From Candidatus Bathyarchaeota archaeon (GTDB lineage: Archaea; Thermoproteota; Bathyarchaeia; Bathyarchaeales; Bathycorpusculaceae): DNA of 59,789 nucleotides. Where the stretch lies: the NCBI GenBank assembly GCA_963739305.1, contig CAVTZU010000014.1, positions 1 to 59,789 of the forward strand. The letters run 5' to 3'. This document shows positions 1 to 59,789 of this stretch, piece after piece. The notes beneath the pieces are model-generated. The model was not told the DNA's origin. It saw nothing but the letters and a program-made list of their open reading frames with translations, and ran no database searches. How positions within the stretch are numbered: the stretch's first letter is position 1; every line of letters begins with the position of its first letter. A program made the translations under genes and the position numbers.

Positions 1-3
1 TGA

Positions 4-1026
4 TTATTCCACCAATAGTTTTCCATTCTGTATAAGCAAGCGTTTGTCAATCTTGACGGTTGGCTGAAGGAGGATTCCGTCTAAATGAATGTTGCTTTTC
101 GTGTGTCCACCAGGAAATGATGTGTTGTCTCCTACGGCAATGTGCACTGTTCCCAACACTTTTTCGTCTTCTAACACATTTCCTATCAGGCGAGCCTTCG
201 GATTTGTACCAATGCCAAGCTCAGCAATGTTGTAGGCGTTTTTGTCAGCCGCTTCCAAGATGCTCTTAAGCTTGGCTGCATCGGGACCAACGAGGCTTCG
301 CGCCCTTCCGTCTTTCACAGCAATCTTAAGCGGCTGCGTCACCGACAGCCCCAGAGCGACATCCACGAGGTTATCTATGACTAGAGTTCCGTTTGTTGAC
401 TCTTCAACTGGTGCTAAGGCGACTTCCCCTGCCAGCAGGTTTCCCCAGTCGCCAGGCTTATGAATCAATCCTGTATCTCTCATTGGTGGGCGTTCTTTGA
501 TGCTCATTGTCAAATCTGTTCCTGAAGGAGTTGAAATGGTGACTGCTAAACACTTTTGCACAAGCGCCGCCACCTTATCCGTCAAAGATGCTACCTTTTT
601 GTAGTGAGCTGTAAGTGCACCGACGCTCATCATGCCTTCAGTTATGCCTGGCATGCTGGCGATTCTTGCACCTTGTTTGGTCGCGTTGCGTCGAGCGTCT
701 GTATTTGAAAGCGACATGTAAGTAGGTGCAAGCACAACGTCAGCTGCTTTCATGGCTTCGGCAACGGGCTTTGGAGGCTCATCTCCATGACGTCTAGTAG
801 GTTCCATAATCATAACGGTTGTTTTGGCTCCGACTGATGCTGCCGAACAAGCTAGAGCCTCAGCTATCTTCAGCATCTTTGTATCAGTGATGACCAGAAC
901 GGTTTCATCTCGTTTAGTTTTCAGGCAAGTCTCAACCGCGATTCGTGCACCCTTCATCAAGGACATGTTCTCAAACAAACAAGACACCTCTTCCTCACTG
1001 GGGCGTTTCTTGCACACCAAAAACAC
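4..1026 (-). CDS. Leucyl aminopeptidase / aminopeptidase T (M29-like)
   Basis: GNLxAGEV, AELGIGTNP, EDEKVLGTVHIAVGDN and SNIHLD motifs; true start may be the ATG near 966. Confidence 0.85.
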   Translation of the reverse strand: MFLVCKKRPSEEEVSCLFENMSLMKGARIAVETCLKTKRDETVLVITDTKMLKIAEALACSAASVGAKTTVMIMEPTRRHGDEPPKPVAEAMKAADVVLAPTYMSLSNTDARRNATKQGARIASMPGITEGMMSVGALTAHYKKVASLTDKVAALVQKCLAVTISTPSGTDLTMSIKERPPMRDTGLIHKPGDWGNLLAGEVALAPVEESTNGTLVIDNLVDVALGLSVTQPLKIAVKDGRARSLVGPDAAKLKSILEAADKNAYNIAELGIGTNPKARLIGNVLEDEKVLGTVHIAVGDNTSFPGGHTKSNIHLDGILLQPTVKIDKRLLIQNGKLLVE

Positions 1027-1197
1027 ATGGTAGGAAGTTGCTTAAAAAAGAGTGCACATCAACAGCGCGCGCTCAATAGCGTGCACGTTCGAAAGACAGA
1101 GTGTCTTAGAGTTCAACAGTTAGACGAGAAGGTTTATTAAATCTCAAGATGCACGTTATGATGGCAGTGCGGCCCTCCAAACGAAAGGAAAAGAAGA

Positions 1198-1601
1198 ATG
1201 GGAACCAAAAGTCGAAAAGCCCTCAGTCCCGTGGTTGCATCGGTAATACTCATAGCTGTTGCATTTGCTGTCAGCATTGCTGTGGGCGCGTGGATGGGTG
1301 TCCTGACCTTTGGTTACACTTCTACGGAGCAGCTGCGAATAACAGTATGAGCTTCGACATGCCAGGCAACACAATTACTTTAAGCGTGAAGAACCTTGGA
1401 ACATCAGCTGTGACCATCTACGAGGCCTGGGTGAACAACGTTAGACAGAACTCCACAAATCCTGTTCTTCCAAAAGTCGTAACTGCGAATTCTGAAATAG
1501 TTATGAACATCACATTGAGTAGCCTCAAGGAGGGCTGCAACTATCAAGTCGGACTAGTCTCATCAAAAGGAAACAAATTCCTGTATACAGCACACGCGTA
1601 A
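1198..1601 (+). CDS. Archaeal type IV pilin-like protein (class III signal peptide), frameshifted near 1345
   Basis: ATG 1198 reads MGTKSRKA/LSPVVASVILIAVAFAVSIAVGAWMG, a PibD cleavage motif plus hydrophobic helix; a one-base shift joins it to the Ig-like C-terminus (TLSVKNLGT...GLVSSKGNKF). Confidence 0.8.
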
Positions 1602-1813
1602 CACGCGCATCTTTTTTCCCGCACAGGTTGGTTGCACAAAAGTTTGCCACACGAGGCGCGGGTAGTCGAGTTTTCCCTAGAAGAAAAGAAAATATGTTTC
1701 GTTACAGGCAACTCCTATTAGGTGCTCTCCCCCGGCAAGTTTAGCTTGAATCTGTATTCTCTTTTCATAAAACTGTTATCCTTAAGGACAGACTGTGGTC
1801 CTAGTGAAATGAT

Positions 1814-2259
1814 ATGAGCTTTCCTCAAGAACTGCAGGAACTGCAAGATAAAAGGGCGAAACTAGAGGATGAATCGCTTTCTCTGAGAGAAGAGCAGAAA
1901 AAACTCGAAGAAAAGGCAAAGGCACTTGAGCAGAAGATAATCCGAGAGCTCAGCAATAAGAACGATGAAACGCGACACAAGGTATCTGATCTCGCATCCA
2001 AGGTAAGCGATTTAGAACAGAGATTCCGACGGATTGCTGGAGACAGAGAACGCCTGAACCGACAAATGAGACAGCCTCAGAGCCATCAAATCCTGAATCA
2101 ACAGAAGTCACCGCCCAAATCAACGAAGAAGTCCTCGATGAATCCACAGAAGAAGCGACCGTAGTGGTTTCCAGCGTCGACAACTCAGCAGAGTCTGTCG
2201 AAGAACAGAATCCAGAAGCAGACGAGGCAGGCAAAAAAGGGAAACGTAGATTCTTCTAG
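1814..2259 (+). CDS. Coiled-coil protein with acidic linker, frameshifted near 2030-2050
   Basis: Heptad-rich N-terminus; an alternative frame continues as an acidic tail ending KKGKRRFF*. Confidence 0.5.
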
Positions 2260-2514
2260 ACCCGTTCAGAATTGTGATTGTCTGAAATCGGCAAGTAACT
2301 GCCAGTGGACACAATACAGAATACAGCGTGTCCCCCTAGCGCACGCTCGTTGCCGAGTTAGTCGTTTTTCTAGAATTCTAGCGCGCGCTACGGACAAGGC
2401 TGTGCAGAACCTGTAGAACAGATCCGCTTAGACCGAGTGATTTTCTGAGGATAATGAAAGAATTGATATGCTGACAGAGCTTATTAGAAGTGACTTGGCG
2501 CGTTAAGGTGAAAG

Positions 2515-3350
2515 TTGCATTGCAGAATCAGAAACGAGCGGAGACCAGGCAGAAACAGAGAAACGACATCATACGTTTTCAACATTCCCTATCGCGGAAA
2601 TAGCAAGTTGGAGCAGGTGATGGATCAGGTGAAGAGAGACGTGAGGCTGCAGACGCTGTGGAAATGTTCTAATGTGATGGCTATCGACCGAATGGGTTAC
2701 TCGGACCATGGTCCGACGCACGCTAGATAGTAGCCAACCTAGCCCTCCAGACTCTTAAGAATCCTTGTTACTGGAGAAAGTTCCGCCTAGCATCATCAAG
2801 GATTACGGTATGAAGATTGAAGATGCTGAGGTCGTAGTTGTCCTAGCATCAATTCTCCATGATGTAGGCATAGTCGTGATGAGGGAGAGACATGAAGTCT
2901 ACGGCGTTCTGTTAGCCAGGGATTTTGTTGAGAAGTATTTGAAGACTATTTACACTGAAGAGGAGGGGGCACTATCGTCCTTTCTGAAGTGCTTCACGCC
3001 ATCGCTTCCCATGAAGAACCGAATAAACCGTTGACCGTTGAGGCAGGTATCGTTCGTATTGCGGATGCCTTAGACATGGAAGAAGGGAGGGCCAAGGTCC
3101 CATTTCAAGCTGGGAAGGTGGGCATTCACAGTGTTTCAGCTTTCTCAATAGAAGAAGTGGCAATCCAGAAAGGCGACGCGAAGCCAGTGACGATCAGAAT
3201 AACGATGTCTAACTCTGCTGGCGTCTTCCAAATAGACGAACTACTGAAACCTAGAATTGAGAACTCAGGACTTCAGAGACTAGCTTCTACGTTGTTGTAG
3301 AGATCACTGGGGAGAAAGAGAGAGGAATATTAGACAAATTCGAAATCTAA
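2515..3350 (+). CDS. HD-superfamily phosphohydrolase, several frameshifts
   Basis: Fragments YSDHGPTH, LASILHDVG, LHAIASHE and VRIADALDM appear in order in different frames. Confidence 0.8.
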
Positions 3351-3495
3351 CTGCCTTTCGACTGTCTTTTGTTTCGAAGAGTTCATTGGAACCTCCAAGA
3401 ATTCTGATAATAGTAACACGCATAATGGAATGAAGTCCCACAAGACTCAAATCCCTCTTGATACACAAGCATTTAATGCGTGCGGAGAAAGTGTG

Positions 3496-3822
3496 ATGAA
3501 GAAAAAGGGGATCATCGTGGTTTTTGGCTTGCTGCTGTTTTTTCAGTTTCTAGCCGTAGCGAAGGCATTGCCTCCTTTGTCTTTCCACGAAAAATGGCCG
3601 ATTATACCGCCAGTATGTCCTGGCGACCCTCCGGCAATTCCTGATTCTCCGTTTGTCGAGGGTCTTAGGCTGAAACCGCCGTACAACCTCGTGGGACGCT
3701 TACTGTTGGCTGAGGCTTTCAATTCTATTCCTGAAAGCTACAACTGGAATCCCACTGTAGATCTTAACCACGATAACGTTGTCAATATATAGGATGCAAT
3801 AATCGTTGCAAAGAGCTGCTAA
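3496..3822 (+). CDS. Small secreted protein with C-terminal dockerin-type Ca-binding repeat; in-frame TAG at 3790-3792
   Basis: Signal peptide MKKKGIIVVFGLLLFFQFLAVAKA; LAEAFNS...WNPTVDLNHDNVVNI*DAIIVAK matches the dockerin of the 6496-7719 gene. Confidence 0.6.
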
Positions 3823-4149
3823 TGTTGCGCACCCTTCCTGCCTTCGCGCACCCGATGTGAATGTAAAACTGGATAAGAGAACGAATTTTTCTGTCTTCGG
3901 TTTTAGCCCGCGCTATTGTGTATCGGTGGCCTGGCAGCCTTACAGCGGGCCACAAATGATGCTATTCTGGAAACGGATGGCTAGAAAGGTTAGTATATAT
4001 ACTATTTTTGTCTACCCCTCCCACCCTTCTCTGTGCGCGCGCTAACAATAGAATACACTCAAAAACACATAGAACTGGGTTCCATAAGATTCAAAAACCA
4101 AAGTGTGCAATATAATAGTGCTCAAATAAAAGAAAAGGAGAAAAGGAGA

Positions 4150-6405
4150 ATGAAGAGATTATTAGCGCGCGCGTTAGCTGCGATTATTGTCGCAGTGTTT
4201 CTAGCATCTATTGCTATTATACCTATGGATACAGCGTCTGCTTCGAAAGCAACAATAGCCGGACCAATCCAAGGCTTGACACATCTTAAGCAAGGAAACT
4301 ACCCATTGCTCTCTAATGATGAGCCTTCGGGTTACGACGCTTCACCATTCCTAGACGAACGCGGTGCCCGTGGGCGCGGTTGCGTATCCTCATCCACACT
4401 CTCCATGGACAGTGGTTGTCTCGACGATTTCCTCGGCGGATTCTACTACCAAGATTTCATATCGGTCCTAAACGGCACTCACTGCAACATCTGGGTCGGA
4501 CTGAACGACACTGTCTGGACAGGCGGATACACGATGATGGAAGACGAACGGACCAGGATTTGCCGACGACGAGTTCTTCTTTGCGGTGCCATGGAGCTAT
4601 ACATATCATTCGTTTGCTGGGTCGTTACCAGAATGGGTACCGTGACTACATAACTGGAGCACAGCTTCAACAGATAATGAACGAATTCGACAACCACATA
4701 TATACGACTGACACCTCATTCTTCGGACAATACGCAAATCGTCCAGGACCCTTTAACGACAACAAGATACAGATATTGATATTCAACATTCGAGACGAGT
4801 TCTTCTGGGATTACACCTACACAGGAGGATTCATTGAAGGGTACTTCTGGGATTATGCGAGCAACATAAACAATGCAAACATACTCCACATCGACACTTA
4901 TCAGTGGTTCAGACGAGAAGGACCGACGCCGAACGGCGGTGTAGGAGTTCCATATTTGACTACATCCATATACACCCAGTCAGTGTGCTCCCAACGAATA
5001 CGAAGGCACTTTTGCGCACGAGTTCCAGCACCTCATCCACAATGACATCGATCCTGACGAGGACTCTTGGGTGAACGAAGGATGCTCATGCTTGGCCGAA
5101 TACATCAATGGATATGGAATCGGAAATGACCTTGCTTATTATGTCACAGACTTCTGGGAGACATCGTTGACGCAGTGGGAGGGCATGCTTGCAAACTATG
5201 GATGTGTCTCTCTGTTTTGGCTCTACATGTATGAGCACTACGGCGGGCAACCATTCATCTGGGCAATTGTTCATGAACAAGCCAACGGAATCCAAGGGGT
5301 CAATAACGTACTCAAGGCCCGAAAAATCCACAAGACTTTTGACGAAATCTTCCAAGACTGGGAAATCGCCAACTATCTGGACGACACGACTTTTGCCAAG
5401 GGAATCTACGGATATTACGGCATAGATTTTCCAAATGCGCAATCACAAGGGTATGACTTTCCAACAGTAGTAGACATCATTGGAGCGTAGTCACCGTATC
5501 CAACGTATCCTGATGGCCCCTATACACTACCAGAACGACTGCCCTACGTCACCTGGTACTGGAGATTTGACGACGGATCCCCCGCACTGAAAGTCAAGTT
5601 CAACGGCGACGACGCTGCTGGAGTATTCCCCCACAGCGCCACGAATGAATGGTACTCAGACGGAACCGCATATTCATGGTTCCGACTCGGCAAGACATTC
5701 ACAATACCCTCAACAGGAGCCACACTCAAATTCTGGAGCAACTACGACACCGAACTAAACTGGGACTATGCCTACGTGGAAGTCCACGACACGACAACTG
5801 ACCAATGGTACACTCTCCCTGGAATCCAAACGGTGACAACAATTCTAAACCCTGAAGACAACCCCAACACCCCAGATGCCTTTGAGCCAACCACGTACCT
5901 AGCTGCCGGAAGATGGAACGGATTCACAGGCAACAGCGGCGGCTGGTATCAAGAGCAAATGGACCTGACACCCTTTGCAGGTCACGGTGTGGAAATCTAC
6001 TTCACCTACTGGACTGACCCGTACACTCTTGGAAGAGGATGGTACGTCGATGACATTGAGATACCCCAACTCGGCTTCCTGGACAATGTTGAAAGCGGCG
6101 TGAACGGATGGACAGTAAACGCTGGCTGGTCAATAACAACTGGAGTAATTCCGAACAAATTCGAAGTGAACTTCATTCAGACACTCACAATGAACATATG
6201 CAAGAAGACGACAACCCTACATTTCATCACTCCCATGTGGCTCAACAAAGCACAAGACGGTTCTACAATCTTACTAGCGATCAACACAAAAATCGCGACA
6301 TTCGGCCCAGCTGTAATGGTCGTTGCTAACCAACCAGGATACGAAAACAGCTTCGGCACGTACTTCACGTTCTCAGCAGACATAATTAAAGGCTGTCAGC
6401 ACTAG
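4150..6405 (+). CDS. Secreted immune inhibitor A-like (M6/M30-type) zinc metalloprotease; frameshifts near 4530-4620 and 4980, in-frame TAG at 5488-5490
   Basis: Signal peptide; EYEGTFAHEFQHLIH...WVNEG (HExxH) at about 4996-5082; C-terminal WDYAYVEV, GFTGNSGGW and GWYVDDI motifs. Confidence 0.8.
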
Positions 6406-6495
6406 ACAATTGGACGCTAACGAACACAATAATCCCCTTTTTTTGGTTTCACACCTCCTAAGTCATATTCACAAAGAAATATCCGGAGAAGGAAA

Positions 6496-7719
6496 ATGAA
6501 GAGGAAATTCCTGATAGTGCTCGTGATTCTAGTGAGCCATCACCTTCTGTTCAGCACTTCGTATTCAACCGGCCCAAGCAGTGGGAATAGTATACATCGA
6601 ACCGGACGGAAGCATTAGCCCCCCAGAAGCGCCCATCCAAACCCTTGACAGGATCAAGTACGCACTCACTGCGGACGCGGATGCGTCCATTATCCTCCAG
6701 AGAAGCAACATAGTAATTGATGGTGGATCCTACACTCTTCAGGGGGACGGAACTCAAAACGGCTTCATCTTACAGGACGTAGTCAATATCACGATTAAGA
6801 ACACGCTGATAAGCAACTGTTCCGATGGAATCCAACTCTTTAATGCATCAGGCAACACCATAACGGGCAACACAATAATAGGAAGCGCCTATGAAGGTGT
6901 AGGCGTCTATTATTCTTCCGGCAATGTCGTAGCAGGCAACAACATAACAAACAACCAAATCGGCATCGCTTTCTACACTTCATCAAGCAACTCAATAGTC
7001 CACAACGACTTCATAAACAACGCTTATCAGTTCTACATAGAATCTTCCAACAACAACTGGGACAATGGCTATCCCTCCGGAGGAAACTATTGGAGCGACT
7101 ACGCGGAACAGACTCCCTAAGAGGTCCAAACCAAAATCAACCTGGAAGCGATGCAATAGGAGACACACCTTACACTTGCGATGAAAACAACGTGGACAAC
7201 TACCCGCTTATGAACCCACTGGTGAACTTGGCCGTCACAAACGTCTTGCCATCCAAGACGGCAGTGGGAGAAGGATTCAAAGTGTACATTAACGTGACGG
7301 TGCAAAACGAAGGCTGGAACCAGCAAACAACAAAACTAACCGTTTACGTAAACACAACAGTCCTCGCAACAATCACAAACCTGGTGCTGGCACCGAGCAG
7401 TCAAGTGATCATGAATTTCACGTGGCAAACCACCGCCGGAGCCAGAGGAACCTACATCATAAGAGCAGCCGTTGACCCTGTCTCAGGCGAAGTCGACACC
7501 GGAGACAACACGCGGAACGCGACCGTGAAAGTAACGATCATCGGAGACGTGAACGGCGACGGAAGCGTGGACATCTACGACGCAATAGTTCTGGCAAACG
7601 CCTTCAATTCCGCTCCATCAAGTTCAACCTGGAACGGGAACGCTGACATCAACAGCGACAACGCCATCGACATATACGACGCCATTCTCTTAGCGAATAA
7701 TTTTGGCAAAAAGACGTAA
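6496..7719 (+). CDS. Secreted beta-helix (NosD/CASH) + CARDB + dockerin protein; frameshifts near 6535 and 7108
   Basis: Parallel beta-helix repeats, WDNGYPSGGNYWSDY, CARDB-like INVTVQNEG, duplicated GDVNGDGSVDIYD/ADINSDNAIDIYD. Confidence 0.85.
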
Positions 7720-7793
7720 CAAGTCAACTCAGCTTCGCTAATCTTATTAGCAGAACGCAGCAATTGTTTGATATGCCTTGGAGTTGAACTTTC

Positions 7794-8372
7794 ATGAAGT
7801 GGCCAATCAGTTCTCTTGCAGGCGTTGCCGTCATAGTCCTCTACTGTGTCTTCACGTTCTCATCGTGGGGACTATACCCAACTTCTTACAGTCCAGCAAC
7901 GAACTGGCTCAGCGACCTTGGAAACTCAACCAGCAACCCGAGCGGTGCAATTGTCTACAACCTCGGATGCATCCTCACGGGACTCGCACTTTTCCCCTTC
8001 TTTCTCGGCATCTACAAGTGGTACAATCAGCAAAGATGGAGAAAGACAGCGTTGATGATCACCCAGGCGATTGGATGTGCAGCAGCCTTCTCGCTCATCA
8101 TGATCGGCGTTTTCTCAGAAGACGCAGGATACCTGCACGGTTTGTGGTCAAACATTTTCTTCATATTAAACTTCGCAGTCCTCATCCTGATGAGTATCTC
8201 GCTATTCATGCATCCCCGGTGCATCAAAGCCATTTCTGGCTACGCGTTGGTCGTGGCCGCGATAGACCTCGGGTTTGTGCTCTTTTCTGACACACCTATT
8301 CTTGAGTGGTTCACAGTCTTCACGGCCCTCGGATACGTAGGATTGCTATCTTACAACACAACCAAGATCTGA
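7794..8372 (+). CDS. DUF998-like membrane protein
   Basis: About 5 TM helices; YS..TNWLSDLG, YNLGCI and IGVFSED..LH motifs. Confidence 0.7.
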   Translation: MKWPISSLAGVAVIVLYCVFTFSSWGLYPTSYSPATNWLSDLGNSTSNPSGAIVYNLGCILTGLALFPFFLGIYKWYNQQRWRKTALMITQAIGCAAAFSLIMIGVFSEDAGYLHGLWSNIFFILNFAVLILMSISLFMHPRCIKAISGYALVVAAIDLGFVLFSDTPILEWFTVFTALGYVGLLSYNTTKI

Positions 8373-8563
8373 CCCCGACCCCGCTAGGGCTTCAAAACCG
8401 AAAAAGTGCTTGCGAGACTTAGAGGATAGGGTCACAGCCGTTCAAATGAACAGCGAAAGCGCGTCATTAACCATATTCACAGAAGTCATGATATTGCGGT
8501 TTTGGGAAGAACGTCTTTTATCCAGATAAACGAAGTATGTGCGAAGGGAGAAGGCAAGAGAAC

Positions 8564-8773
8564 ATGAACGAAAAATCAGTGCAAGATCTAGAACGTCAGG
8601 TTCTGGGACCTTTTCGAAAATCATTCACAAGACGCTACGAACAGTGGAAAAGAGCAGATGTCCTTTCGATCGCAGTTGAAACAATGCCGAAACAAGTGAA
8701 ACGAGACGTCGTGCTTTATGATCTGGTGAAATTGAAAATCCAACGAGAGAAAGAGCTGAGCCAGCAAACCTAG
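8564..8773 (+). CDS. Hypothetical protein
   Basis: Short ORF with plausible composition only. Confidence 0.4.
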   Translation: MNEKSVQDLERQVLGPFRKSFTRRYEQWKRADVLSIAVETMPKQVKRDVVLYDLVKLKIQREKELSQQT

Positions 8774-9011
8774 CATTTGCACAGAGAAGAGAACGCTCTC
8801 GTGTCCGATAGTTATTTTTCACCGCTTGTCTTGACCCAAAAAATCCTTTCTTCATTGAACAAAAGCGCGCGCCTATCAATCTTTTTCATCCTTCTTGACC
8901 GCGAACATGGATTTCTCAGCGTCGGCGTACCGTTGAAATCATCCTTGCTGTTCTTAAAGGGAGCCACCAATAGACCGTTCTGCAACTTAGGCGCACTTCA
9001 AAAGAAGGATT

Positions 9012-9107
9012 TGGCGGGCCCGCAGGGATTTGAACCCTGGGTGTCCGGTCTTTCCAGACTTCCGGCTCCGAAGGCCGACGCCTTAATCCTGACTGGGCTA
9101 CGGGCCC
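9012..9107 (-). tRNA. tRNA-Arg(TCG) with 17-nt non-canonical intron (9043-9059, position 45/46)
   Basis: GGGCCCG acceptor stem, anticodon loop CT-TCG-GA, CAGGG-TTCAAAT-CCCTG T arm, encoded CCA; insert forms CCGG-AAG...CCGG-ACA bulge-helix-bulge. Confidence 0.9.
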
Positions 9108-9210
9108 AACACAAGAATACACGAGGAAGCAATTAAAAGCGTTCCGTGTTTTTGAAGACCTCACATGCCCGATAAATATAAGACACGGCCACAAACAAGC
9201 TTACAGATAG

Positions 9211-9426
9211 ATGTCGCTAAGAAAAATCGAGCTAGCAACTTTGGAAAGTGTCCCTCATAGAGTGGACAACCTCAAGAGAAGCCTAGAAATCATCTATGGA
9301 GCAAGACTCCAAGCATTCCCGCGAGACATTCCGATGGATCGACTTTTCCCAACAGAGGATTTCCTTGAAAATGACAAACTTGCGCTCGTTTTCATGAAGA
9401 CCGTCAACGAAGACTACGACGTTCCA
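9211..9426 (+). pseudogene. 5' part of tandem ParB/Srx-domain gene interrupted by the integrated element
   Basis: LFPTEDFLE...DYDVP; continues in frame at 15025 after excision. Confidence 0.9.
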
Positions 9427-9450
9427 ATAATAACGAGTCTAGCGCACTAA
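9421..9450. repeat. attL: core GTTCCA (9421-9426) plus arm ATAATAAC-N5-TAGCGCACTAA
   Basis: Core repeated directly at 15019-15024; arm is an inverted copy of 14995-15018. Confidence 0.85.
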
Positions 9451-9496
9451 AATCATAAGCTACATAGAAAAAAGAAGGGAAGTGTAGCGTACGCTC

Positions 9497-9643
9497 CTAA
9501 GCTGCTAGGCCTTCTTGCAGTTGGAGTATGCCTGTGCGCATAACGTAGTCTATGAAATCTTGGAAGTTATCAAAGGCCAACTGTTCTTTTAGTTCCCGGT
9601 AGAAGTATTTGAGATCTATTTCAGTTTGGATTAGTTCCTTCAT
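9497..9643 (-). CDS. Small hypothetical protein (48 aa)
   Basis: GAGGTGA RBS then MKELIQTEIDLKYFYRELKEQLAFDNFQDFIDYVMRTGILQLQEGLAA*, followed by a T-rich terminator; below ORF-track cutoff. Confidence 0.6.
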   Translation of the reverse strand: MKELIQTEIDLKYFYRELKEQLAFDNFQDFIDYVMRTGILQLQEGLAA

Positions 9644-9793
9644 GTCATCACCTCGAGACTTTATTAGCCGGTGGTAAAGTTAGGGTTTGGGAATTAACTA
9701 AGGCATATCTATGACTCATTGATATAGGCCAAAGTCTTTTTGTCCCAGTAATCTTTGACAGAAAGAAAGCGATTCTATGTTACTCGATAGTAG

Positions 9794-10451
9794 CTAGATA
9801 TGATAAATTCTGTCAATATCTTCTTCCCAAGAACCCTTTACATAAGCAGTAGTCGAGTCTAGTCTTCTCAATCCCATGAACTCTTTAAGCTTCCAGGCAT
9901 CGCTGCGGAAAACTAATCTTCCGTAAATGGTTTCAGTCACGCTTCTGAACCAATGCGGAAATCTGTTTGTTGTCTGATATATGATCCAATATGTCTCTCT
10001 TGCGCCCTAACGGTTTGTTCCAAAAGAAAGCTAGATCCTCAAGAGCTGGGTATCTTCCTCTTGGAAATACATAGCTATCTTCTGTTGGAACATTCACGAG
10101 CCAATCTTCAAACTTCCTAGTGAAATATCCTAGACTTCCTCTTTTAGGAAGTACAATCTTCTTTCTTAATTCTCCATGCTTCAACGTCTGCACATTAGCT
10201 AATTCAATCCGTGACTTGTAGATTCTGAATTGCAGCTTTCTAAGTTTCAGGACCTCACTAATCCTCAATCCGGTTAGAATCAAGAGACAAACTAGAGCCT
10301 GGTCTCGTTGCTGATAATCAGTTTCGTTATCAGATTTGTATGGCCACTTGCATTTATCAACTAAGTTTTCCAAGTCATGCCATAGCCTTTCATCTAAGAA
10401 TATCGGTATATCCGTAACCTTCCGCTTTCGTTTCTTCCTAGAACCCTGCAT
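9794..10451 (-). CDS. Small XerC-like tyrosine recombinase (catalytic domain only), frameshift near 9995
   Basis: LTGLRISE (Arg I) and TLKH (Lys); after a shift in an AGAGAG run it reads FPHWFR (HxxR), FMGL and TTAYV (catalytic Tyr) to TAG at 9794. Confidence 0.85.
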
Positions 10452-10510
10452 TTTTACCTCACAATCCCATAACATAGAAGACATAATCTACAAATGTCTT
10501 TTAGTATGAT

Positions 10511-11257
10511 CTATTCGCCTTCCTCAGAGTCTTCTATGGATTTGCTAACCTCCTTGGTGGCTTGTGAACTGTTAAGGAAGGTGTGCTTCAAATGTTTGAT
10601 AATTTCTCGTTTAACTTCTTCTGCTTCAAGATTGTACTGTCTTCCTATGTCCTTCATGTTTGGATGATTCATGTACAGTCTCGCTAGTTGGCAGCATAGA
10701 GGTTGCTCGAACATCGGTACTTCCTTTTTCATACTGAAAATAGCGTCATCTTTGCAGTTATACGAGATTGAAGTCTTAGGCAGATCATTAAGAAAGTAAT
10801 GGTCATTATTGTAGAAGTCAGTTACCTTAGCGTTGTGTAGGCTAATCTTACTTATTCGAGCATCTAAGATGTCTGAGTCCATGAATCCTGAATCAACAAA
10901 CTTAGCGGAAGGTGCTACACCGATTAGGCAGCAGTCATAGTGCCGGATGAGTTGGATTAAGTCCATGATCTTCTTGTTTTGCTCTGTCATAAAGCTGAGT
11001 TTCTTGATGTGTTTTCCAGCTTCATCTAGAACATAGGTCTTCTTGCCTGGAGCGTGTTTAAGCCAATCTTCCAGGTCCGGATAGTTGGTTATTTGCTGAA
11101 CGTAATAAGATTCTGTCTTAATGTTCGTTGCAAAATGTTTTCGGTATTCGTTGTCATGGCAGATTTCCATTAGAAGCATGGATATGTTTGTTTTTCCAGA
11201 TCCTTTGTAACCATCTATAAAGATGATCGCGCCATCAAGTTTCAGGATTGTTTCCAA
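10511..11257 (-). CDS. P-loop ATPase, Zot/viral morphogenesis-packaging-like, with C-terminal HTH-like segment
   Basis: Walker A GYKGSGKT, ATNI, Walker B YVLDEAG, QLIRH; C-terminal MKDIGRQYNLEAEEVKREI. Confidence 0.75.
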   Translation of the reverse strand: METILKLDGAIIFIDGYKGSGKTNISMLLMEICHDNEYRKHFATNIKTESYYVQQITNYPDLEDWLKHAPGKKTYVLDEAGKHIKKLSFMTEQNKKIMDLIQLIRHYDCCLIGVAPSAKFVDSGFMDSDILDARISKISLHNAKVTDFYNNDHYFLNDLPKTSISYNCKDDAIFSMKKEVPMFEQPLCCQLARLYMNHPNMKDIGRQYNLEAEEVKREIIKHLKHTFLNSSQATKEVSKSIEDSEEGE

Positions 11258-11579
11258 TGGTCCCGGAACTATTATCCTGGTTAGGAATTTCTGTCCTCCT
11301 CATACTATATCGCTTTCGTGTATCACCTAAGATAGCTGATAACTTGGTTAGTTCGGTGCAAGATGCCATGAAGTCTGACATACCTAGAATTTCGATTATC
11401 TTCAATGCTCTTTCTCGTCTGTTCTTGATCTGCATTATTTCAGGCCAATGCTTAATGAGAGTGTAAATGTCGCCATATGAACCTAAGAGACCGAGCATTT
11501 TTAGGTCGTCATGTTTTTCTGAGGCTTGGCCTCCGAGGTAGATTTGTTGCTCAACGTTGAAATCTGATCGTGTACTCAT
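11235..11579 (-). CDS. Hypothetical element protein
   Basis: ATGA overlap with upstream gene; overlaps ATPase start. Confidence 0.65.
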   Translation of the reverse strand: MSTRSDFNVEQQIYLGGQASEKHDDLKMLGLLGSYGDIYTLIKHWPEIMQIKNRRERALKIIEILGMSDFMASCTELTKLSAILGDTRKRYSMRRTEIPNQDNSSGTIGNNPET

Positions 11580-12001
11580 TGAGTTTTGCCTCGATTCCAC
11601 CAATGTTTCTTAGCTGCCGGTGTTACTTCTGGTGCCGGTTGAGTGCTTATTGCAGGAAGATTAATGGACACCGGCATAGTTTCTTGACGTTTCGCATTAG
11701 CCATAAGAATTCCTTCCTTTCTGCCTTCACCTTCAATAGCTATACTGTAAACGTCTTCCATGACAGCAACATCTTTCCAGAATCCCATTTCTTCCTGGTA
11801 TTCGTTAGCTATCAAACGCATGGCACTATGTCCGTAAAAATCGTGTTCGGTTAGTCTTGCTTTTTCTCTTTCGTCACGCATATTCAGGAGATAGGTAAAG
11901 ATGTCTTCGTCAGCTGAGAGTCCTAATCGTGCCCGTATGATCTGCCGTATTTCTTCTACCATTTCCTTGAATTGTTCCGGATTCATGTCTTGTTCTGTCA
12001 A
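11576..12001 (-). CDS. Hypothetical element protein (YSIAIEGEGRKE motif)
   Basis: ATGA overlaps at both ends (translational coupling). Confidence 0.7.
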   Translation of the reverse strand: MTEQDMNPEQFKEMVEEIRQIIRARLGLSADEDIFTYLLNMRDEREKARLTEHDFYGHSAMRLIANEYQEEMGFWKDVAVMEDVYSIAIEGEGRKEGILMANAKRQETMPVSINLPAISTQPAPEVTPAAKKHWWNRGKTQ

Positions 12002-12414
12002 ATTCGGAGCCTACCACTAATCAGTAAGTAGTTAATCACTATGCCAGCGATTCCCATGATAATCACAATCCAAAGCACAATGTTCTCTTTGGTTTTACCA
12101 ATGTCTCTATATCTCGCATGGAAGGCCTCTAGGAAATTGATTCTCCTCGCTTGTTGATAGCTCAAAATCGGAGGCACAACATTGTTATCTTTCGTGAAAT
12201 GAATCGCTTCCGTAGCATAAGGCATACATTCAACTGCCCACTTTCCGCCTTTAATCGGGATAAGACAGTCCTGAGTGTATTTGATCGCCCATTCACGGCG
12301 TTTACCTTTAGCCTTGTCAATGATTATTTTCTGATTTCGACCGTCAGGCTTACGCCAATAGACTTTTTCTGGATTTTCTCTTACTCTAACAAGAATTTTT
12401 CCTTTATTGAACAT
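11998..12414 (-). CDS. Basic protein with C-terminal transmembrane helix
   Basis: GGAGG RBS; IVLWIVIIMGIAGIVINYLLI. Confidence 0.7.
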   Translation of the reverse strand: MFNKGKILVRVRENPEKVYWRKPDGRNQKIIIDKAKGKRREWAIKYTQDCLIPIKGGKWAVECMPYATEAIHFTKDNNVVPPILSYQQARRINFLEAFHARYRDIGKTKENIVLWIVIIMGIAGIVINYLLISGRLRI

Positions 12415-12419
12415 TCTAC

Positions 12420-12596
12420 TTATTCCTCCTGCCTATTTCTGTTGAAACACTTGGCATGGTAAAATTCCTTGAATGCATGATAATGTCGAACTACGATCTG
12501 ATCGCCAAGCTTGAAACTTCTGCTACATGAGAAACATTCTGAGGCCGGTATCTCAGACTTATCGAGTAACTTGAAAAAAGTGGTCTTAATGCTCAT
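12420..12596 (-). CDS. Small zinc-finger protein (58 aa, CxxC...HxxC)
   Basis: GAGGGTGA RBS; MSIKTTFF...ECFSC...FYHAKCFNRNRQEE*; below ORF-track cutoff. Confidence 0.7.
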   Translation of the reverse strand: MSIKTTFFKLLDKSEIPASECFSCSRSFKLGDQIVVRHYHAFKEFYHAKCFNRNRQEE

Positions 12597-12625
12597 TTTG
12601 AGAAATCACCCTCAGGACCAAATAG

Positions 12626-12855
12626 GAGGTGTATATGTGTGTAGAGGTGTACTATGGGAGGTGTACTTACTTCTCTACTTCTCTCTTCTCTCTTAAGCTG
12701 CATACGCTCATACACTACTACACACATACACCCTACACACATAGACTCAAGATTCATAATGAAAGGTTCATAGGTTTGAATTCTGGAGGGGGGAAAAATG
12801 AAAGGCCGTCGAGTACACCTGTCTACACATGTACATGTACACCTACACCTCTACG
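12626..12855. repeat. Origin-like repeat region of the element
   Basis: Direct GAGGTGTA x3, several inverted TACACC(T) copies, 17-18-bp inverted repeat, pyrimidine tract, G run, GTACATGTAC palindrome. Confidence 0.55.
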
Positions 12856-13082
12856 CGTCGTATCTTGTCGTTCACTTTATCCACTTCAAAACCTTGATCG
12901 CCGGTAGCTTGCAGGTCCTCCAGGTACTCGATAACTCTAGGCCGAGAAAGACCTTCTTTAACCGCAAATCGTGCGGCAGTCTGAGTCAAAGGGATCTCTT
13001 TGAACTCGTTAAGTAGTCCTTGAGTGAAACGTGCGAGTCTATCATAACGCTCTCGTTTTTTGTCAGCTCCATCGCCCCCCAC
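12843..13082 (-). CDS. Small winged-helix-like DNA-binding protein
   Basis: AARFAVKEGLSRPRVIEYLEDL...FEVD..KIRR helix-turn-helix plus wing pattern. Confidence 0.55.
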   Translation of the reverse strand: MGGDGADKKRERYDRLARFTQGLLNEFKEIPLTQTAARFAVKEGLSRPRVIEYLEDLQATGDQGFEVDKVNDKIRRVEV

Positions 13083-13084
13083 TC

Positions 13085-13204
13085 TTAGGCCCCCCGTTTT
13101 TCGCCTCGCAGGATTGCCCGGCAGTCACTAATCTGAGCTTCAATGTCCAGAAGTTTATCGCGGACCCGTTGTAGCTTGACCTCGGCAGATTCGGCCTCGG
13201 TCAT
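13085..13204 (-). CDS. Small coiled-coil peptide (39 aa)
   Basis: ATG directly after the RHH stop; MTEAESAEVKLQRVRDKLLDIEAQISDCRAILRGEKRGA*. Confidence 0.5.
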   Translation of the reverse strand: MTEAESAEVKLQRVRDKLLDIEAQISDCRAILRGEKRGA

Positions 13205-13363
13205 TTAGAAAGACCGAGCCTCCAGAGCACGTTTAACTATTGAGCGGACCGCATGAGAAAGATTCAGATATTTGCCTTCGTTGACTAAGGCCTGAATTTG
13301 TGCTTTCTCAACCGATGGAATGCGGGCAACAATGTATGAATCGTTGAGTTTTTCGCGTTTCAT
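13205..13363 (-). CDS. Ribbon-helix-helix (CopG/Arc-like) regulator (52 aa)
   Basis: YIVARIP..EKAQIQALVNEGKYLNLSHAVRSIV, typical archaeal RHH pattern; below ORF-track cutoff. Confidence 0.75.
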   Translation of the reverse strand: MKREKLNDSYIVARIPSVEKAQIQALVNEGKYLNLSHAVRSIVKRALEARSF

Positions 13364-13400
13364 ACACGGATGAGATAATAAACCTTAAGTAATACATTCA

Positions 13401-13850
13401 GTGAAACATCAATCCATGAACATAATTTCACCTGATGAAATGCTGAAGAAATATGGAAAGTGGATTAATCGAGATAAATTCATCAATTTAGTCGCTCAGG
13501 AGAGACACGTAGGTAACCGTCAAGCCTGGAATATCATAAAGAAAGAGTCTCACGCAATCAAACACGTCTATACTGATCGGAGCACAGTCTACGGACTAGA
13601 AGAATTTGGGCCTCCAAAACCGAAGATTGAAGGGAATTTCCAGCGTTTCGGCTTCTTTCAATGGTTAAACGCGAGAGCTGAGAGACAGAAGAAAGAGCAA
13701 ATCGAGTATAGAAAAGAGATATTACTAGATAAAATTCACTATGAAGAACTCTTAGCCGAAGAAAACCCTGTAGAATTTGAAATTATGAAGAAATGCGCTG
13801 AAAAAGACAGAGAAATGTTAAAACTCATCGAAAGCGAAGAAAAAAAGTAG
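13401..13850 (+). CDS. Hypothetical protein divergent from RHH gene, possible wHTH N-terminus (repressor or excisionase candidate)
   Basis: Only plus-strand gene of the element; converges on the integrase. Confidence 0.55.
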   Translation: MKHQSMNIISPDEMLKKYGKWINRDKFINLVAQERHVGNRQAWNIIKKESHAIKHVYTDRSTVYGLEEFGPPKPKIEGNFQRFGFFQWLNARAERQKKEQIEYRKEILLDKIHYEELLAEENPVEFEIMKKCAEKDREMLKLIESEEKK

Positions 13851-13852
13851 GA

Positions 13853-14941
13853 TTAGGTTTGCTGTCTTAGTTCTCGGACTGCCTTTTCCAGGTTAACTAG
13901 CATTTCCTCGGTTCGTTCCAATCGTTTCTTCAGATCCTCATTCTCTCTCTTGATGTCTTCCTGAATAATCATGCGTTGTGGCTTGATGTTTAGATAATGA
14001 TTGTAGAGTTTCGGGTACTTCTGTTCAATGCCTTCCTTCAGTCTAAGATAAGTTGCGTCACCGTGAGGAATTGCTTTTCCGACGATGTACTTAGCTTCTG
14101 AATCGCTGAATCCGCCTTTCAAGAGTGAATTGAATGTCCATGCTCGTATTCGATGAAACCTCACTAGGCCAGTCGTGTTTAGGTTGGCTTGATGTGCGAC
14201 ACGTTTGATAAAGGTGTTCAAACCGCTTTTGGATATGCTGAAGGGTGACTGGTCAGGGTAGAGTTTCCAGTATTCTTTCAATGCGTAGATGGCTAATGGA
14301 TTCAACACTGCTAGGCGTGGGACATGTGTTTTGGTTCTGATAGTCTCGAAATAGACGTATTCTTTGCCTTCTGCATCTGCCTTCTTGATGTGCGCTTGAA
14401 TCAGATCTTTGTCCAGTTGAATGAAGTCGTGTTCCTCCCATCCTAGACTGCACGCGGAAGAAATCAGAGCCTTACCTCGCACGTCAGCGACATCGTACAT
14501 CTTTCCCAAGTCGCCGTTAGCAAAATAATGACTGTGCGTGTCATCCTCTCCGTTTATCCTCTTTCCTTTCAGCAGTAGTGGTTTTTCTAGGTACATGCCG
14601 AAACTCTGGACAGCCGTCATAACTCCGCTTATGCCGTTTGCTGAAAGACTCTTGCCAGGAACGACGGTTAGGTTGCTTGCGTCTTTCATGTGTCCGTGTC
14701 GGTGCTTCCTCGTGTAAACATGGCCTTCACCGACGGGTTCACTGTTCTGAAACTGCAATAACAGAGTTTTCATTTCTTTGGTTCCTAACGCCTTCCACTG
14801 TTCAAGGCTAAGATTCTTTTCTTTCCCTAACCATTTGAAGAAGAAGCTGATTCTCCAAATATAGGTTGAACGTGTGCTTTTAGTGCGGCACTCACTTAAC
14901 CAACTTGACACGTCTACGTCGCTCAAGATGTTGGAACTCAT
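13853..14941 (-). CDS. Tyrosine integrase with core-binding domain and divergent active site
   Basis: STRSTY..FFKWL N-domain; SLGWE (Arg I position), RTKT, FHRIR, IVGK, DATYL; C-terminal coiled coil; adjacent to attR. Confidence 0.85.
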   Translation of the reverse strand: MSSNILSDVDVSSWLSECRTKSTRSTYIWRISFFFKWLGKEKNLSLEQWKALGTKEMKTLLLQFQNSEPVGEGHVYTRKHRHGHMKDASNLTVVPGKSLSANGISGVMTAVQSFGMYLEKPLLLKGKRINGEDDTHSHYFANGDLGKMYDVADVRGKALISSACSLGWEEHDFIQLDKDLIQAHIKKADAEGKEYVYFETIRTKTHVPRLAVLNPLAIYALKEYWKLYPDQSPFSISKSGLNTFIKRVAHQANLNTTGLVRFHRIRAWTFNSLLKGGFSDSEAKYIVGKAIPHGDATYLRLKEGIEQKYPKLYNHYLNIKPQRMIIQEDIKRENEDLKKRLERTEEMLVNLEKAVRELRQQT

Positions 14942-14994
14942 TCCAGATCACTACTAGAAGGTAATAGCACTTTAGATTTATAAGCCTTTGTATC

Positions 14995-15024
14995 TTAGTG
15001 CGCTAATTAGGTTACTATGTTCCA
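14995..15024. repeat. attR: arm TTAGTGCGCTA-N5-GTTACTAT plus core GTTCCA (15019-15024)
   Basis: Inverted relative to attL arm with identical spacing. Confidence 0.85.
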
Positions 15025-15591
15025 ATCATAGCCGTCGAAAGAGGTGAAGACTACTTCGTTCTCGACGGCCATCACAGGTCCTTCATCCATGTAAAACTGA
15101 AAAAGAAAACCATCAAAGCAAGAGTCCTGGTATTCCCCAAAAACTCAAGCTACCGCGAAGTCTCAAGAGCCTCATTCGAGGATTTCCCAATAAAAGAGAT
15201 CAGGAAGATTGAGGACCCAATTCTGAAAGTTTGGGGAAGCATACTCAACATTCTCAAACAGTATGAAGCTTTATACCACGTCCACTTTCACATGGAAAAA
15301 AAGAACCTTGTTCTAGAAAAATTACACCCAACGCAACCTCAGATCATGACATCACAGCTCAAAGGGATGAAAAGAATAGTTGCCCCGATCACATGCATTG
15401 AGTGCAACGGAGAGTACTACGTTTTGGATGGTCATGCAAGATGCATCCGAGCCCGACAGCTAGGTTCAGAATCGATACAGGCAATGGTCCTGCAACCGGA
15501 GGTCCACGTGAACTTCGGGATCATCAAGACCGCCAATGAAATGAAGCTCAAAAGCCTCGACGACATTTCGATCTGCAAAGACGCACACTAA
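15019..15591 (+). pseudogene. 3' part of tandem ParB/Srx-domain gene
   Basis: Stop-free from 15019: VPIIAVERGEDYFVLDGHHR...LHPTQ...APITC...YYVLDGHAR. Confidence 0.9.
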
Positions 15592-15685
15592 TTTTCTGGC
15601 CACCTTTCTATCGAGAGCAAACGACACTTAAGTCCCCAAAAACCCTTAAAAACAGTCCAAGGTCTATACTAGATGTCTCGATTGA

Positions 15686-15760
15686 GGGCCGGTAGCTCAG
15701 CTTGGCTGGAGCATTCGGCTGATAACCGAAAGGTCGCCGGTTCGAATCCGGCTCGGCCCA
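15686..15760 (+). tRNA. tRNA-Ile(GAT)
   Basis: Cloverleaf with TTCGG-CT-GAT-AA-CCGAA and GCCGG-TTCGAAT-CCGGC; CCA not encoded. Confidence 0.95.
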
Positions 15761-15788
15761 CTCCCATTTAGGTTCAGGTCGCGCGCGC

Positions 15789-15893
15789 TCAGCAGTGGCC
15801 AGCAGTGTGGATGAGGCAAAGGAGCTTATAGAAGCAGGTTTTGAATACGTCTGCAGTCATAATGCGACAATGTCATTCAGAAAAAGAAAATAA
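15789..15893 (+). pseudogene. Integrase C-terminal remnant
   Basis: SAVASSVDEAKELIEAGFEYVCSHNATMSFRKRK* resembles, from recall, the tail of Bathyarchaeia tRNA-targeting integrases. Confidence 0.65.
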
Positions 15894-15970
15894 ACGCACG
15901 CTAGAAGGAAATCAGTCTTTCTTCTTTTCGGCTGCGCGAGTTGTCGGGGGTACGATCCGGTCTGTGAACG

Positions 15971-16136
15971 CTATCTCTTTTCTCCACTCAAGACATTTCT
16001 TCCAGTCAAAAGCCGATAGACTACTACAATTACGGCAATCACAAGCAGTATATGTATCAGTGCACCTACGCCATACAAGAATCCCACTAACCACAGTATC
16101 ACGAGAATAACAACAATCGTCCAAAATAGTGTCCAT
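15971..16136 (-). CDS. lmo0937/DUF5670-like small membrane protein, apparent frameshift in a T run near 16125
   Basis: WTIVVILVILWLVGF...GALIHILLVIAVIVVVYRLLTGR; ATG at 16136 is one base out of frame. Confidence 0.7.
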
Positions 16137-16309
16137 AGCTCAACTCCGTGAGATAAATCGCCATCCCTAATATATAAAACTTCCCAGAACCATGCTGGTA
16201 CAAAACTGCGCCAAACATTCACGAGCCCGCGCTTCACGGATACTTGAACAACGATTTCCGTAAATAACTCTACAGCAAATGCTTGGTATAGTCCACCCGA
16301 CGTGAGAAC

Positions 16310-16468
16310 ATGAAATTTGCGATAGTTATCGTGGGACTTGGCATGTGGTTAGTCCTTGATGGACTCTACAGCATATTCGAATACCGCAAGCAGACACTTC
16401 AAGAACATCTAATAAGAGTTATACGAGCTGGGGTTGGAGTTACCCTAATCACCTTATACTTCCTTTAA
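16310..16468 (+). CDS. Small two-TM membrane protein (52 aa)
   Basis: MKFAIVIVGLGMWLVLDGLYSI...EHLIRVIRAGVGVTLITLYFL*. Confidence 0.6.
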   Translation: MKFAIVIVGLGMWLVLDGLYSIFEYRKQTLQEHLIRVIRAGVGVTLITLYFL

Positions 16469-16576
16469 GAGGGGTGAGAAACATGAACGACTGTCGACTT
16501 ACCGTATTCTTCGTGAAAATGGGCAAACCAAACGACTTGGTGACAAAGGTGCTTAGAAGGCTCAGAAGGTGAGATA

Positions 16577-16789
16577 GTGGGGTCTAGTGTAGATGACGAA
16601 ATAGATCAGATAGCTCAAAGAATTTTGTTAGAGCTTGAAAGCGCAAGTTCCAAGGATTTATCTGACGCTCATTATGCAAAAATGATGTTGCGGTTATCCG
16701 ACGTTCATTACGCAAAAAAAGTGCTGCAACAGATAGGAAGTGTTAAAGCAAAGCTGGAGCTGAACATGATATCGAGAGAAGAGCAGTGA
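16577..16789 (+). CDS. Hypothetical protein
   Basis: GGTGA RBS; internal LSD(A/V)HYAK repeat; GTGA overlap with next gene. Confidence 0.5.
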   Translation: MGSSVDDEIDQIAQRILLELESASSKDLSDAHYAKMMLRLSDVHYAKKVLQQIGSVKAKLELNMISREEQ

Positions 16790-17067
16790 TCAAGGTTCTG
16801 TTGTATTCTACGTGGTTGCAGAGGCTATATTTCATCATAAGATCCTTCATCATGGGGGAGATAGGTGCGGCAGCTACATTCCTTTTCATATGGTACATTG
16901 GCTCAATAAACGCCGTTGATATGTTTATATTCGGCATATTTGTGTTTGCGTTGACGTTGGTCATAACAAGATTATTTGATACGCAGATAACCAAAGCTAC
17001 AAAAAAGATCGTCGAACTCATGGCTAATCATAGAACCGTTAGGAATTTTATCATGAATCACTTCTAG
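16786..17067 (+). CDS. Small membrane protein
   Basis: Two TM segments. Confidence 0.6.
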   Translation: MIKVLLYSTWLQRLYFIIRSFIMGEIGAAATFLFIWYIGSINAVDMFIFGIFVFALTLVITRLFDTQITKATKKIVELMANHRTVRNFIMNHF

Positions 17068-17079
17068 ATGAAGCGCGCG

Positions 17080-18012
17080 CTAGAGTGCATATGGGTCATG
17101 ACCATTTCTCATTCTCGCAATTGACCTTGAAGAATAGATTCTAAGCAAAATGTAGGCAGTTAAAAATACCACCAAGATTCCTGCCGCCAAGTAGGGAAGA
17201 TTGCCTGCGAATGTGGTATATGAACCCGGGTTGAGATAACTTCCAAGCACAACCCCAAACGCGATCAAGAAATTCGAGAGAAAGAATGATAGCTTCCACA
17301 GCATCGGCGGTGCCCGAGAAGCTTTTTTCGCCTCTATGTGCCTCTTTATTTCACCTACGCCCAAAACTAGAGAAATGCCCAAAACTCCGATAATTAAAGG
17401 AACGATAAAGTTGAAGCTGAGTTGGGGGTGGTAAAAATCGATGAAAGTCCTAACTCCAAACACAGACAGGAGAGCCAAAAAGAGGATGAGAACAGTGGAG
17501 CCAACAAAAATTCCTATGTCCAGGATACCGCCAGAATAGAAGGGACCGTAAATCCTTCGCCATGGTCTTAAAGTATAATCTTTCATATCCTCAGCGGTTT
17601 TTCTAGTGAGCTCGACTGGGTCGTTTTGATACATGTATATCTTAGTTTTGATATCGGGCGCAATTTTTTTACCTTCGTGATCATACCTAGCTTTCTTCAC
17701 GAGCCTTGAAAAAGGATAAAGCCACTCCACCCCGCGATCTTTTGCTGTGTTGATAGCATCAAGAAGAGTATGACAGAAAGCGCCCAGTGCAAGGTAAGGA
17801 TTAATCAGAAAAACGATCCCAATGAAAATGAAGTTGTGGTATAGTGCCCGATGGAGCTGATGGTCACGGAAGTAATCTTTGCTGAAAAAGCCATACTCCC
17901 TATCCATATCGGGGAGGACTGACCCAATGGCAACAAGCAAACTGATGTCCCATCTTCCAAAGAAAAGAGCTCCGATCAACGCACCAAACATTATATGCGT
18001 AGGAAGATTCAT
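17080..18012 (-). CDS. YdjM-like membrane-bound metal-dependent hydrolase
   Basis: THIMFG, LPDMD, HRALYH, HTLLD, GVEWLYPF. Confidence 0.75.
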   Translation of the reverse strand: MNLPTHIMFGALIGALFFGRWDISLLVAIGSVLPDMDREYGFFSKDYFRDHQLHRALYHNFIFIGIVFLINPYLALGAFCHTLLDAINTAKDRGVEWLYPFSRLVKKARYDHEGKKIAPDIKTKIYMYQNDPVELTRKTAEDMKDYTLRPWRRIYGPFYSGGILDIGIFVGSTVLILFLALLSVFGVRTFIDFYHPQLSFNFIVPLIIGVLGISLVLGVGEIKRHIEAKKASRAPPMLWKLSFFLSNFLIAFGVVLGSYLNPGSYTTFAGNLPYLAAGILVVFLTAYILLRIYSSRSIARMRNGHDPYAL

Positions 18013-18281
18013 GTGAATTCACCTACTCACGATCCGTCAAAGAACTTGATTTGAGAAATTATAAGGTTTTGCTGAACCTTAGCCATTCGAATCTAGGCAA
18101 TTATACGCTGCAACTCTTTAATATTATTTTTGTGCGCGCGACGAACCAACACCAGTGGCCCCATCTGCCCCCCAACAACCCCGAATAAACCATGAAACCT
18201 ATAGCGCGGGGCAGATTCTTTCTTTTGAAACTGATTTCAGACAAATCTTTTATATTGGTTGCATTCATCTGAAGGGCAAAG

Positions 18282-18668
18282 GTGATAGCATGGGAAGTAT
18301 TATGGCTGGGAGCTTTCGTCGGCTTTCTCATAACATTTGCTCTGGGCTGGCTGTTTCCAGGACTTGGACACCTTATAGGCGGGTTCATCGGTGGGCTCGT
18401 GGCAGGGCTCATAGCTGGAGGAATAGTAAAAGGAGCCATTGCCGGTTTCCTCGCGGGAGTATTCGGCGGGATCATCATTGCAATACTACTAATAGTAGGT
18501 TTGACGGCCGCAGGCGGAGCAGCGAGCGGGGTGCAAGGCGGAGTTTTTGGGTTCCTGTCAGGAGTAGCCCTTGGAATCGCAGTGATTGTCTTGGCTGCCC
18601 TCGGGGCAATCGCGTCAACAATCGGCGGACTCATAGGCGGACTGCTAACGAGAGGGCGCAAGCGCTAG
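18282..18668 (+). CDS. Gly-rich DUF5518-like membrane protein
   Basis: Four Gly-rich TM helices (IGGFIGGLVAG). Confidence 0.65.
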   Translation: MIAWEVLWLGAFVGFLITFALGWLFPGLGHLIGGFIGGLVAGLIAGGIVKGAIAGFLAGVFGGIIIAILLIVGLTAAGGAASGVQGGVFGFLSGVALGIAVIVLAALGAIASTIGGLIGGLLTRGRKR

Positions 18669-18893
18669 AACACTCCGTGCACGCCAATCCCCAATTTCTT
18701 TTGTTCAGAGGAGCTCGCGCTCTGTCGCTAAACCACATTCTCATTTTGCACGCGCATCGTGTGCCGTCAAATATGTGATATTGAACATTAGATTCATTAG
18801 TGGTATGGTCAGAACAAGCAGGTTAAATTGCACTCTTCTGCCACGTTAAGAATTCACGAAAACGCGTGCAAGGATAGACTCGAACCCATTTGG

Positions 18894-18917
18894 GGTTTAA
18901 GTCCGGCTCGGCCCACT
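18894..18917 (+). repeat. att copy of tRNA-Ile 3' end
   Basis: GGTTTAAGTCCGGCTCGGCCCACT vs 15739-15762 GGTTCGAATCCGGCTCGGCCCACT. Confidence 0.85.
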
Positions 18918-18964
18918 TGAACCCAAAGTCTTATTAGCTTTCGCAAAAGAAAACTGATTCTACG

Positions 18965-19405
18965 GTGAACTTCTTGACGAAAGAAGACGAAATGCTAGAA
19001 GAACTGAAGAAAATCCGAACACTGCTGGAACCAAAACCTGCCCCGCCTGCTGCAGCGCCCAAAAACATGTGGAGAGAATTCATGGACTTCATCTCGAAAT
19101 ACAAGGTCATGGGGCTTGCTGTTGCTTTCATCATCGGCGTTTACCTAGGGGCTGTAGTGCTGGCACTAGTCAAGGATTTGGTAATGCCAATAATAGGTCT
19201 TGCAATACCTGGACTTGGAAATCTAGCGACTTTCAAGATTGCGTTTCCCTCAACAACATTCGATGCGCAAGGAAACCCGCCTGCTGGCTATGGAGGGCAA
19301 ATATTCGGGATAGGAGACTTCTTGGTAGCGGTGATAACCTTCATCATCGTAGCATTAGTGATCTTCCTCATCGTGAAGGTCACCAAGAAATGGGGCATCG
19401 AATAG
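18965..19405 (+). CDS. mscL: Large-conductance mechanosensitive channel
   Basis: EFMDFISKYKVMGLAVAFIIG...LVKDLVMPII...GDFLVAVITFIIVA. Confidence 0.85.
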   Translation: MNFLTKEDEMLEELKKIRTLLEPKPAPPAAAPKNMWREFMDFISKYKVMGLAVAFIIGVYLGAVVLALVKDLVMPIIGLAIPGLGNLATFKIAFPSTTFDAQGNPPAGYGGQIFGIGDFLVAVITFIIVALVIFLIVKVTKKWGIE

Positions 19406-19505
19406 CCATATCAGAAAGCCGTTCAAAACATCTCCCTTTTTTATTGCTAAAAAAGCAGAAAAGCTGAAATTCTCAAACACCACATAATCACATCTGAGTG
19501 TCACT

Positions 19506-19793
19506 ATGCCCTACTATATTCTGCTCTCCAACCTGACCGATGAAGGCTGGAAAACCATCAAAGAAAAACCAAGAAGAATCAAAGAAGTCAACAAAGAGCT
19601 TGAAGCATTCGGCGTCAAAGTCATCTCGCAATACGCGGTCCTGGGACCATACGACTTCGCAAGCATCGTTGAAGCTCCCGACAACAAGACGATAGGTAAA
19701 GTGTCGATCGAACTTGGATCAAGAGGGACAGTGAAGATCATGAGCATGGCGGCTGTCCCGATAGACGAGTTCATCGCATCGCTGAAGAAATAG
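19506..19793 (+). CDS. GYD-domain protein
   Basis: YAVLGPYDFASIVEAPD. Confidence 0.85.
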   Translation: MPYYILLSNLTDEGWKTIKEKPRRIKEVNKELEAFGVKVISQYAVLGPYDFASIVEAPDNKTIGKVSIELGSRGTVKIMSMAAVPIDEFIASLKK

Positions 19794-20058
19794 GCACGTA
19801 CTCATAATCCTTCTCCCTTTTTTCTTGCTCGGAAGTTCAGCTTTCGCTAAGGATACGAATTAAACGAACATGGAATCAGAACAATCTGTCTGCGATTGAC
19901 ATATTGCCCACGCTCAAGAATCAAATACTATTAAGGCAGTTTTCATTTGATTCAAACTCGTTAAGAAAGAAAAGGTTTGAAGGGTTAAACTTAAGAACAC
20001 ATCCAACGACATTAGTACGCAAATTTACCGAAAATGGAACTATCGAGGCACCCGAAGC

Positions 20059-20400
20059 TTGGCTGACAAACGTTTCCAGAAGCTTTTTCTCGACGCCGTA
20101 GACGGCGCATTTTCTTCTCTAGGGGACTCTGCGAGACAGTCGATCTATTTCCACTTGGAAACGAAGTTCAAGGTTCCAAAAGAGCAGATTCCATGCCGTG
20201 TTGAAGATTTCGAGAATGGACTTGAAAATATCTTTGGAGTGGGGACAAAATTCCTCGAGATTCTCATAATGAAAAAACTCTACGAGGGCATAGAACCCAA
20301 GGGAAAAACACTCAGATGGGACGAAGGAAAGGAATTCAAGTTCAGCGAATACGTCAAGACCGCTGAAGACACCTTTTACAAACGAAAAAAGAAAGACTAG
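20059..20400 (+). CDS. NitrOD5/DUF3227-like helical protein
   Basis: AVDGAFSSLG..IYFHLE..IP..F..GLENIFG.G..LE..I.KKLY. Confidence 0.65.
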   Translation: MADKRFQKLFLDAVDGAFSSLGDSARQSIYFHLETKFKVPKEQIPCRVEDFENGLENIFGVGTKFLEILIMKKLYEGIEPKGKTLRWDEGKEFKFSEYVKTAEDTFYKRKKKD

Positions 20401-20531
20401 AATCAACATAGTCGATCCCAGTCCACAATGCAAACGTTTGTACAACAATTCATATTCCAAGTTCACAAACGATTTATGAGGCGTTCATCGTCTTTCATTC
20501 TAAACCTTCAATGACCAACCGAGGGTAAGGA

Positions 20532-20864
20532 TTGTCCCAGGACAACTTCACAAAAGTACTCTTAGCCGCAATTGACCAAGGCCTGTCTTCGCTTGGCGAT
20601 TCGCCGAAACAAGCAATCTTCTACCATCTGGAATCCTCGTTTCAGCTGAAAAGAGAGGAAATTCCGCAAAATCTGACTGAATTCAAGCAGGCTTTGGACA
20701 GAATCTTCGGACCAGGAGCTCCTTACCTGGAAAAACTCATTTTGAAGTCTCTTTACGAAAAACTCGGATTGAATTTCGAAGACTTAGATGGAACGGATCT
20801 TGTAGTTTGTGCAGACGACGCAAGAAAACGAATCAAGCCGGCCGGGGAGGTGAAGATTGAATGA
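20532..20864 (+). CDS. NitrOD5/DUF3227-like helical protein (paralog of 20059-20400)
   Basis: AIDQGLSSLG..IFYHLE..IP..F..ALDRIFGPGA..LEKLILKSLY. Confidence 0.65.
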   Translation: MSQDNFTKVLLAAIDQGLSSLGDSPKQAIFYHLESSFQLKREEIPQNLTEFKQALDRIFGPGAPYLEKLILKSLYEKLGLNFEDLDGTDLVVCADDARKRIKPAGEVKIE

Positions 20865-21331
20865 ACAAGAACGCCAGGATTCTTGCGATCGATGACGACG
20901 AGAACATAAGAAAAGTCATAGCTGCAATCCTCGAAGACGAAGGCTACACTGTCGAATCTGTCGGAACAGCAAAGGAAGCAATAGAAAAGAGCAAAAGGAA
21001 ATTCTACAACGTAGCGTTGATCGACATCCGGCTTCCCGACATGGAAGGAATAGAGCTTCTCACAAAACTCAAGGACACGACGCCAAGAATTAGAAAAATC
21101 ATAGTCACAGGTTATCCCACGCTTCAGAACGCCGTAGACGCCGTGAATAGGGGAGCAGACGCTTACATAGTGAAACCCTTCGACGTCAAGAAAGTCTTGA
21201 AAACGATCGAAGAACAATTAGCCAAACAGCGGACTGAAAAGGAATACGGCCAAGAACTAGTCGCCGAATTCATAGAAGCCAGGATAAAAGAGCTAGACAT
21301 GGAAAAGGAACTGACCCAGAAAGGCAAGTGA
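20861..21331 (+). CDS. Stand-alone response regulator receiver protein
   Basis: IDDD, LIDIRLPD, VTG, YIVKPF. Confidence 0.9.
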   Translation: MNKNARILAIDDDENIRKVIAAILEDEGYTVESVGTAKEAIEKSKRKFYNVALIDIRLPDMEGIELLTKLKDTTPRIRKIIVTGYPTLQNAVDAVNRGADAYIVKPFDVKKVLKTIEEQLAKQRTEKEYGQELVAEFIEARIKELDMEKELTQKGK

Positions 21332-21403
21332 CAGCCGTACTTCAACCTTTCCTAATCCCTTTCGTGATTATTCCGTTAAGATTATTGAACAAACAAGATT
21401 TTT

Positions 21404-22300
21404 TCAACTTTTTCCGTGAATACTTTTTCGCAAGAACTTGAAATCGTGTCCCACTTCAAACCCTATACCGTTGAGAAGCTTGACTGACGGCAAGTTGCGC
21501 TCAGACGTATGCAATACCACAGTATCGATACCCTTTCCATACAGAAAGTTCATCGCCTGCACCGTCAACGCTGAGGCAAGCTTCTTCGAACGATACTCAG
21601 GAATCGTCGCAGCCGGCCCCAAATAACCGCGTTTGGTCCCAAAGTAACGATTGAACTTCACAGCGGGCCACGCAACAACGACCGAAAGAATCTTTCCATC
21701 AAGCTCTGCCAGATGGACCCATTCCCGGTCGAACGGAGGCGACTCGACCTCACCCCTTTCAACAAAATCCGGCTTCAATCTGTCCCACCCAAAAACCCCG
21801 TTCACAGCCTCAACGACGCGTTTTTCCTCATCAGCGTTCATGCTTCGCAGAACAATTCCCTCTGGAACTGCAGGAACAGGTCGAACACCATCGAGTTTAG
21901 AAATCATCTGGTACAATCCGCCGTCAATCACGTAGCCTCTCTTTGTCCATTGCCCAATTTCTGGGCTTCCTGAGTCGACCATAGCGAATACCGACTCGCC
22001 ATGAACCATTCTCTCAACTTCAGTAATCAAAGTGTCCCTAACGACCTGCGAATCTCCTGCTCCTTCAACAGCAAGCCACCTAATCTCTTCACCCCAATAA
22101 CCATCGCTGTAGGTGGCCGAACCCACGATTTTTCCTTCTTCGTCAGCAACCAAAACCTTGGATTTATCCATTTGAACTCTTGCCCGTACTTCATCATCTG
22201 TTAGAGGCATAAACTCATACATGTCCTTCCAAGCGGCGTTGAAAAGCTTGAGTAGTGTTGAGAGATCTCTTTCCTCGAAACCGCGAACCTTCACGCTCAT
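21404..22300 (-). CDS. Tandem GNAT acetyltransferase
   Basis: PEYRSKKLASAL...N..SVKL..GF. Confidence 0.8.
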   Translation of the reverse strand: MSVKVRGFEERDLSTLLKLFNAAWKDMYEFMPLTDDEVRARVQMDKSKVLVADEEGKIVGSATYSDGYWGEEIRWLAVEGAGDSQVVRDTLITEVERMVHGESVFAMVDSGSPEIGQWTKRGYVIDGGLYQMISKLDGVRPVPAVPEGIVLRSMNADEEKRVVEAVNGVFGWDRLKPDFVERGEVESPPFDREWVHLAELDGKILSVVVAWPAVKFNRYFGTKRGYLGPAATIPEYRSKKLASALTVQAMNFLYGKGIDTVVLHTSERNLPSVKLLNGIGFEVGHDFKFLRKSIHGKS

Positions 22301-22451
22301 GTTTTATTCTCTCTAGACAAAAACTGTTGAAGTAATAAACCTTGCCGATCCACGTTCAAATTGAACTCAACAGATGTCGCGAGCGCGAAGTGTTGATCAA
22401 CGCAAGTCCTTTATTAGGCCTGACCCTCAGAATCTAAGCGAGTGAAAATCT

Positions 22452-22952
22452 ATGAAATGGGTAACCCGAGAGTACGTGCACGTTGACAGAACCGCTTGCC
22501 CGTGGCTGATAAAAAGATTCATCGACCCGAACCCAGAATTCATCTTCGTCCCCGTTGAAGACATCGAGGAAGTTGCCAAGAAAGAGAAAGCTATCCCCTT
22601 TGACGTGCCTGGCGCCGAACTGGGGCATAAAGGAGACAAGTGTAGCTTTGACGCGTTCATCGAGAAGTACAAGATAAACGACCCAGCAGTGCTGGAAGTT
22701 GCCAAAATCGTCCGAGCAGCAGACACGGACAAGCCTGACTCGCCAGAAGCGCCCGGACTAGACGCCGTAATGACTGGAATATCAATGAGCTCAAAGGATG
22801 ATCACGAGGCCATCGCGAAAGCCGCACTGGTTTATGATGCCCTCTACACTTTCTGCAGACTCAGACTGATACGTGAACAACACAGAGCTGAAATCGAGAA
22901 AATGGACAGAAGAATACGCCATGAATTCTTGAAAGAAAAACTGTTAAAGTGA
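22452..22952 (+). CDS. Chromate-resistance ChrB-like C-terminal domain protein
   Basis: KWVTR..HVDRTACPWLIKRFID, PFD, H.GDKCSFD. Confidence 0.85.
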   Translation: MKWVTREYVHVDRTACPWLIKRFIDPNPEFIFVPVEDIEEVAKKEKAIPFDVPGAELGHKGDKCSFDAFIEKYKINDPAVLEVAKIVRAADTDKPDSPEAPGLDAVMTGISMSSKDDHEAIAKAALVYDALYTFCRLRLIREQHRAEIEKMDRRIRHEFLKEKLLK

Positions 22953-23070
22953 TTTCTGGAGCACAAGATAAGAATAAGCAACGAAGATCCCAGCCGCACG
23001 AAGCAAGCAGTTTTATTTGCATCTTGTTCTCTACTACAGCGGAAAGCTTTCAACGATTAGCGGGTCAAGG

Positions 23071-24294
23071 ATGAACGTTTCAAAAGACACTCGGAACACC
23101 GTATTCCTGACGCTTTGCATAATGGGCTTCTTCACAATACTGAGCTCAACGATGTCGAAGAACCCAGTACTGAAACCCTTCTCGACGTACGTCGGAACCC
23201 CAACGGACTGGACAGGCATCGTTGCCTCCGCATCCACTATACCAGGGATCTTGGTCAGCCTTCCTGCCGCCTCGCTCTCCGACATCTACGGAAGAAAAAG
23301 ATTCTTGCTGATTGCAGGATTCGTTTTTGCTTCCGCACCTTTCCTGTACCTCTTCATAGGCGTCTGGTGGGAATTGATACTCATCAGATTCTACCATGGG
23401 TTCGCAACTGCAATATTCGTGCCGGTGGCCGAGGCTGCTGTAGCAGAGTCCTTTCCGACGAAAAGAGGAGAACGCATCTCTCTTTTCTCCTCGGCAACAT
23501 ACGTTGGAAGGGTTATCGCACCGCTTCTCGGCGGATACATACTTTTCACGACTGGAAACAGCTTTCATTCCTTGTACATTGCCGTGGGCATCGCAGGAAT
23601 CACAGGACTGATAATGGCAGTGCCATTTCTAGGAGGAAAGGAAGCAGCGACGCAAGAAGCGATGCAACGCGCTGCCGCCGGAGAAATCGTTCAAAAAATC
23701 TTTCAAGGATTTCGAACAGTGGCCAGGTGCCCCGGAGTGTTGCTGGTGAGCTTCGTCCAGGCCTGCCAGTACTATGCTTACGGATCCGCAGAATACTACC
23801 TCGGAGGTTACCTTCCGGAAGTTGCCCGACTCAACGAATTCCAAACCGGGTTAATCTTGACCAGCATCATAGCCGTCGGCATTTTCGCCCGACCTTACGT
23901 GGGAAGAATTTCGGACAGAACCGGAAGACGCATTCCCATAATCGCCGGATGCCTGATCTCAGGTCTCCCCCTGTTTGCAATTCCCTTCGTAGCAGACTTC
24001 TGGATTCTGCTATCCCTAGCAATAGTGTACGGGCTGGGTCTCGCGACGGTCATGAGCTCAGTTCAACCGTTGATCTGCGACCTTGTGCCAAGAGAAGTGG
24101 TCGGAACTTCAATGGGCTTCATCGACACAGTGATGGACATTGGGCAAACGTTGGGGCCTATAATCACCGGGTTCATACTAGGAGTCAGCGTCTTATACGG
24201 ATTGCAGTACACGCTGGTTTTTCCATCTCTCGCAGTCGTCTTGCTCATCGCCGCCGCAGTCTTCGCCTCATCCAAGACTGCCAGAGGAAAATAA
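23071..24294 (+). CDS. MFS transporter
   Basis: About 12 TM; LSDIYGRK and ISDRTGRR motif A. Confidence 0.9.
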   Translation: MNVSKDTRNTVFLTLCIMGFFTILSSTMSKNPVLKPFSTYVGTPTDWTGIVASASTIPGILVSLPAASLSDIYGRKRFLLIAGFVFASAPFLYLFIGVWWELILIRFYHGFATAIFVPVAEAAVAESFPTKRGERISLFSSATYVGRVIAPLLGGYILFTTGNSFHSLYIAVGIAGITGLIMAVPFLGGKEAATQEAMQRAAAGEIVQKIFQGFRTVARCPGVLLVSFVQACQYYAYGSAEYYLGGYLPEVARLNEFQTGLILTSIIAVGIFARPYVGRISDRTGRRIPIIAGCLISGLPLFAIPFVADFWILLSLAIVYGLGLATVMSSVQPLICDLVPREVVGTSMGFIDTVMDIGQTLGPIITGFILGVSVLYGLQYTLVFPSLAVVLLIAAAVFASSKTARGK

Positions 24295-24334
24295 CCGCAG
24301 AGCAAAAAGCAGATGCCAACGGAGCGAGGTTAAT

Positions 24335-24832
24335 ATGCTCGATCTCGGTCGTCTTCTCCGAATATTCCCAGTGAAAACATCCGAGCACCTACTCTTCGAC
24401 CTCTACAATTACCTATACTTTCGAGCAGCCGAAGAAGGAAGCGCCATCATGATCATCGGTGAATCTAGCCTTCTGACTCTGCTGATCGCGGTGCCTTACA
24501 TACTCGGGTCTGAACTCGCATTTTTCAGGGAGAACCGATACTTCGTCAAGCTCAACAAACAGGTCGCCGCCGTCTTCGTCCTCCGCGAGGAACCTGACGC
24601 AATTTACATAGCCAGTCTCGCCGTTGCACCCGAGTACAGAAGACATGGCTTAGCCACATGCATCATAAACTTCTCAGCAAAAGTCGCAGACCAAATGGGA
24701 AAAAAATGGGTTGAACTCACAGTCCTGAAGAAAAACACGGTCGCACGCGAGCTCTATAAAAAACTGGGATTTCTCGAGAAACATGAAAGAAAGCGGTCTC
24801 TCGTCCTCAGGAAAAGAGCAACAGAACTCTGA
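24335..24832 (+). CDS. GNAT acetyltransferase
   Basis: LAVAPEYRRHGLA...NTVARELYKKLGF. Confidence 0.8.
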   Translation: MLDLGRLLRIFPVKTSEHLLFDLYNYLYFRAAEEGSAIMIIGESSLLTLLIAVPYILGSELAFFRENRYFVKLNKQVAAVFVLREEPDAIYIASLAVAPEYRRHGLATCIINFSAKVADQMGKKWVELTVLKKNTVARELYKKLGFLEKHERKRSLVLRKRATEL

Positions 24833-25014
24833 AATCCCTTATCACGAGTGGCAGTCCAGCAGGGAAAACGTTAAACATTTTCTTCATCGACTTGAATTGA
24901 ACTCCTTTTCCGAAATAGGCTTTTCCTGACAAAGTCAATTGTGCGGAATCTTGTCTACGTTAACAATATCCCTGTGCTCGAGTTTCTCACGTATATACAA
25001 CATTACTGTAAGAA

Positions 25015-25078
25015 GGGTTAAATACCTAAACACTAGATACAGCGTTTCCTTTAGTCACAAAAACACTAACGATTGTCG
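25015..25078 (+). promoter_or_regulatory. nrdRDG promoter: TATA (TTAAATA 25018-25024) and tandem NrdR-box-like sites at 25030-25045 and 25063-25078
   Basis: ACACTAGATACAGCGT matches acaCwAtATaTwGtgt at 13/16; weaker second box 33 bp downstream. Confidence 0.55.
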
Positions 25079-25098
25079 AGCGCACGAACGGTGATCAA

Positions 25099-25545
25099 GT
25101 GAAGTGTCCATATTGCGGGTCTGAAAACCTGAAAACCCTAGAGACAAGGGATTCACCTGACAACACGGTCAGAAGACGGAAAGAGTGCGCAGACTGTGGA
25201 AAACGCTTCACATCATACGAGTATGTAGAAACTGTCGAGTTGATGGTGAAGAAAAAAGACGGCACGCCTGAAAGATTTGACCTCAACAAGATCGTTGGAG
25301 GTCTGCAGAAAGCCTGCGAGAAAAGACCCGTAACGATGGACCAGATACACGAGTTAGCGGAACGCGTCAGACAAGACTTGACAACGCTCGGAAAAGACGA
25401 AGTCAGTTCCCGCGAAGTAGGAGACTCAGTCATGAAGCACTTGAAGAAGCTGGACCGAGTGGCTTACATCAGGTTCGCGTCGGTCTACAGAGAGTTTGAG
25501 GAACCTGAGGACTTTCAGAAACTGCTCAAAGAGGTAAAAAAATGA
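25099..25545 (+). CDS. nrdR: Transcriptional repressor NrdR
   Basis: KCPYC...RRRKECADCGKRFTSYE zinc ribbon, ATP cone, VAYIRFASVYR. Confidence 0.95.
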   Translation: MKCPYCGSENLKTLETRDSPDNTVRRRKECADCGKRFTSYEYVETVELMVKKKDGTPERFDLNKIVGGLQKACEKRPVTMDQIHELAERVRQDLTTLGKDEVSSREVGDSVMKHLKKLDRVAYIRFASVYREFEEPEDFQKLLKEVKK

Positions 25546-27674
25546 AAACAGTTAGAAAACGTGATGGCAGATTAGAACCGTTTGATCAAGAACGTATAAC
25601 AAACGCGATTTGGAAGGCCGCGAAAGCTGTAGGCGGAAAGGACCGCGATTTGGCCAAACGCCTTAGCGACCAGGTTATTGCAGAGCTCAACCTCCGTTTC
25701 GGCGAAGATGGCGTTCCAACCGTGGAGGAAATCCAAGACTTGGTTGAGAAAACCATCATAGTGGGGGGCTATGCGAGAACAGCGAAGGCCTACATCCTTT
25801 ATCGCAAGCAGCATCAAGACCAACGAGAATTGGCCGCGCTTCTCAGCGACGCAGACCTCGTGGATCAATACTTGGACATTGAGGACTGGCGAGTCAGAGA
25901 AAACTCCAACATGAGCTACTCCCTCCAAGGCTTGAACAATTATCTTTCTTCCACAGTAATCGCGAAATACTGGATCAGCAGAATTTACCCACCTAACATC
26001 GCAGAGGCCCACTTCTCAGGCGACATGCACATCCACGACCTCGGCGTCCTGGGCGCATACTGCGTCGGCTGGGACCTAAGGGAACTCTTGATGTCAGGCT
26101 TCGGTGGAGTCTCTGGAAAAATCGAGAGCAAGCCCGCCAAACACTTCAGGACTGCGCTGGGTCAAATCGTTAACTTCTTCTACACGCTTCAAGGCGAGGC
26201 AGCAGGCGCCCAAGCCTTCAGCACTTTCGACACTTATCTCGCTCCGTTCATACGTTACGACGGCTTAAGTCAGAAAGAAGTTGAACAGGGCTTACAGGAA
26301 TTCTTCTTTAACATGAACGTGCCTACGCGTGTAGGGTTCCAGACACCTTTTACAAACATTACCCTGGACATGACGGTTCCAGACTACATAAAGAATGAGG
26401 CAGTCATTCTGGGCGGCAGAAACATGGACTCCACCTACGGAGAGATGCAGCCCGAAATGGACATGTTCAACGCTGCCTTCGCCGACGTAATGAGCCAAGG
26501 GGATTCGAAAGGAAGAGTCTTCACATTTCCCATACCCACTTACTGCGTAACCAAGGATTTTGAATGGGACACTCCGATCACTCAGAAAGTCTTCGAGGTC
26601 ACCTCCAAGTACGGCGTTCCCTATTTCTCCAACTTCATCAATACGGATATGAAGCCAGAAGACGTTCGCAGCATGTGCTGCCGACTCAGGATTGACAATC
26701 GAGAACTCCGTAATCGAGGCGGAGGCTTCTTCGGTGCAAATCCGCTTACGGGCTCGATCGGAGTAGTGACGCTGAACCTGCCGAGAATCGGGTATCTAGC
26801 AAAGGACGAAGATGAATTCTTCGAACGTCTTGAGAAACTCATGGAAACTGCAAAAGAAAGTCTAGAGGTAAAACGGAAGGTGCTGGAAACTTACACAGAG
26901 CATGGGCTATACCCGTATTCGAGGCGATACCTGGAAAACGTCAAAGAGGCATCTGGGCGTTATTGGCAGAACCACTTCTCAACGGTTGGAATCCTGGGAA
27001 TGAACGAAGCTATCTTGAATCTTTTCGGCGTCAGCATTGTCTCAGGCGACGGAACAGAATTCGCGATAAGGACGCTCAAATTCATGCGCAACAGGCTGCT
27101 TGAATTCCAAGAAGAAACGCGAAACATGTACAATCTGGAAGCCACGCCGGCTGAAGGAACAAGCTACAGGTTAGCAAGAATAGACAAGAAAAAGCACCCA
27201 GACATCATCGTCTCCAACCAGAAACACCTCGCGAGCGGAGCCGAACCCTTCTACACCAACTCTTCCCAGCTACCCGTGGACTTCGAAGGAGATCTGTTCG
27301 AAGCACTCGAACATCAAGATAGGCTTCAAACACTCTACACCGGAGGCACAGTCTTTCACATATTTCTTGGCGAAAGACTTCCCGCATGGAAAGCCTCATC
27401 CGAACTCATCAAAAAAGTCGCCACAAGCTCGCATCTACCCTACTTCACTCTGACACCGACGTTCAGCATATGCACAACCCACGGCTACATCAACGGAGAA
27501 CACAAACAATGTCCCACTTGCGGAGCAAAATGCGAGGTCTACTCGAGAGTAGTGGGCTACTTGAGACCTGTTGACCAGTGGAACGACGGGAAACAAGCAG
27601 AGTTTAACATAAGAAAAACCTTCGATCGATCAGCAGTCACGCTAGCCGCTTCGGCACAAGTGATAACCGCATGA
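25542..27674 (+). CDS. nrdD: Class III anaerobic ribonucleotide reductase
   Basis: ATP cone, HIHDL, SMCCRL, EATPAEG, YSRVVGYL glycyl-radical loop. Confidence 0.95.
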   Translation: MKTVRKRDGRLEPFDQERITNAIWKAAKAVGGKDRDLAKRLSDQVIAELNLRFGEDGVPTVEEIQDLVEKTIIVGGYARTAKAYILYRKQHQDQRELAALLSDADLVDQYLDIEDWRVRENSNMSYSLQGLNNYLSSTVIAKYWISRIYPPNIAEAHFSGDMHIHDLGVLGAYCVGWDLRELLMSGFGGVSGKIESKPAKHFRTALGQIVNFFYTLQGEAAGAQAFSTFDTYLAPFIRYDGLSQKEVEQGLQEFFFNMNVPTRVGFQTPFTNITLDMTVPDYIKNEAVILGGRNMDSTYGEMQPEMDMFNAAFADVMSQGDSKGRVFTFPIPTYCVTKDFEWDTPITQKVFEVTSKYGVPYFSNFINTDMKPEDVRSMCCRLRIDNRELRNRGGGFFGANPLTGSIGVVTLNLPRIGYLAKDEDEFFERLEKLMETAKESLEVKRKVLETYTEHGLYPYSRRYLENVKEASGRYWQNHFSTVGILGMNEAILNLFGVSIVSGDGTEFAIRTLKFMRNRLLEFQEETRNMYNLEATPAEGTSYRLARIDKKKHPDIIVSNQKHLASGAEPFYTNSSQLPVDFEGDLFEALEHQDRLQTLYTGGTVFHIFLGERLPAWKASSELIKKVATSSHLPYFTLTPTFSICTTHGYINGEHKQCPTCGAKCEVYSRVVGYLRPVDQWNDGKQAEFNIRKTFDRSAVTLAASAQVITA

Positions 27675-28349
27675 AATTCAGCGGACTTCAGAAGACCAGC
27701 CTGGTTGACTTTCCCAACCGAATATGCTCCGTCCTCTTCACGCCCGGCTGCAACCTGCGCTGCCCATTCTGCCACAACTGGCGAATAGTAGTCGATCCAA
27801 AACCTCCGTTCCTCACCGAAGAAATGGTCGTTGAAAATTCTTGAAGACCGACGAAAATACGTCGACGCGGTCGTTATCACAGGCGGAGAACCCACGATAC
27901 ACAAAGAACTGCCCAAATTCTTGCGAAAACTGAAAGAAAAAGGTTTCAAAGTGAAGCTTGACACAAACGGACTCGACTCACGCATGCTAGAAGAGTGTCT
28001 TCCATACTTGGACTATGTTGCGGTGGATTTGAAAACCAGCCTAAGCAAATATCGTTCACTTGGAGCAGAAGACACAACTGAACTCATCCGAACCATAGAT
28101 ATCCTCAAGATGGGCACGGTCGAGTACGAGTTCAGAACAACGGTTGTCCCTGGTTTCGTCGAGACATCGGACATACATTCGATGACCGAACTTGTCAAGG
28201 GTGCAAAAACGTGGGCACTCCAGCAGTTCGTTCCCGGCGACACGTTGGACAGAGAACTCGGAGCGGTGAAACCTTTTCCTCCGGAGACCATTGACAGATA
28301 TGCCGAAACGTTGAGAACCTTCGCGGATCAAGTACTCCTCCGAACCTGA
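27671..28349 (+). CDS. nrdG: Anaerobic RNR activase (radical SAM), frameshift near 27825
   Basis: GCNLRCPFCHN from ATG 27671; ITGGEPT and KLDTNG in the next frame. Confidence 0.9.
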
Positions 28350-28360
28350 ACGCGCGTTGG

Positions 28361-29748
28361 CTATGCCATTTTTGTCGGATCCAGCAATTCGTCGAGGTTT
28401 CCCTTGACCTTCAGGTTCATTTCTAGAACCACTTGCTTTATCGTTTTTCCAGTCTTCGCCGCGACCCGCGCAATTTCTGATGCCTTGTCATAGCCTAGTA
28501 TAGGAACCAACCGCGTAACAACCATCAGGTTCCTTTCCAACTGAAGGTTCATCTGCTCAACATTCACCTCTAAACCCCGCAGACAGTTTTCGACGAACGA
28601 TCGAATCCCCTCTGCAAGCAGTTCGACCGACTGTAGAAGATTAACAATCATCAATGGTTTTGCGACGTTCAGGTCGAGCGTGCTGCCAAACGCTTCTGCA
28701 AGAGAGACCGTCGTGTCGTTGCCGATCACTTGGAGACAGACTTGAATGAGCGCCTCAGCCTGCGTCGGGTTGATTTTCCCCGGCATGATCGACGAGCCAG
28801 GCTCGTTCTCGGGAAGAATCAGTTCGCCTAGACCTGCGCGCGGACCACTTCCCATCCAACGAATATCGTTCGACATCTTGAGAATTGAAAGAGCCAAGAG
28901 ACGCAACTCGCTGCTAGTCTTTGCGATCGAATTGTGTGAAGATATCCCCTCCGCCTTGACCGGGTTTAGCCTAAACGGAAAACCCGTAATCTCTGCGCAA
29001 ATGGGCCACGGCCAACTTCCCAAAATTCTTGTCAGCATCTATCCCGGTGCCGACAGCCGTTCCTCCGATCGGGACATCAAAGAGTTCTTCACAAGCATCC
29101 TTCAAACGAAGCTTGCAGACCGAAACCTGTCTTTCATAGACCTCAAACTCGGTGGACAAACGAATAGGTACCGCGTCCTGGAGATGCGTTCTCCCAACTT
29201 TGACTACGTCTTTGAATTCAACGATCTTCTTCCTGAGGCTCTTTTGCAAGACTTCAAGTGCCGGAACCAGCTTGATCTCGATCTGTTGAAGAGCCGACAA
29301 ATTCATCGCTGTAGGGATAACGTCGTTGGACGATTGACTCTTGTTGACATGATCGTTCGGGTGAACGGGAAACTTTCTCCCGAGAGAGTGGCCTAGTATT
29401 TCGTTTGCTCTGTTTGCTAGAACTTCGTTCATGTTCATGTTTATCTGAGTTCCAGATCCAGACTGGAAGACATCGACGGGAAACTGATCGAGAAATCTGC
29501 CATATCGAAGCAGCTCGTCAACAGCTTGAAGGATTGCCCTGCCCTTCTGCTTCTCAATCTGACCCAGGTCAAGGTTTGCTTTCACACATGCTTTCTTCAC
29601 TTTGGCCAACGCTAAAATGAAACTCTCAGGAAATCTTCTTCCGCTTATCCTGAAAGCTCCGAACTGCTCTTTCTGTGTTGATTCCCCAATACGCCTCTTT
29701 AGGCACCTTCAACTCTCCGAGTATGTCCCGTTCTTTTCGCGTCTTCAT
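28361..29748 (-). CDS. fumC: Class II fumarate hydratase, frameshifts near 29650 and 28995
   Basis: QSGSGTQINMNMNEV, HPNDHVN, GRTHLQDA, GSSIMPGKINP. Confidence 0.9.
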
Positions 29749-29927
29749 GAGCTTCACGACTCTCATACAAAGTGAGTCTGCCTTTCTCTAGATACAAGCT
29801 TTTCTGCAACTGCTAAGCGGTTGGCAGAGTTCCATCGATCGAATAAATCATTGGTCAAGCGAAGCGTAAGGTTTAAGGGCAGATGCGTAGTTTACGTTTC
29901 GAATGCTCTTGTCAAGAGGGTCCATAT

Positions 29928-30521
29928 TTGAGCAAAAAACTTCTCAGTCTCGAAGAACGTAAAGCCGAAGTTTTGATCAAGCTTAGAGGATACAAGCTCA
30001 TAAAAAAGCAGAAACACGAAGACGCGGTCGGCTACATCATCGAGATTCCAAAAGAAAAACAAAAAGTCTTGGTGTGGTGCGTCCCCGGAGAGACGACCGT
30101 TGGCATAAACAGCATAAACCGCCTCAGCAAAGCCATGAAAGACGCTGACCTCGAGAGAGGAATAATGGTCACCGACGGAAGGTACACTCACGCCGTCAAA
30201 CAAGGCGCTAAGAAGAAGAAAATAGAGCTCTTGCCCAAGACTTTTCCAGCTTTCGACATCTTCCAGCACAAGCTCGTTCCAAAACAGGAAATACTGACCG
30301 ACGAAGAAAGAAACGAGTTGCTCACTAAGTTTAGGGTTCAGCCGTACCAGCTGCCCCAGATCAGCTCTGTCGACCCAACGGTGAAAGCAATAGGAGCCAA
30401 ACCCGGAGACGTGCTGAGAGTCATTAGAAGAAGCCCAACAGCAGGCGAGCACATAGCTTTCAGATATGTAAAAAGCCCGACAGCAGGCGAGCACATAGCT
30501 TATAGATACGTCGTAGAATAG
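29928..30521 (+). CDS. rpoH: RNA polymerase subunit Rpo5/RpoH with extra N-terminal restriction-endonuclease-fold-like domain
   Basis: C-terminal HKLVPKQEIL...QLPQI...DP...PGDVLRVIRRSPTAGEHIA.RYV; about 105 extra N-terminal residues. Confidence 0.9.
   Translation: MSKKLLSLEERKAEVLIKLRGYKLIKKQKHEDAVGYIIEIPKEKQKVLVWCVPGETTVGINSINRLSKAMKDADLERGIMVTDGRYTHAVKQGAKKKKIELLPKTFPAFDIFQHKLVPKQEILTDEERNELLTKFRVQPYQLPQISSVDPTVKAIGAKPGDVLRVIRRSPTAGEHIAFRYVKSPTAGEHIAYRYVVE
30431..30511 (+). repeat. 42-bp-period tandem duplication at the rpoH 3' end
   Basis: 30431-30469 vs 30473-30511, 35/39 identical. Confidence 0.9.
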
Positions 30522-30532
30522 TCGCCGACACA

Positions 30533-30826
30533 CTAATCCACGTGTGTCGTCGCTTCGAAGATCGTTCTCAGAAAAACTTCAGCGTCTTTTTCTATTCTGT
30601 AGCGAATAGAAAGTTGTCCTGCCTCATTCAATGACGGAACTTTCTGAACGATCTTTGCCTTCAAGAGCACTCTCAAGTGCTTCTCGATAGTTGACCTGTG
30701 TCGGTTGAGTTTTCTGGCGATTTCGCCGGGGTTAGAGATTCCTTTTCTGATGCAATCCAGAATTTGAAGCCGCGATTTGTCTGCGAAAGCCTTCAGAAGC
30801 CTCTCGGTTCTCTCAAAATCGCTCAT
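30533..30826 (-). CDS. ArsR-family wHTH regulator
   Basis: LKAFADKSRLQIL...EIARKLNRHRSTIEKHLRVL. Confidence 0.8.
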   Translation of the reverse strand: MSDFERTERLLKAFADKSRLQILDCIRKGISNPGEIARKLNRHRSTIEKHLRVLLKAKIVQKVPSLNEAGQLSIRYRIEKDAEVFLRTIFEATTHVD

Positions 30827-30963
30827 GACCGACCCTTTTTTCTGTAGACTCAGTGTATTGCTATCCAGCAAATAAATTTGCTCGTTGGCGAACAAAGTCA
30901 CCGCGCAAGTTGGAAACGATTATCTGAGCCTAGAATGAAAAGGAAATGGAGATATGATAAGTC

Positions 30964-31989
30964 ATGTATCATCCAACAGTCAAGGGCTCATACTACGACA
31001 TGGGCTTTAAGTACGGAACGGTCCTGAACGAACACGGTTTCAAATTGGAAAACCAATCGAAAGAGAAGCTGGATTTCGGCTCAGAATCTGAGCCCGAAGT
31101 TAAGCGTGTCTTTCCGGAGATCCTAGAGGAGATCAAGGGATTTGCAGACGCTTGTCACAAACCCTTCGAGCAGGCAGCTGCTTTCATGTTTGGCATCGGC
31201 GCATTCAAAGTCGAGCATGGCTGCAGTGTATTCGCGTCATTCAACGGTTCAGATGTTATATTTGGAAGAAACTATGATTTCTTCTACAGTTTCAAGAAAA
31301 TCACTGAAAGTTATCTAGCGTGTCCTGAAAAGGGTTATAGCAGCCTGGGACAAACAGACGTTTTCATTGGTCGCGAGGACGGTGTAAACGAGAAAGGGTT
31401 AGCCATAGCAATGACGGGAGTCAGTTCCTTAGGCAACCACCCAGGCATAAGCTTCTGTCTTGCAGTCAGAGGCGTCCTCGATAAGTGTGCCAGCGTCGAA
31501 GAAGGGGTCCGACTTCTGGGAAACGCTCAGCACGTCTCGACTTTCAACTATCTTCTCGCGGACAGACAAGGGAACATGGCCGTGGTCGAAGCATCACCTA
31601 GCAGAGTGCGAATACGAACTCCACGGAAAGGTCAGAATTTCATCCTGTGCACGAACCACTTTGTTCATACAGAGATGCAAGACATGGAAGATCCCAACGC
31701 CAGAGAAACGACGGAATGGGATTCGTTGCCAAGATACGCGAGCATCTCCCGCATTCTGGAAGAAAACAAAGGCACTGTGAACATCAAGCTCGCGGAAAGG
31801 ATCCTCTCTAACCACGAAGGGTACGTATGCTCTCACCAGCAGAGGATAAAACTGGGAACGATATGGTCAGTCATCGCCACTTTGAAGGACCTTCAAATCC
31901 TGAGAGCTGAGGGACACCCGTGCAAAACAAGTTACAAACGCGACTCACGACTAAATAAAATCATCAGGGAAAGAAGAGCGCCGCTGTAA
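30964..31989 (+). CDS. C45-family Ntn-hydrolase (autoproteolytic acyltransferase/peptidase)
   Basis: GCS autocleavage site, GRNYDF, DGVNEKGL, TNHF. Confidence 0.85.
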   Translation: MYHPTVKGSYYDMGFKYGTVLNEHGFKLENQSKEKLDFGSESEPEVKRVFPEILEEIKGFADACHKPFEQAAAFMFGIGAFKVEHGCSVFASFNGSDVIFGRNYDFFYSFKKITESYLACPEKGYSSLGQTDVFIGREDGVNEKGLAIAMTGVSSLGNHPGISFCLAVRGVLDKCASVEEGVRLLGNAQHVSTFNYLLADRQGNMAVVEASPSRVRIRTPRKGQNFILCTNHFVHTEMQDMEDPNARETTEWDSLPRYASISRILEENKGTVNIKLAERILSNHEGYVCSHQQRIKLGTIWSVIATLKDLQILRAEGHPCKTSYKRDSRLNKIIRERRAPL

Positions 31990-31991
31990 AG

Positions 31992-32216
31992 TCATGGCTC
32001 CCCTGCGCTTTCAGCTTTCAACTCGAACAGAATCACCAAGGCTTCGCCTAAGGAAATACCAAGCCTCGCCGCCAATTCCTCTGCGCTCACGTCCTTTTTC
32101 TCAGGAAGAACAGAGTCTCTGGAGTAGGCTTTGTGTTGAGGGTACATGACTAGTTGATGAACGGTCTCAACAAGAGTTGTCCACAATTTGTCCTTGGTAT
32201 ACTCGTCGAAGTTCAT
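31992..32216 (-). CDS. Small hypothetical protein with HTH-like C-terminus
   Basis: SAEELAARLGISLGEALVIL. Confidence 0.6.
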   Translation of the reverse strand: MNFDEYTKDKLWTTLVETVHQLVMYPQHKAYSRDSVLPEKKDVSAEELAARLGISLGEALVILFELKAESAGEP

Positions 32217-32303
32217 GAGGGATCAAGTAGAATTAGTGTGAAGGTGAATATTCAATTTGCTTTTTGAAGCCTAGTTAACCGTTTGAGTGACCACCGAAGA
32301 CCA

Positions 32304-32834
32304 TCATCCCTGATGAACAATTGCATACAGGTAAGAGTCTCGCCACTTCCCCTTGGTCCATTTGTGTTCCCGGAGATGTCCTTCTCGTTTCATGCCCGCT
32401 TTCTCAAGAACTCGCGCAGATGCCAAGTTTGCGGGGTCGCAAGTGGCGAAAATCCTGTGAAGATTGAGCTCGCCGAAACCAAAATCTAGGAGTGCCCTCG
32501 CAGTCTCGGTCGCGTACCCCTCATTCCAGAAAAGTTTGTTGAGACAGTACCCGATCCATCCCTCCCGGTTGTCGGGATTTGACACGTTTATTCCACAAGT
32601 GCCGATGAGCATCTGATTGGCGATAAGGGTTATCGCAAAGGTATAATGGAGGCGAGGTCTTTCATTTTGAGCATCAAGTGACCTTTTGATGAAGGCCTCG
32701 GTTTCTTCCTTGCTGTTGGGTCCCCAGTCCATGTATCGGACGACCTCAGGGTCTGAAGCGTATTCGAGAACAGCTTGCCAGTCGGTTTCTTTCAACTCTC
32801 GCAGCAGAATTCTCTGCGTCTTAACAGTCACCAT
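32304..32834 (-). CDS. RimJ/RimL-type GNAT acetyltransferase
   Basis: TQRILLRE, IGY..WNEGYATE, NLASARVLEKAGMKREG. Confidence 0.9.
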   Translation of the reverse strand: MVTVKTQRILLRELKETDWQAVLEYASDPEVVRYMDWGPNSKEETEAFIKRSLDAQNERPRLHYTFAITLIANQMLIGTCGINVSNPDNREGWIGYCLNKLFWNEGYATETARALLDFGFGELNLHRIFATCDPANLASARVLEKAGMKREGHLREHKWTKGKWRDSYLYAIVHQG

Positions 32835-33002
32835 GGGCTCGCCTCATGCTATTTGTCCTTCATGATTCGTTTTAAGCTTGTCTCAAACGACGTTTCATCT
32901 TCACTCGAGTCCACAGTTGTAGCATTTGTCTTCACCGCAAAGTATATTTCTTCTTGAGCGTGAGTACTCGCTTCCAAACGTTTCACGCAAAGGTGTGAAT
33001 GG

Positions 33003-33725
33003 ATGCCTGTTAAGGCTGTTGTGTTCGATCTAGACGGCACGATCGCCAGTTTCAACCTTGATTACATGACTGTGAGAGCAGAGGTCAGAGCCTACCTTGT
33101 TCGGAGAGGCATTCCCGCGTCTGTGCTGGCGACAAACGAAAGCATTTTCGACATGCTAAAAAAAGCCGAGATTTTCTTCAAAAACAACGGCAAATCTGGA
33201 AGAACCTTCAATAAAGTCCGAAAAGAGGCCTCAGGCATAGCTGAAAAATATGAGTTGGAAGCCGCCAAGACGACTGGACTTCTTCCCGGTGTACCTGAAG
33301 CACTGGAAACACTGAAAAAGATGCATCTGAAGATCGGATTGTGCACGATAAACAGCGACAAATCCACAAACTACATTCTGAAACGATTCGGCATATCGAA
33401 ATTCTTCGACGCAGTCACGCCTCGAAACAAGGTGAAGTTTGTCAAACCGAACACCGAGCACCTTGAAGCAACCCTCAAAACCCTGCACGTCCGCCCAAAA
33501 CAGGCTATTCTTGTTGGAGACGGAACCCGCGACATGCGATGCGCCAGAGAATTAAACGTAATAGCCGTGGGATTGCCAACAGGAATCAACTCGGAGAAAG
33601 ACTTGATTGATTCGGGCGCGAACTTCTTCATCAGTTCAATCGCTGACTTGCCCAGACTTGTGAAAACGATCAACAGGCGCCCTAGTAACAGAAAGATTGC
33701 GACGAAAAAACAGAACAACGTCTAG
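33003..33725 (+). CDS. HAD-family hydrolase (phosphoglycolate phosphatase-like)
   Basis: FDLDGT, KP, VGDGTRD. Confidence 0.9.
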   Translation: MPVKAVVFDLDGTIASFNLDYMTVRAEVRAYLVRRGIPASVLATNESIFDMLKKAEIFFKNNGKSGRTFNKVRKEASGIAEKYELEAAKTTGLLPGVPEALETLKKMHLKIGLCTINSDKSTNYILKRFGISKFFDAVTPRNKVKFVKPNTEHLEATLKTLHVRPKQAILVGDGTRDMRCARELNVIAVGLPTGINSEKDLIDSGANFFISSIADLPRLVKTINRRPSNRKIATKKQNNV

Positions 33726-33841
33726 AAGCTTGCAGCACCTTTTCTCTTGTGAAAATCGTACCATTTCCAGATTTCTTCAACGGTCTTATCAGAATATCCA
33801 ATTTGCTTCAGCAGCGATTTCAGCGAGGAAGGAGCAGCCAT
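33722..33841 (-). CDS. Small hypothetical protein (39 aa)
   Basis: MAAPSSLKSLLKQIGYSDKTVEEIWKWYDF...; start uncertain. Confidence 0.4.
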   Translation of the reverse strand: MAAPSSLKSLLKQIGYSDKTVEEIWKWYDFHKRKGAASF

Positions 33842-34053
33842 CTTTCGGTCGCCAATCTTCGTCTCAAAAAACTCTGTTCCCAAAGAAAATAAGTATTCTG
33901 TATCCAGAATTCTGTTTTGTAGACGCGTACGACAAGTATACACTCCAGCGTTTTCTCCCTCATATGGTGCGAGCAAAGAATTCAGGTTCATGCAAACATC
34001 GTTCACATGATTTGCCTAGACTTTCTTGCAGAATCAAAAGGTTAAGAGAAAAA

Positions 34054-34455
34054 TCAAAGAGGCTTGAAGTAGTATCTTGGCCATTGTGGCCACGACTGCG
34101 TAGCTTCGCAGGTCCCAAAGTCCATCGCTAAATCCATGCCGACTTTCACCTGTTCCAATGACACATCACGTATCATGCCCGGCATCTTCATGCCGTTTTC
34201 AAGTTGAACGATGCCCATCGCGTACGGAGCCATCGATTGGAATTGAACGGGAGCAATGTGAATAATGGTGTAGGTCAACAGTTTTCCTTTTGTAGGCATA
34301 GTTGTCCAATCGAAATCTTTGGAGTAGCAGCTGTCGCACACAGGCCTCGGCGGCAAGTGTATTTTTCCGCACTTCACGCATTTTCCTGCGAGCAGTTTCC
34401 CTTGGCTGATGTTCTTGTAGAACTGCTCTATCGTGAACGGCGCTTTCTCACTCAT
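34054..34455 (-). CDS. DUF35 Zn-ribbon/OB-fold protein
   Basis: KCVKCG...PPRPVCDSC, GKLLTYT. Confidence 0.9.
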   Translation of the reverse strand: MSEKAPFTIEQFYKNISQGKLLAGKCVKCGKIHLPPRPVCDSCYSKDFDWTTMPTKGKLLTYTIIHIAPVQFQSMAPYAMGIVQLENGMKMPGMIRDVSLEQVKVGMDLAMDFGTCEATQSWPQWPRYYFKPL

Positions 34456-34458
34456 TTC

Positions 34459-35631
34459 TCATGCCCTCCTGTAGATATGAACGGTCGCAGTTGCTCCTGA
34501 ACCGCCGACGTTGTGCGTTAATCCAACCTCGGCGTCCTTCACTTGTCTCTTTCCCGCACGACCTGTAAGCTGCAGATAGACCTCGTAGGCTTGACCGGTG
34601 CCCGTTGCCCCGACTGGATGTCCCTTGGCCTTCAGGCCTCCGCTCGTGTTAACCGGAATTCGCCCTCCAAGCTTGGTCTCGCAGTTCTCGGCTAGTTTTC
34701 CGCCTTCTCCAGGGTTGCAGAACCCCAAGTCCTCGTAAGCGATTATTTCAGCGATCGTGAAGCAGTCGTGGACCTCGGCGACGTCGATGTCTTCTGGCTT
34801 CACTTCTGCCATTTCATAAGCTTGTTTAGCAGCAACCTTTGCAGCTTGCAGCGAAGTGAGGCTTTCTCTCTCGTAAAGACCAATCGTGTCGCTTGCTTGT
34901 CCACTTCCAACAATATGAACCGGCGTGTCGGTGTATTTCTTGGCTAGCTCAGGCGTCGTGAGAATCAGGCAGCTCGCGCCGTCAGTTATCAACGAACAAT
35001 CGTACAGTTTGAGTGGCCAAGCGACTACCCGGCTCGATAATGCCGTTTCAAGCGTGATCTCCTTCTGCATCTGAGCCTTCGGGTTCAAGCTTCCATGAAA
35101 ATGGTTCTTAACCGCAACCATCGCGAGCTGGCGCTCGGTTGTACCATAATCGTGCATGTGTGCAGTTGCCATCAAAGCATACAATCCCGGAAACGTGATG
35201 CCATTCCACTGCTCAAAAGGAAAGTCAGATGCCATGGCAAGATACTCGGTAACGTCGGGTGTTGCTCGATGGGTCATTTTTTCGGCGCCGCCGACCATAA
35301 CCACGTCGCTCAAACCTGAACGCACGGCGCAGATTGCAGCCCTTAATGCGGCGCCCGAAGAAGCACAGGCAGCTTCCGTTCGTGTGGCCGCAACGTTTCC
35401 CAGGCCGACCCAGTCGGCCATTGTGGCACCCGTATGCCCTTGATGCTCATATGACTCACCCATGTGTCCAACGAATAAGGCGCGAATGTCTTTTTTCGGG
35501 TCTAGTTTCGGGCAATTGTCAAAAGCTTCCTTTGCAGCGTCCGCGAAGATCTCCCGGGCATAAAGCCCCTCAAGTTTTCCAAACTTTGACAAGCCCGCGG
35601 ACACTATCGAAACCAGTGGCTTCCCATTCAA
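34459..35631 (-). CDS. Thiolase (SCP2-type acetyl-CoA acetyltransferase)
   Basis: EAACASS, EVHDCF and GHPVGATG catalytic motifs intact. Confidence 0.9.
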   Translation of the reverse strand: MNGKPLVSIVSAGLSKFGKLEGLYAREIFADAAKEAFDNCPKLDPKKDIRALFVGHMGESYEHQGHTGATMADWVGLGNVAATRTEAACASSGAALRAAICAVRSGLSDVVMVGGAEKMTHRATPDVTEYLAMASDFPFEQWNGITFPGLYALMATAHMHDYGTTERQLAMVAVKNHFHGSLNPKAQMQKEITLETALSSRVVAWPLKLYDCSLITDGASCLILTTPELAKKYTDTPVHIVGSGQASDTIGLYERESLTSLQAAKVAAKQAYEMAEVKPEDIDVAEVHDCFTIAEIIAYEDLGFCNPGEGGKLAENCETKLGGRIPVNTSGGLKAKGHPVGATGTGQAYEVYLQLTGRAGKRQVKDAEVGLTHNVGGSGATATVHIYRRA

Positions 35632-35774
35632 GTGGATTTCTCTCCTAATCCAGAAAAAGAAAGTGTCGTTGGTCGAGTATTTAAGTTTCGTTTAAGAGTC
35701 CGTGAAGAAAAGATGAACAAAAAAGAGGGAATTGCAGTTGGCAAAGGGCGAGGATTTTCCTAAATTAGGTTTCC

Positions 35775-36458
35775 TCACTTCCCAAACGTCTTTTTCACCC
35801 AAGCCCGGGTCTGATCCATGTCTTGCCTGAAGCGCTTCAACTCTTCGGGAGTTCGTTTCGGCGGCACAGGTTCTTCCGCAGGCGTTGCGTAAACGTCTAG
35901 TAGGTCGCCTTTAGGCTGCTTCGTTATGTTTATGTTGACCTTTAGGCCTATGTTCACTTTTTCCGGGTCAACGTCTCTCATTGTCATCGGCAAGCAAGTG
36001 TTTGTTCCATTGATTCTGATCATTGCTCCGACTAGTGGTTGAAGATGCGCCATTGAAGGCCATGCGATGACCATTATCGTGTAAGAGTGGACTTCTCCTT
36101 TCTTTGGAAGGTCAACCCATTCGGTTTCCTCAAGTCGGCAATCGGGGTTGAAGCAATGTGCGCGTGGTGGGCAATATACTAGGCCACACTTGGGACACTT
36201 GGTGCCGCGGAGTTTTCCTTCGAGAAGGCCTATGAAGAATTCTGACGTTTTGCCGTAGCTGTGGTGGAACATGCTTCCGTGGGGTCTGTGCACGATTAGG
36301 AATGTGTCGGGTTTCAGTTCGTTCAGCGTAGGGCCGTCGTTCATCTCAACGATTTTCCAGCCTTCAGGTCTCCATCCGCCTTTGCGTTCCCAATCTTCCC
36401 ACCATTTTTCGTCGTACGATAGTTGTTTCTTCATTCTTTCTGGTCCTGGTTGCTTCAT
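35775..36458 (-). CDS. Extended DUF35 Zn-ribbon/OB-fold protein
   Basis: KCPKCG...PPRAHC...C, GEVHSYT. Confidence 0.85.
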   Translation of the reverse strand: MKQPGPERMKKQLSYDEKWWEDWERKGGWRPEGWKIVEMNDGPTLNELKPDTFLIVHRPHGSMFHHSYGKTSEFFIGLLEGKLRGTKCPKCGLVYCPPRAHCFNPDCRLEETEWVDLPKKGEVHSYTIMVIAWPSMAHLQPLVGAMIRINGTNTCLPMTMRDVDPEKVNIGLKVNINITKQPKGDLLDVYATPAEEPVPPKRTPEELKRFRQDMDQTRAWVKKTFGK

Positions 36459-36462
36459 TTTT

Positions 36463-37755
36463 TTACACCTCCAAGACGACGGCTCCGGCTTGACATCCCG
36501 TGCCCCCGTGTCCGTGAATGAATGCTTTCTTTGGTTTACTGAGCTGTCTGCCTGGTGCCCCCCACTTCTTTCCGATCTGGTTGCTGAGTTGCCAGTAGCT
36601 GTCTACAACTTGAGCGATGGAAGTTGATCCAACTGCGTGCCCCTGAGCGGTCAGTGCTCCGCTTAGTTGGCATGGGAGTTCTCCGTTTCTAGAGATCACT
36701 CCGTCTCTGACCATTTTCTTGCCGTCGCCTCTCTTGCAGAAGTCAAAGTCTTCAAGCCCCGCTAGAATGACGCCTGCGTAGGGGTCGAAGATTTCGACGA
36801 AATCGATCTCTTTTCGCGGGTTCTTGATCCCGGCGTCCTTGTAGGCCATTCTTGCAGAAACTCGCAATGAACCAAAGTTCAGCAGATCAGGGTAAGGTGA
36901 CATTGGTTTTGGCACGTTTCTAGGCCATATCTTCTCGTCTTCTGGATACACACCTTTCCATGCTGGGTTGTCTGGTCGGTCTCCCGCTCTCATTGTATCC
37001 GATCCAAAGCCCACGCCGCTTATCCAAATAGGGTTGTCTGTCAGTTTCTTCGTCATTTCCTCGTTTGCGATTAGCAGGGCTGACGCTCCTTCGCTTGTCA
37101 TTGCACACTCATAAAGCCTGTATGGCCATGAGATCAACCGAGATTTGTAGACCTCTTCGACGGTTATTTTGCCGAACCCATGTTGCGCTGGCCACTGAGC
37201 ATAAGGGTTTTCGAGTGAGTTGTTGTGGTTCATCGCCGCAATTTCAGCCAAGTCTTCCTCGGTATCTCCATACACGTGCATGCGTCTGGCCTCCATCGTG
37301 GCGTAGAAGGCGTTGTACGTGAAGCCTGAAACGAAGTCCCAGTCCGTGTCTCCTGCTATAGCGATGGCTTCGTTGACTTTCTGAATGGGCAGTTCATTCA
37401 TCTTTTCCCATCCTACGACGAGCACAACGGGGAACATGCCTGACCGTACCCATAGCGCCGCGTTGACAATGGCATCGATTGGTGTTGCACCGCCTGATTC
37501 TACACGGTACGAAGGTACGCCTGACAAGCCCAGGTAGTCGTTGATTATCCAGTGCATGCACTGTTGCTGTTCAAGAATATCGCTGAAGTAGGAGTAGCAG
37601 CACGCGTACCCTTTTTTCAGAAAGTCTCTGAGTTCTAGTTCTGGAACATCATCGAGTATCATCTTGACCGCTTCTGCACACATTTCCTCTGCCAGTGTGT
37701 GTCTCGGGTTATCGAATCGTGAAATGCTTCCTGCGACAATTCCGACTTTCTTCAA
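36463..37755 (-). CDS. Thiolase-like protein lacking the catalytic Cys
   Basis: ESGGAT replaces EAACAS; EIFDPY replaces EVHDCF; GHAVG retained. Confidence 0.85.
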   Translation of the reverse strand: MKKVGIVAGSISRFDNPRHTLAEEMCAEAVKMILDDVPELELRDFLKKGYACCYSYFSDILEQQQCMHWIINDYLGLSGVPSYRVESGGATPIDAIVNAALWVRSGMFPVVLVVGWEKMNELPIQKVNEAIAIAGDTDWDFVSGFTYNAFYATMEARRMHVYGDTEEDLAEIAAMNHNNSLENPYAQWPAQHGFGKITVEEVYKSRLISWPYRLYECAMTSEGASALLIANEEMTKKLTDNPIWISGVGFGSDTMRAGDRPDNPAWKGVYPEDEKIWPRNVPKPMSPYPDLLNFGSLRVSARMAYKDAGIKNPRKEIDFVEIFDPYAGVILAGLEDFDFCKRGDGKKMVRDGVISRNGELPCQLSGALTAQGHAVGSTSIAQVVDSYWQLSNQIGKKWGAPGRQLSKPKKAFIHGHGGTGCQAGAVVLEV

Positions 37756-37894
37756 TTTTCCACCTCAAGTTTAAAAGTGATTGCTAGTGCATTCTTCTGA
37801 CTATAATATTCTTGTGGAGAACCATGAACCCAATTGATGATGCCGCATCATGGTATCGGATATCTTTTAATAATATCCTTTTCCACTTTAGAGC

Positions 37895-39007
37895 ATGCGC
37901 ATACTCAAACTCTCCTCGTCCGTGCCAAAGAACGACTATACAACTGAAGAGATGATAGACAGGTTTCCGTGTGAACTTCCTGAGGGCGTCAGACAGAACG
38001 TTCTGAACCTTGGCGTCTCAAAAAGATCATTCGTTCACGCTGCCCCTGGGAGTGAAAAGTCCGAGAACATTTTGGGCGAGACCGCCTTGGTTGACTTGTG
38101 TGTTGATGCATGCCAAAGTGCGCTCGGAAAAACAGGTGTCTCGTTAAGTGAAGTTGGATATTTCATCGCGACTTATGACGCCAATCCTATTCTTTCGCCA
38201 GGTCTAAGCCAACTTCTAGTAAGGAGAATCGGGTTTGATCCATACATCAAACACGTCAACGCCCAGGGAACCGCGAGCACAGCTTTTCCTAAAGCTCTGC
38301 AACTGGCAGAGGACCATTTGACAGCTCATCCAGGAGACAACGTCCTGATCTGCGTCTCTGGAGTGAGTTCGTACTGGTTCCAAAACCAAGTTCGTGGCTT
38401 GGAAAACGTTTTGGAAATGAGCCGAATCAACGAGATCAAAGAAAAAAGAGAACGGCAAAGAGAACTCAGAAAATGGATTGCGACGATGGAGTACTTTCTC
38501 TTTGGCGACGCCACAGTGGCGACAGTAGTGTCAAACAAGGGAACGGGCACAACTGTCAAGAAAACCGTCGAAGTCACGAACGTGGAAGAACAGGATTGCC
38601 TTGCCGGGTACACCAGACTTTCATCGTTTCCGAAGCCTTTCACTTTTGGTTTACATTCATATCTCGACAAGGATATCCCAAGCCTAGGGGTTAAGTACAC
38701 AGGTTTAGCTCTGAAGAAGCTGCTGGGAAACAAAACAGAAGAGACGATTGAAGCTTCGAAAAAGTGGGCAGTTCACACGGGCAGTCAAAAGATACTTAAC
38801 GCTTTAGCAGAACGTCACAAAGTTGATGTCGGCAAACTCAAGGAGTCCCACGACGTGCTTAGGGAACATGGCAACCTCTCCGGAGCTAGCTTGCCGTTCA
38901 TTCTTGAAAGAATACTCGCATCAAACAAGCTTTCGAGCGGGGACCTTATCCTGATGGTAGGTTATGGATGGGGTTTCTCCGCTGCAGCATCGCTCCTCAA
39001 AGCATAG
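37895..39007 (+). CDS. Type III PKS/FabH-like condensing-fold protein with Ser at the catalytic Cys position
   Basis: QGTAST, LFGDA, WAVHTGS, HGNLSGAS, GYGWGF. Confidence 0.8.
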   Translation: MRILKLSSSVPKNDYTTEEMIDRFPCELPEGVRQNVLNLGVSKRSFVHAAPGSEKSENILGETALVDLCVDACQSALGKTGVSLSEVGYFIATYDANPILSPGLSQLLVRRIGFDPYIKHVNAQGTASTAFPKALQLAEDHLTAHPGDNVLICVSGVSSYWFQNQVRGLENVLEMSRINEIKEKRERQRELRKWIATMEYFLFGDATVATVVSNKGTGTTVKKTVEVTNVEEQDCLAGYTRLSSFPKPFTFGLHSYLDKDIPSLGVKYTGLALKKLLGNKTEETIEASKKWAVHTGSQKILNALAERHKVDVGKLKESHDVLREHGNLSGASLPFILERILASNKLSSGDLILMVGYGWGFSAAASLLKA

Positions 39008-39165
39008 CGGCGTTTTCAACGTCAATCCAGACTGTGCTTAAATGGCGTGCACTCTGAAATGTTAGTTCTGGCAGGAGCAGACCGATAAGAAAATATCTAA
39101 TTAGACTGAATGATGATATGTTGCTGTAGTGCAACTAACATCTGTAGTATCGGCGTGAGAAAGGA

Positions 39166-40845
39166 ATGTTTGACGAAAAAAAGATCAGTGAACTCGCGAA
39201 AGAGAAACATCGTTGGGAACAAACAACCTTGCCCAACTGGATAAAGCAATCCAAAGAAAGAAGAAGCGAGTTTCGCAACACTTCAAACATGCTGATAAAG
39301 CGTTTGTACACGCCCGAAGACAACAAGTCCATGGATTACATGCGTGACATGGGTTTTCCAGGCGAATACCCGTTCCTGCGTGGTGTACACGCAACCATGT
39401 ACCGGGGGCGATTGTGGACAATGCGTCAGTTCTCAGGGTTCGGCACTGCTGTGCAGACAAACAAGCGCTTCAAATACCTTCTCAAAGAAGGAGAAACTGG
39501 ACTGAGCATCGCCTTTGACTACCCAACTATCATGGGCTACGATTCTGATCACCCCATGGGGCAAGGTGAAGTGGGCATATGCGGAGTCGCCGTTTCCTCT
39601 CTGCGAGACATGGAAACCCTCCTGGACGGAATTCCGCTTGACAAAGTCACGACGTCAATGACGATCAATGGACCCGCAGCGATGCTCCTCGCGATGTACG
39701 TGGCGGTCGGGGACAAACAATGCGTCCCCCGAGATAGACTAGGTGGAACGACACAGAACGACAACCTGAAAGAGTATTTTGCACAGAAACTCTGCATCTA
39801 CCCACCGAAGCCCGCGGTCAAGCTCACAACAGACATTATAGAATACTGTGCGAAGCATCTTCCAAGATGGAACCCGATAAGCATCAGCGGCTACCACATA
39901 AGGGAAGCTGGCGCTTCCGCCGTTCAAGAACTTGCATTCACAATCTACGACGGAATAACGTATGTCGAGTCGACGATGAAAAGAGGACTCAAAGTCGACG
40001 ATTTCGCTCATCGACTCTCATTCTTTTTTGCTTCGCACAACGACTTCTTCGAGGAAGTGGCAAAGTTCAGAGCTGCCCGAAGGATATGGGCAAAGCTGAT
40101 GAAAGAACGATTTCATACGAAGAATCCACGATCAATGTGGATGCGAATGCACGTTCAGACATCAGGCTGCACACTAACGGCTCAACAGCCACTCAACAAC
40201 ATCACCCGCACCACTATCCAAGCTTTGGCAGCAGCGGTTGGCGGGACTCAATCATTGCACACGAATTCGTTCGATGAGGCTCTTGCACTTCCTAGCGAGA
40301 ACGCTGTCAGAGTAGCGTTAAGAACGCAACAAATAATAGCCCACGAGAGCGGCGCAACTCACACAATTGATCCTTTAGCCGGCTCCTTCTACATCGAAGC
40401 CCTAACGAACGAGATGGAGGAAAAGACCTTCGAGTACATTCGAAAAGTGGATGAGATGGGCGGGGCAATTGTGGCCATAGAGAAAGGCTTCTTCCAGAAA
40501 GAAATCGCTGACAGCGCCTACAAGTATCAGAGAGAAATAGACGAGAACAAACGGATAATCGTGGGCGTCAACGACTTCAAGGTTGAAAAAGAGACGCCGA
40601 TAGAACTTCTGCGAGTGGATCCGAAAGTTGAGCAAGAGCAGCTTGCAACCTTGCACGCGCTCAAACAGGAACGAGACAAGAAGAAAGTCAACGACGTTCT
40701 TGACAAGCTCCGCAGTTCGGCGGAAAAGGATGAAAACCTCATGCCCACGATAATAGAATCCGTGAAGGTATACGCAACTCTGGGCGAAATCTGCGAAGTG
40801 TTGCGTCAGGTCTATGGAGAGTACAAGGAACTGATAATAATCTAG
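39166..40845 (+). CDS. B12-dependent acyl-CoA mutase large subunit, isobutyryl-CoA mutase-type residues
   Basis: PGEYPFLRG, RQFSGF, LKEYFAQK, ISGYHIREAG, TQSLHTNSFDEA. Confidence 0.85.
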   Translation: MFDEKKISELAKEKHRWEQTTLPNWIKQSKERRSEFRNTSNMLIKRLYTPEDNKSMDYMRDMGFPGEYPFLRGVHATMYRGRLWTMRQFSGFGTAVQTNKRFKYLLKEGETGLSIAFDYPTIMGYDSDHPMGQGEVGICGVAVSSLRDMETLLDGIPLDKVTTSMTINGPAAMLLAMYVAVGDKQCVPRDRLGGTTQNDNLKEYFAQKLCIYPPKPAVKLTTDIIEYCAKHLPRWNPISISGYHIREAGASAVQELAFTIYDGITYVESTMKRGLKVDDFAHRLSFFFASHNDFFEEVAKFRAARRIWAKLMKERFHTKNPRSMWMRMHVQTSGCTLTAQQPLNNITRTTIQALAAAVGGTQSLHTNSFDEALALPSENAVRVALRTQQIIAHESGATHTIDPLAGSFYIEALTNEMEEKTFEYIRKVDEMGGAIVAIEKGFFQKEIADSAYKYQREIDENKRIIVGVNDFKVEKETPIELLRVDPKVEQEQLATLHALKQERDKKKVNDVLDKLRSSAEKDENLMPTIIESVKVYATLGEICEVLRQVYGEYKELIII

Positions 40846-40857
40846 AAGGAAAAAGAA

Positions 40858-41265
40858 ATGGATAAAACAAGAAAAATCCGAGTTTTGATCGCAAAACCGG
40901 GCCTCGACAGCCACGATAGAGGAGCAAAAATCGTTGCTAGGGCTCTCAGAGACGCAGGAATGGAAGTCATCTATACCGGGTTAAGACAGACTGCAGAGCA
41001 AATCGTCGAGACTGCTCTTCAGGAAGACGTTGACGTAATCGGCTTAAGCATACTCTCGGGAGCACACAAAACACAGTTTCCGAAGATTATGAAGCTTCTA
41101 AGAGAGCAGGAACTCACCGACGTAATGGTTTTTGCCGGAGGCATAATTCCCGAGGAAGATGTTGCCGAGATGAAAAGGCTCGGAATAAAAGAGATATTCG
41201 GACCCGGAACAACAACTGAAGCGATAATACGCTACGTGAAGGATAACCTTCGGGAAAAGAGCTAA
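40858..41265 (+). CDS. Acyl-CoA mutase cobalamin-binding small subunit
   Basis: GLDSHDRG (DxHxxG), [14 protein letters not shown]. Confidence 0.92.
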
Positions 41266-41285
41266 TACTCAGATGTGCTGGGGCT

Positions 41286-42248
41286 TTGACGAGAGCCGAA
41301 GAGATAGTTGAAGGCGTTCTTGCTGGGAAACGAAGAAGCATTGCCAAAGCGATAACCATAATTGAAAACGGCGAACCAGAAGCTCACGAAATCGTCACGA
41401 AGCTGTACCCACACACAGGAAAGGCCCACATAATCGGACTTACGGGAGCAGGCGGTGCGGGAAAGAGTACGTTGATAGAAAAACTGGTCAGAGAATACAG
41501 GCGCAGGGGCAAGAAAGTGGGCGTCGTCGCGGTGGATCCTACGAGCCCTTTTTCAGGTGGGGCGTTTTTGGGCGACAGAATCCGCATGCAGGAACTCAGC
41601 ACTGACCAAGACGTGTTCATACGCAGCATGGCAACCCGCAACTATGCGGGCGGAATAGCAAGGGCAACGAAAGATGCAGCGCGCATCCTCGATGCAGCTG
41701 GGAAAGACGTTGTCATCGTCGAAACAGTCGGCGCGGGACAATCAGAGGTAGAGATCATCAAAGTTGCCCAGACGATCGTTGTGGTGCACGCACCAGGGCT
41801 TGGGGACGAGATTCAGGCGATAAAGGCGGGCATCATGGAGATAGCTGACATCTTCGTGGTCAATAAGGCTGACCGCGAAAACGCAGACAAGGCTGTAATG
41901 GATATACAAGCAAACCTGCAGATGAACAACAAGCAGAGTCCGTGGAAACCTTCGGTGCTTAAAACCGTAGCCCTGACTGGTGAGGGCATCCCGGAACTTG
42001 TGGAAAAAATCGAGGAACATCGATGCTTCTTGGAAGGCGACTTAGAATGCAGGAAGACTTCGTTGAGAATCACGGCTGAGAACGAGCTTGTGGAAGCCGT
42101 TAGAGAAAGAGTGACGAGTTCTTTGATAGAAGAACTTAAGAGGGATGGCAAATTCGATGAGCTTGTCCACGAAATCATGGAAAAGAAGACGGATCCTGCA
42201 TCAGCAGCCCAGAAGCTTCTCAAAAAGGAGAAGAGCGATGAAGCTTGA
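41286..42248 (+). CDS. meaB: Mutase-associated GTPase chaperone MeaB
   Basis: GAGGAGKST, DPTSPFSGGAFLGDRIRM, ETVGAGQSE, NKAD. Confidence 0.92.
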   Translation: MTRAEEIVEGVLAGKRRSIAKAITIIENGEPEAHEIVTKLYPHTGKAHIIGLTGAGGAGKSTLIEKLVREYRRRGKKVGVVAVDPTSPFSGGAFLGDRIRMQELSTDQDVFIRSMATRNYAGGIARATKDAARILDAAGKDVVIVETVGAGQSEVEIIKVAQTIVVVHAPGLGDEIQAIKAGIMEIADIFVVNKADRENADKAVMDIQANLQMNNKQSPWKPSVLKTVALTGEGIPELVEKIEEHRCFLEGDLECRKTSLRITAENELVEAVRERVTSSLIEELKRDGKFDELVHEIMEKKTDPASAAQKLLKKEKSDEA

Positions 42249-42765
42249 AAATGGACTCGTTCAAGTTTACACTGGAAAAGGAAAAGGAAAAACTTCCGCC
42301 GCCTTTGGACTGGCGCTCCGAGCCGTTGGCAGAGGATTGAAGGTCTTCATCGTGCAATTCATCAAGGGTGGTTTTGATTACGGTGAGCTTTACGTGGCGG
42401 ACAAGCTTCCGGGTCTGAAGCTGAAGGCTTTTGGAAGAGGCAAGTTTGTTTCCGAGAAGAAACCCGACAAAGAAGACGTTGATCTCGCGAGAGAAGCTTT
42501 TAGGGTGGCTGAAGATGCCGTGAAGAGCGGTGAATACGACGTGATAATATTGGACGAGATCAACGTTGCATTGAGTCTAAAGCTTATAGAGACCGAAAAA
42601 GTTCTGCGACTCATCAAGAACAAGCCCGCGCAAACCGAGCTTGTGTTGACTGGACGCAACGCTCCGAAGGAGATAGTGGACGCAGCTGATCTTGTTACAG
42701 AAATGGTTGAAGTGAAGCATCCGTACAATTTAGGTTTCAAGGCTCGGAAAGGAATTGAATACTAG
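42238..42765 (+). CDS. cobO: ATP:cob(I)alamin adenosyltransferase (CobO/BtuR)
   Basis: YTGKGKGKTSAAFG, QFIKG, ILDEI, LTGR, KGIEY. Confidence 0.9.
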   Translation: MKLENGLVQVYTGKGKGKTSAAFGLALRAVGRGLKVFIVQFIKGGFDYGELYVADKLPGLKLKAFGRGKFVSEKKPDKEDVDLAREAFRVAEDAVKSGEYDVIILDEINVALSLKLIETEKVLRLIKNKPAQTELVLTGRNAPKEIVDAADLVTEMVEVKHPYNLGFKARKGIEY

Positions 42766-42794
42766 AATCTTCGAGTGACAAAATGACCTGTTGA

Positions 42795-43490
42795 CTATTT
42801 CTCCTCTTCTGAGGCGAGAGGATATATCTCCTTTGCGACGTATTCCAAGTAAGGTTCTTTCTCACCAAGGTTGAATATTGTTACAGAGGCGTCCCTCGTC
42901 ACACCGACGACGTAACCGTACTCCTTTGATCTCGCAACAACATACCAGAGGTCACCGTGTTTGCCATAATCCTCGAAGAGCGACGTGTTTATCAGGTCGG
43001 GTCCATAGAGCGATAATTTGTCCACGTTAGGGATGTCCACGTTGTCGAAGAACGTTATCTTCGTGTCTTCCGGGTTTTTTAAGTGGAACTTCTTCAGCGT
43101 CTCCGGGGAAATTCTGGCTTCCAAGATGCCGCCTACCTTTTCGAAAAGTATCTTGCTCAGGTCGTTTGCCACGTAATTCGCCAGCCGCTTTTTCTCAACT
43201 ATCGTCATGAAATTTGTGCCTTGATGGTCAGAGAGGCTGAAGAGGGCTTCGACGGTTCGAGGTGTCGGAAGAATTTTCCCGCGGTGGAAGACCTGGGTTA
43301 CGTAGTCGTGAGAGTAGACGCCTCTTAGCAATTTTACTTTTGGAACTAGCCCCGTCACTTCGGTTATGAGCGTGAACTTATGGTCTCCTTCTTCATAGGC
43401 TTCTTCGGCGTGGTATCCGTCGAGTCTTGAAGCGATCTCGCTTATTGAAAGCGGTTCTGAGAGCTTGAAAACTTTGCCTGCAACGACCAT
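42795..43490 (-). CDS. Hypothetical protein
   Basis: Clean 231-aa ORF; no family recognised. Confidence 0.7.
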   Translation of the reverse strand: MVVAGKVFKLSEPLSISEIASRLDGYHAEEAYEEGDHKFTLITEVTGLVPKVKLLRGVYSHDYVTQVFHRGKILPTPRTVEALFSLSDHQGTNFMTIVEKKRLANYVANDLSKILFEKVGGILEARISPETLKKFHLKNPEDTKITFFDNVDIPNVDKLSLYGPDLINTSLFEDYGKHGDLWYVVARSKEYGYVVGVTRDASVTIFNLGEKEPYLEYVAKEIYPLASEEEK

Positions 43491-43701
43491 TCCAGAACAC
43501 CAGACTGATAGTCGAGATGATTTGCTTATGAACTTTTAGCTTTATTGATGAAAATTGCAAGCTGCGATCTGGGTTAGGTTCTAGTTGAGTTGATCACCGA
43601 AAAATCCTAATCAGGTCTCCATTGAAAGAAAAAAAGACCAGCTGCTACTTCCGGGCGCGCGCTTCCAGGGGTCTATGCGTTCGGCGACGTTAGCCAAATC
43701 A

Positions 43702-44959
43702 TCAATGCACGTATTTCTTGACCAAGTCTGTGTTGTTCACGGCCTTGAGTTGCTTGAAGAGCAGATCGAATTTTCCTTCTACTTCGACTGCGATTGCCTC
43801 TCGTGTCTCAGGTGAGAGACTCATGATCTCTTTCTTGAACGGGCCTAGGGCTTTCTTTCGAGTCTTGTACAGAAACTGTTCTTCAGTTTCTCCTTGCTTT
43901 GCTTCGTTTGCCGCGTTGAGCTTCAGCCATTCGTAGATCCTCTTCTTAAGATCAGATGGAAAGTGTTTCGACTCGTATATCATGTTCTGGAACTCCGTCG
44001 CCAAGTGCACCTCGGCGGTTTCGCATTCTGGAAATCTGTGGAACGCTTCGGGAGGAAGGGTTGACGCTCCATGTTGAACGGCTCCGGCTAACCCATATTT
44101 CTTCTTCGCGATCTCAGAAAGAGTCTTCAGAGTGTTGAAGTCAAGGTTTATCTGGGCGATTTTGCCGTCGGGCAGGACGATCGCCGCCGTGCGTTGTTCC
44201 CGTCTGGACTGAAATCTTGCTGATTCCATGTAAGCCTTTAGGCAGTTTCTCGCTAAGTCCAGCCATGAACGCTTGCAGCTCTTCAGGCGTAGAGTTCTTG
44301 TGACCGATCTCGCCGATCTCTCCGCCCACCGAAATCGTTTTTCCCTCAGGCTCATTTTGGCGGATGAATTGCGTGAGCTTTGCGCAGATCTCGTAATTTG
44401 ACAATTGTTGAGTCTTCAAATCAGGCTTGGACAAGTCTACGAGGGTTGATGAGTCGATGTCGATGTTGTAGAAGCCTGAACTGATTGCATCCGCGATCAA
44501 GGCCTTCAAAGCGTCCGTTTCTTTGTCAGGGTTCTCCTTGAATTTCGCGGCGTTGGCTTGGAAATGGTCTCCTTGAATGAACACTGGACCGTGATAATCT
44601 TCTTTTATCGCTGCCGCCAGAACCATGCTTGAATACTCAATCGGCGACTGACTTGTGTAGCCGATTTCAGACCTGGCGATCTCGAAGATGAACGTGCCAG
44701 AGTCATTCTTTCTTGCAGCTCTAAAGACGCTTCGAGCCAGGTCATAAGTCATGCTTCTGAGGTTTATCGCGGGAACTGTGAAGCCGCCGAATTCGCCCCT
44801 CCCGCGAGCTACATAAAGGTTCTGAATACTTGCCGGATAGATGCCTTTCTCCTGGGCCATAGCGAAAATTCCTTTCGCTACCTGTTTCTTTTTCACGGCA
44901 TCATCAGTCATGACTAGATCCTTAACGCTCTGCTCAACATCAAGCGACATCCCTTTCAT
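43702..44959 (-). CDS. Class II fructose-bisphosphate aldolase family protein, frameshift near 44185
   Basis: TVPAINLR, QGDHFQ, GEIGEIG, TGTTHGG, VQHGAST. Confidence 0.85.
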
Positions 44960-45133
44960 ACTCTCTCCACTTCCTCAAACACTTGCTCAGCGCATTTACA
45001 TTAAGTTGTTTCATTAGATATTAAATTATTGCGTGATCAGTCGGTTAGAGAACATGCGTCCTCCTACCTTCCGTTTTTCGATATATATCGATAGCCGAAA
45101 GAACTGCTTTATTGAGATTCACGATACTGGGAT

Positions 45134-45418
45134 GTGATGGCACAGGATGCCGAACGCATGAAGAAGAAAAGGGTTCAAATAAACGAAGTTCGAGCTGCCA
45201 AGAGCATGAAGCTTGGCTGGAAAATCAAGAGACAAGTTCAACAAGAAATATTGCAGAAGAAGCTCGTGCAGTGTTTTCTGAAGCCACGAGAGGGTCATGC
45301 AATCATCAAGCGATATCCTGAAGCCATGCAGCCGATGATCAGGGATTTTATGCGAAAAGCGGAAGAGAAAACAATGCTTTTCTGCGAACAACCATCAGAA
45401 AAGAAAGCCCTCGTGTAG
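45134..45418 (+). CDS. Hypothetical basic protein
   Basis: ORF only. Confidence 0.35.
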   Translation: MMAQDAERMKKKRVQINEVRAAKSMKLGWKIKRQVQQEILQKKLVQCFLKPREGHAIIKRYPEAMQPMIRDFMRKAEEKTMLFCEQPSEKKALV

Positions 45419-45605
45419 ATTTATCGATTTGGGCTGAAGAGAAGCGCGACAATCGTCCTAGAAGGATCTAGGAGAAAATTCCTTTTCCAAGAATGCCGTG
45501 ACTTGGTCCAAACTTGCTCACGTAGTGTTTGTCGTAGAACAGTACAATTTGCTTTAATAATAGGATTTTCATTTTTATTACCCACTCTAGCAAGGAAAAA
45601 GTGTC

Positions 45606-47570
45606 ATGTTGATTCAAGAGGTAATCCTGGAGAACTTCATGAGTTACGAGTATGCTAGGGTACCTTTCAAACCCGGAGTCAACATCATATGCGGCCCAAA
45701 CGGGTCTGGAAAGTCGTCACTTCTGTTGGCTATTTCTGTGGCACTTGGACAATCCTACACGGAACGCTCCAAGAAGTTGAGCGACCTCATACGCTGGAAC
45801 AAGGATCAGGCCCGTGTAACCTTGGTTCTGAGTAACACGAGAATGGGAAAGAACAGGCCTGTACCGAAATACAATAAGGACCAGATCTATCTGACGCGGG
45901 TCTTGCGAAGGGATGGAACCTACTGGTTCTCGCTTGAAAACCGCGCCGTCACAAAGCAGGACGTTGAGAGACTGCTTGGGAAGCTGGGCGTTGACCCTGA
46001 CAACATACTTATCATTATGCATCAGAACATGGTTGAACAATTCACGGTGCTCTCCACGCAGGAGAAGCTCCGGATGGTTGAGGCAGCGGTTGGCCTTGAG
46101 CCTTATCGAGAAAACGTCGTGCAGGCACAGAAGAAGCTAACGCGGATACTGAGCCAAGAAGAATCGATGAGTAAACTCCTAGAGTCGGCTGAGCAGACGC
46201 TGAATTACTGGAGAGGACAATACGACAGGTATCAAGAGAAGAAGCAGCTGCAGTCAAAAAGGAGGTTCCTCGAACGCGAGCTCGCGTGGGCAGAAGTGGC
46301 CAGAAGAGAAGAAGCAGTAAGACAGCTTGAAAATGACTGGAGAAAGCTCCAGGACGTTCTAGGCCAGATCGAGACGCAGAACGAATCAGCAAGAAATAGC
46401 TTGCAAAGACAGGAGAACGAACGCGGCAGGCTCAAGGATGAGTGGACCACGCTTTTTGATGAACGTCTCGACTTCGAACGGCAGAAAGCAAGCAATTCTT
46501 CAACGCTTTCACTGTACGAGCAGCTTCTGAAGGAGACGTCAACTCTGGAGGCGCTGACCAGCAGCCTCAGCGAAGATGCGACTCAACATTTGGCGCAAGC
46601 CTCAAAGAAAACCGTGCAACTTAAGCTTCTCAGAGGCGAACAGCTCAAAGAGTTCATACAGAATTCGAAAGAGCACACCTCAAAACTGGACACTGAAATA
46701 GAGAGAAACCAAGCGAGATCACGAAGCTGGGAAGAAGCAACTGAAAAAGTCAACGATCAAATCTTGAACCTCCGCATCGAACTCGCCCTCCTCCAGTACC
46801 GAACCCAAAACGCCACTGCCGACCTTGAGGAATTGGAGAAAACTTTGAAAGATGCAAGAGCTCGCTTAGCTGAGACCACAAGCAAGGCTGAGCAGGTCGG
46901 AGCCAAGGTCGCCGTCACCAAAGACATGAGCGAGGTCATCGATGAAATCCGCGTTACCGAAGGACACTTGATGGCGCTGTCGGACGTCTCGGAAGACGTT
47001 GAAAGAATGTACGAATCCTATTCAAAACTCTACCTTGAACTCAAGGACAAGGCTCAGCTCGTCGCTGAAAACCGTGACAAGACTTTGGAGGAAGTCAAGA
47101 CTAGAATGCAGGCGTGGCGGACGGTGATAGAAACCCTTCTCACGCGCGCCAACCTGGAATACCAGAAGACCTTGATGCAAGCACAGGCCGTAGGAGAAGT
47201 GAGGCTCGCAAACGGACAAGACATCGAAACGGCAGGCCTGGAGATTCTTGTTGGCTTCAAAGGCGGAAACCCAGTTCCGCTGGACGCTTACACGCAGAGT
47301 GGAGGAGAAAGGACTACAGCGACGATGAGCTTTCTACTGGCCTTGCAGCAGCACGTTCGTTCTCCGTTCCGTGCAGTCGATGAATATGACATCCACATGG
47401 ACCCGAAAAACCGGGAAATCATCGCTCAGATGCTAGTCTCGAGGGTCAACGATTCAAACGCCCAGTACCTCGTCATAACTCCAAGCCAAATAACGTTCAC
47501 AAAAGAGGGCGTCAACATAATCACCGTGCAAAACATCGAAGGCAAATCCATCATTCGAGGCGTGGCCTAA
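45606..47570 (+). CDS. Short SMC-family ATPase, Smc5/6- or coalescin-like, no recognisable hinge
   Basis: LENFMSY, GPNGSGKS, Q-loop MHQN, long coiled coil, QSGGER, PFRAVDEYDIHMDP. Confidence 0.85.
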   Translation: MLIQEVILENFMSYEYARVPFKPGVNIICGPNGSGKSSLLLAISVALGQSYTERSKKLSDLIRWNKDQARVTLVLSNTRMGKNRPVPKYNKDQIYLTRVLRRDGTYWFSLENRAVTKQDVERLLGKLGVDPDNILIIMHQNMVEQFTVLSTQEKLRMVEAAVGLEPYRENVVQAQKKLTRILSQEESMSKLLESAEQTLNYWRGQYDRYQEKKQLQSKRRFLERELAWAEVARREEAVRQLENDWRKLQDVLGQIETQNESARNSLQRQENERGRLKDEWTTLFDERLDFERQKASNSSTLSLYEQLLKETSTLEALTSSLSEDATQHLAQASKKTVQLKLLRGEQLKEFIQNSKEHTSKLDTEIERNQARSRSWEEATEKVNDQILNLRIELALLQYRTQNATADLEELEKTLKDARARLAETTSKAEQVGAKVAVTKDMSEVIDEIRVTEGHLMALSDVSEDVERMYESYSKLYLELKDKAQLVAENRDKTLEEVKTRMQAWRTVIETLLTRANLEYQKTLMQAQAVGEVRLANGQDIETAGLEILVGFKGGNPVPLDAYTQSGGERTTATMSFLLALQQHVRSPFRAVDEYDIHMDPKNREIIAQMLVSRVNDSNAQYLVITPSQITFTKEGVNIITVQNIEGKSIIRGVA

Positions 47571-48397
47571 TGCAGTCGAGGAAGGCTTACGAGAAGCTGG
47601 GCCGAGAAAAGCTTCAACGGATAATTGACACGTGCAGGTCCGTCGAGGAAAGGTCGCTGGATCCCTTCTTGATAGACGTTGACTCGAACATCGGCACAGT
47701 CAAGGAGTATTTCCCAGAATGGAAAGTTCCAGAAGACCTCTGCCTAGACGCTGAGACGCTGCACAAGATAGCTTCAGTCGTCAAGCTTCAGAGCGAATGG
47801 GTCAAGCATCGATCAACCTCTCTCTACACTGATCCCTTCCTGCTCGAAGAAAAACTCAAAAGAATGGACAAGTTCGAGATCGCAAGAACCTTCCTCAAAG
47901 CGTGGCATCCCCTTATCGAGTGGGAACAACTTTCGCTCCACAGCCTGTCAGAAGCCATGAGGTACTGGAACAGCCTTGTTCCGCTCGACGAGAGGTGGAA
48001 AGAGATACCCCCAACAGAAGTTGAAGCTGGCTCAACGACGCGAGAAGAGCTTGTCCGCCAGAGAATCTTGCGAGACCAAGCGTTCTCTGAGGAACTAGAA
48101 GATTTCTGGCACGAACTACAGACCGCAGTTGCGGGGAGAGGAGAAAACGGCAAAATAAGGTACTGGGACTTCATCGGCGCAGAATCCTACAGCGAAACGG
48201 TTGACCGAGCCTTCATGACGAGCTTCCTCGTGACGTACGGATACGCAACGCTCGAAATACATCCGTTGGAGGAAGAGACCTTCCTGGTACCTTTTGAGAA
48301 ACAGATCGTCAGGTCAGGGAAGACTCAGCTGGTCTCTGTGCCGATTTCGGTTTCGTCCAGCGACTGGCAGAAGTGGAAGCGGGGAGAACTGAATTGA
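47570..48397 (+). CDS. Kleisin-like (ScpA/Nse4-like) SMC partner
   Basis: Coupled to the SMC gene; LDPFLIDV...LDAETL N-terminal kleisin-like motif; C-terminal wHTH (AFMTSFLVTYGYATL). Confidence 0.6.
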   Translation: MQSRKAYEKLGREKLQRIIDTCRSVEERSLDPFLIDVDSNIGTVKEYFPEWKVPEDLCLDAETLHKIASVVKLQSEWVKHRSTSLYTDPFLLEEKLKRMDKFEIARTFLKAWHPLIEWEQLSLHSLSEAMRYWNSLVPLDERWKEIPPTEVEAGSTTREELVRQRILRDQAFSEELEDFWHELQTAVAGRGENGKIRYWDFIGAESYSETVDRAFMTSFLVTYGYATLEIHPLEEETFLVPFEKQIVRSGKTQLVSVPISVSSSDWQKWKRGELN

Positions 48398-48960
48398 GCA
48401 AGAGGCAAGCCACGTACGCTGCGAAGTTGAAAAGAGCCACCCACCTGCTGTTCTTTAAAAGGCACGCTAAGCCTGGAGTCAAAGGATGGGAGCTGCGCAA
48501 AGCTCTGGGTTCTGACTATCCGAAGGTTCTGAAAATCATGGATGGTTACCTGAAAAACCTGGATTTAGAGGTTAAGACCGTTTTTGAGGAAGGCAGACAG
48601 ACAGAGAGGCCTTCAGTGGAACAACTCGACAAAGCAAGGTTCTATGTGGCGTTACGGGGCGAGCTGGTGCCGAAAGAGGCAAAGATGATTGGATGGCGGA
48701 TAGACGACTTCGCGGGGCTTGCAGTGACGATCGCATACATAACGTCCAAGAAGGGCAAGGCACCGAGGGAAGACGTCGAACAACTGTTGCGCGAGAAGCT
48801 TCCAGGATGGAAAGTTGGACTCAACATCGACAGATACGTTCGATACGGATACCTGACCGAAGATGACAGTGGACAATTGTACCTAGACTGGAGAACGCGG
48901 GCAGAGGTCGACCAGAAGGCGCTTGTTGACCTACTTTTGTCATATCAAAAAGATTTATAA
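48394..48960 (+). CDS. Kite-like (ScpB/Nse1-3-like) tandem winged-helix protein
   Basis: TTG start overlaps kleisin stop; two wHTH-like halves; operon position. Confidence 0.55.
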   Translation: MSKRQATYAAKLKRATHLLFFKRHAKPGVKGWELRKALGSDYPKVLKIMDGYLKNLDLEVKTVFEEGRQTERPSVEQLDKARFYVALRGELVPKEAKMIGWRIDDFAGLAVTIAYITSKKGKAPREDVEQLLREKLPGWKVGLNIDRYVRYGYLTEDDSGQLYLDWRTRAEVDQKALVDLLLSYQKDL

Positions 48961-49264
48961 GATTGTTTTAGCGCGCGCTACAAAAACTTCTGCAAAGACT
49001 GGTGTAAAGAATCAGATGGCTCGTATGAGCTGGATGAAAACAATATTCCGAAGCCGACCTATTGCCCCAAATGTAATTGGAAAGAAGATCGTTTGCTGTT
49101 CGTGAAAATCAAGAAAGGGGAAGTGCTCACGCTTGACTAAAGACATAAATGCGGGCTGTCTTCTTACAGCCCTAATATCATATCATGCCGTGGTTAAGAC
49201 CCGATAATCCGTTAGGGAGGGCAAAATTCACGGTTAGTAGTCTTTATCCGAAGGGTGAGCAATC

Positions 49265-49426
49265 ATGAGATCTGAGCAAGAAATAAAAGACAAGCTGAAA
49301 GAGTTTGAGGAGATCCTGAAGACAAATCCGCGATTCTACGGTTGCCTTGCATATGAATTCTATGCGCAGAAAGACGCTCTCGAGTGGGTTCTGGGATTAA
49401 AAGAGCTTTTGGTACCGACAACCTAG
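49265..49426 (+). CDS. Small hypothetical protein (53 aa)
   Basis: GGTGA RBS; MRSEQEIKDKL...DALEWVLG. Confidence 0.55.
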   Translation: MRSEQEIKDKLKEFEEILKTNPRFYGCLAYEFYAQKDALEWVLGLKELLVPTT

Positions 49427-49539
49427 TCCATTTTTCGCTTAAGTGCCATTATACAAATGGGGCATCAAGTGAAGCAAAAAGAAGGTGTGCGCGAGTGGGA
49501 GAGAGAGCGCGAAGGCGATAGGCAATTAACTATAAAGGT

Positions 49540-50100
49540 TTATTCGTAGAATATGAGGTTTTGTTCCTCTAAGCTTTCGTGAAGCTTATGCACTGAGTCA
49601 TAAACGTCCTGTTCTTTCTTCGCCCCTGTGCAAACAAGGTTCCCGCTTGCGAATATCAGTATAACCACCTTGGGCTCGTCCATCCTGTAGATCAATCCTG
49701 GAAACTGCTCCGGCTCATACATGGTTTTTCCAAGCTTGCCAACTGCCAGTTCCAAATCTACCTTTCCGCCTAAACTTACGGAGGCAACAATGTTTTGAAT
49801 CTTCAACTCGGGTTTGCTGATGATAATTATTCCGCCCTTCTTCAACTCTTTAACAACTGCCATAACAGCCCTGCGCGCCAATTTTTCCGATTTCGCTCCT
49901 GTGCAAACCATTTTACCAGAGTTGAAAATCAGCGTGGCGGTCTTCGGTCTCTTAAGCCTAAACACAAGCCCTGGGAACTGTTCTGGGCGGTATTCAACCC
50001 CTGGGTAACTCTTCACGATGGCGTTTAAGTCAACTTTCTGGTTTAATGTAGCAGAAGCAACAACGTTTTGAATGTGTATTATGGCTTTAGTCTTCGGCAT
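49540..50100 (-). CDS. tbp: TATA-binding protein
   Basis: Two IQN(V/I)VAS...Y.PEQFPGL...IF.SG..VCTGAK repeats. Confidence 0.97.
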   Translation of the reverse strand: MPKTKAIIHIQNVVASATLNQKVDLNAIVKSYPGVEYRPEQFPGLVFRLKRPKTATLIFNSGKMVCTGAKSEKLARRAVMAVVKELKKGGIIIISKPELKIQNIVASVSLGGKVDLELAVGKLGKTMYEPEQFPGLIYRMDEPKVVILIFASGNLVCTGAKKEQDVYDSVHKLHESLEEQNLIFYE

Positions 50101-50852
50101 TAGACACCACTTCTTATAGCGTAGCGGATGCTTAAATACGCGTGCGCTATGCCTAAAAAGGAAAGAGAAGAAGAAAGCATAAAGAGAAGCGATTAAAGAA
50201 ATAGTTCTCAATTGTGGTGCGCGTGCTAATGCATAACATCATAGGACAGTTTTTTCCTTGCGATCGATCGATTGTTCTTCCAATCCCCTGAATTCGTCTT
50301 CGGGCGCACGCTAATAATTATTAAGCACTATGGACAATACAGCATTCTACAAGATAATCGTCGGAATAGTGAAATAAGAAAATAAAGAAGATTGAAAAAT
50401 GACTTATAAGCGAAGCAATCGAAAAACTCGAAAGATTCATCGTAAGCACTCTAAAAAAAGGTGAATAGATTTGAGACAAAACAGAAGAGTGGTTAGAGAG
50501 CGAAGATAGAAGCCAGAGCTTGTTATTTCTTGATAAACTCCTGTATTTGCCGAAATCTTGTTTCGCGCGCGCCTCCGTTAGGTTTTCATATCCTTTCAAA
50601 AACTCAGCCATTCCTTGCTTACTCCTTTGTTTCTTGTCACACCGTGACTTTGAACTGGGCAGAGCACATGGAAAGTCAGCCATAAAAGGCTTAAGAAAAA
50701 GCTGTTTGGTTGACCTAATTGCCTAAACAAGAAGGCGTTAATCGATCGTCTCTTGAGTGCGGAAACAAAGGCGTGAACCGCGCCTCACACCTTTCGATTC
50801 TGACAATCAAAATCTTTGGGCAAAGAGTTGTGTAAGACGCTATGGGCCTAGT

Positions 50853-51032
50853 TCATTTGCGTGCTCGATGATAGATTAACGCGATGGCATCGACGATACA
50901 GATCACAACAAGAACCAATAACGGGCTGCCCAAAAATTGACTCGCAAAAGAATCGTCCGCGGCGTACGTGACGCCGATGACCGAGGAAAAGATGAGGAAC
51001 AGGTGCAGTCCCCAATTCGTCAGGCGTTTCAT
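50853..51032 (-). CDS. Small membrane protein (59 aa)
   Basis: MKRLTNWGLHLFLIFSSVIGVTYA...LGSPLLVLVVICIVDAIALIYHRARK*; directly after nusA. Confidence 0.6.
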   Translation of the reverse strand: MKRLTNWGLHLFLIFSSVIGVTYAADDSFASQFLGSPLLVLVVICIVDAIALIYHRARK

Positions 51033-51043
51033 ACCTTAACACT

Positions 51044-51481
51044 TCAAGTTATACTGACGTTCTGTATGTCGAAGTATCTCTTTGCAAGAAAACGCAGTCT
51101 CTCAGCGTTTCTTCCGTTCTTGCCTATTGCCACGCCCTTGTCTTTCGGGTTGACTGCAACTACGGCAATCGACTTGCCATCGGGTCTCTCGGTTATTCTT
51201 ACTTCCTTCACCGCTGCGGGTTTCAACGCGTTCTTGATGAACTGTGCGGGTTCCTCTGCGTACTCGATTATTTCATGTTTCTTGCCCGTCATTCGCTCCA
51301 ACGTGTGGATGTTTCTGCCACCTCTTCCGATAGCTATGCCCACCTGGCCTTCGTTTACGACGTAGAGAACTCGTGCCTGCTCTTCATCGATGATGCAGTC
51401 TTTGACGCTCGCACTCGTTATGCTCTCAAAGAGTGCGATGTAACGCATTTCTGTGCTGGTGAATTTTATGCCCGTTGTCAT
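51044..51481 (-). CDS. nusA: Archaeal NusA-like KH-domain factor
   Basis: GIAIGRGG and GVAIGKNG KH motifs; operon position. Confidence 0.95.
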   Translation of the reverse strand: MTTGIKFTSTEMRYIALFESITSASVKDCIIDEEQARVLYVVNEGQVGIAIGRGGRNIHTLERMTGKKHEIIEYAEEPAQFIKNALKPAAVKEVRITERPDGKSIAVVAVNPKDKGVAIGKNGRNAERLRFLAKRYFDIQNVSIT

Positions 51482-51813
51482 TCGTTGCCTCCGCTGGATT
51501 CGTCAGTCTCAGCGGTTTCCGTCAGTTTTAGGATTTCTGAGTCGCCTGGCTCTCTTATACTTAACGCCGAAACCGTGAATGGTTTTCCGCAGGTGGCAGC
51601 TAAGTCGAGGGATGAGCCTCTGTAGCTTATCAAGGGAACTTTGGAGAGTTTGCAGTAGTATTCAACGTCTTCGCGTACGTTGGAGGGGGCGTTGGCTGCA
51701 AGAATTATCAGCTTGGCCTTTCCTGCCTGAGCGTTTTGAACTGCGGAGGAAGCTCCAAAGCTTACCTTTCCACTTTTCACTGCTGCTGCGATCGCTTTGT
51801 CTATGTCAATCAC
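51478..51813 (-). CDS. rpl30e: 50S ribosomal protein L30e
   Basis: SGKVSFG, CGKPFTVSALSIREPGDSEI. Confidence 0.95.
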   Translation of the reverse strand: MIDIDKAIAAAVKSGKVSFGASSAVQNAQAGKAKLIILAANAPSNVREDVEYYCKLSKVPLISYRGSSLDLAATCGKPFTVSALSIREPGDSEILKLTETAETDESSGGNE

Positions 51814-54800
51814 TTCTTCTCACTCTTCTTTTCAAACGTTGACATGTAAAGTTCTACAAGTCCTGTTCCAATTGGTATTGATTGCCCCACTATTACGTTT
51901 TCGGTCACTCCGGCCAAAGGATCACTTTCACCCTTGACTGCCGCCTCAACGATGTTCGGAACGGTAATTTCGAAAGCGGCGCGGGCAAGTACGCTTGACT
52001 TCTTTCCGCTGATGCCGTGTCTGCCTATCTGTTGCACTTCTCCCGTGGAAGTCATCATGTCCGCGACCAGCATGACGTGTCTCGTGTCGACGTCGAGCCC
52101 TTGTTCCTCCAGGACCCCTTTGGCTTCATTCACCAACGCGTTTCTGGATGCTTCGATGCCCAGAGTCTTTGCGATTTCGTGAACGTTGTTCGTCGTTGTC
52201 CTGGTCGTGTCGACGCCTGGAATATCAAGAACTCGGGGCAGGTTTGACCCGTCGGTGTTTATGACCCATTCTCCGTGTTCTTCGGTGACCAAGACTCGTT
52301 TTATGCCGGGTACGCCCTTCACGTGGAAGACGGAAACCTTCCCGAGTAGTTTCTTGATGGCTTCAACTTTTTTGGGTTGTATGTGAATGCTGCTCGCCTT
52401 CATTTTGACTGTGGCGTTGGGCAGCTCAAGCCTGGCCTTCAGATCCTGCATCGTGACTTGCCGGTCCTCCATCATCGTCTTGTCAAGCTCTATTATGATC
52501 TCGTCGTGCACTGGGTCTAGGTAGACTGCTTCAGCAAGGTTCTCCATCGTGGTGTACACGATGTCCCGGGCAACCTTAACGGCTGCTTCCTTGCTTTTTC
52601 GAAACTCTTCCGTCAAGTAGATCTTCATGATCGGCGTTGATGGAATTCTTCGGGCGTCAACGATCTCGATCAGCCGCGGCAAACCTAGAGTGACGTTCTG
52701 TTCCCTAACACCTGCGTAATGGAACGTTCTCAACGTCATCTGAGTTCCCGGTTCACCGATCGACTGAGCCGAGACGATGCCTACGGCTTCGCCTGGTTCC
52801 ATCAGCGCACGCTTGTAACGTTCAACCGTGAGGTTGATCGCCTTTTCAACGGCGGTTTTACTCAGTTCAGCCTTTCCCAGACTTTGTTTGAGTTGGTCCA
52901 CCAGAATCGGGGTGAGTTGACCTTCAACCTTGTCCAGTTCATCTTTGATGAACTCGGCAGTTCCACCCTTGCCCTTCTCTTTCCCGATTCGTATCTGATC
53001 GACAAGTCGGCTCACGTTGACCGCTTTTCCGTGATCGCTCTTTGCTGGATCAACGCCGTCCTCGCCGTATTGGAACTGTATTATGTCGCCAGCGGAGTTT
53101 CTGACGGTGCCGTCGTACTCGAGCCGTATGTGTTCAAGCGCGTTTATCAACCGTCTCTGCATGTACCCACTCTGCTGTGTTCGCACGGCTGTGTCGACTA
53201 GGCCTTCTCTTCCGCCCATGGCGTGGAAGAAGAACTCTATGACGTCGAGCCCACTTTGGTACGATGAGTAAACGAACCCTCTTGCCTTTGGCCGTTGGTC
53301 GCCTGCCTGGAAGTGTGGTAGGGCCCTGTCCACGTATCCTCGGAGTATTCTCTTGCCACGGACCGACTGTTGCCCTACGCATGCGCTGATCTGGCCGATG
53401 TTGAGGCTTGAGCCTCTCGCACCAGTCCTCGTCATCACGATTCCGGAGTTCTCCAGCGTGAAGTCTTCGTCGGCTATCTTGCCGGATTCATCTCTTGCCT
53501 TGGCCAGCTCGTTCATGACGTATATCTCAAACGAATCTTCAAGCGACTGTCCTGGAAGTCTAGGCAACGTGCCCTTCCGGGAGCTTTCAATGAGATCCTC
53601 GATCTTTTTCTCGATTCTTTCCATGGTCTTGCCTATGCGTTCTTCAGCCCTCGGGGACAACACAAGCTCGTTGTACGCGTACGTGAAGCCGCGCATCGAA
53701 ATGTAGGTTTTGAGCATTCTGGTTATCTTGTTGAGGAACTCTCGTCCAGCTTGAGTTCCATAATCCTTGATTATCCTGTGTAGTAGGCTTTCGGACTGTT
53801 CGGCACCGATCGAGCGCCTGTCAATCACACCGCTTATCAGTTCGCCGTTCCTGACCACGACGTAGGCGTCGTACTTGCATTCCTCTTCTAGACACTTGGT
53901 GCAACCCTGACAGATGTTGGCTTTCAAGACGTAATTCATGTCCTTGGGGAGAAAGAGGCTGAAAATCTGTTTCCCAGTCCACAATGGCTGGGGTTCCTTG
54001 ATTTTCGGCGGGGGCATTTCGCCGTCGTACTTTGACGCTAGCAGCAACTTGTTGACTTGGATTCTCGTCAAGTAAGTGTTGTGCCTCGTGAACAAGTAAG
54101 CGGAGGTTATGAAGTCTCTGATCGCGCCTATTATAGGTCCTCCGAACCTCGGCGAGAGAATCTGGTCTTGAACTTGCATCAGCAACAGTGCTTCAGTCCG
54201 GGCTTCTTCGCTCTGTGGGATGTGCAGGTTCATCTCGTCGCCGTCAAAGTCCGCGTTGTACGGCGGGCACACGCACAGGTGAAGGCGGAACGTCTTGTAA
54301 GGGAGTACTCGAACGTAATGCGCCATTATGGACATGCGGTGAAGTGAGGGCTGACGATTGAATATGGCTATGTCGCCGTTCTTCAGGTGCCTTTCGACCA
54401 CGAACCCAAGTTCGACGGCTTCTGCGATCTTTTCTCTGTCCACGACGAACTCGAGCCTTATGCGTTTCCCGTCAGGCCTGATTATGTACAGGGCTCCAGG
54501 ATACTTTTCAGGCCCGTTCTTGATCAAGCTGCGCATTTCCTCTATGTTCCATTCTGTCACTTTTTCGGGAACGGACAGCCGTATGGCCACTTCCAACGGA
54601 ACGCCGACCTCGTTTATGTCAAGGTTCGGATCTGGCGAAACAACCGTTCTGGCTGAGAAGTCAACTCTCTTTCCGGAAAGGTTGCTTCGGAACCTTCCTT
54701 CTTTCCCTTTCAGCCTCTGAGACAGCGTTTTCAAGGCTCTTCCCGAGCGATGTCGTGCCGGCGGTATTCCTGAAGCTTCGTTGTTGAAGTACGTCGTGAC

Positions 54801-55631
54801 GTGGTACTGCAGAAGCTCTGACAAGTCTTGAATGATCAAGGTGGGAGCTCCTGCATCCATGTTTTCTTTCAGTCTTTGGTTAATGCGGATGATGTCAACA
54901 AGCTTATGGGTAAGATCGTCTTCTGACCGAATTCCTGATTCAAGAGTGATTGAAGGTCTGACATAGACTGGTGGAACAGGAAGAACTTGCAGAACCATCC
55001 ATTCGGGACGCGCGGTTTTCGGGTTGAAGCCCAACAGCTCCAAATCCTCGTCTGCGATGCGCTCCATCCTTTCTCGAACCATACTGGGAGTCAAAGGCTC
55101 GGAGCCACTTTCGGGTATCTGCTCGCTGAACTTTGTAGGCTTCTCAAAGGTTATCTTGTTTTGCGCAGCAGCACAGTGAGGACACTGCTTCCTCTTCGTT
55201 TCCTGCATTATCGATTTGTAAACCTCATCTGGAACCAGGCCGAGAAGCTCCTTCGTCTTCTCCACTCTAGCCTTAGCTTTCTCGATGACGTCGTCTGGAA
55301 GCATTATGCGTCCGCAATTGCGGCAAGTCGCCCGTAACAAGTCGAATATTATCTTCGTAAACTCGATGTGGACTATTGGGACTGCGAGCTCGATGTGGCC
55401 AAAGTGCCCTGGACACCGAATTGCGGTGTTTCCGCAGGTCTTGCATCTCTGCCGAGGTTCCAGCGTTCCGAGTCTTCCGTCCATCAGACCAGACGATATG
55501 GGAGCGCCATCCTCGTCGTAGGTGTCTGGCGTTTGAATTTCGACGACTGAAAGCCTGCGCACGTCTTGAGGCGAGAACATTCCGAAGTTTATTTCGTCAA
55601 CTACTTTTCTAACAATCTCTTCCGCCGACAT
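51810..55631 (-). CDS. rpoA: RNA polymerase largest subunit, fused A'+A''
   Basis: NADFDGDEMN and AQSIGEPGTQMTL in one ORF; ATG at 55631. Confidence 0.97.
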   Translation of the reverse strand: MSAEEIVRKVVDEINFGMFSPQDVRRLSVVEIQTPDTYDEDGAPISSGLMDGRLGTLEPRQRCKTCGNTAIRCPGHFGHIELAVPIVHIEFTKIIFDLLRATCRNCGRIMLPDDVIEKAKARVEKTKELLGLVPDEVYKSIMQETKRKQCPHCAAAQNKITFEKPTKFSEQIPESGSEPLTPSMVRERMERIADEDLELLGFNPKTARPEWMVLQVLPVPPVYVRPSITLESGIRSEDDLTHKLVDIIRINQRLKENMDAGAPTLIIQDLSELLQYHVTTYFNNEASGIPPARHRSGRALKTLSQRLKGKEGRFRSNLSGKRVDFSARTVVSPDPNLDINEVGVPLEVAIRLSVPEKVTEWNIEEMRSLIKNGPEKYPGALYIIRPDGKRIRLEFVVDREKIAEAVELGFVVERHLKNGDIAIFNRQPSLHRMSIMAHYVRVLPYKTFRLHLCVCPPYNADFDGDEMNLHIPQSEEARTEALLLMQVQDQILSPRFGGPIIGAIRDFITSAYLFTRHNTYLTRIQVNKLLLASKYDGEMPPPKIKEPQPLWTGKQIFSLFLPKDMNYVLKANICQGCTKCLEEECKYDAYVVVRNGELISGVIDRRSIGAEQSESLLHRIIKDYGTQAGREFLNKITRMLKTYISMRGFTYAYNELVLSPRAEERIGKTMERIEKKIEDLIESSRKGTLPRLPGQSLEDSFEIYVMNELAKARDESGKIADEDFTLENSGIVMTRTGARGSSLNIGQISACVGQQSVRGKRILRGYVDRALPHFQAGDQRPKARGFVYSSYQSGLDVIEFFFHAMGGREGLVDTAVRTQQSGYMQRRLINALEHIRLEYDGTVRNSAGDIIQFQYGEDGVDPAKSDHGKAVNVSRLVDQIRIGKEKGKGGTAEFIKDELDKVEGQLTPILVDQLKQSLGKAELSKTAVEKAINLTVERYKRALMEPGEAVGIVSAQSIGEPGTQMTLRTFHYAGVREQNVTLGLPRLIEIVDARRIPSTPIMKIYLTEEFRKSKEAAVKVARDIVYTTMENLAEAVYLDPVHDEIIIELDKTMMEDRQVTMQDLKARLELPNATVKMKASSIHIQPKKVEAIKKLLGKVSVFHVKGVPGIKRVLVTEEHGEWVINTDGSNLPRVLDIPGVDTTRTTTNNVHEIAKTLGIEASRNALVNEAKGVLEEQGLDVDTRHVMLVADMMTSTGEVQQIGRHGISGKKSSVLARAAFEITVPNIVEAAVKGESDPLAGVTENVIVGQSIPIGTGLVELYMSTFEKKSEKK

Positions 55632-55632
55632 G

Positions 55633-58600
55633 TTATGCCTTCTCCTTAAGCGCCAGTCGCGGCGATACACATAGGCTCATCAGCTCCTGCAACAGAAGCT
55701 TGAATGCGTAGGACACAATCACGGGGGAAACCTTGGCTTTGTCCTCGCAGAGTTTGCACACGTACTTTCTCTGCTTCATATCATAGTAGGCGATGTGACC
55801 GCACGTTTCACAAATGTAAAGCGTGTACTTGTCAGACTCTTCGAGAAGCCGGTCCCTCAGCAGCATCGCGGCTCCATGACCGATGAGACAGTCTCGTTCC
55901 ATTTCTCCGAACCTCAGGCCGCCGCCTCTGGCTCTGCCTTCAGTCGGTTGTCTGGTCAGCATCTGCACTTGGCCTCTTGCTCTCGCGTGGATCTTGTCGG
56001 CCACCATGTGGTGCAGTTTCTGGTAGTGAACAACTCCAACGTAAACGTCAGCGACAAACTTTTCACCCGTGACGCCGCTGTAGAACGTTTCCGCTCCCGT
56101 GCTGCTGAACCCGAGCCTTATCAGGGAATTTCGAAGCTCTGTCGGCCCTTCGTTTGCGAAGGGTGTGCCATCAACCGGTCTTCCGCGCGCAGATGCAACT
56201 TTTCCTGCCAATGATTCAATGAACTGTCCAACGGTCATCCTTGACGGAATCGCGTGCGGGTTGATTATCAGGTCTGGTACTATGCCGTCCTCGGTGAAAG
56301 GCATATCCTCCTGCGGCACGATTAGTCCGATGACGCCTTTTTGCCCGTGTCGAGAAGCAAACTTGTCGCCTAGCTCGGGGACGCGTTGATCTCTGACCCT
56401 GACCTTGACCAGTTTGCTGCCTTCTCCCGACTGCGTTATGAAAATAGCATCAATAGTGCCAGTTTCTGAGGGGCGCATGTCCACCGACGTGTCACGCATC
56501 GATGGTCCTTTGACCTCAAACTCCTTGTATTCCTCGAGGAACCTGGGCGGACTGATTCTTCCGATAAGGACATCTCCGCCTGTGACGCTGGATTCAAGCC
56601 CGATTATTCCGTCGGGTTCCAGCAGCCGGTAGTATTGCTCACCCCGGTATCCGCGGGTTCCCGCTTCGGGCAAGGTGAACTTGTCTTTCAAGCCTCCGAG
56701 GTACTGGCGGCACTCAGCCTCATAGATGCGGAAGAAGGTTGAGCGTCCCAGTCCTCGTTCTATCGAAGCCTTGTTAAAGACCAGAGCGTCTTCCATGTTG
56801 TAGCCTTCGAAAGACAGGACGGCGACAACGTAGTTCTGTCCTGAAGGCCGCAGCTTGTAGCCCATAGTCTCCATCAGCGCCGTCTCTGCGAGGGGAACTT
56901 GCGGATAGTGCAACACGTGGCTTCTTGAATCTGCGCGTTGCTGGAAATTGGTTGAGTAAACGCCTAATGCCTGCTTGGCCATGGCAGCCTGATAGGAGTT
57001 GCGTGGCGATTGGTTGTGCTCAGCGTACGGTATGGTTGAGGCGCAGATTCCAAGAATCGTGTACGGGGCGATTTCAAGATGGGTGTGATCGTTGGAAAGC
57101 AGATCATGACTCAGGGCTACGTAAGCGTTTTCCTCTTCCTCTGCATCCAGGTACTCAACGATTCCGTTCTTCACCAAGTCTTCCCATGCCCACTCGCTTG
57201 TAACGATCTTTTCGACGTGCTCGGGCTGAAGCCTCGGCAGTCCATTGTCAACTATTATTAGGGGGCGTCGAACTCTGCCCTCGTCACAGTTCAGGTACGT
57301 CTCTTCTCTTTCACCTTGAGTTCTGGAGAAGTATGCGACGTTGACTTCTGTGGATATCTCTCCCCGCCTTCTCCTGTCCCTGAAGTCTCGACTCAACTGT
57401 TCCGGCGTGCTACAGTATCCGACTATGTTGCCGTCCACGAACACTTTGGACCCGTTTAGCCTCAGGTCTTCGCTTGCTTCCAATACCGGGGCGACTCCGC
57501 TGCTAAACAGAAGCTGCTTTATCTTGTCGGCGTTCACGCCCACCGATATACAGGCGGACAAGGCCAGGTTCTTGACGAGTCCACAGTTCGAGCCTTCAGG
57601 CGTCTCGTTTGGACACAATCGTCCCCAGTGTGTAGCGTGCAGGTCTCTGGCCTCAAAGTTTGGTTGGCTTCTGCTCAAAGGCGACTGAAGCCTTCGAAGG
57701 TGACTCAGGGTGGAGATGTGGTTTGTTCTGTCGAGAAGCTGGGTTATACCCACTCTTCCCCTTCCCCAATTTCCTGTGGCCAGTGCATGCTGGAATCTTT
57801 CAGCGATTATTCCTGGTCTCACTGCGGCGGAGACGGTTATTATCGGTCCCTTCACTCCTATTCGTTCAAGCTGATACTTTATGTCGCGGGTGAGGTTTCT
57901 GAAAGCTACTCTGAACAGGTCTGCGAGCAGAGGACCCGCAAGCCTCAAGCGCTTGTTCTTAAAATGGTCTTTATCGTCAATCATCCTCTTGCCCATCGAC
58001 AACTCGATGGCTCTGCTCGCCATCTCGCCAAGGAAAAGAGCTTTGTCCTTTCTTTTCTGATCGGTCCTGCCGATGTGCGGAAGGAAGTTCTTGTCAATTG
58101 CCGTCTCGGCCTTCTGAACGCGGTACTCCTCAACCTGTCCGTGTGCAACACGGTTGCCGATGAACAGAATCGCGTCCTTGGCTGTGTCAACGCCCAAAGC
58201 TTTCTCGAAAGATGGTTCCAGCGTAGCCTGAACCTCCTTGTTCAGGGAAATCGCTTCGGCTATCTCCTTGTCCGACTCTAGTCCCAAAGCACGCATCAAT
58301 ACGACGAAGGGAACTTCGGATGGAACGCCCGGCATCGTGACGTAGATAGCGCCGTCGGACTTTATTTTCAGCTCGATTCTCGCTCTGAAACCGACGGTTG
58401 TGGAGAATATTTTCGACTGGTACACTGGTGTTGCTCCCTTCTCATCGATGTCGACGATGATTCGGTTCGGTGCCAGGTCTTCCATTGCAACTATGACGCG
58501 TTCTGAACCGTTGACGACGAAATAGCCTCCAGGGTCGTCTGGGTCTTCTCCAACTCCAATCAGTTCTTCTCTTGAGAGCTGTGATAAGAAGCACAGCTTC

Positions 58601-59004
58601 GACTTGAGCATCACAGGGATATTTCCGATGTAGACCAACTCAGTGTCCTGTTCTCTTCCATCAATGACCGGCGTCATCTCCAGGGCCACGGGCGCCGCAT
58701 AGGTTAAATTGCGAAGTCTGGCCTCCAACGGGTAGATTTCATGTTTTGTTCCGTCAACTTCAGTCGCATACGGTCCAGTTATCCTTGTCTGCGGGTCGAT
58801 TATCCATATCTGCCCAAGCTTGACCTTGTACGGGTTCTCGGGCACTTCTATTGGGATTTCACCGACTTCGTCTATTACTTCCTGCAAGCCACGGTCGATG
58901 TACTCGTTGTAAGAGTCCAGATGCTGACGTACCAAACCTTTGTCCTTGAAAAACGCGTTCAACAATAGATGGGTATCTTCTTTCGATATCTCAGTCAAAT
59001 TCAA
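55633..59004 (-). CDS. rpoB: RNA polymerase subunit B (unsplit)
   Basis: GDKFASRHGQKG, GGLRFGEMERDC. Confidence 0.97.
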   Translation of the reverse strand: MNLTEISKEDTHLLLNAFFKDKGLVRQHLDSYNEYIDRGLQEVIDEVGEIPIEVPENPYKVKLGQIWIIDPQTRITGPYATEVDGTKHEIYPLEARLRNLTYAAPVALEMTPVIDGREQDTELVYIGNIPVMLKSKLCFLSQLSREELIGVGEDPDDPGGYFVVNGSERVIVAMEDLAPNRIIVDIDEKGATPVYQSKIFSTTVGFRARIELKIKSDGAIYVTMPGVPSEVPFVVLMRALGLESDKEIAEAISLNKEVQATLEPSFEKALGVDTAKDAILFIGNRVAHGQVEEYRVQKAETAIDKNFLPHIGRTDQKRKDKALFLGEMASRAIELSMGKRMIDDKDHFKNKRLRLAGPLLADLFRVAFRNLTRDIKYQLERIGVKGPIITVSAAVRPGIIAERFQHALATGNWGRGRVGITQLLDRTNHISTLSHLRRLQSPLSRSQPNFEARDLHATHWGRLCPNETPEGSNCGLVKNLALSACISVGVNADKIKQLLFSSGVAPVLEASEDLRLNGSKVFVDGNIVGYCSTPEQLSRDFRDRRRRGEISTEVNVAYFSRTQGEREETYLNCDEGRVRRPLIIVDNGLPRLQPEHVEKIVTSEWAWEDLVKNGIVEYLDAEEEENAYVALSHDLLSNDHTHLEIAPYTILGICASTIPYAEHNQSPRNSYQAAMAKQALGVYSTNFQQRADSRSHVLHYPQVPLAETALMETMGYKLRPSGQNYVVAVLSFEGYNMEDALVFNKASIERGLGRSTFFRIYEAECRQYLGGLKDKFTLPEAGTRGYRGEQYYRLLEPDGIIGLESSVTGGDVLIGRISPPRFLEEYKEFEVKGPSMRDTSVDMRPSETGTIDAIFITQSGEGSKLVKVRVRDQRVPELGDKFASRHGQKGVIGLIVPQEDMPFTEDGIVPDLIINPHAIPSRMTVGQFIESLAGKVASARGRPVDGTPFANEGPTELRNSLIRLGFSSTGAETFYSGVTGEKFVADVYVGVVHYQKLHHMVADKIHARARGQVQMLTRQPTEGRARGGGLRFGEMERDCLIGHGAAMLLRDRLLEESDKYTLYICETCGHIAYYDMKQRKYVCKLCEDKAKVSPVIVSYAFKLLLQELMSLCVSPRLALKEKA

Positions 59005-59364
59005 TCATCCCCCGCAACTTCCACGTTTAAACTAACGCTAACGAAACGGTTTGATGCGGGTTTTCTCAAACTTTGAGTTTCCTCCAATTGTTGGGTCATT
59101 CCAACTCGAAAAATGGTCGCCAATATTAAAGAGCTAGAACGTAAACTACGAAGCTGGCTAATAAACTTTTTTGTAAAGGAAATAAGCTTTCCGCTTCTTT
59201 TCCAGGCTATCTCTGCACGTTTCTAGACGCTCAAATTTGACCTTGTGAACCGTGCAACAGTCTTTTGTTCTTGACGTGAACACTTTCTGTTGTGGGTTTT
59301 GCTCTGTCTTTCTTTCTATCGAGTAATGCTTAATTATGCTTTGTGCAAATCTAAGTGTTTGCGT

Positions 59365-59452
59365 GCAGCGGTCGCCAAGCCAGGTCAAAGGCGAAGGACT
59401 CAAGATCCTTTCCCGTAGGGGTTCGCCGGTTCAAATCCGGCCCGCTGCACCA
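59365..59452 (+). tRNA. tRNA-Leu(CAA)
   Basis: AAGGA-CT-CAA-GA-TCCTT anticodon arm, long variable arm, encoded CCA. Confidence 0.95.
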
Positions 59453-59789
59453 GTTTCTCTTACGCAATTGTGTTTCGAAGGTTCCGTTTCTGAGGAATTG
59501 GACGTGGCGTATTTGTGTTGGGCAACAACTCAGACACGTTTATTAAGATTCACGACACAGCGTGTTAATCCTCGGAGATTAATGAAATGCCAAAACAAAG
59601 AGAACGGAATAAACCGAAAAAGGACGAAAACTTCACCGCGCCGATCGTTGATTCTTCATTTTCGTACGAGCAGCTTATTCACAAGAGACAGACCTGATCT
59701 TCCATATCTAGTCTTCAGAAACGTCAACAACATCCTCCTTGACTTCGTCATTGTGAGTTCGAAATCGAAAAGGGCGATGATTCGGCCAA

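Follow-up and report, generated by a model that had tools for sequence, protein, structure and literature searches.

Mobile elements that interrupt a gene and act as switches on it are known from the Bacillus skin element in sigK, the cyanobacterial nifD element and the Listeria comK prophage. Such elements are fixed in their lineages or regularly found there, and they excise as part of a developmental or infection programme. Small integrative plasmid-virus hybrids of Sulfolobus, such as pSSVi with about 5.7 kb, enter a tRNA target by means of an SSV-type integrase. For the integrated elements of Thaumarchaeota, the text available from Krupovic et al. (2019, PMC6563490) gives protein genes as the target in 14 of 68 cases, and those 14 elements sit in 3'-distal gene regions. 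Archaeal attB sites within genes are described as untested in the corresponding text of Badel et al. (2021, PMC8371274), where their dyad symmetry is posed as a question.

In this study, a Bathyarchaeia contig of 59,789 nt (59.8 kb) was analysed, which is referred to as the window and to which all coordinates refer. A sequence-only reading had proposed that a ParB/Srx gene is split here by an excisable element. The translation of the ORF 9211-9450 ends ...EDYDVPIITSLAH*, with a core GTTCCA at 9421-9426. The same core is found at 15019-15024, and the frame from there reads VPIIAVERGEDYFVLDGHHR... up to a stop at 15589-15591; the ORF, core and frame described earlier all held on recheck. When the 5,598 bp between the two copies of GTTCCAAT (9421-9428 and 15019-15026) were removed by script, 9211-9420 was joined to 15019-15591 in a frame of 783 nt, corresponding to 260 codons and a stop, with no internal stop. 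Because GTTCCAAT has 5+2 and GTTCCA 30+29 occurrences in the window, the repeat by itself is not above chance, and it is homology with uninterrupted ORFs that decides the split-gene call. Uninterrupted ORFs from six related genomes align with the joined protein over their residues 2-257 at 52-66% identity, five of them from the same genus (G001, G002, G003, G004 and G008) and one from another family (G027), and the alignment with these six orthologues is gap-free at the junction. With full-length orthologues of about 255-263 aa at hand, the split-gene call stands. The ParB-like gene is split by the element and excision in silico restores its frame exactly, which bears out the expectation that precise excision of the integrase-bearing insert would restore the gene. 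In the occupied state the 5' frame is extended by element sequence as far as a stop at 9448-9450, giving a 79-aa product. The junction supplies no start codon for the 3' part, whose first in-frame ATG lies at 15292.

The features of the locus are listed in the table. As had been remarked from the sequence, a tRNA-Arg and a tRNA-Ile gene lie close to the site, yet a protein gene was used; neither tRNA-Arg(tcg) nor tRNA-Ile(gat) serves as the integration site. The tRNA-Arg gene adjoins the target gene in 5/6 related loci and the tRNA-Ile gene in 4/6, and the complete order tRNA-Arg / gene / tRNA-Ile is found in four of the six.

Table. Features of the interrupted locus and its element (positions in the window)
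Feature	Position	Strand	Basis or remark
tRNA-Arg(tcg), upstream neighbour of target gene	9012..9107	-	314 nt from core
Target gene 5' part, codons 1-70, tandem ParB/Srx-like protein	9211..9420	+	aligns with orthologue residues 1-70
Left core GTTCCAAT, attL	9421..9428	+	8-bp identity
Left terminal inverted repeat, P' arm: half-site ATAATAAC, outer 11-nt box TAGCGCACTAA	9427..9453	+	
Small Xer-like tyrosine recombinase, one frameshift	9794..10484	-	Pfam, NCBIfam and phrog matches, three-frame reading
P-loop NTPase, 248 aa	10511..11257	-	phrog_1979 1.4e-15, Zot-like 6e-7, DnaA-like 2e-5
Four small ORFs, operon-like, ends overlapping or abutting	11235..12596	-	122 aa, 141 aa, 138 aa, 58 aa
Non-coding stretch dense in GGTGTA/TACACC iterons, both orientations	12597..12842	.	
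Putative regulatory module	12843..13850	.	79-aa winged-helix-like (-), 52-aa ribbon-helix-helix (-), divergent 149-aa (+)
Int362, intact, very divergent tyrosine recombinase, 362 aa	13853..14941	-	phrog_216 4.3e-5, AF2/Foldseek
Further TTAGTGCG copy	14880-14887		near right element end
Right terminal inverted repeat, P arm: box TTAGTGCGCTA, half-site GTTACTAT	14992..15018	+	
Right core GTTCCAAT, attR	15019..15026	+	8-bp identity
Target gene 3' part, codons 71-260 and stop	15019..15591	+	orthologue alignment
tRNA-Ile(gat), downstream neighbour of target gene	15686..15761	+	662 nt from core

At the junctions, the exact 8-bp repeat lies inside an imperfect repeat of 18 nt (15/18) with a spacing of 5,598, and the first 6 nt of the core form the spacer between inverted half-sites. 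The attP half-sites GTTACTAT and ATAATAAC are symmetric in 7/8 positions, and the attB half-sites of the gene show weaker symmetry (5/7). The terminal inverted repeats, each of 27 nt, are 74% complementary, and the TTAGTGCG motif occurs in three copies in the 59.8 kb, all at most 140 nt from the element ends. The junctions thus look like tyrosine-recombinase att sites, with a short core and inverted half-sites in the deduced attP and attB. A core at both junctions, half-sites and an empty site in six genomes mark a site-specific integrative element. The attB and attP strings given in the sequence-only reading are identical to those computed independently; the assembly holds attL and attR only, with no attB or circular attP junction, and a search of IMG/VR gave no attP/attB junction of the element.

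Imperfect terminal inverted repeats combined with an 8-bp direct repeat could also be taken for the ends and the target-site duplication of a transposon, and an assembly artefact comes into consideration as well, the source genome being a MAG with an estimated contamination of 7.8% and its contig hence a population consensus. Either origin is highly improbable. Pfam, phrog and NCBIfam searches revealed no transposase-like ORF in the element, which encodes two tyrosine recombinases instead, and the similarity between element end and target extends beyond the 8 bp, as in attP/attB pairs. An independent metagenome contig (L051) has a homologous integrase at the same nucleotide position. Both junctions are in frame, in one orthologous gene and on one contig, which a chimeric join would not give.

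The likely agent of the integration is Int362, whose gene begins at a distance of 77 nt from the right core. Its sequence gave no Pfam match at E<=0.01, not reaching the PF00589 gathering score, and none in NCBIfam, and its sequence profile found no match in the PDB; among 31 homologues, three have a precomputed PF00589 match. The AF2 model of Int362 (pLDDT 88), on the other hand, yielded 27 Foldseek matches in the PDB at E<=0.001, among them XerA (5hxy, 3.2e-7), lambda Int (1z1g, 1e-5), XerH, IntI and Cre. The model predicts a two-domain tyrosine recombinase with an N-terminal core-binding helical domain and a catalytic domain in a confident Xer/lambda-Int fold. Of the catalytic signature R-K-H-x-x-R-[H/W]-Y, residues K199, H258, R261 and Y293 show no variation among 25 sequences of the family, and E, A or G stands where Arg-I is expected, as judged from a weak alignment (hhalign probability 3%). 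Since this deviation is common to 25/25 members, it would be a family trait rather than a lesion. Int362 is assumed to be competent because of the conservation and the repeated integrations of its family, with the Arg-I position as the point of doubt. An SSV-type ("suicidal") integrase was considered and rejected: the gene is an intact ORF of 362 codons, and with the core 77 nt upstream of its start, attP lies outside it.

The GC content is about 0.39-0.42 within the integrative element and 0.45-0.51 outside, and this low value speaks for a foreign origin of the insert. The genome has one copy of it, and neither another copy nor a free form occurs in the assembly. Its smaller recombinase matches Phage_integrase (Pfam, 1e-4), XerA (NCBIfam, 2e-5) and phrog_216 (1e-5). 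The Arg-I box LTGLRISE lies in the ORF 9933-10484 and the HWFR and ...TTAY boxes in another frame at about 9794-9990; relatives have intact genes for 208-216 aa, and their tblastn alignment to the window extends over two frames. As this gene is frameshifted, the element may be partly degraded. The P-loop NTPase has 41 metagenome homologues with identities up to 63%, none informatively named, and no match of its sequence in the PDB. Its closest Atlas clusters are mostly labelled "Viruses". It belongs to an unnamed family linked to mobile elements and viruses and is probably the replication or maintenance ATPase of the element. In the four small ORFs that follow, searches found no family match except a weak one to Prok-RING_1 (0.0036); the 138-aa ORF has a C-terminal hydrophobic helix and the 58-aa ORF is Zn-finger-like. 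The iteron-rich stretch may be an origin or have a regulatory role. In the adjacent module, the 52-aa ORF matches CdrS (NCBIfam, 9e-5), and a homologue of the 79-aa ORF adjoins an integrase of the Int362 family in L053. The description of the element as unfamiliar is apt: IMG/VR holds no relatives of it, its integrase lacks a Pfam match, and its cargo is not common to other loci of the integrase family.

Turning to the interrupted gene, the AF2 model of an orthologue (L099, pLDDT 93) shows the same strand-helix pattern repeated twice. Foldseek matched it to Noc (1.7e-4), ParB (4.3e-4), 1vk1, sulfiredoxin (1.6e-3) and a serine kinase (1.1e-3), with E-values for Noc/ParB, sulfiredoxin and serine kinase ranging from about 2e-4 to 3e-3. 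The product is accordingly modelled as two domains of the ParB N-domain/sulfiredoxin fold. The earlier ParB/Srx assignment is therefore borne out at the level of fold, while no Pfam ParB model exceeded its gathering score for the family: ParBc_2 reached a best E of 3.6e-6 and was found in 5/6 members, one of them scoring 21.0 bits where the cut-off is 23.6, and ParB_N matched below its cut-off (2e-4).

In the species-representative collection, 19 Bathyarchaeia/Thermoproteota loci were found, 0 of them interrupted at the insertion site. Element DNA was present in 0/10 congeners, and the gene is uninterrupted in five of the ten as well as in all other species found in the survey for intact copies. 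A fixed developmental element of the skin/nifD type is rejected on these grounds. Of the two alternatives raised from the sequence, the absence from all ten congeners favours an insertion that is sporadic and probably recent over a fixed skin-like switch, which is not supported as it was put forward.

This leads to the question whether the interruption could still be regulated in the manner of "active lysogeny", with conditional excision restoring the ParB/Srx-like protein before the element re-integrates. The exact rebuilding of the frame is compatible with such a switch, as are the intact integrase and att sites. The two halves were said to be undecayed, and indeed contain no stops or frameshifts and retain 54/58 of the residues on which 16 orthologues agree. 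Moreover, the survey for repeated use of the site was positive: in L051, an integrase with 62% identity to Int362 abuts a fragment of the orthologous gene that begins at residue 71, is 82% identical over residues 71-109, and breaks homology at the same nucleotide. Finally, 12 of 31 contigs of the integrase family break off at 189-229 nt upstream of the start of the integrase, which is about 110-165 nt past the putative core. Coexistence of occupied and unoccupied junctions in those samples might produce such ends, an argument that presumably rests on the assembler's k-mer size. Strain differences would explain coexisting junctions equally well. Against regulation stands the distribution, which shows no fixation at the level of the lineage. 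In the orthologues L100, L108 and L113 the frame is broken by a frameshift or by an in-frame stop, so that the gene, judged by these copies, is dispensable in some lineages. In addition, sister integrases with 56-62% identity to Int362 abut internal fragments of two other protein genes. The first is a squalene-hopene-cyclase/prenyltransferase-like gene entered from about residue 86/353 (L053, L055, L056, L057 and L058), and the second a metallo-beta-lactamase-fold gene of which the last 76 residues remain (L050 and L052; L061 was placed here by upstream DNA similarity only). The contigs of all these relatives, L051 included, are short and show one junction each, and a circular overlap was found in 0 of the 31. 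Entry into unrelated genes is more in keeping with a preference for conserved sequence than with the regulation of one pathway, and a switch is on balance improbable.

The opposite case is an immobile fossil, in which the ability to excise was lost after integration and the gene is permanently inactive and heading to decay. The frameshifted small recombinase, the single copy in the assembly and the non-Arg residue at the canonical Arg-I position of Int362 could be read in this way. So could the four departures from otherwise invariant residues, which without exception lie in the 3' half, the one lacking a promoter. Among the other orthologues the number of departures at these 58 positions is 0-5, and with four at the high end of that range, constraint could be relaxed and the insertion perhaps not very recent. 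However, the residue at the Arg-I position would be a trait of the whole family. Int362 and the remaining ORFs are undamaged, as are the two cores and the inverted repeats, and the 260 codons of the target contain no stop or frameshift. A fossil is thus unlikely, if slightly less so than a switch.

The explanation we favour, with good confidence, is site-specific integration of the 5,598-bp element into the ParB/Srx-like gene as sporadic mobile-element behaviour, which knocks out the gene and is reversible in principle. A circular plasmid- or virus-like form would enter codons 71-73 by conservative site-specific recombination. Int362, rather than the broken small recombinase, would bind the inverted half-sites flanking the 6-bp spacer GTTCCA within the identical stretch of 8 bp, and strand exchange inside the core would leave one core copy at each junction. 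The resulting gene would be inactive, with a truncated 5' product and a 3' fragment devoid of a start at the junction. Reversal by Int362 could restore it exactly, provided that the element is still competent for excision. The preference for this site would stem from the conserved peptide it encodes, owing to which the same site is available in related hosts. The insertion is thus probably ordinary mobile-element behaviour, sporadic and recent, rather than a switch programmed by the host.

Compared with the described systems, the locus resembles the skin, nifD and comK elements in that a recombinase-bearing element lies within an ORF that precise excision, here in silico, rebuilds; unlike them, it is absent from its host's congeners. 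It shares with pSSVi a size of about 5-6 kb and an integrase accompanied by a few small ORFs with no recognisable capsid gene, but has a non-SSV integrase and a protein-gene target, and no sequence relationship was found between the two. Int362 is like Xer and lambda-Int recombinases in its two-domain fold and in a short core with dyad-symmetric arms, and differs from them in lacking Pfam, NCBIfam and PDB profile matches and, by a weak alignment, in the residues at its Arg-I position. Its gene stays intact upon integration, as in the non-SSV type set apart in the available text of Badel et al. (2021, PMC8371274; 2020, PMC7253208). In common with the Thaumarchaeota elements (PMC6563490), the element is archaeal and has a tyrosine recombinase, short att sites and occupied sites verified against empty ones. 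In contrast to those, its crossover is at codon 71/260, in the first domain, cutting the product to 79 aa, and its integrase family and cargo are unrelated to anything named in the text available from that study. The attB within the ParB/Srx-like gene, with its weak dyad symmetry (5/7), bears on the question posed in PMC8371274, as far as the text available from that source goes. What would otherwise be an ordinary insertion gains interest from the related integrases, which likewise cut protein genes in mid-gene.

The frame that opens the ParB/Srx-like target gene ends in NEDYDVPIITSLAH and a stop codon, and it contains the hexamer GTTCCA. From a second copy of the hexamer, on the far side of the 5,598-bp insert, the frame continues as VPIIAVERGEDYFVLDGHHR to the terminal stop of the gene. 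Joining the two parts by script gave 783 nt, a frame of 260 codons that is closed by its terminal stop and is otherwise stop-free, and a re-reading of the window left the sequence-only reading of the ORFs, the core and the joined frame as it was. The exact repeat GTTCCAAT comprises 8 bp and lies within an 18-nt imperfect repeat (15/18), the starts of the two copies being 5,598 nt apart. The short repeat alone is no proof of a split gene: the window has 5+2 occurrences of GTTCCAAT and 30+29 of GTTCCA. Coordinates are collected in the table.

Features of the interrupted gene, the element and the adjacent tRNA gene
Feature	Position	Strand or length	Remark
tRNA-Arg(tcg)	9012-9107	-; 96 nt
Target gene, ORF as found	9211-9450		GTTCCA inside the ORF
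Target gene, 5' part used in joining	9211-9420
Core GTTCCA, first copy	9421-9426
Small Xer-like recombinase	9794-10484	-	one frameshift; Arg box and HWFR...Y boxes in different frames
Non-coding iteron stretch	12597-12842	246 nt	GGTGTA/TACACC, both orientations, dense
Int362	13853-14941	-	intact tyrosine recombinase; in PHROGs only phrog_216 'integrase', 4.3e-5
Core GTTCCA, second copy	15019-15024
Target gene, 3' part used in joining	15019-15591		stop codon at 15589-15591

A search with the 3' half covered 41 genomes, the host and its relatives, and found it in eight, including the host itself; within the genus it was present in six of ten genomes, one of them with a partial match of 33 residues only. 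Five genomes of the same genus (G001, G002, G003, G004 and G008) and one from another family of the same order (G027) contain the match within open frames 256-295 codons long. The joined protein is 52-66% identical to the six related orthologues over residues 2-257, and the junction is ungapped in all six alignments (...YDVPIIAVERGEDYFVLDGHHR). When one genome per species was scanned, 19 Bathyarchaeia/Thermoproteota loci were obtained; 18 match contiguously across the site and in the last a contig end cuts the match after residue 88. The claim of a split gene is therefore confirmed by intact orthologues that align across the junction without a gap, and full-length copies contiguous at the site do occur in Bathyarchaeia. 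Both halves are also undecayed, as had been proposed: neither has a frameshift or an in-frame stop, and 54 of the 58 positions invariant in 16 orthologues (L100 was left out of this set owing to a frameshift) are retained, with 0-5 departures in other orthologues. All four departures of the window gene fall in its 3' half. Lesions were seen in three orthologues, namely a frameshift near the N terminus in L100, the locus of G001, and a single in-frame stop in each of L108 and L113; either these are sequencing errors, or the gene is dispensable or was independently lost. In the host genome the 3'-half search found the target gene as a single copy, so that the host as assembled is without an intact ParB/Srx-like protein. 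In the window the target gene lies between tRNA-Arg(tcg) and tRNA-Ile(gat), an arrangement shared by four of the six related loci; tRNA-Arg is present at five of the six. The tRNA-Arg(tcg) gene has the same length in the window and in locus L005, compared with 77-79 nt in four congeners, and this difference suggests an intron or insertion in some genomes only.

For the target protein, the Pfam models ParBc_2 (best E 3.6e-6, five of six members) and ParB_N (2e-4) stayed below cut-off, and a profile search against the PDB returned archaeal free serine kinase (E 0.026) and sulfiredoxin (0.18). An AF2 model of an orthologue from a 16-row alignment reached a pLDDT of 93 and displays one strand-helix unit, present twice. 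Foldseek with this model retrieved the N-domains of Noc and ParB, 1vk1, sulfiredoxin, PadC and serine kinase at E 2e-4 to 3e-3. From the model and these matches, the label 'ParB/Srx' is right at the level of the fold, and the protein is predicted to be a tandem of two ParB/Srx-fold domains with the motifs DGHHR and DGHAR. In domain 1 a strand runs up to DGHHR, and the crossover is positioned where this strand begins.

The ends of the element form 27-nt inverted repeats that are 74% complementary. The half-sites GTTACTAT and ATAATAAC adjoin the 6-bp spacer GTTCCA and are symmetric at 7/8 positions; farther from the spacer, a box of 11 nt is perfectly inverted (TTAGTGCGCTA / TAGCGCACTAA). All three copies of TTAGTGCG in the 59.8-kb window are situated within 140 nt of the element ends, an unusual placement at an ordinary count. 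The reconstructed attB, read from the printed strings, has a weak dyad symmetry about GTTCCA (5/7). Since the similarity between element end and target continues outside the 8 identical bases, a target-site duplication was dismissed, and the junction reads as the core-site anatomy of a tyrosine recombinase.

The element has a GC content of about 0.39-0.42 versus 0.45-0.51 in the flanks, is present once in its own genome and in none of ten congeners, and carries its ORFs on the minus strand with one exception. The small Xer-like recombinase is encoded by intact genes of 208-216 aa in the genomes of relatives. A P-loop NTPase of 248 aa matched phrog_1979 (1.4e-15), Zot-like (6e-7) and DnaA-like (2e-5) families in PHROGs; it has 41 unnamed metagenome homologues with up to 63% identity and matches in nine of 401 class genomes including its own, the other eight at 26-35% identity. 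Its closest Atlas clusters carry mostly viral labels, and a sequence-profile search of the NTPase against the PDB yielded noise only. Four small ORFs, a winged-helix-like ORF, a ribbon-helix-helix ORF and a divergent ORF of 149 aa were also seen. The iteron stretch includes 24-nt arms that are 83% complementary and is a candidate origin or operator region. Pfam, PHROGs and NCBIfam searches of the element revealed nothing resembling a capsid or transposase gene, and the element may be plasmid-like or a satellite of a virus. None of its cargo was found beside the ATPase or small-recombinase homologues of other genomes, and IMG/VR gave no matches to the ATPase, to the integrase or to a degenerate version of the att pattern. 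Rfam found two tRNAs only, PADLOC gave nothing meaningful for the target gene and every element ORF, and a promoter and terminator scan with bacterial models, which are not applicable to archaea, stayed at or below shuffled expectation.

The 362-aa recombinase of the element, Int362, had no match in Pfam and NCBIfam, and a sequence-profile search against the PDB found no recombinase at all. An AF2 model from a 25-sequence family alignment had a pLDDT of 88, and with it Foldseek retrieved XerA (3e-7), lambda Int, XerH, IntI and Cre in matches spanning both domains. Lys-199, His-258, Arg-261 and Tyr-293 are invariant in all 25 sequences, in a K, H-x-x-R, Y pattern. The position expected for the first catalytic arginine (Arg-I) was assigned by aligning the family profile with that of the small Xer-like recombinases, which gave a weak match; there, S-L-G-W precedes E, A or G in all 25 sequences. 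An immobile fossil would account for this odd position and for the broken second recombinase, but the Arg-I peculiarity is a trait of the whole family, and we consider a fossil unlikely. An SSV-type integrase was ruled out, the integrase gene being intact. Two further members of the family were observed. The last ~30 residues of P0068, a metagenome homologue, are near-identical to the C-terminal coiled tail of Int362 while the rest is 41% identical, which suggests mosaic exchange among family members; and a second, distant member in the host genome (G000:C28:49419-50192, minus strand) has a 394-codon open frame and 24% identity.

Int362 matched 28 of 401 class genomes with top identities of 41-42%, and metagenome proteins with identities up to 64%; a scan of metagenomes with the family alignment gave 31 loci. 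At ten integrase loci in species-representative genomes the integrase is the sole feature in common with the window. No tRNA was found near these loci except one ~9 kb away, and they showed no sensible direct repeats of at least 11 nt. A scan for a 6-bp core with inverted arms, which recovered the att of the window as a control, yielded a single candidate among the ten, L046 (G012:C18, flipped 6561 and 10609), where a candidate 4-kb element adjoins a 33%-identical integrase. Its core CTATAG is flanked by a perfect 10-nt inverted repeat, GTTTTGTTAC / GTAACAAAAC, and joining its flanks restored no ORF.

The metagenome contigs with a target ORF each hold the integrase-side junction only. In L051, whose integrase is 62% identical to Int362, an orthologue of the ParB/Srx-like gene, represented by its 3' part, lies directly upstream of the integrase gene; the tblastn match starts at residue 71 and has 82% identity over residues 71-109. 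Homology between L051 and the window breaks at the identical nucleotide, with the core GTGCCAAT in L051, and the insertion site has thus been used repeatedly, a recurrence that the sequence-only reading had proposed to look for. Transposition or a chimeric assembly is contradicted by the repeated use of the site, by the architecture of the att sites and by flanks that are both orthologous in frame, and is extremely improbable as the origin of the arrangement. A second target was found in L053, L055, L056, L057 and L058, where the integrase abuts a fragment from ~residue 86 of a ~353-aa protein matching squalene-hopene-cyclase and prenyltransferase models. The third target, in L050 and L052, is a ~278-aa metallo-beta-lactamase-fold protein that is present in 155 of 301 class genomes and whose last 76 residues adjoin the integrase; L061 was placed with this pair from the resemblance of 100 nt of upstream DNA alone. 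The sister integrases at the second and third targets are 56-62% identical to Int362, and three target genes are in use among integrases 56-64% identical. L063 and L064 form a pair that is more distant; their putative core is at the extreme 3' end of an ORF. L054 and L059 have the integrase-proximal arm of the second target group followed by AT-rich DNA and may represent free or differently integrated forms.

Bacterial gene switches include skin, the nifD element and the comK prophage. A facultative, reversible switch at the ParB/Srx-like gene would agree with a gene that is exactly restorable on excision and with two intact halves, where its support ends; the use of unrelated genes by the Int362 family points instead to targeting of conserved sequence, and a switch appears quite improbable. 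The interpretation first offered, a recent insertion or a switch, is half right, the recent insertion being favoured.

Upstream of the integrase start, twelve of the 31 family contigs extend for 189-229 nt before they end, and in six measured cases the end is ~110-165 nt past the putative core. Such ends would arise when a de Bruijn-graph contig extends by about one k-mer into sequence common to two paths, with assembler settings that we presume to apply to these contigs (L050-L080). The clustering would fit branching of the assembly graph at the att core, with occupied sites and sites that are empty or joined in another way coexisting in the samples, yet strain mixtures give the same picture. 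Terminal overlap indicating circularity was present in none of the 31 contigs.

The element is a real and well-delimited site-specific integrative element. Its history is probably as follows. The 5.6-kb element would have been circular before integration, Int362 would have recombined it at a short core within a conserved codon stretch, and the insertion would amount to the knock-out of a non-essential gene; the event would be sporadic and probably recent, with reversal possible in principle. Beyond this reading, it is an unlikely proposition that an undescribed, Pfam-invisible integrase clade of Bathyarchaeia without Arg-I has specialised on conserved codons in mid-gene and readily retargets, and that the ParB/Srx-like insertion is not a neutral landing site but a functional reversible switch or the deliberate knock-out of a host factor acting on element DNA.

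Among thaumarchaeal elements, 14 of 68 integrate into protein genes, in 3'-distal regions, according to the available text of the study (PMC6563490). The available part of a review of archaeal recombinases lists further intragenic cases, none tested, and asks about the dyad symmetry of such sites (PMC8371274). As far as their available text extends, a survey of Bathyarchaeia viruses, which describes head-tailed, filamentous and spindle-shaped viruses (PMC10848311), and an Asgard element study (PMC11529989) contain nothing like the element. The literature searched gave no report of small integrative elements of Bathyarchaeia, nor, in its main text, of archaeal elements that split genes or of archaeal 'active lysogeny'.

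At the locus the element is delimited in full: both of its att sites are present, its attP and attB can be inferred, and its integrase belongs to a family missed by standard models, as a result of which such elements will go unannotated in MAGs. The attP/attB pair is a concrete substrate for the question, open in the review text available (PMC8371274), of dyad symmetry and efficient recombination at intragenic archaeal attB sites. If targeting in mid-gene holds, the family would constitute a natural series of recombinases that are closely related and differ in specificity. Two features are noteworthy and deserve follow-up: standard models overlook the integrase family, and its members tend to insert within protein genes.

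Follow-up and report, generated by a model that had tools for sequence, protein, structure and literature searches.

The locus described here raises the question of how a small mobile element came to lie inside a gene, and what kind of attachment site its two ends make up. The window, that is the whole stretch of 59,789 nucleotides that was analysed, comes from a Bathyarchaeia genome and carries a cryptic integrative element of about 5.6 kb, precisely placed within a gene at 9421-15026. Bathyarchaeia are an abundant lineage of sediment and peat, and to our knowledge their mobile elements have barely been described. A survey of the group (PMC10848311) mentions integrases, and the word "attachment" was not found in the part of its text that was available. 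According to the accessible part of a 2021 review of archaeal tyrosine recombinases, it was never tested whether intragenic or intergenic targets show the required dyad symmetry (PMC8371274).

Insertion into a ParB/Srx-like gene

The insertion is precise and attB is known exactly. In all four public runs examined, which belong to one study, contigs about 99% identical to the flanks pass directly from 9420 to 15019 and skip 5598 bp. In the listed joint contigs each flank piece (121-667 nt) has 1-8 differences, and eight letters at the joint are ambiguous, fitting either flank. Element DNA was absent from the four runs, with depth close to zero across 9493-14805, and a joined attP, as expected of a free circle, was not observed. 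The original prediction had taken the two ends for a genuine att site of an integrated element, and this was borne out, as the reconstructed attB is the sequence found in the element-free strains.

The target gene is unbroken in six relatives, in which the matching open frames are 256-295 aa long, and the two fragments in the window meet there at the repeated codons. The insertion point is codon 72 of about 263; at attL the 5' fragment reads into the element as far as a stop codon at 9448-9450. The gene product is a tandem ParB/Srx-like protein with the DGHHR motif, the Pfam match to ParBc_2 being weak and below the cut-off. The targets resolved for this and related elements are interrupted either at a promoter or in mid-gene, here at codon 72 (of about 263) and elsewhere near residue 108 of some 356, and there is no tRNA target among them. 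The features of the locus are collected in Table 1. The non-coding stretch with inverted repeats is possibly a replication or regulatory region, and small ORFs of the element were observed at 12843-13082 and 13205-13363.

Table 1. Features of the element and of the interrupted gene, in window coordinates
Feature	Position	Strand	Basis or remark
Target gene, 5' part, 72 codons	9211..9426	+	ORF list; aligned to the frames of 6 relatives
Left core, proposed 6-bp overlap (crossover) region	9421-9426		Sequence
Left copy of 8-bp direct repeat	9421..9428		Sequence; empty-site joint
Left inner arm (P' core-type half-site)	9427..9434		7/8 complementary to 15011-15018
Left spacer, 5 bp	9435-9439		Sequence
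Left outer arm	9440..9450		11/11 complementary to 14995-15005; 5 bp beyond inner arm
Second tyrosine recombinase, about 218 aa, catalytic domain only	9797..10451	-	Weak Pfam PF00589 match
P-loop ATPase, cargo	10511..11257	-	phrog_1979 E=1.4e-15; Zot-like phrog_197 E=5.8e-7; weak nSTAND3/AAA_14
Non-coding stretch, several inverted repeats (I2, I4, I24)	12600..12850		Repeat search
Integrase, 362 aa, tyrosine-recombinase fold	13853..14941	-	Structure model; Foldseek; oriented inward from right end
TATA-like box, integrase gene	14976..14983	-	34 nt upstream of ATG; 11 nt from right outer arm
Right outer arm (P)	14995..15005		Sequence; 11/11 with left outer arm
Right spacer, 5 bp	15006-15010		Sequence
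Right inner arm (P core-type half-site)	15011..15018		Sequence
Right copy of 8-bp direct repeat; overlap 15019-15024	15019..15026		Sequence; empty-site joint
Target gene, 3' part, 190 codons	15019..15588	+	Translation; 52-65% identity to genes of 6 relatives

Symmetry and conservation of the attachment site

The att features described in the original prediction were all recovered at their predicted positions, and the dyad axis falls in the 6-bp core as proposed. The core itself is present, but the direct repeat is truly 8 bp long. Inverted half-sites flank the 6-bp central region, the inner arms matching at 7/8 in the window and at 5/8 in the related element L031; the left and right spacers of the window are equal in length and unrelated in sequence, and its outer arm is itself near-palindromic (10/12 by manual count). 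In the empty strains, attB lacks outer arms, and what it has in common with the element ends is limited to 8 bp and partial half-sites. The description of attB as a 6/9 palindrome could be reproduced as a count, but with a binomial p of about 0.01 it is weak.

The symmetry of attP is well beyond chance. Comparison of the region upstream of the integrase with the downstream DNA gave 733 pairs of shared 6-mers, of which the att pair ranked first with 20/28 flanking inverted matches and the runner-up had 15. The rejoined ends scored 19/26 for a palindrome around a 6-bp spacer; the best scores of 227 window-wide segments of 258 nt were 18 once, 17 twice and lower in the others. The 11-mer of the outer arm occurs once per strand in the genome of 2,317,032 bases, both times at the element ends, and the reversed 11-mer, used as a control, gave 0/0.

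Among related elements the att layout is conserved yet not uniform. A second, distant element is L031, whose integrase is 33% identical to that of the window and whose ends were confirmed by contiguous flanks in 12/12 related genomes (empty sites). It has the same bipartite layout, with a 6/6 core repeat, 8-bp inner arms, 5-bp spacers, 11-bp outer arms (10/11) and 11 nt between outer arm and TATA box. The original prediction was to fall if homologous elements had no such arms, and L031 has them. Since its arm sequences are unlike those of the window, it is the layout and not the sequence that is conserved, and the TAAC-N5-arm motif proposed as a search pattern is not common to the homologues, whose arms have other sequences. 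The L031 outer arm is not palindromic, and its attB shows almost no likeness to its inner arms (manual count). The TATA-like box noted beside the right arm does keep its position among homologues. In L006, L018, L007/8/16, L019/22, L005 and L036, boxes related to the outer arm are spaced from the TATA box as in the window.

The element L006 (integrase 62% identical) sits in the same gene at the same point in a different host. The 8-mer beside its P arm is identical to that of L018 and the DNA beyond differs, so that, as far as the sequences go, the core travels with the element; the same 8-mer in different contexts (that of L018 being either host or free form) would count against a duplication. 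In another target, five contigs (L009, 10, 12, 13 and 14) have one common intragenic junction, with which 10/10 empty sites agree. In this branch, L009-L015, the junction is a 12-bp block of identity with the target, about 7 nt from a TATA-like box, and four attP-like contexts show weak dyad symmetry (inner 3-6/8, outer 4-6/11). The cores of different branches resemble one another. A second end with the window's layout was not found in 15/17 scanned loci nor in 10/10 genome loci, the far end in many of these probably being beyond the available locus sequence. L024 reached an equal scan score as a further site with this layout and was rejected, being contradicted by its own relatives. Many homologue contigs start about 110-150 nt past the junction, which fits assembly branch points where occupied and empty alleles coexist.

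The integrase and the small recombinase

In the structure model of the integrase (pLDDT 87.2), residues 1-117 form a core-binding domain and residues 144-317 the catalytic domain, which a long C-terminal helix follows; there is no separate N-terminal arm-binding domain. Its top Foldseek matches were XerA (E=4.4e-7), lambda Int (75-356), XerH, IntI and Cre. Altogether 26 PDB chains matched at E<=0.001, those listed being tyrosine recombinases throughout, and the catalytic domain of SSV1 Int was a weak match (E=3.1e-2); no match to solved recombinases was found at the level of sequence. The ORF is intact, and 53 nt separate it from the right outer arm. Its family comprises at least 104 sequence clusters at E<=1e-30, and most of them lack the first catalytic arginine (Arg I). 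In 94 representatives the catalytic lysine K204 (94/94), the pair H263 (89/94) and R266 (94/94) of the His-x-x-Arg motif and the nucleophilic tyrosine Y298 (93/94) are conserved. In the Arg I column, as aligned in sequence with canonical small recombinases, the window integrase has E169; of the representatives, 12 have Arg there and 71 have one of E, G and S. With Arg I replaced in this way, the protein is to be regarded as a fold-level relative and not as a canonical member of the tyrosine recombinases, and its chemistry may depart from the textbook; R202, found in 82/94 representatives, might stand in for Arg I. Most likely the integrase works like a tyrosine recombinase.

Both of the recombinases originally predicted are encoded, but the small one is frameshifted in the window: its frame is broken near 9996-10006, and a tblastn alignment with P0032 is divided over frames -1 and -2. 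Its 17 homologues are 129-230 aa long, and the best of them, P0032, has 218 aa and is 93% identical. Every canonical catalytic residue is retained, Arg I included. A tblastn search with the 183-aa ORF found no copy in 34 other integrase loci, most of them short and the complete L031 included, nor was one found by Pfam among the L031 ORFs.

Mechanism, alternatives and comparison with known systems

Very probably, the element entered the ParB/Srx-like gene by conservative site-specific recombination, carried out by its own 362-aa integrase on a mirror-symmetric attP with a 6-bp overlap. Such an attP would be made up of the overlap, used for both strand exchanges, 8-bp core-type half-sites, 5-bp arbitrary spacers and 11-bp outer arms, and attB of a matching overlap (8 bp identical here) with weaker half-sites and no outer arms. 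Cleavage would take place at the edges of the 6-bp core, with integrase protomers bound to the inner arms. The outer arms would be extra binding sites marking attP, occupied either by a second pair of integrase protomers or by a small element-encoded DNA-binding protein, and occupancy of the right one, 11 bp from the TATA box, could damp integrase transcription. After integration an inner arm and an outer arm remain at each end of the element, hence its likeness to terminal inverted repeats with a short direct repeat.

The outer arms could instead be operators of an element-encoded regulator at the integrase promoter, encoded for example by one of the small ORFs at 12843-13082 and 13205-13363, the recombination site being the 22-bp core only (8 + 6 + 8). 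This is a possible reading, if clearly the lesser one. The proximity of the right arm to the TATA box, the related boxes there in many homologues and the near-palindromic arm, like the sites of dimeric regulators, are all consistent with it, as are the homologue of the 79-aa element ORF that adjoins a related integrase in L009 and the integrase model with its lack of an arm-binding domain. However, a second copy stands at the far end at the exact mirror distance from the crossover, with no evident promoter there, and such a mirrored copy is present in two independent elements (window 11/11, L031 10/11), of which L031 has an arm without palindromy. The regulatory and recombination roles are, moreover, compatible.

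Another explanation would be transposition-like insertion without target identity, whether by a tyrosine transposase of the Tn916/CTnDOT kind or by another transposase; the ends would then be terminal inverted repeats, and the repeat of 6 bp would be either a target-site duplication or a coupling sequence. Inverted ends with a short direct repeat do have the classical look of a transposon, the L031 repeat has 6 bp and that of the window might be 6 bp plus 2 chance matches, and the L031 target is unlike its arms. The loss of Arg I would also suit this reading, since IntDOT has likewise lost the first catalytic arginine and tolerates heterology; in the available part of one IntDOT paper (PMC2817482) the word "arginine" was not found. 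This explanation is nevertheless improbable. Neither a DDE transposase nor Cas1 was found among 12 ORFs of the window element (Pfam, PHROG) or 14 of L031, elements that have diverged occupy an identical point within one gene, L006 and L018 have one 8-mer in common after their P arms in differing contexts, and cores are alike across branches. Coupling sequences of the Tn916 type generally differ between the two flanks, whereas each of the two complete elements has identical copies on its two sides. That the small recombinase acts on the symmetric site in place of the 362-aa protein is hardly credible: its catalytic residues are complete and 347 nt separate its gene from the left outer arm (9450 to 9797), but it is frameshifted here and was not found in the 34 other, mostly short integrase loci searched, and in many loci the layout of the site keeps a constant position with respect to the 362-aa gene's promoter.

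Integration by the 362-aa protein can be set beside several known systems. With XerA/dif, Xer and Cre-loxP it shares a two-domain recombinase, XerA being the best structural match, inverted half-sites around a short central region (6 bp here) and the lack of a separate arm-binding domain; dif has a 6-nt spacer between two 11-nt inverted repeats, as given in the available text of the review (PMC8371274). Unlike Xer/dif and Cre-loxP, the partners in the window are unequal, with outer arms on attP only and weak half-sites in attB. Xer/dif also differs in resolving dimers, whereas here a mobile element is integrated into a gene, the inner arms are 8 bp and Arg I is not in place. As in lambda-type systems, attB is the smaller partner, a short overlap lies between core-type inverted repeats, and extra sites lie on the element side only. 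Lambda arm sites are asymmetric and distant from the core, and an N-terminal domain recognises them together with host bending proteins, according to the accessible parts of PMC2817482 and PMC8371274; the window's outer arms are symmetric, 5 bp beyond the core sites, within an attP that would measure about 54 bp in all.

The integrated elements of Thaumarchaeota, in the part of Krupovic et al. 2019 that was available (PMC6563490), come from a related host group and have short att identity as in the window, down to 8 bp with a median of 17 bp. Their 14 intragenic insertions are in 3'-distal gene regions, in contrast to the mid-gene or promoter splits here, and "inverted repeats" occurs three times in that text, for casposon terminal repeats and in a methods line only. 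SSV- and pNOB8-type integrases are likewise tyrosine recombinases from archaeal mobile elements. SSV-type elements have attP within their own integrase gene and split it upon integration, whereas that of the window stays whole, and both types usually have 40-50 bp in common with tRNA genes (PMC8371274, available part), against an element-target identity here of 8 bp (window), 6 bp (L031) or 12 bp (one branch). The original prediction that 6-8 bp of target identity would be enough has, like autoregulation and use as a tool, the standing of an inference. As archaeal att sites down to 8 bp were already published, according to the same text, the contrast originally drawn with longer tRNA identity needs softening. 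The window's site is ordinary in kind, though unusually tidy.

The two elements delimited at both ends, for which attB, attL and attR are known exactly, address the review's question about dyad symmetry: symmetry is strong on the element side and weak or lacking on the target side. They also offer a compact substrate pair of about 54 bp and about 24 bp for biochemistry, from a family mostly without the first catalytic arginine whose insertions are polymorphic in nature. A broader view, which we consider unlikely as it stands, is that of a distinct autonomous integrase subclass, widespread in Bathyarchaeia, with Arg I mostly lost, a perfectly dyad-symmetric attP of about 54 bp, target needs of a 6-bp overlap with loose half-sites, and outer arms doubling as operator of the integrase promoter. 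If true, it would be a very compact integration tool, and as such elements split genes or promoters, not tRNA genes, they would switch genes reversibly by inserting and excising.

Ends of the element and its empty target

The two ends of the 5.6-kb element match the sequence exactly as originally predicted, with core, inner arm, spacer and outer arm on the left and the same parts mirrored on the right. The outer arms are complementary at 11/11 positions and the inner arms at 7/8, and the 5-bp spacers of the two ends are unrelated in sequence. The proposed direct repeat is also present, although with a length of 8 bp (9421-9428 = 15019-15026) instead of 6, and the left and right ends agree at 83% over an 18-nt stretch that surrounds it. 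The terminal inverted pair was the longest inverted repeat reported by the repeat finder. The symmetric end structure is beyond chance, as indicated by three counts. The outer-arm 11-mer occurs once per strand in the 2.32-Mb genome, both copies at the element ends, and its reversed control has 0 copies in the same genome. Among 733 pairs of 6-mers shared between the DNA upstream and downstream of the integrase, the att pair ranked first with 20/28 flanking inverted matches, the runner-up having 15. Finally, the rejoined ends (attP), scored as a palindrome with a 6-bp spacer, reached 19/26; when 227 segments of 258 nt across the window were each scored at their best, the highest values were 18 (once) and 17 (twice). 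The G+C content is 0.40-0.45 within the element and mostly 0.46-0.50 in the 5 kb on each side.

Positions of the element ends, the recombinase genes and neighboring features (forward-strand coordinates)
Feature	Position	Strand	Description
Left core	9421-9426		
Left inner arm	9427-9434		
Left spacer	9435-9439		
Left outer arm	9440-9450		
Right outer arm	14995-15005		mirrored
Right spacer	15006-15010		mirrored
Right inner arm	15011-15018		mirrored
Right core	15019-15024		mirrored
Integrase ORF	13853-14941	-	362 aa, reads inward from the right end
Second recombinase	9797-10451	-	~218 aa, tyrosine recombinase, catalytic domain only
Inverted-repeat cluster	12600-12850		
Target ORF, first part	9211-9426		codons 1-72
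Target ORF, second part	15019-15588		190 more codons
tRNA-Arg(TCG)	9012-9107	-	96 nt
tRNA-Ile	15686-15761		

By manual counts, the element half-sites P and P' and the target half-sites B and B' share a loose consensus, and B/B' are palindromic at 6/9 positions; the outer arms occur on the element side only. The left arm of the element (9427-9444) also resembles, past the core, the empty sites of two relatives (L038 and L039) at 15/17 positions with one gap, again counted manually. Half-site mimicry, or an earlier exchange with a host of this kind, could explain the resemblance.

The target ORF split by the element was searched for in 40 related genomes and in the window's own genome. Seven relatives possess the gene, six of them (L038-L043) without interruption, the open frame having 256-295 aa and both window fragments abutting in it, overlapping by two repeated codons; the seventh (L044) has a decayed copy. 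The target protein carries two DGHHR-type motifs, and "ParB-like" is a loose label for it, since the ParBc_2 matches were weak and sub-threshold. A defence-system library gave no match to the gene.

Direct evidence for the empty site came from four public peat-metagenome runs of a single study. Contigs in all four join 9420 straight to 15019, skipping 5598 bp, with 8 letters that fit either side. In the joint contigs listed, each flank piece (121-667 nt) had 1-8 differences, and depths were 10.5-20.9; cover of 9493-14805 was essentially zero and no element DNA was found in these runs. Thus, element-free strains near-identical at this locus exist, and their attB is exactly the one originally reconstructed. 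A second joint in all four runs, from 9231 to 15596, skips 6364 bp comprising the whole target gene and the element; its identity is lower (6-11 differences per ~70-105 nt), and some relatives therefore are without the ParB-like gene altogether. The missing interval lies between tRNA-Arg and tRNA-Ile, and the target gene itself is variable. The tRNA-Arg call is long enough for an intron; in the runs it shows many loose ends and a summed contig depth that is very high, as expected for a conserved tRNA common to many organisms.

Related elements and variation of the layout

Relatives of the integrase were found at 31 metagenome loci and 3 genome loci. Named genome hosts were Bathyarchaeia, plus one short contig labelled Anaerolineales. 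No integrase more than 42% identical was present among 400 species genomes of the class, and IMG/VR contained no relatives. The cargo of the related elements is almost wholly different, with matches only for one small ORF and the target gene. No terminal overlaps indicating circularity were found among 16 contigs tested.

The arms that the original prediction required of homologous elements were found in a second complete element, L031, whose integrase is 33% identical. It has a 6/6 direct repeat, inner arms matching at 5/8, 5-bp spacers and outer arms matching at 10/11, with the outer arm 11 nt from the TATA box as in the window. With the ends independently fixed, a 10/11 match at precisely these offsets would arise by chance with an estimated probability of ~1e-5. 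The L031 flanks are contiguous in 12/12 related genomes inspected, placing the insertion just downstream of the TATA-like box of a thiolase-like gene. The arm sequences of L031 and the window are completely different: the arms have changed on both sides together, and the geometry has been preserved. The suggestion that homologues would share the motif TAAC-N5-outer arm did not hold: in IMG/VR it gave 17 single matches in unrelated contexts, with none of the element's proteins encoded at these loci. We treated them as chance, a count judged ordinary for 15 fixed bases by judgement rather than calculation. Homologues have only the layout in common, not the arm sequence.

The element at L006 (integrase 62% identical) occupies the same position of the same target gene in another host, and its core is the variant of its own host lineage. 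Boxes related to the outer arm lie at the same distance from the TATA box in L006, L018 and L007/8/16, and a different shared box lies at that distance in L031, L019/22, L005 and L036. At L007/8 the target is probably a third protein gene. Seven independent contigs (L006, L007, L009, L010, L012, L013 and L014) start 110-151 nt past the junction, which resembles branching of the assembly graph at places where a sample contains both occupied and empty alleles. With this spread, the contig starts were rejected as an exact junction ruler and kept as a rough indication only.

On the available sequences, two elements show the architecture strongly, and in others it is weak or displaced. In one branch (L009, L010, L012, L013 and L014) the junction is a 12-bp block common to element and target, only ~7 nt from a TATA-like box, in the interior of a ~356-aa gene split at ..YWQI|M.., as checked against 10/10 empty sites. 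Dyad symmetry at the core+8+5+11 positions is 6/8 for the inner and 4-6/11 for the outer arms in this branch, and 3-4/8 and 6/11 in L017 and L018; in trials with random window positions, 0.4% reached 6/8 and 3.5% reached 6/11. The same 12-bp block stands beside virus-like genes in L011 and L015, which probably represent the free form. In L011 (1-8000), upstream of the related integrase, these genes encode a YQBQ-like baseplate-type domain and an F5/8 type C domain, and some members of the integrase family may belong to tailed viruses; the window's element has no recognisable virion gene.

The far end of most loci was not found or lies beyond the sequenced stretch. Layout scans gave nothing convincing in L004/26, L005, L012, L013, L020, L022, L029, L032 and ten genome loci (L086-L095), and the missing host-gene half of L012 and L013 is absent from their 8-10 kb of locus DNA. 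A layout match in L024 (21 points, 1.4-kb element) was rejected because close relatives diverge ahead of the supposed arm, and a 10-nt inverted match in L005 because the rest of the layout is missing. In L029, a member of the L020/23/24/27/28/29/L003 branch, the ends of the element may be marked by a 17-nt direct repeat (968 and 8201); no symmetric arms were seen.

The integrase and other element genes

A Pfam search of the 362-aa integrase gave no match and a PHROG search a weak integrase match. A structure model (pLDDT 87.2), built from an alignment of 25 sequences including metagenomic relatives 36-64% identical, comprises core-binding and catalytic domains plus a long C-terminal helix, with no separate arm-binding domain. 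Its top structural matches were archaeal XerA (E=4.4e-7), lambda Int 75-356, XerH, IntI, Tn1549 Int and Cre. At the sequence level the family is remote, since a profile search of PDB sequences returned no recombinase, only five spurious matches (E 0.38-0.78). Its cluster representatives number 640 at E<=1e-3, 276 at 1e-10 and 104 at 1e-30. All 94 full-length sequences compared (the window's and 93 representatives) have K204 and R266, while Y298 is kept in 93/94 and H263 in 89/94. The column aligned to Arg I of canonical recombinases holds Glu (E169) in the window integrase and Arg in only 12/94, the others including E (29), G (22) and S (20). By sequence alignment, most of the family thus appears to lack the first catalytic arginine, for which R202 (82/94) might substitute; insertions by this family are nonetheless polymorphic in nature.

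The small recombinase near the left end keeps all canonical catalytic residues and has a frameshift near 9996-10006 in the window. Metagenomes contain an intact homologue of 93% identity, along with 16 more of 129-230 aa. No longer homologues of its 183-aa ORF were found, and tblastn of this ORF against the other 34 integrase loci, most of them short, gave no match. It may serve in multimer resolution or be a remnant. The inverted-repeat cluster (24 nt at 83%, 21 nt at 86% and 14 nt at 93%) contains only short overlapping ORFs without a family match, and may be an origin or control region.

Mechanism and relation to known archaeal sites

The direct empty-site evidence and the second, distant element support the main interpretation, that of an att site which combines symmetric arms with a short overlap. 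Inverted ends with a duplication could also be read as those of a transposon. This reading is disfavoured, because diverged elements reuse identical positions, the same 8-mer accompanies the P arm of both L006 and L018, and no transposase was found in the window element or L031. Classical conservative site-specific recombination is the simplest account of the att site. Integrase protomers would bind the flanking inverted half-sites and exchange strands at both edges of a 6-bp overlap, which would have to match between the partner sites. In both complete elements the dyad axis bisects the 6-bp core, and the overlap is therefore taken as 6 bp rather than 8. About 13-15 bp beside the cut are usually occupied by a recombinase clamp, so the outer arms, 14-24 bp out, probably have an additional ligand, which could be a small protein of the element or extra integrase protomers. 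An effect of the outer arms on integrase transcription is plausible, given that they lie a constant 11 nt from the TATA box in two branches and that there is overlap with the promoter in the third. Sufficiency of 6-8 bp of target identity, autoregulation and use as an integration tool, all suggested originally, are hypotheses.

Short att identity is not new for archaea, with 8 bp reported for Thaumarchaeota elements, 11 bp for Msmi-Pro1 and 13 bp for SNJ2 (PMC8371274). The dif sites are described as 11-nt inverted repeats around 6 nt (PMC8371274). Thaumarchaeota att identity has a median of 17 bp, and 14/68 insertions there fall in protein genes, in their 3'-distal parts (PMC6563490). Symmetric accessory arms near the core, with a geometry kept across a family, were not found in the passages and sections of papers examined. 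No tRNA gene is among the targets resolved here, which are unusual in being two gene interiors and one promoter.
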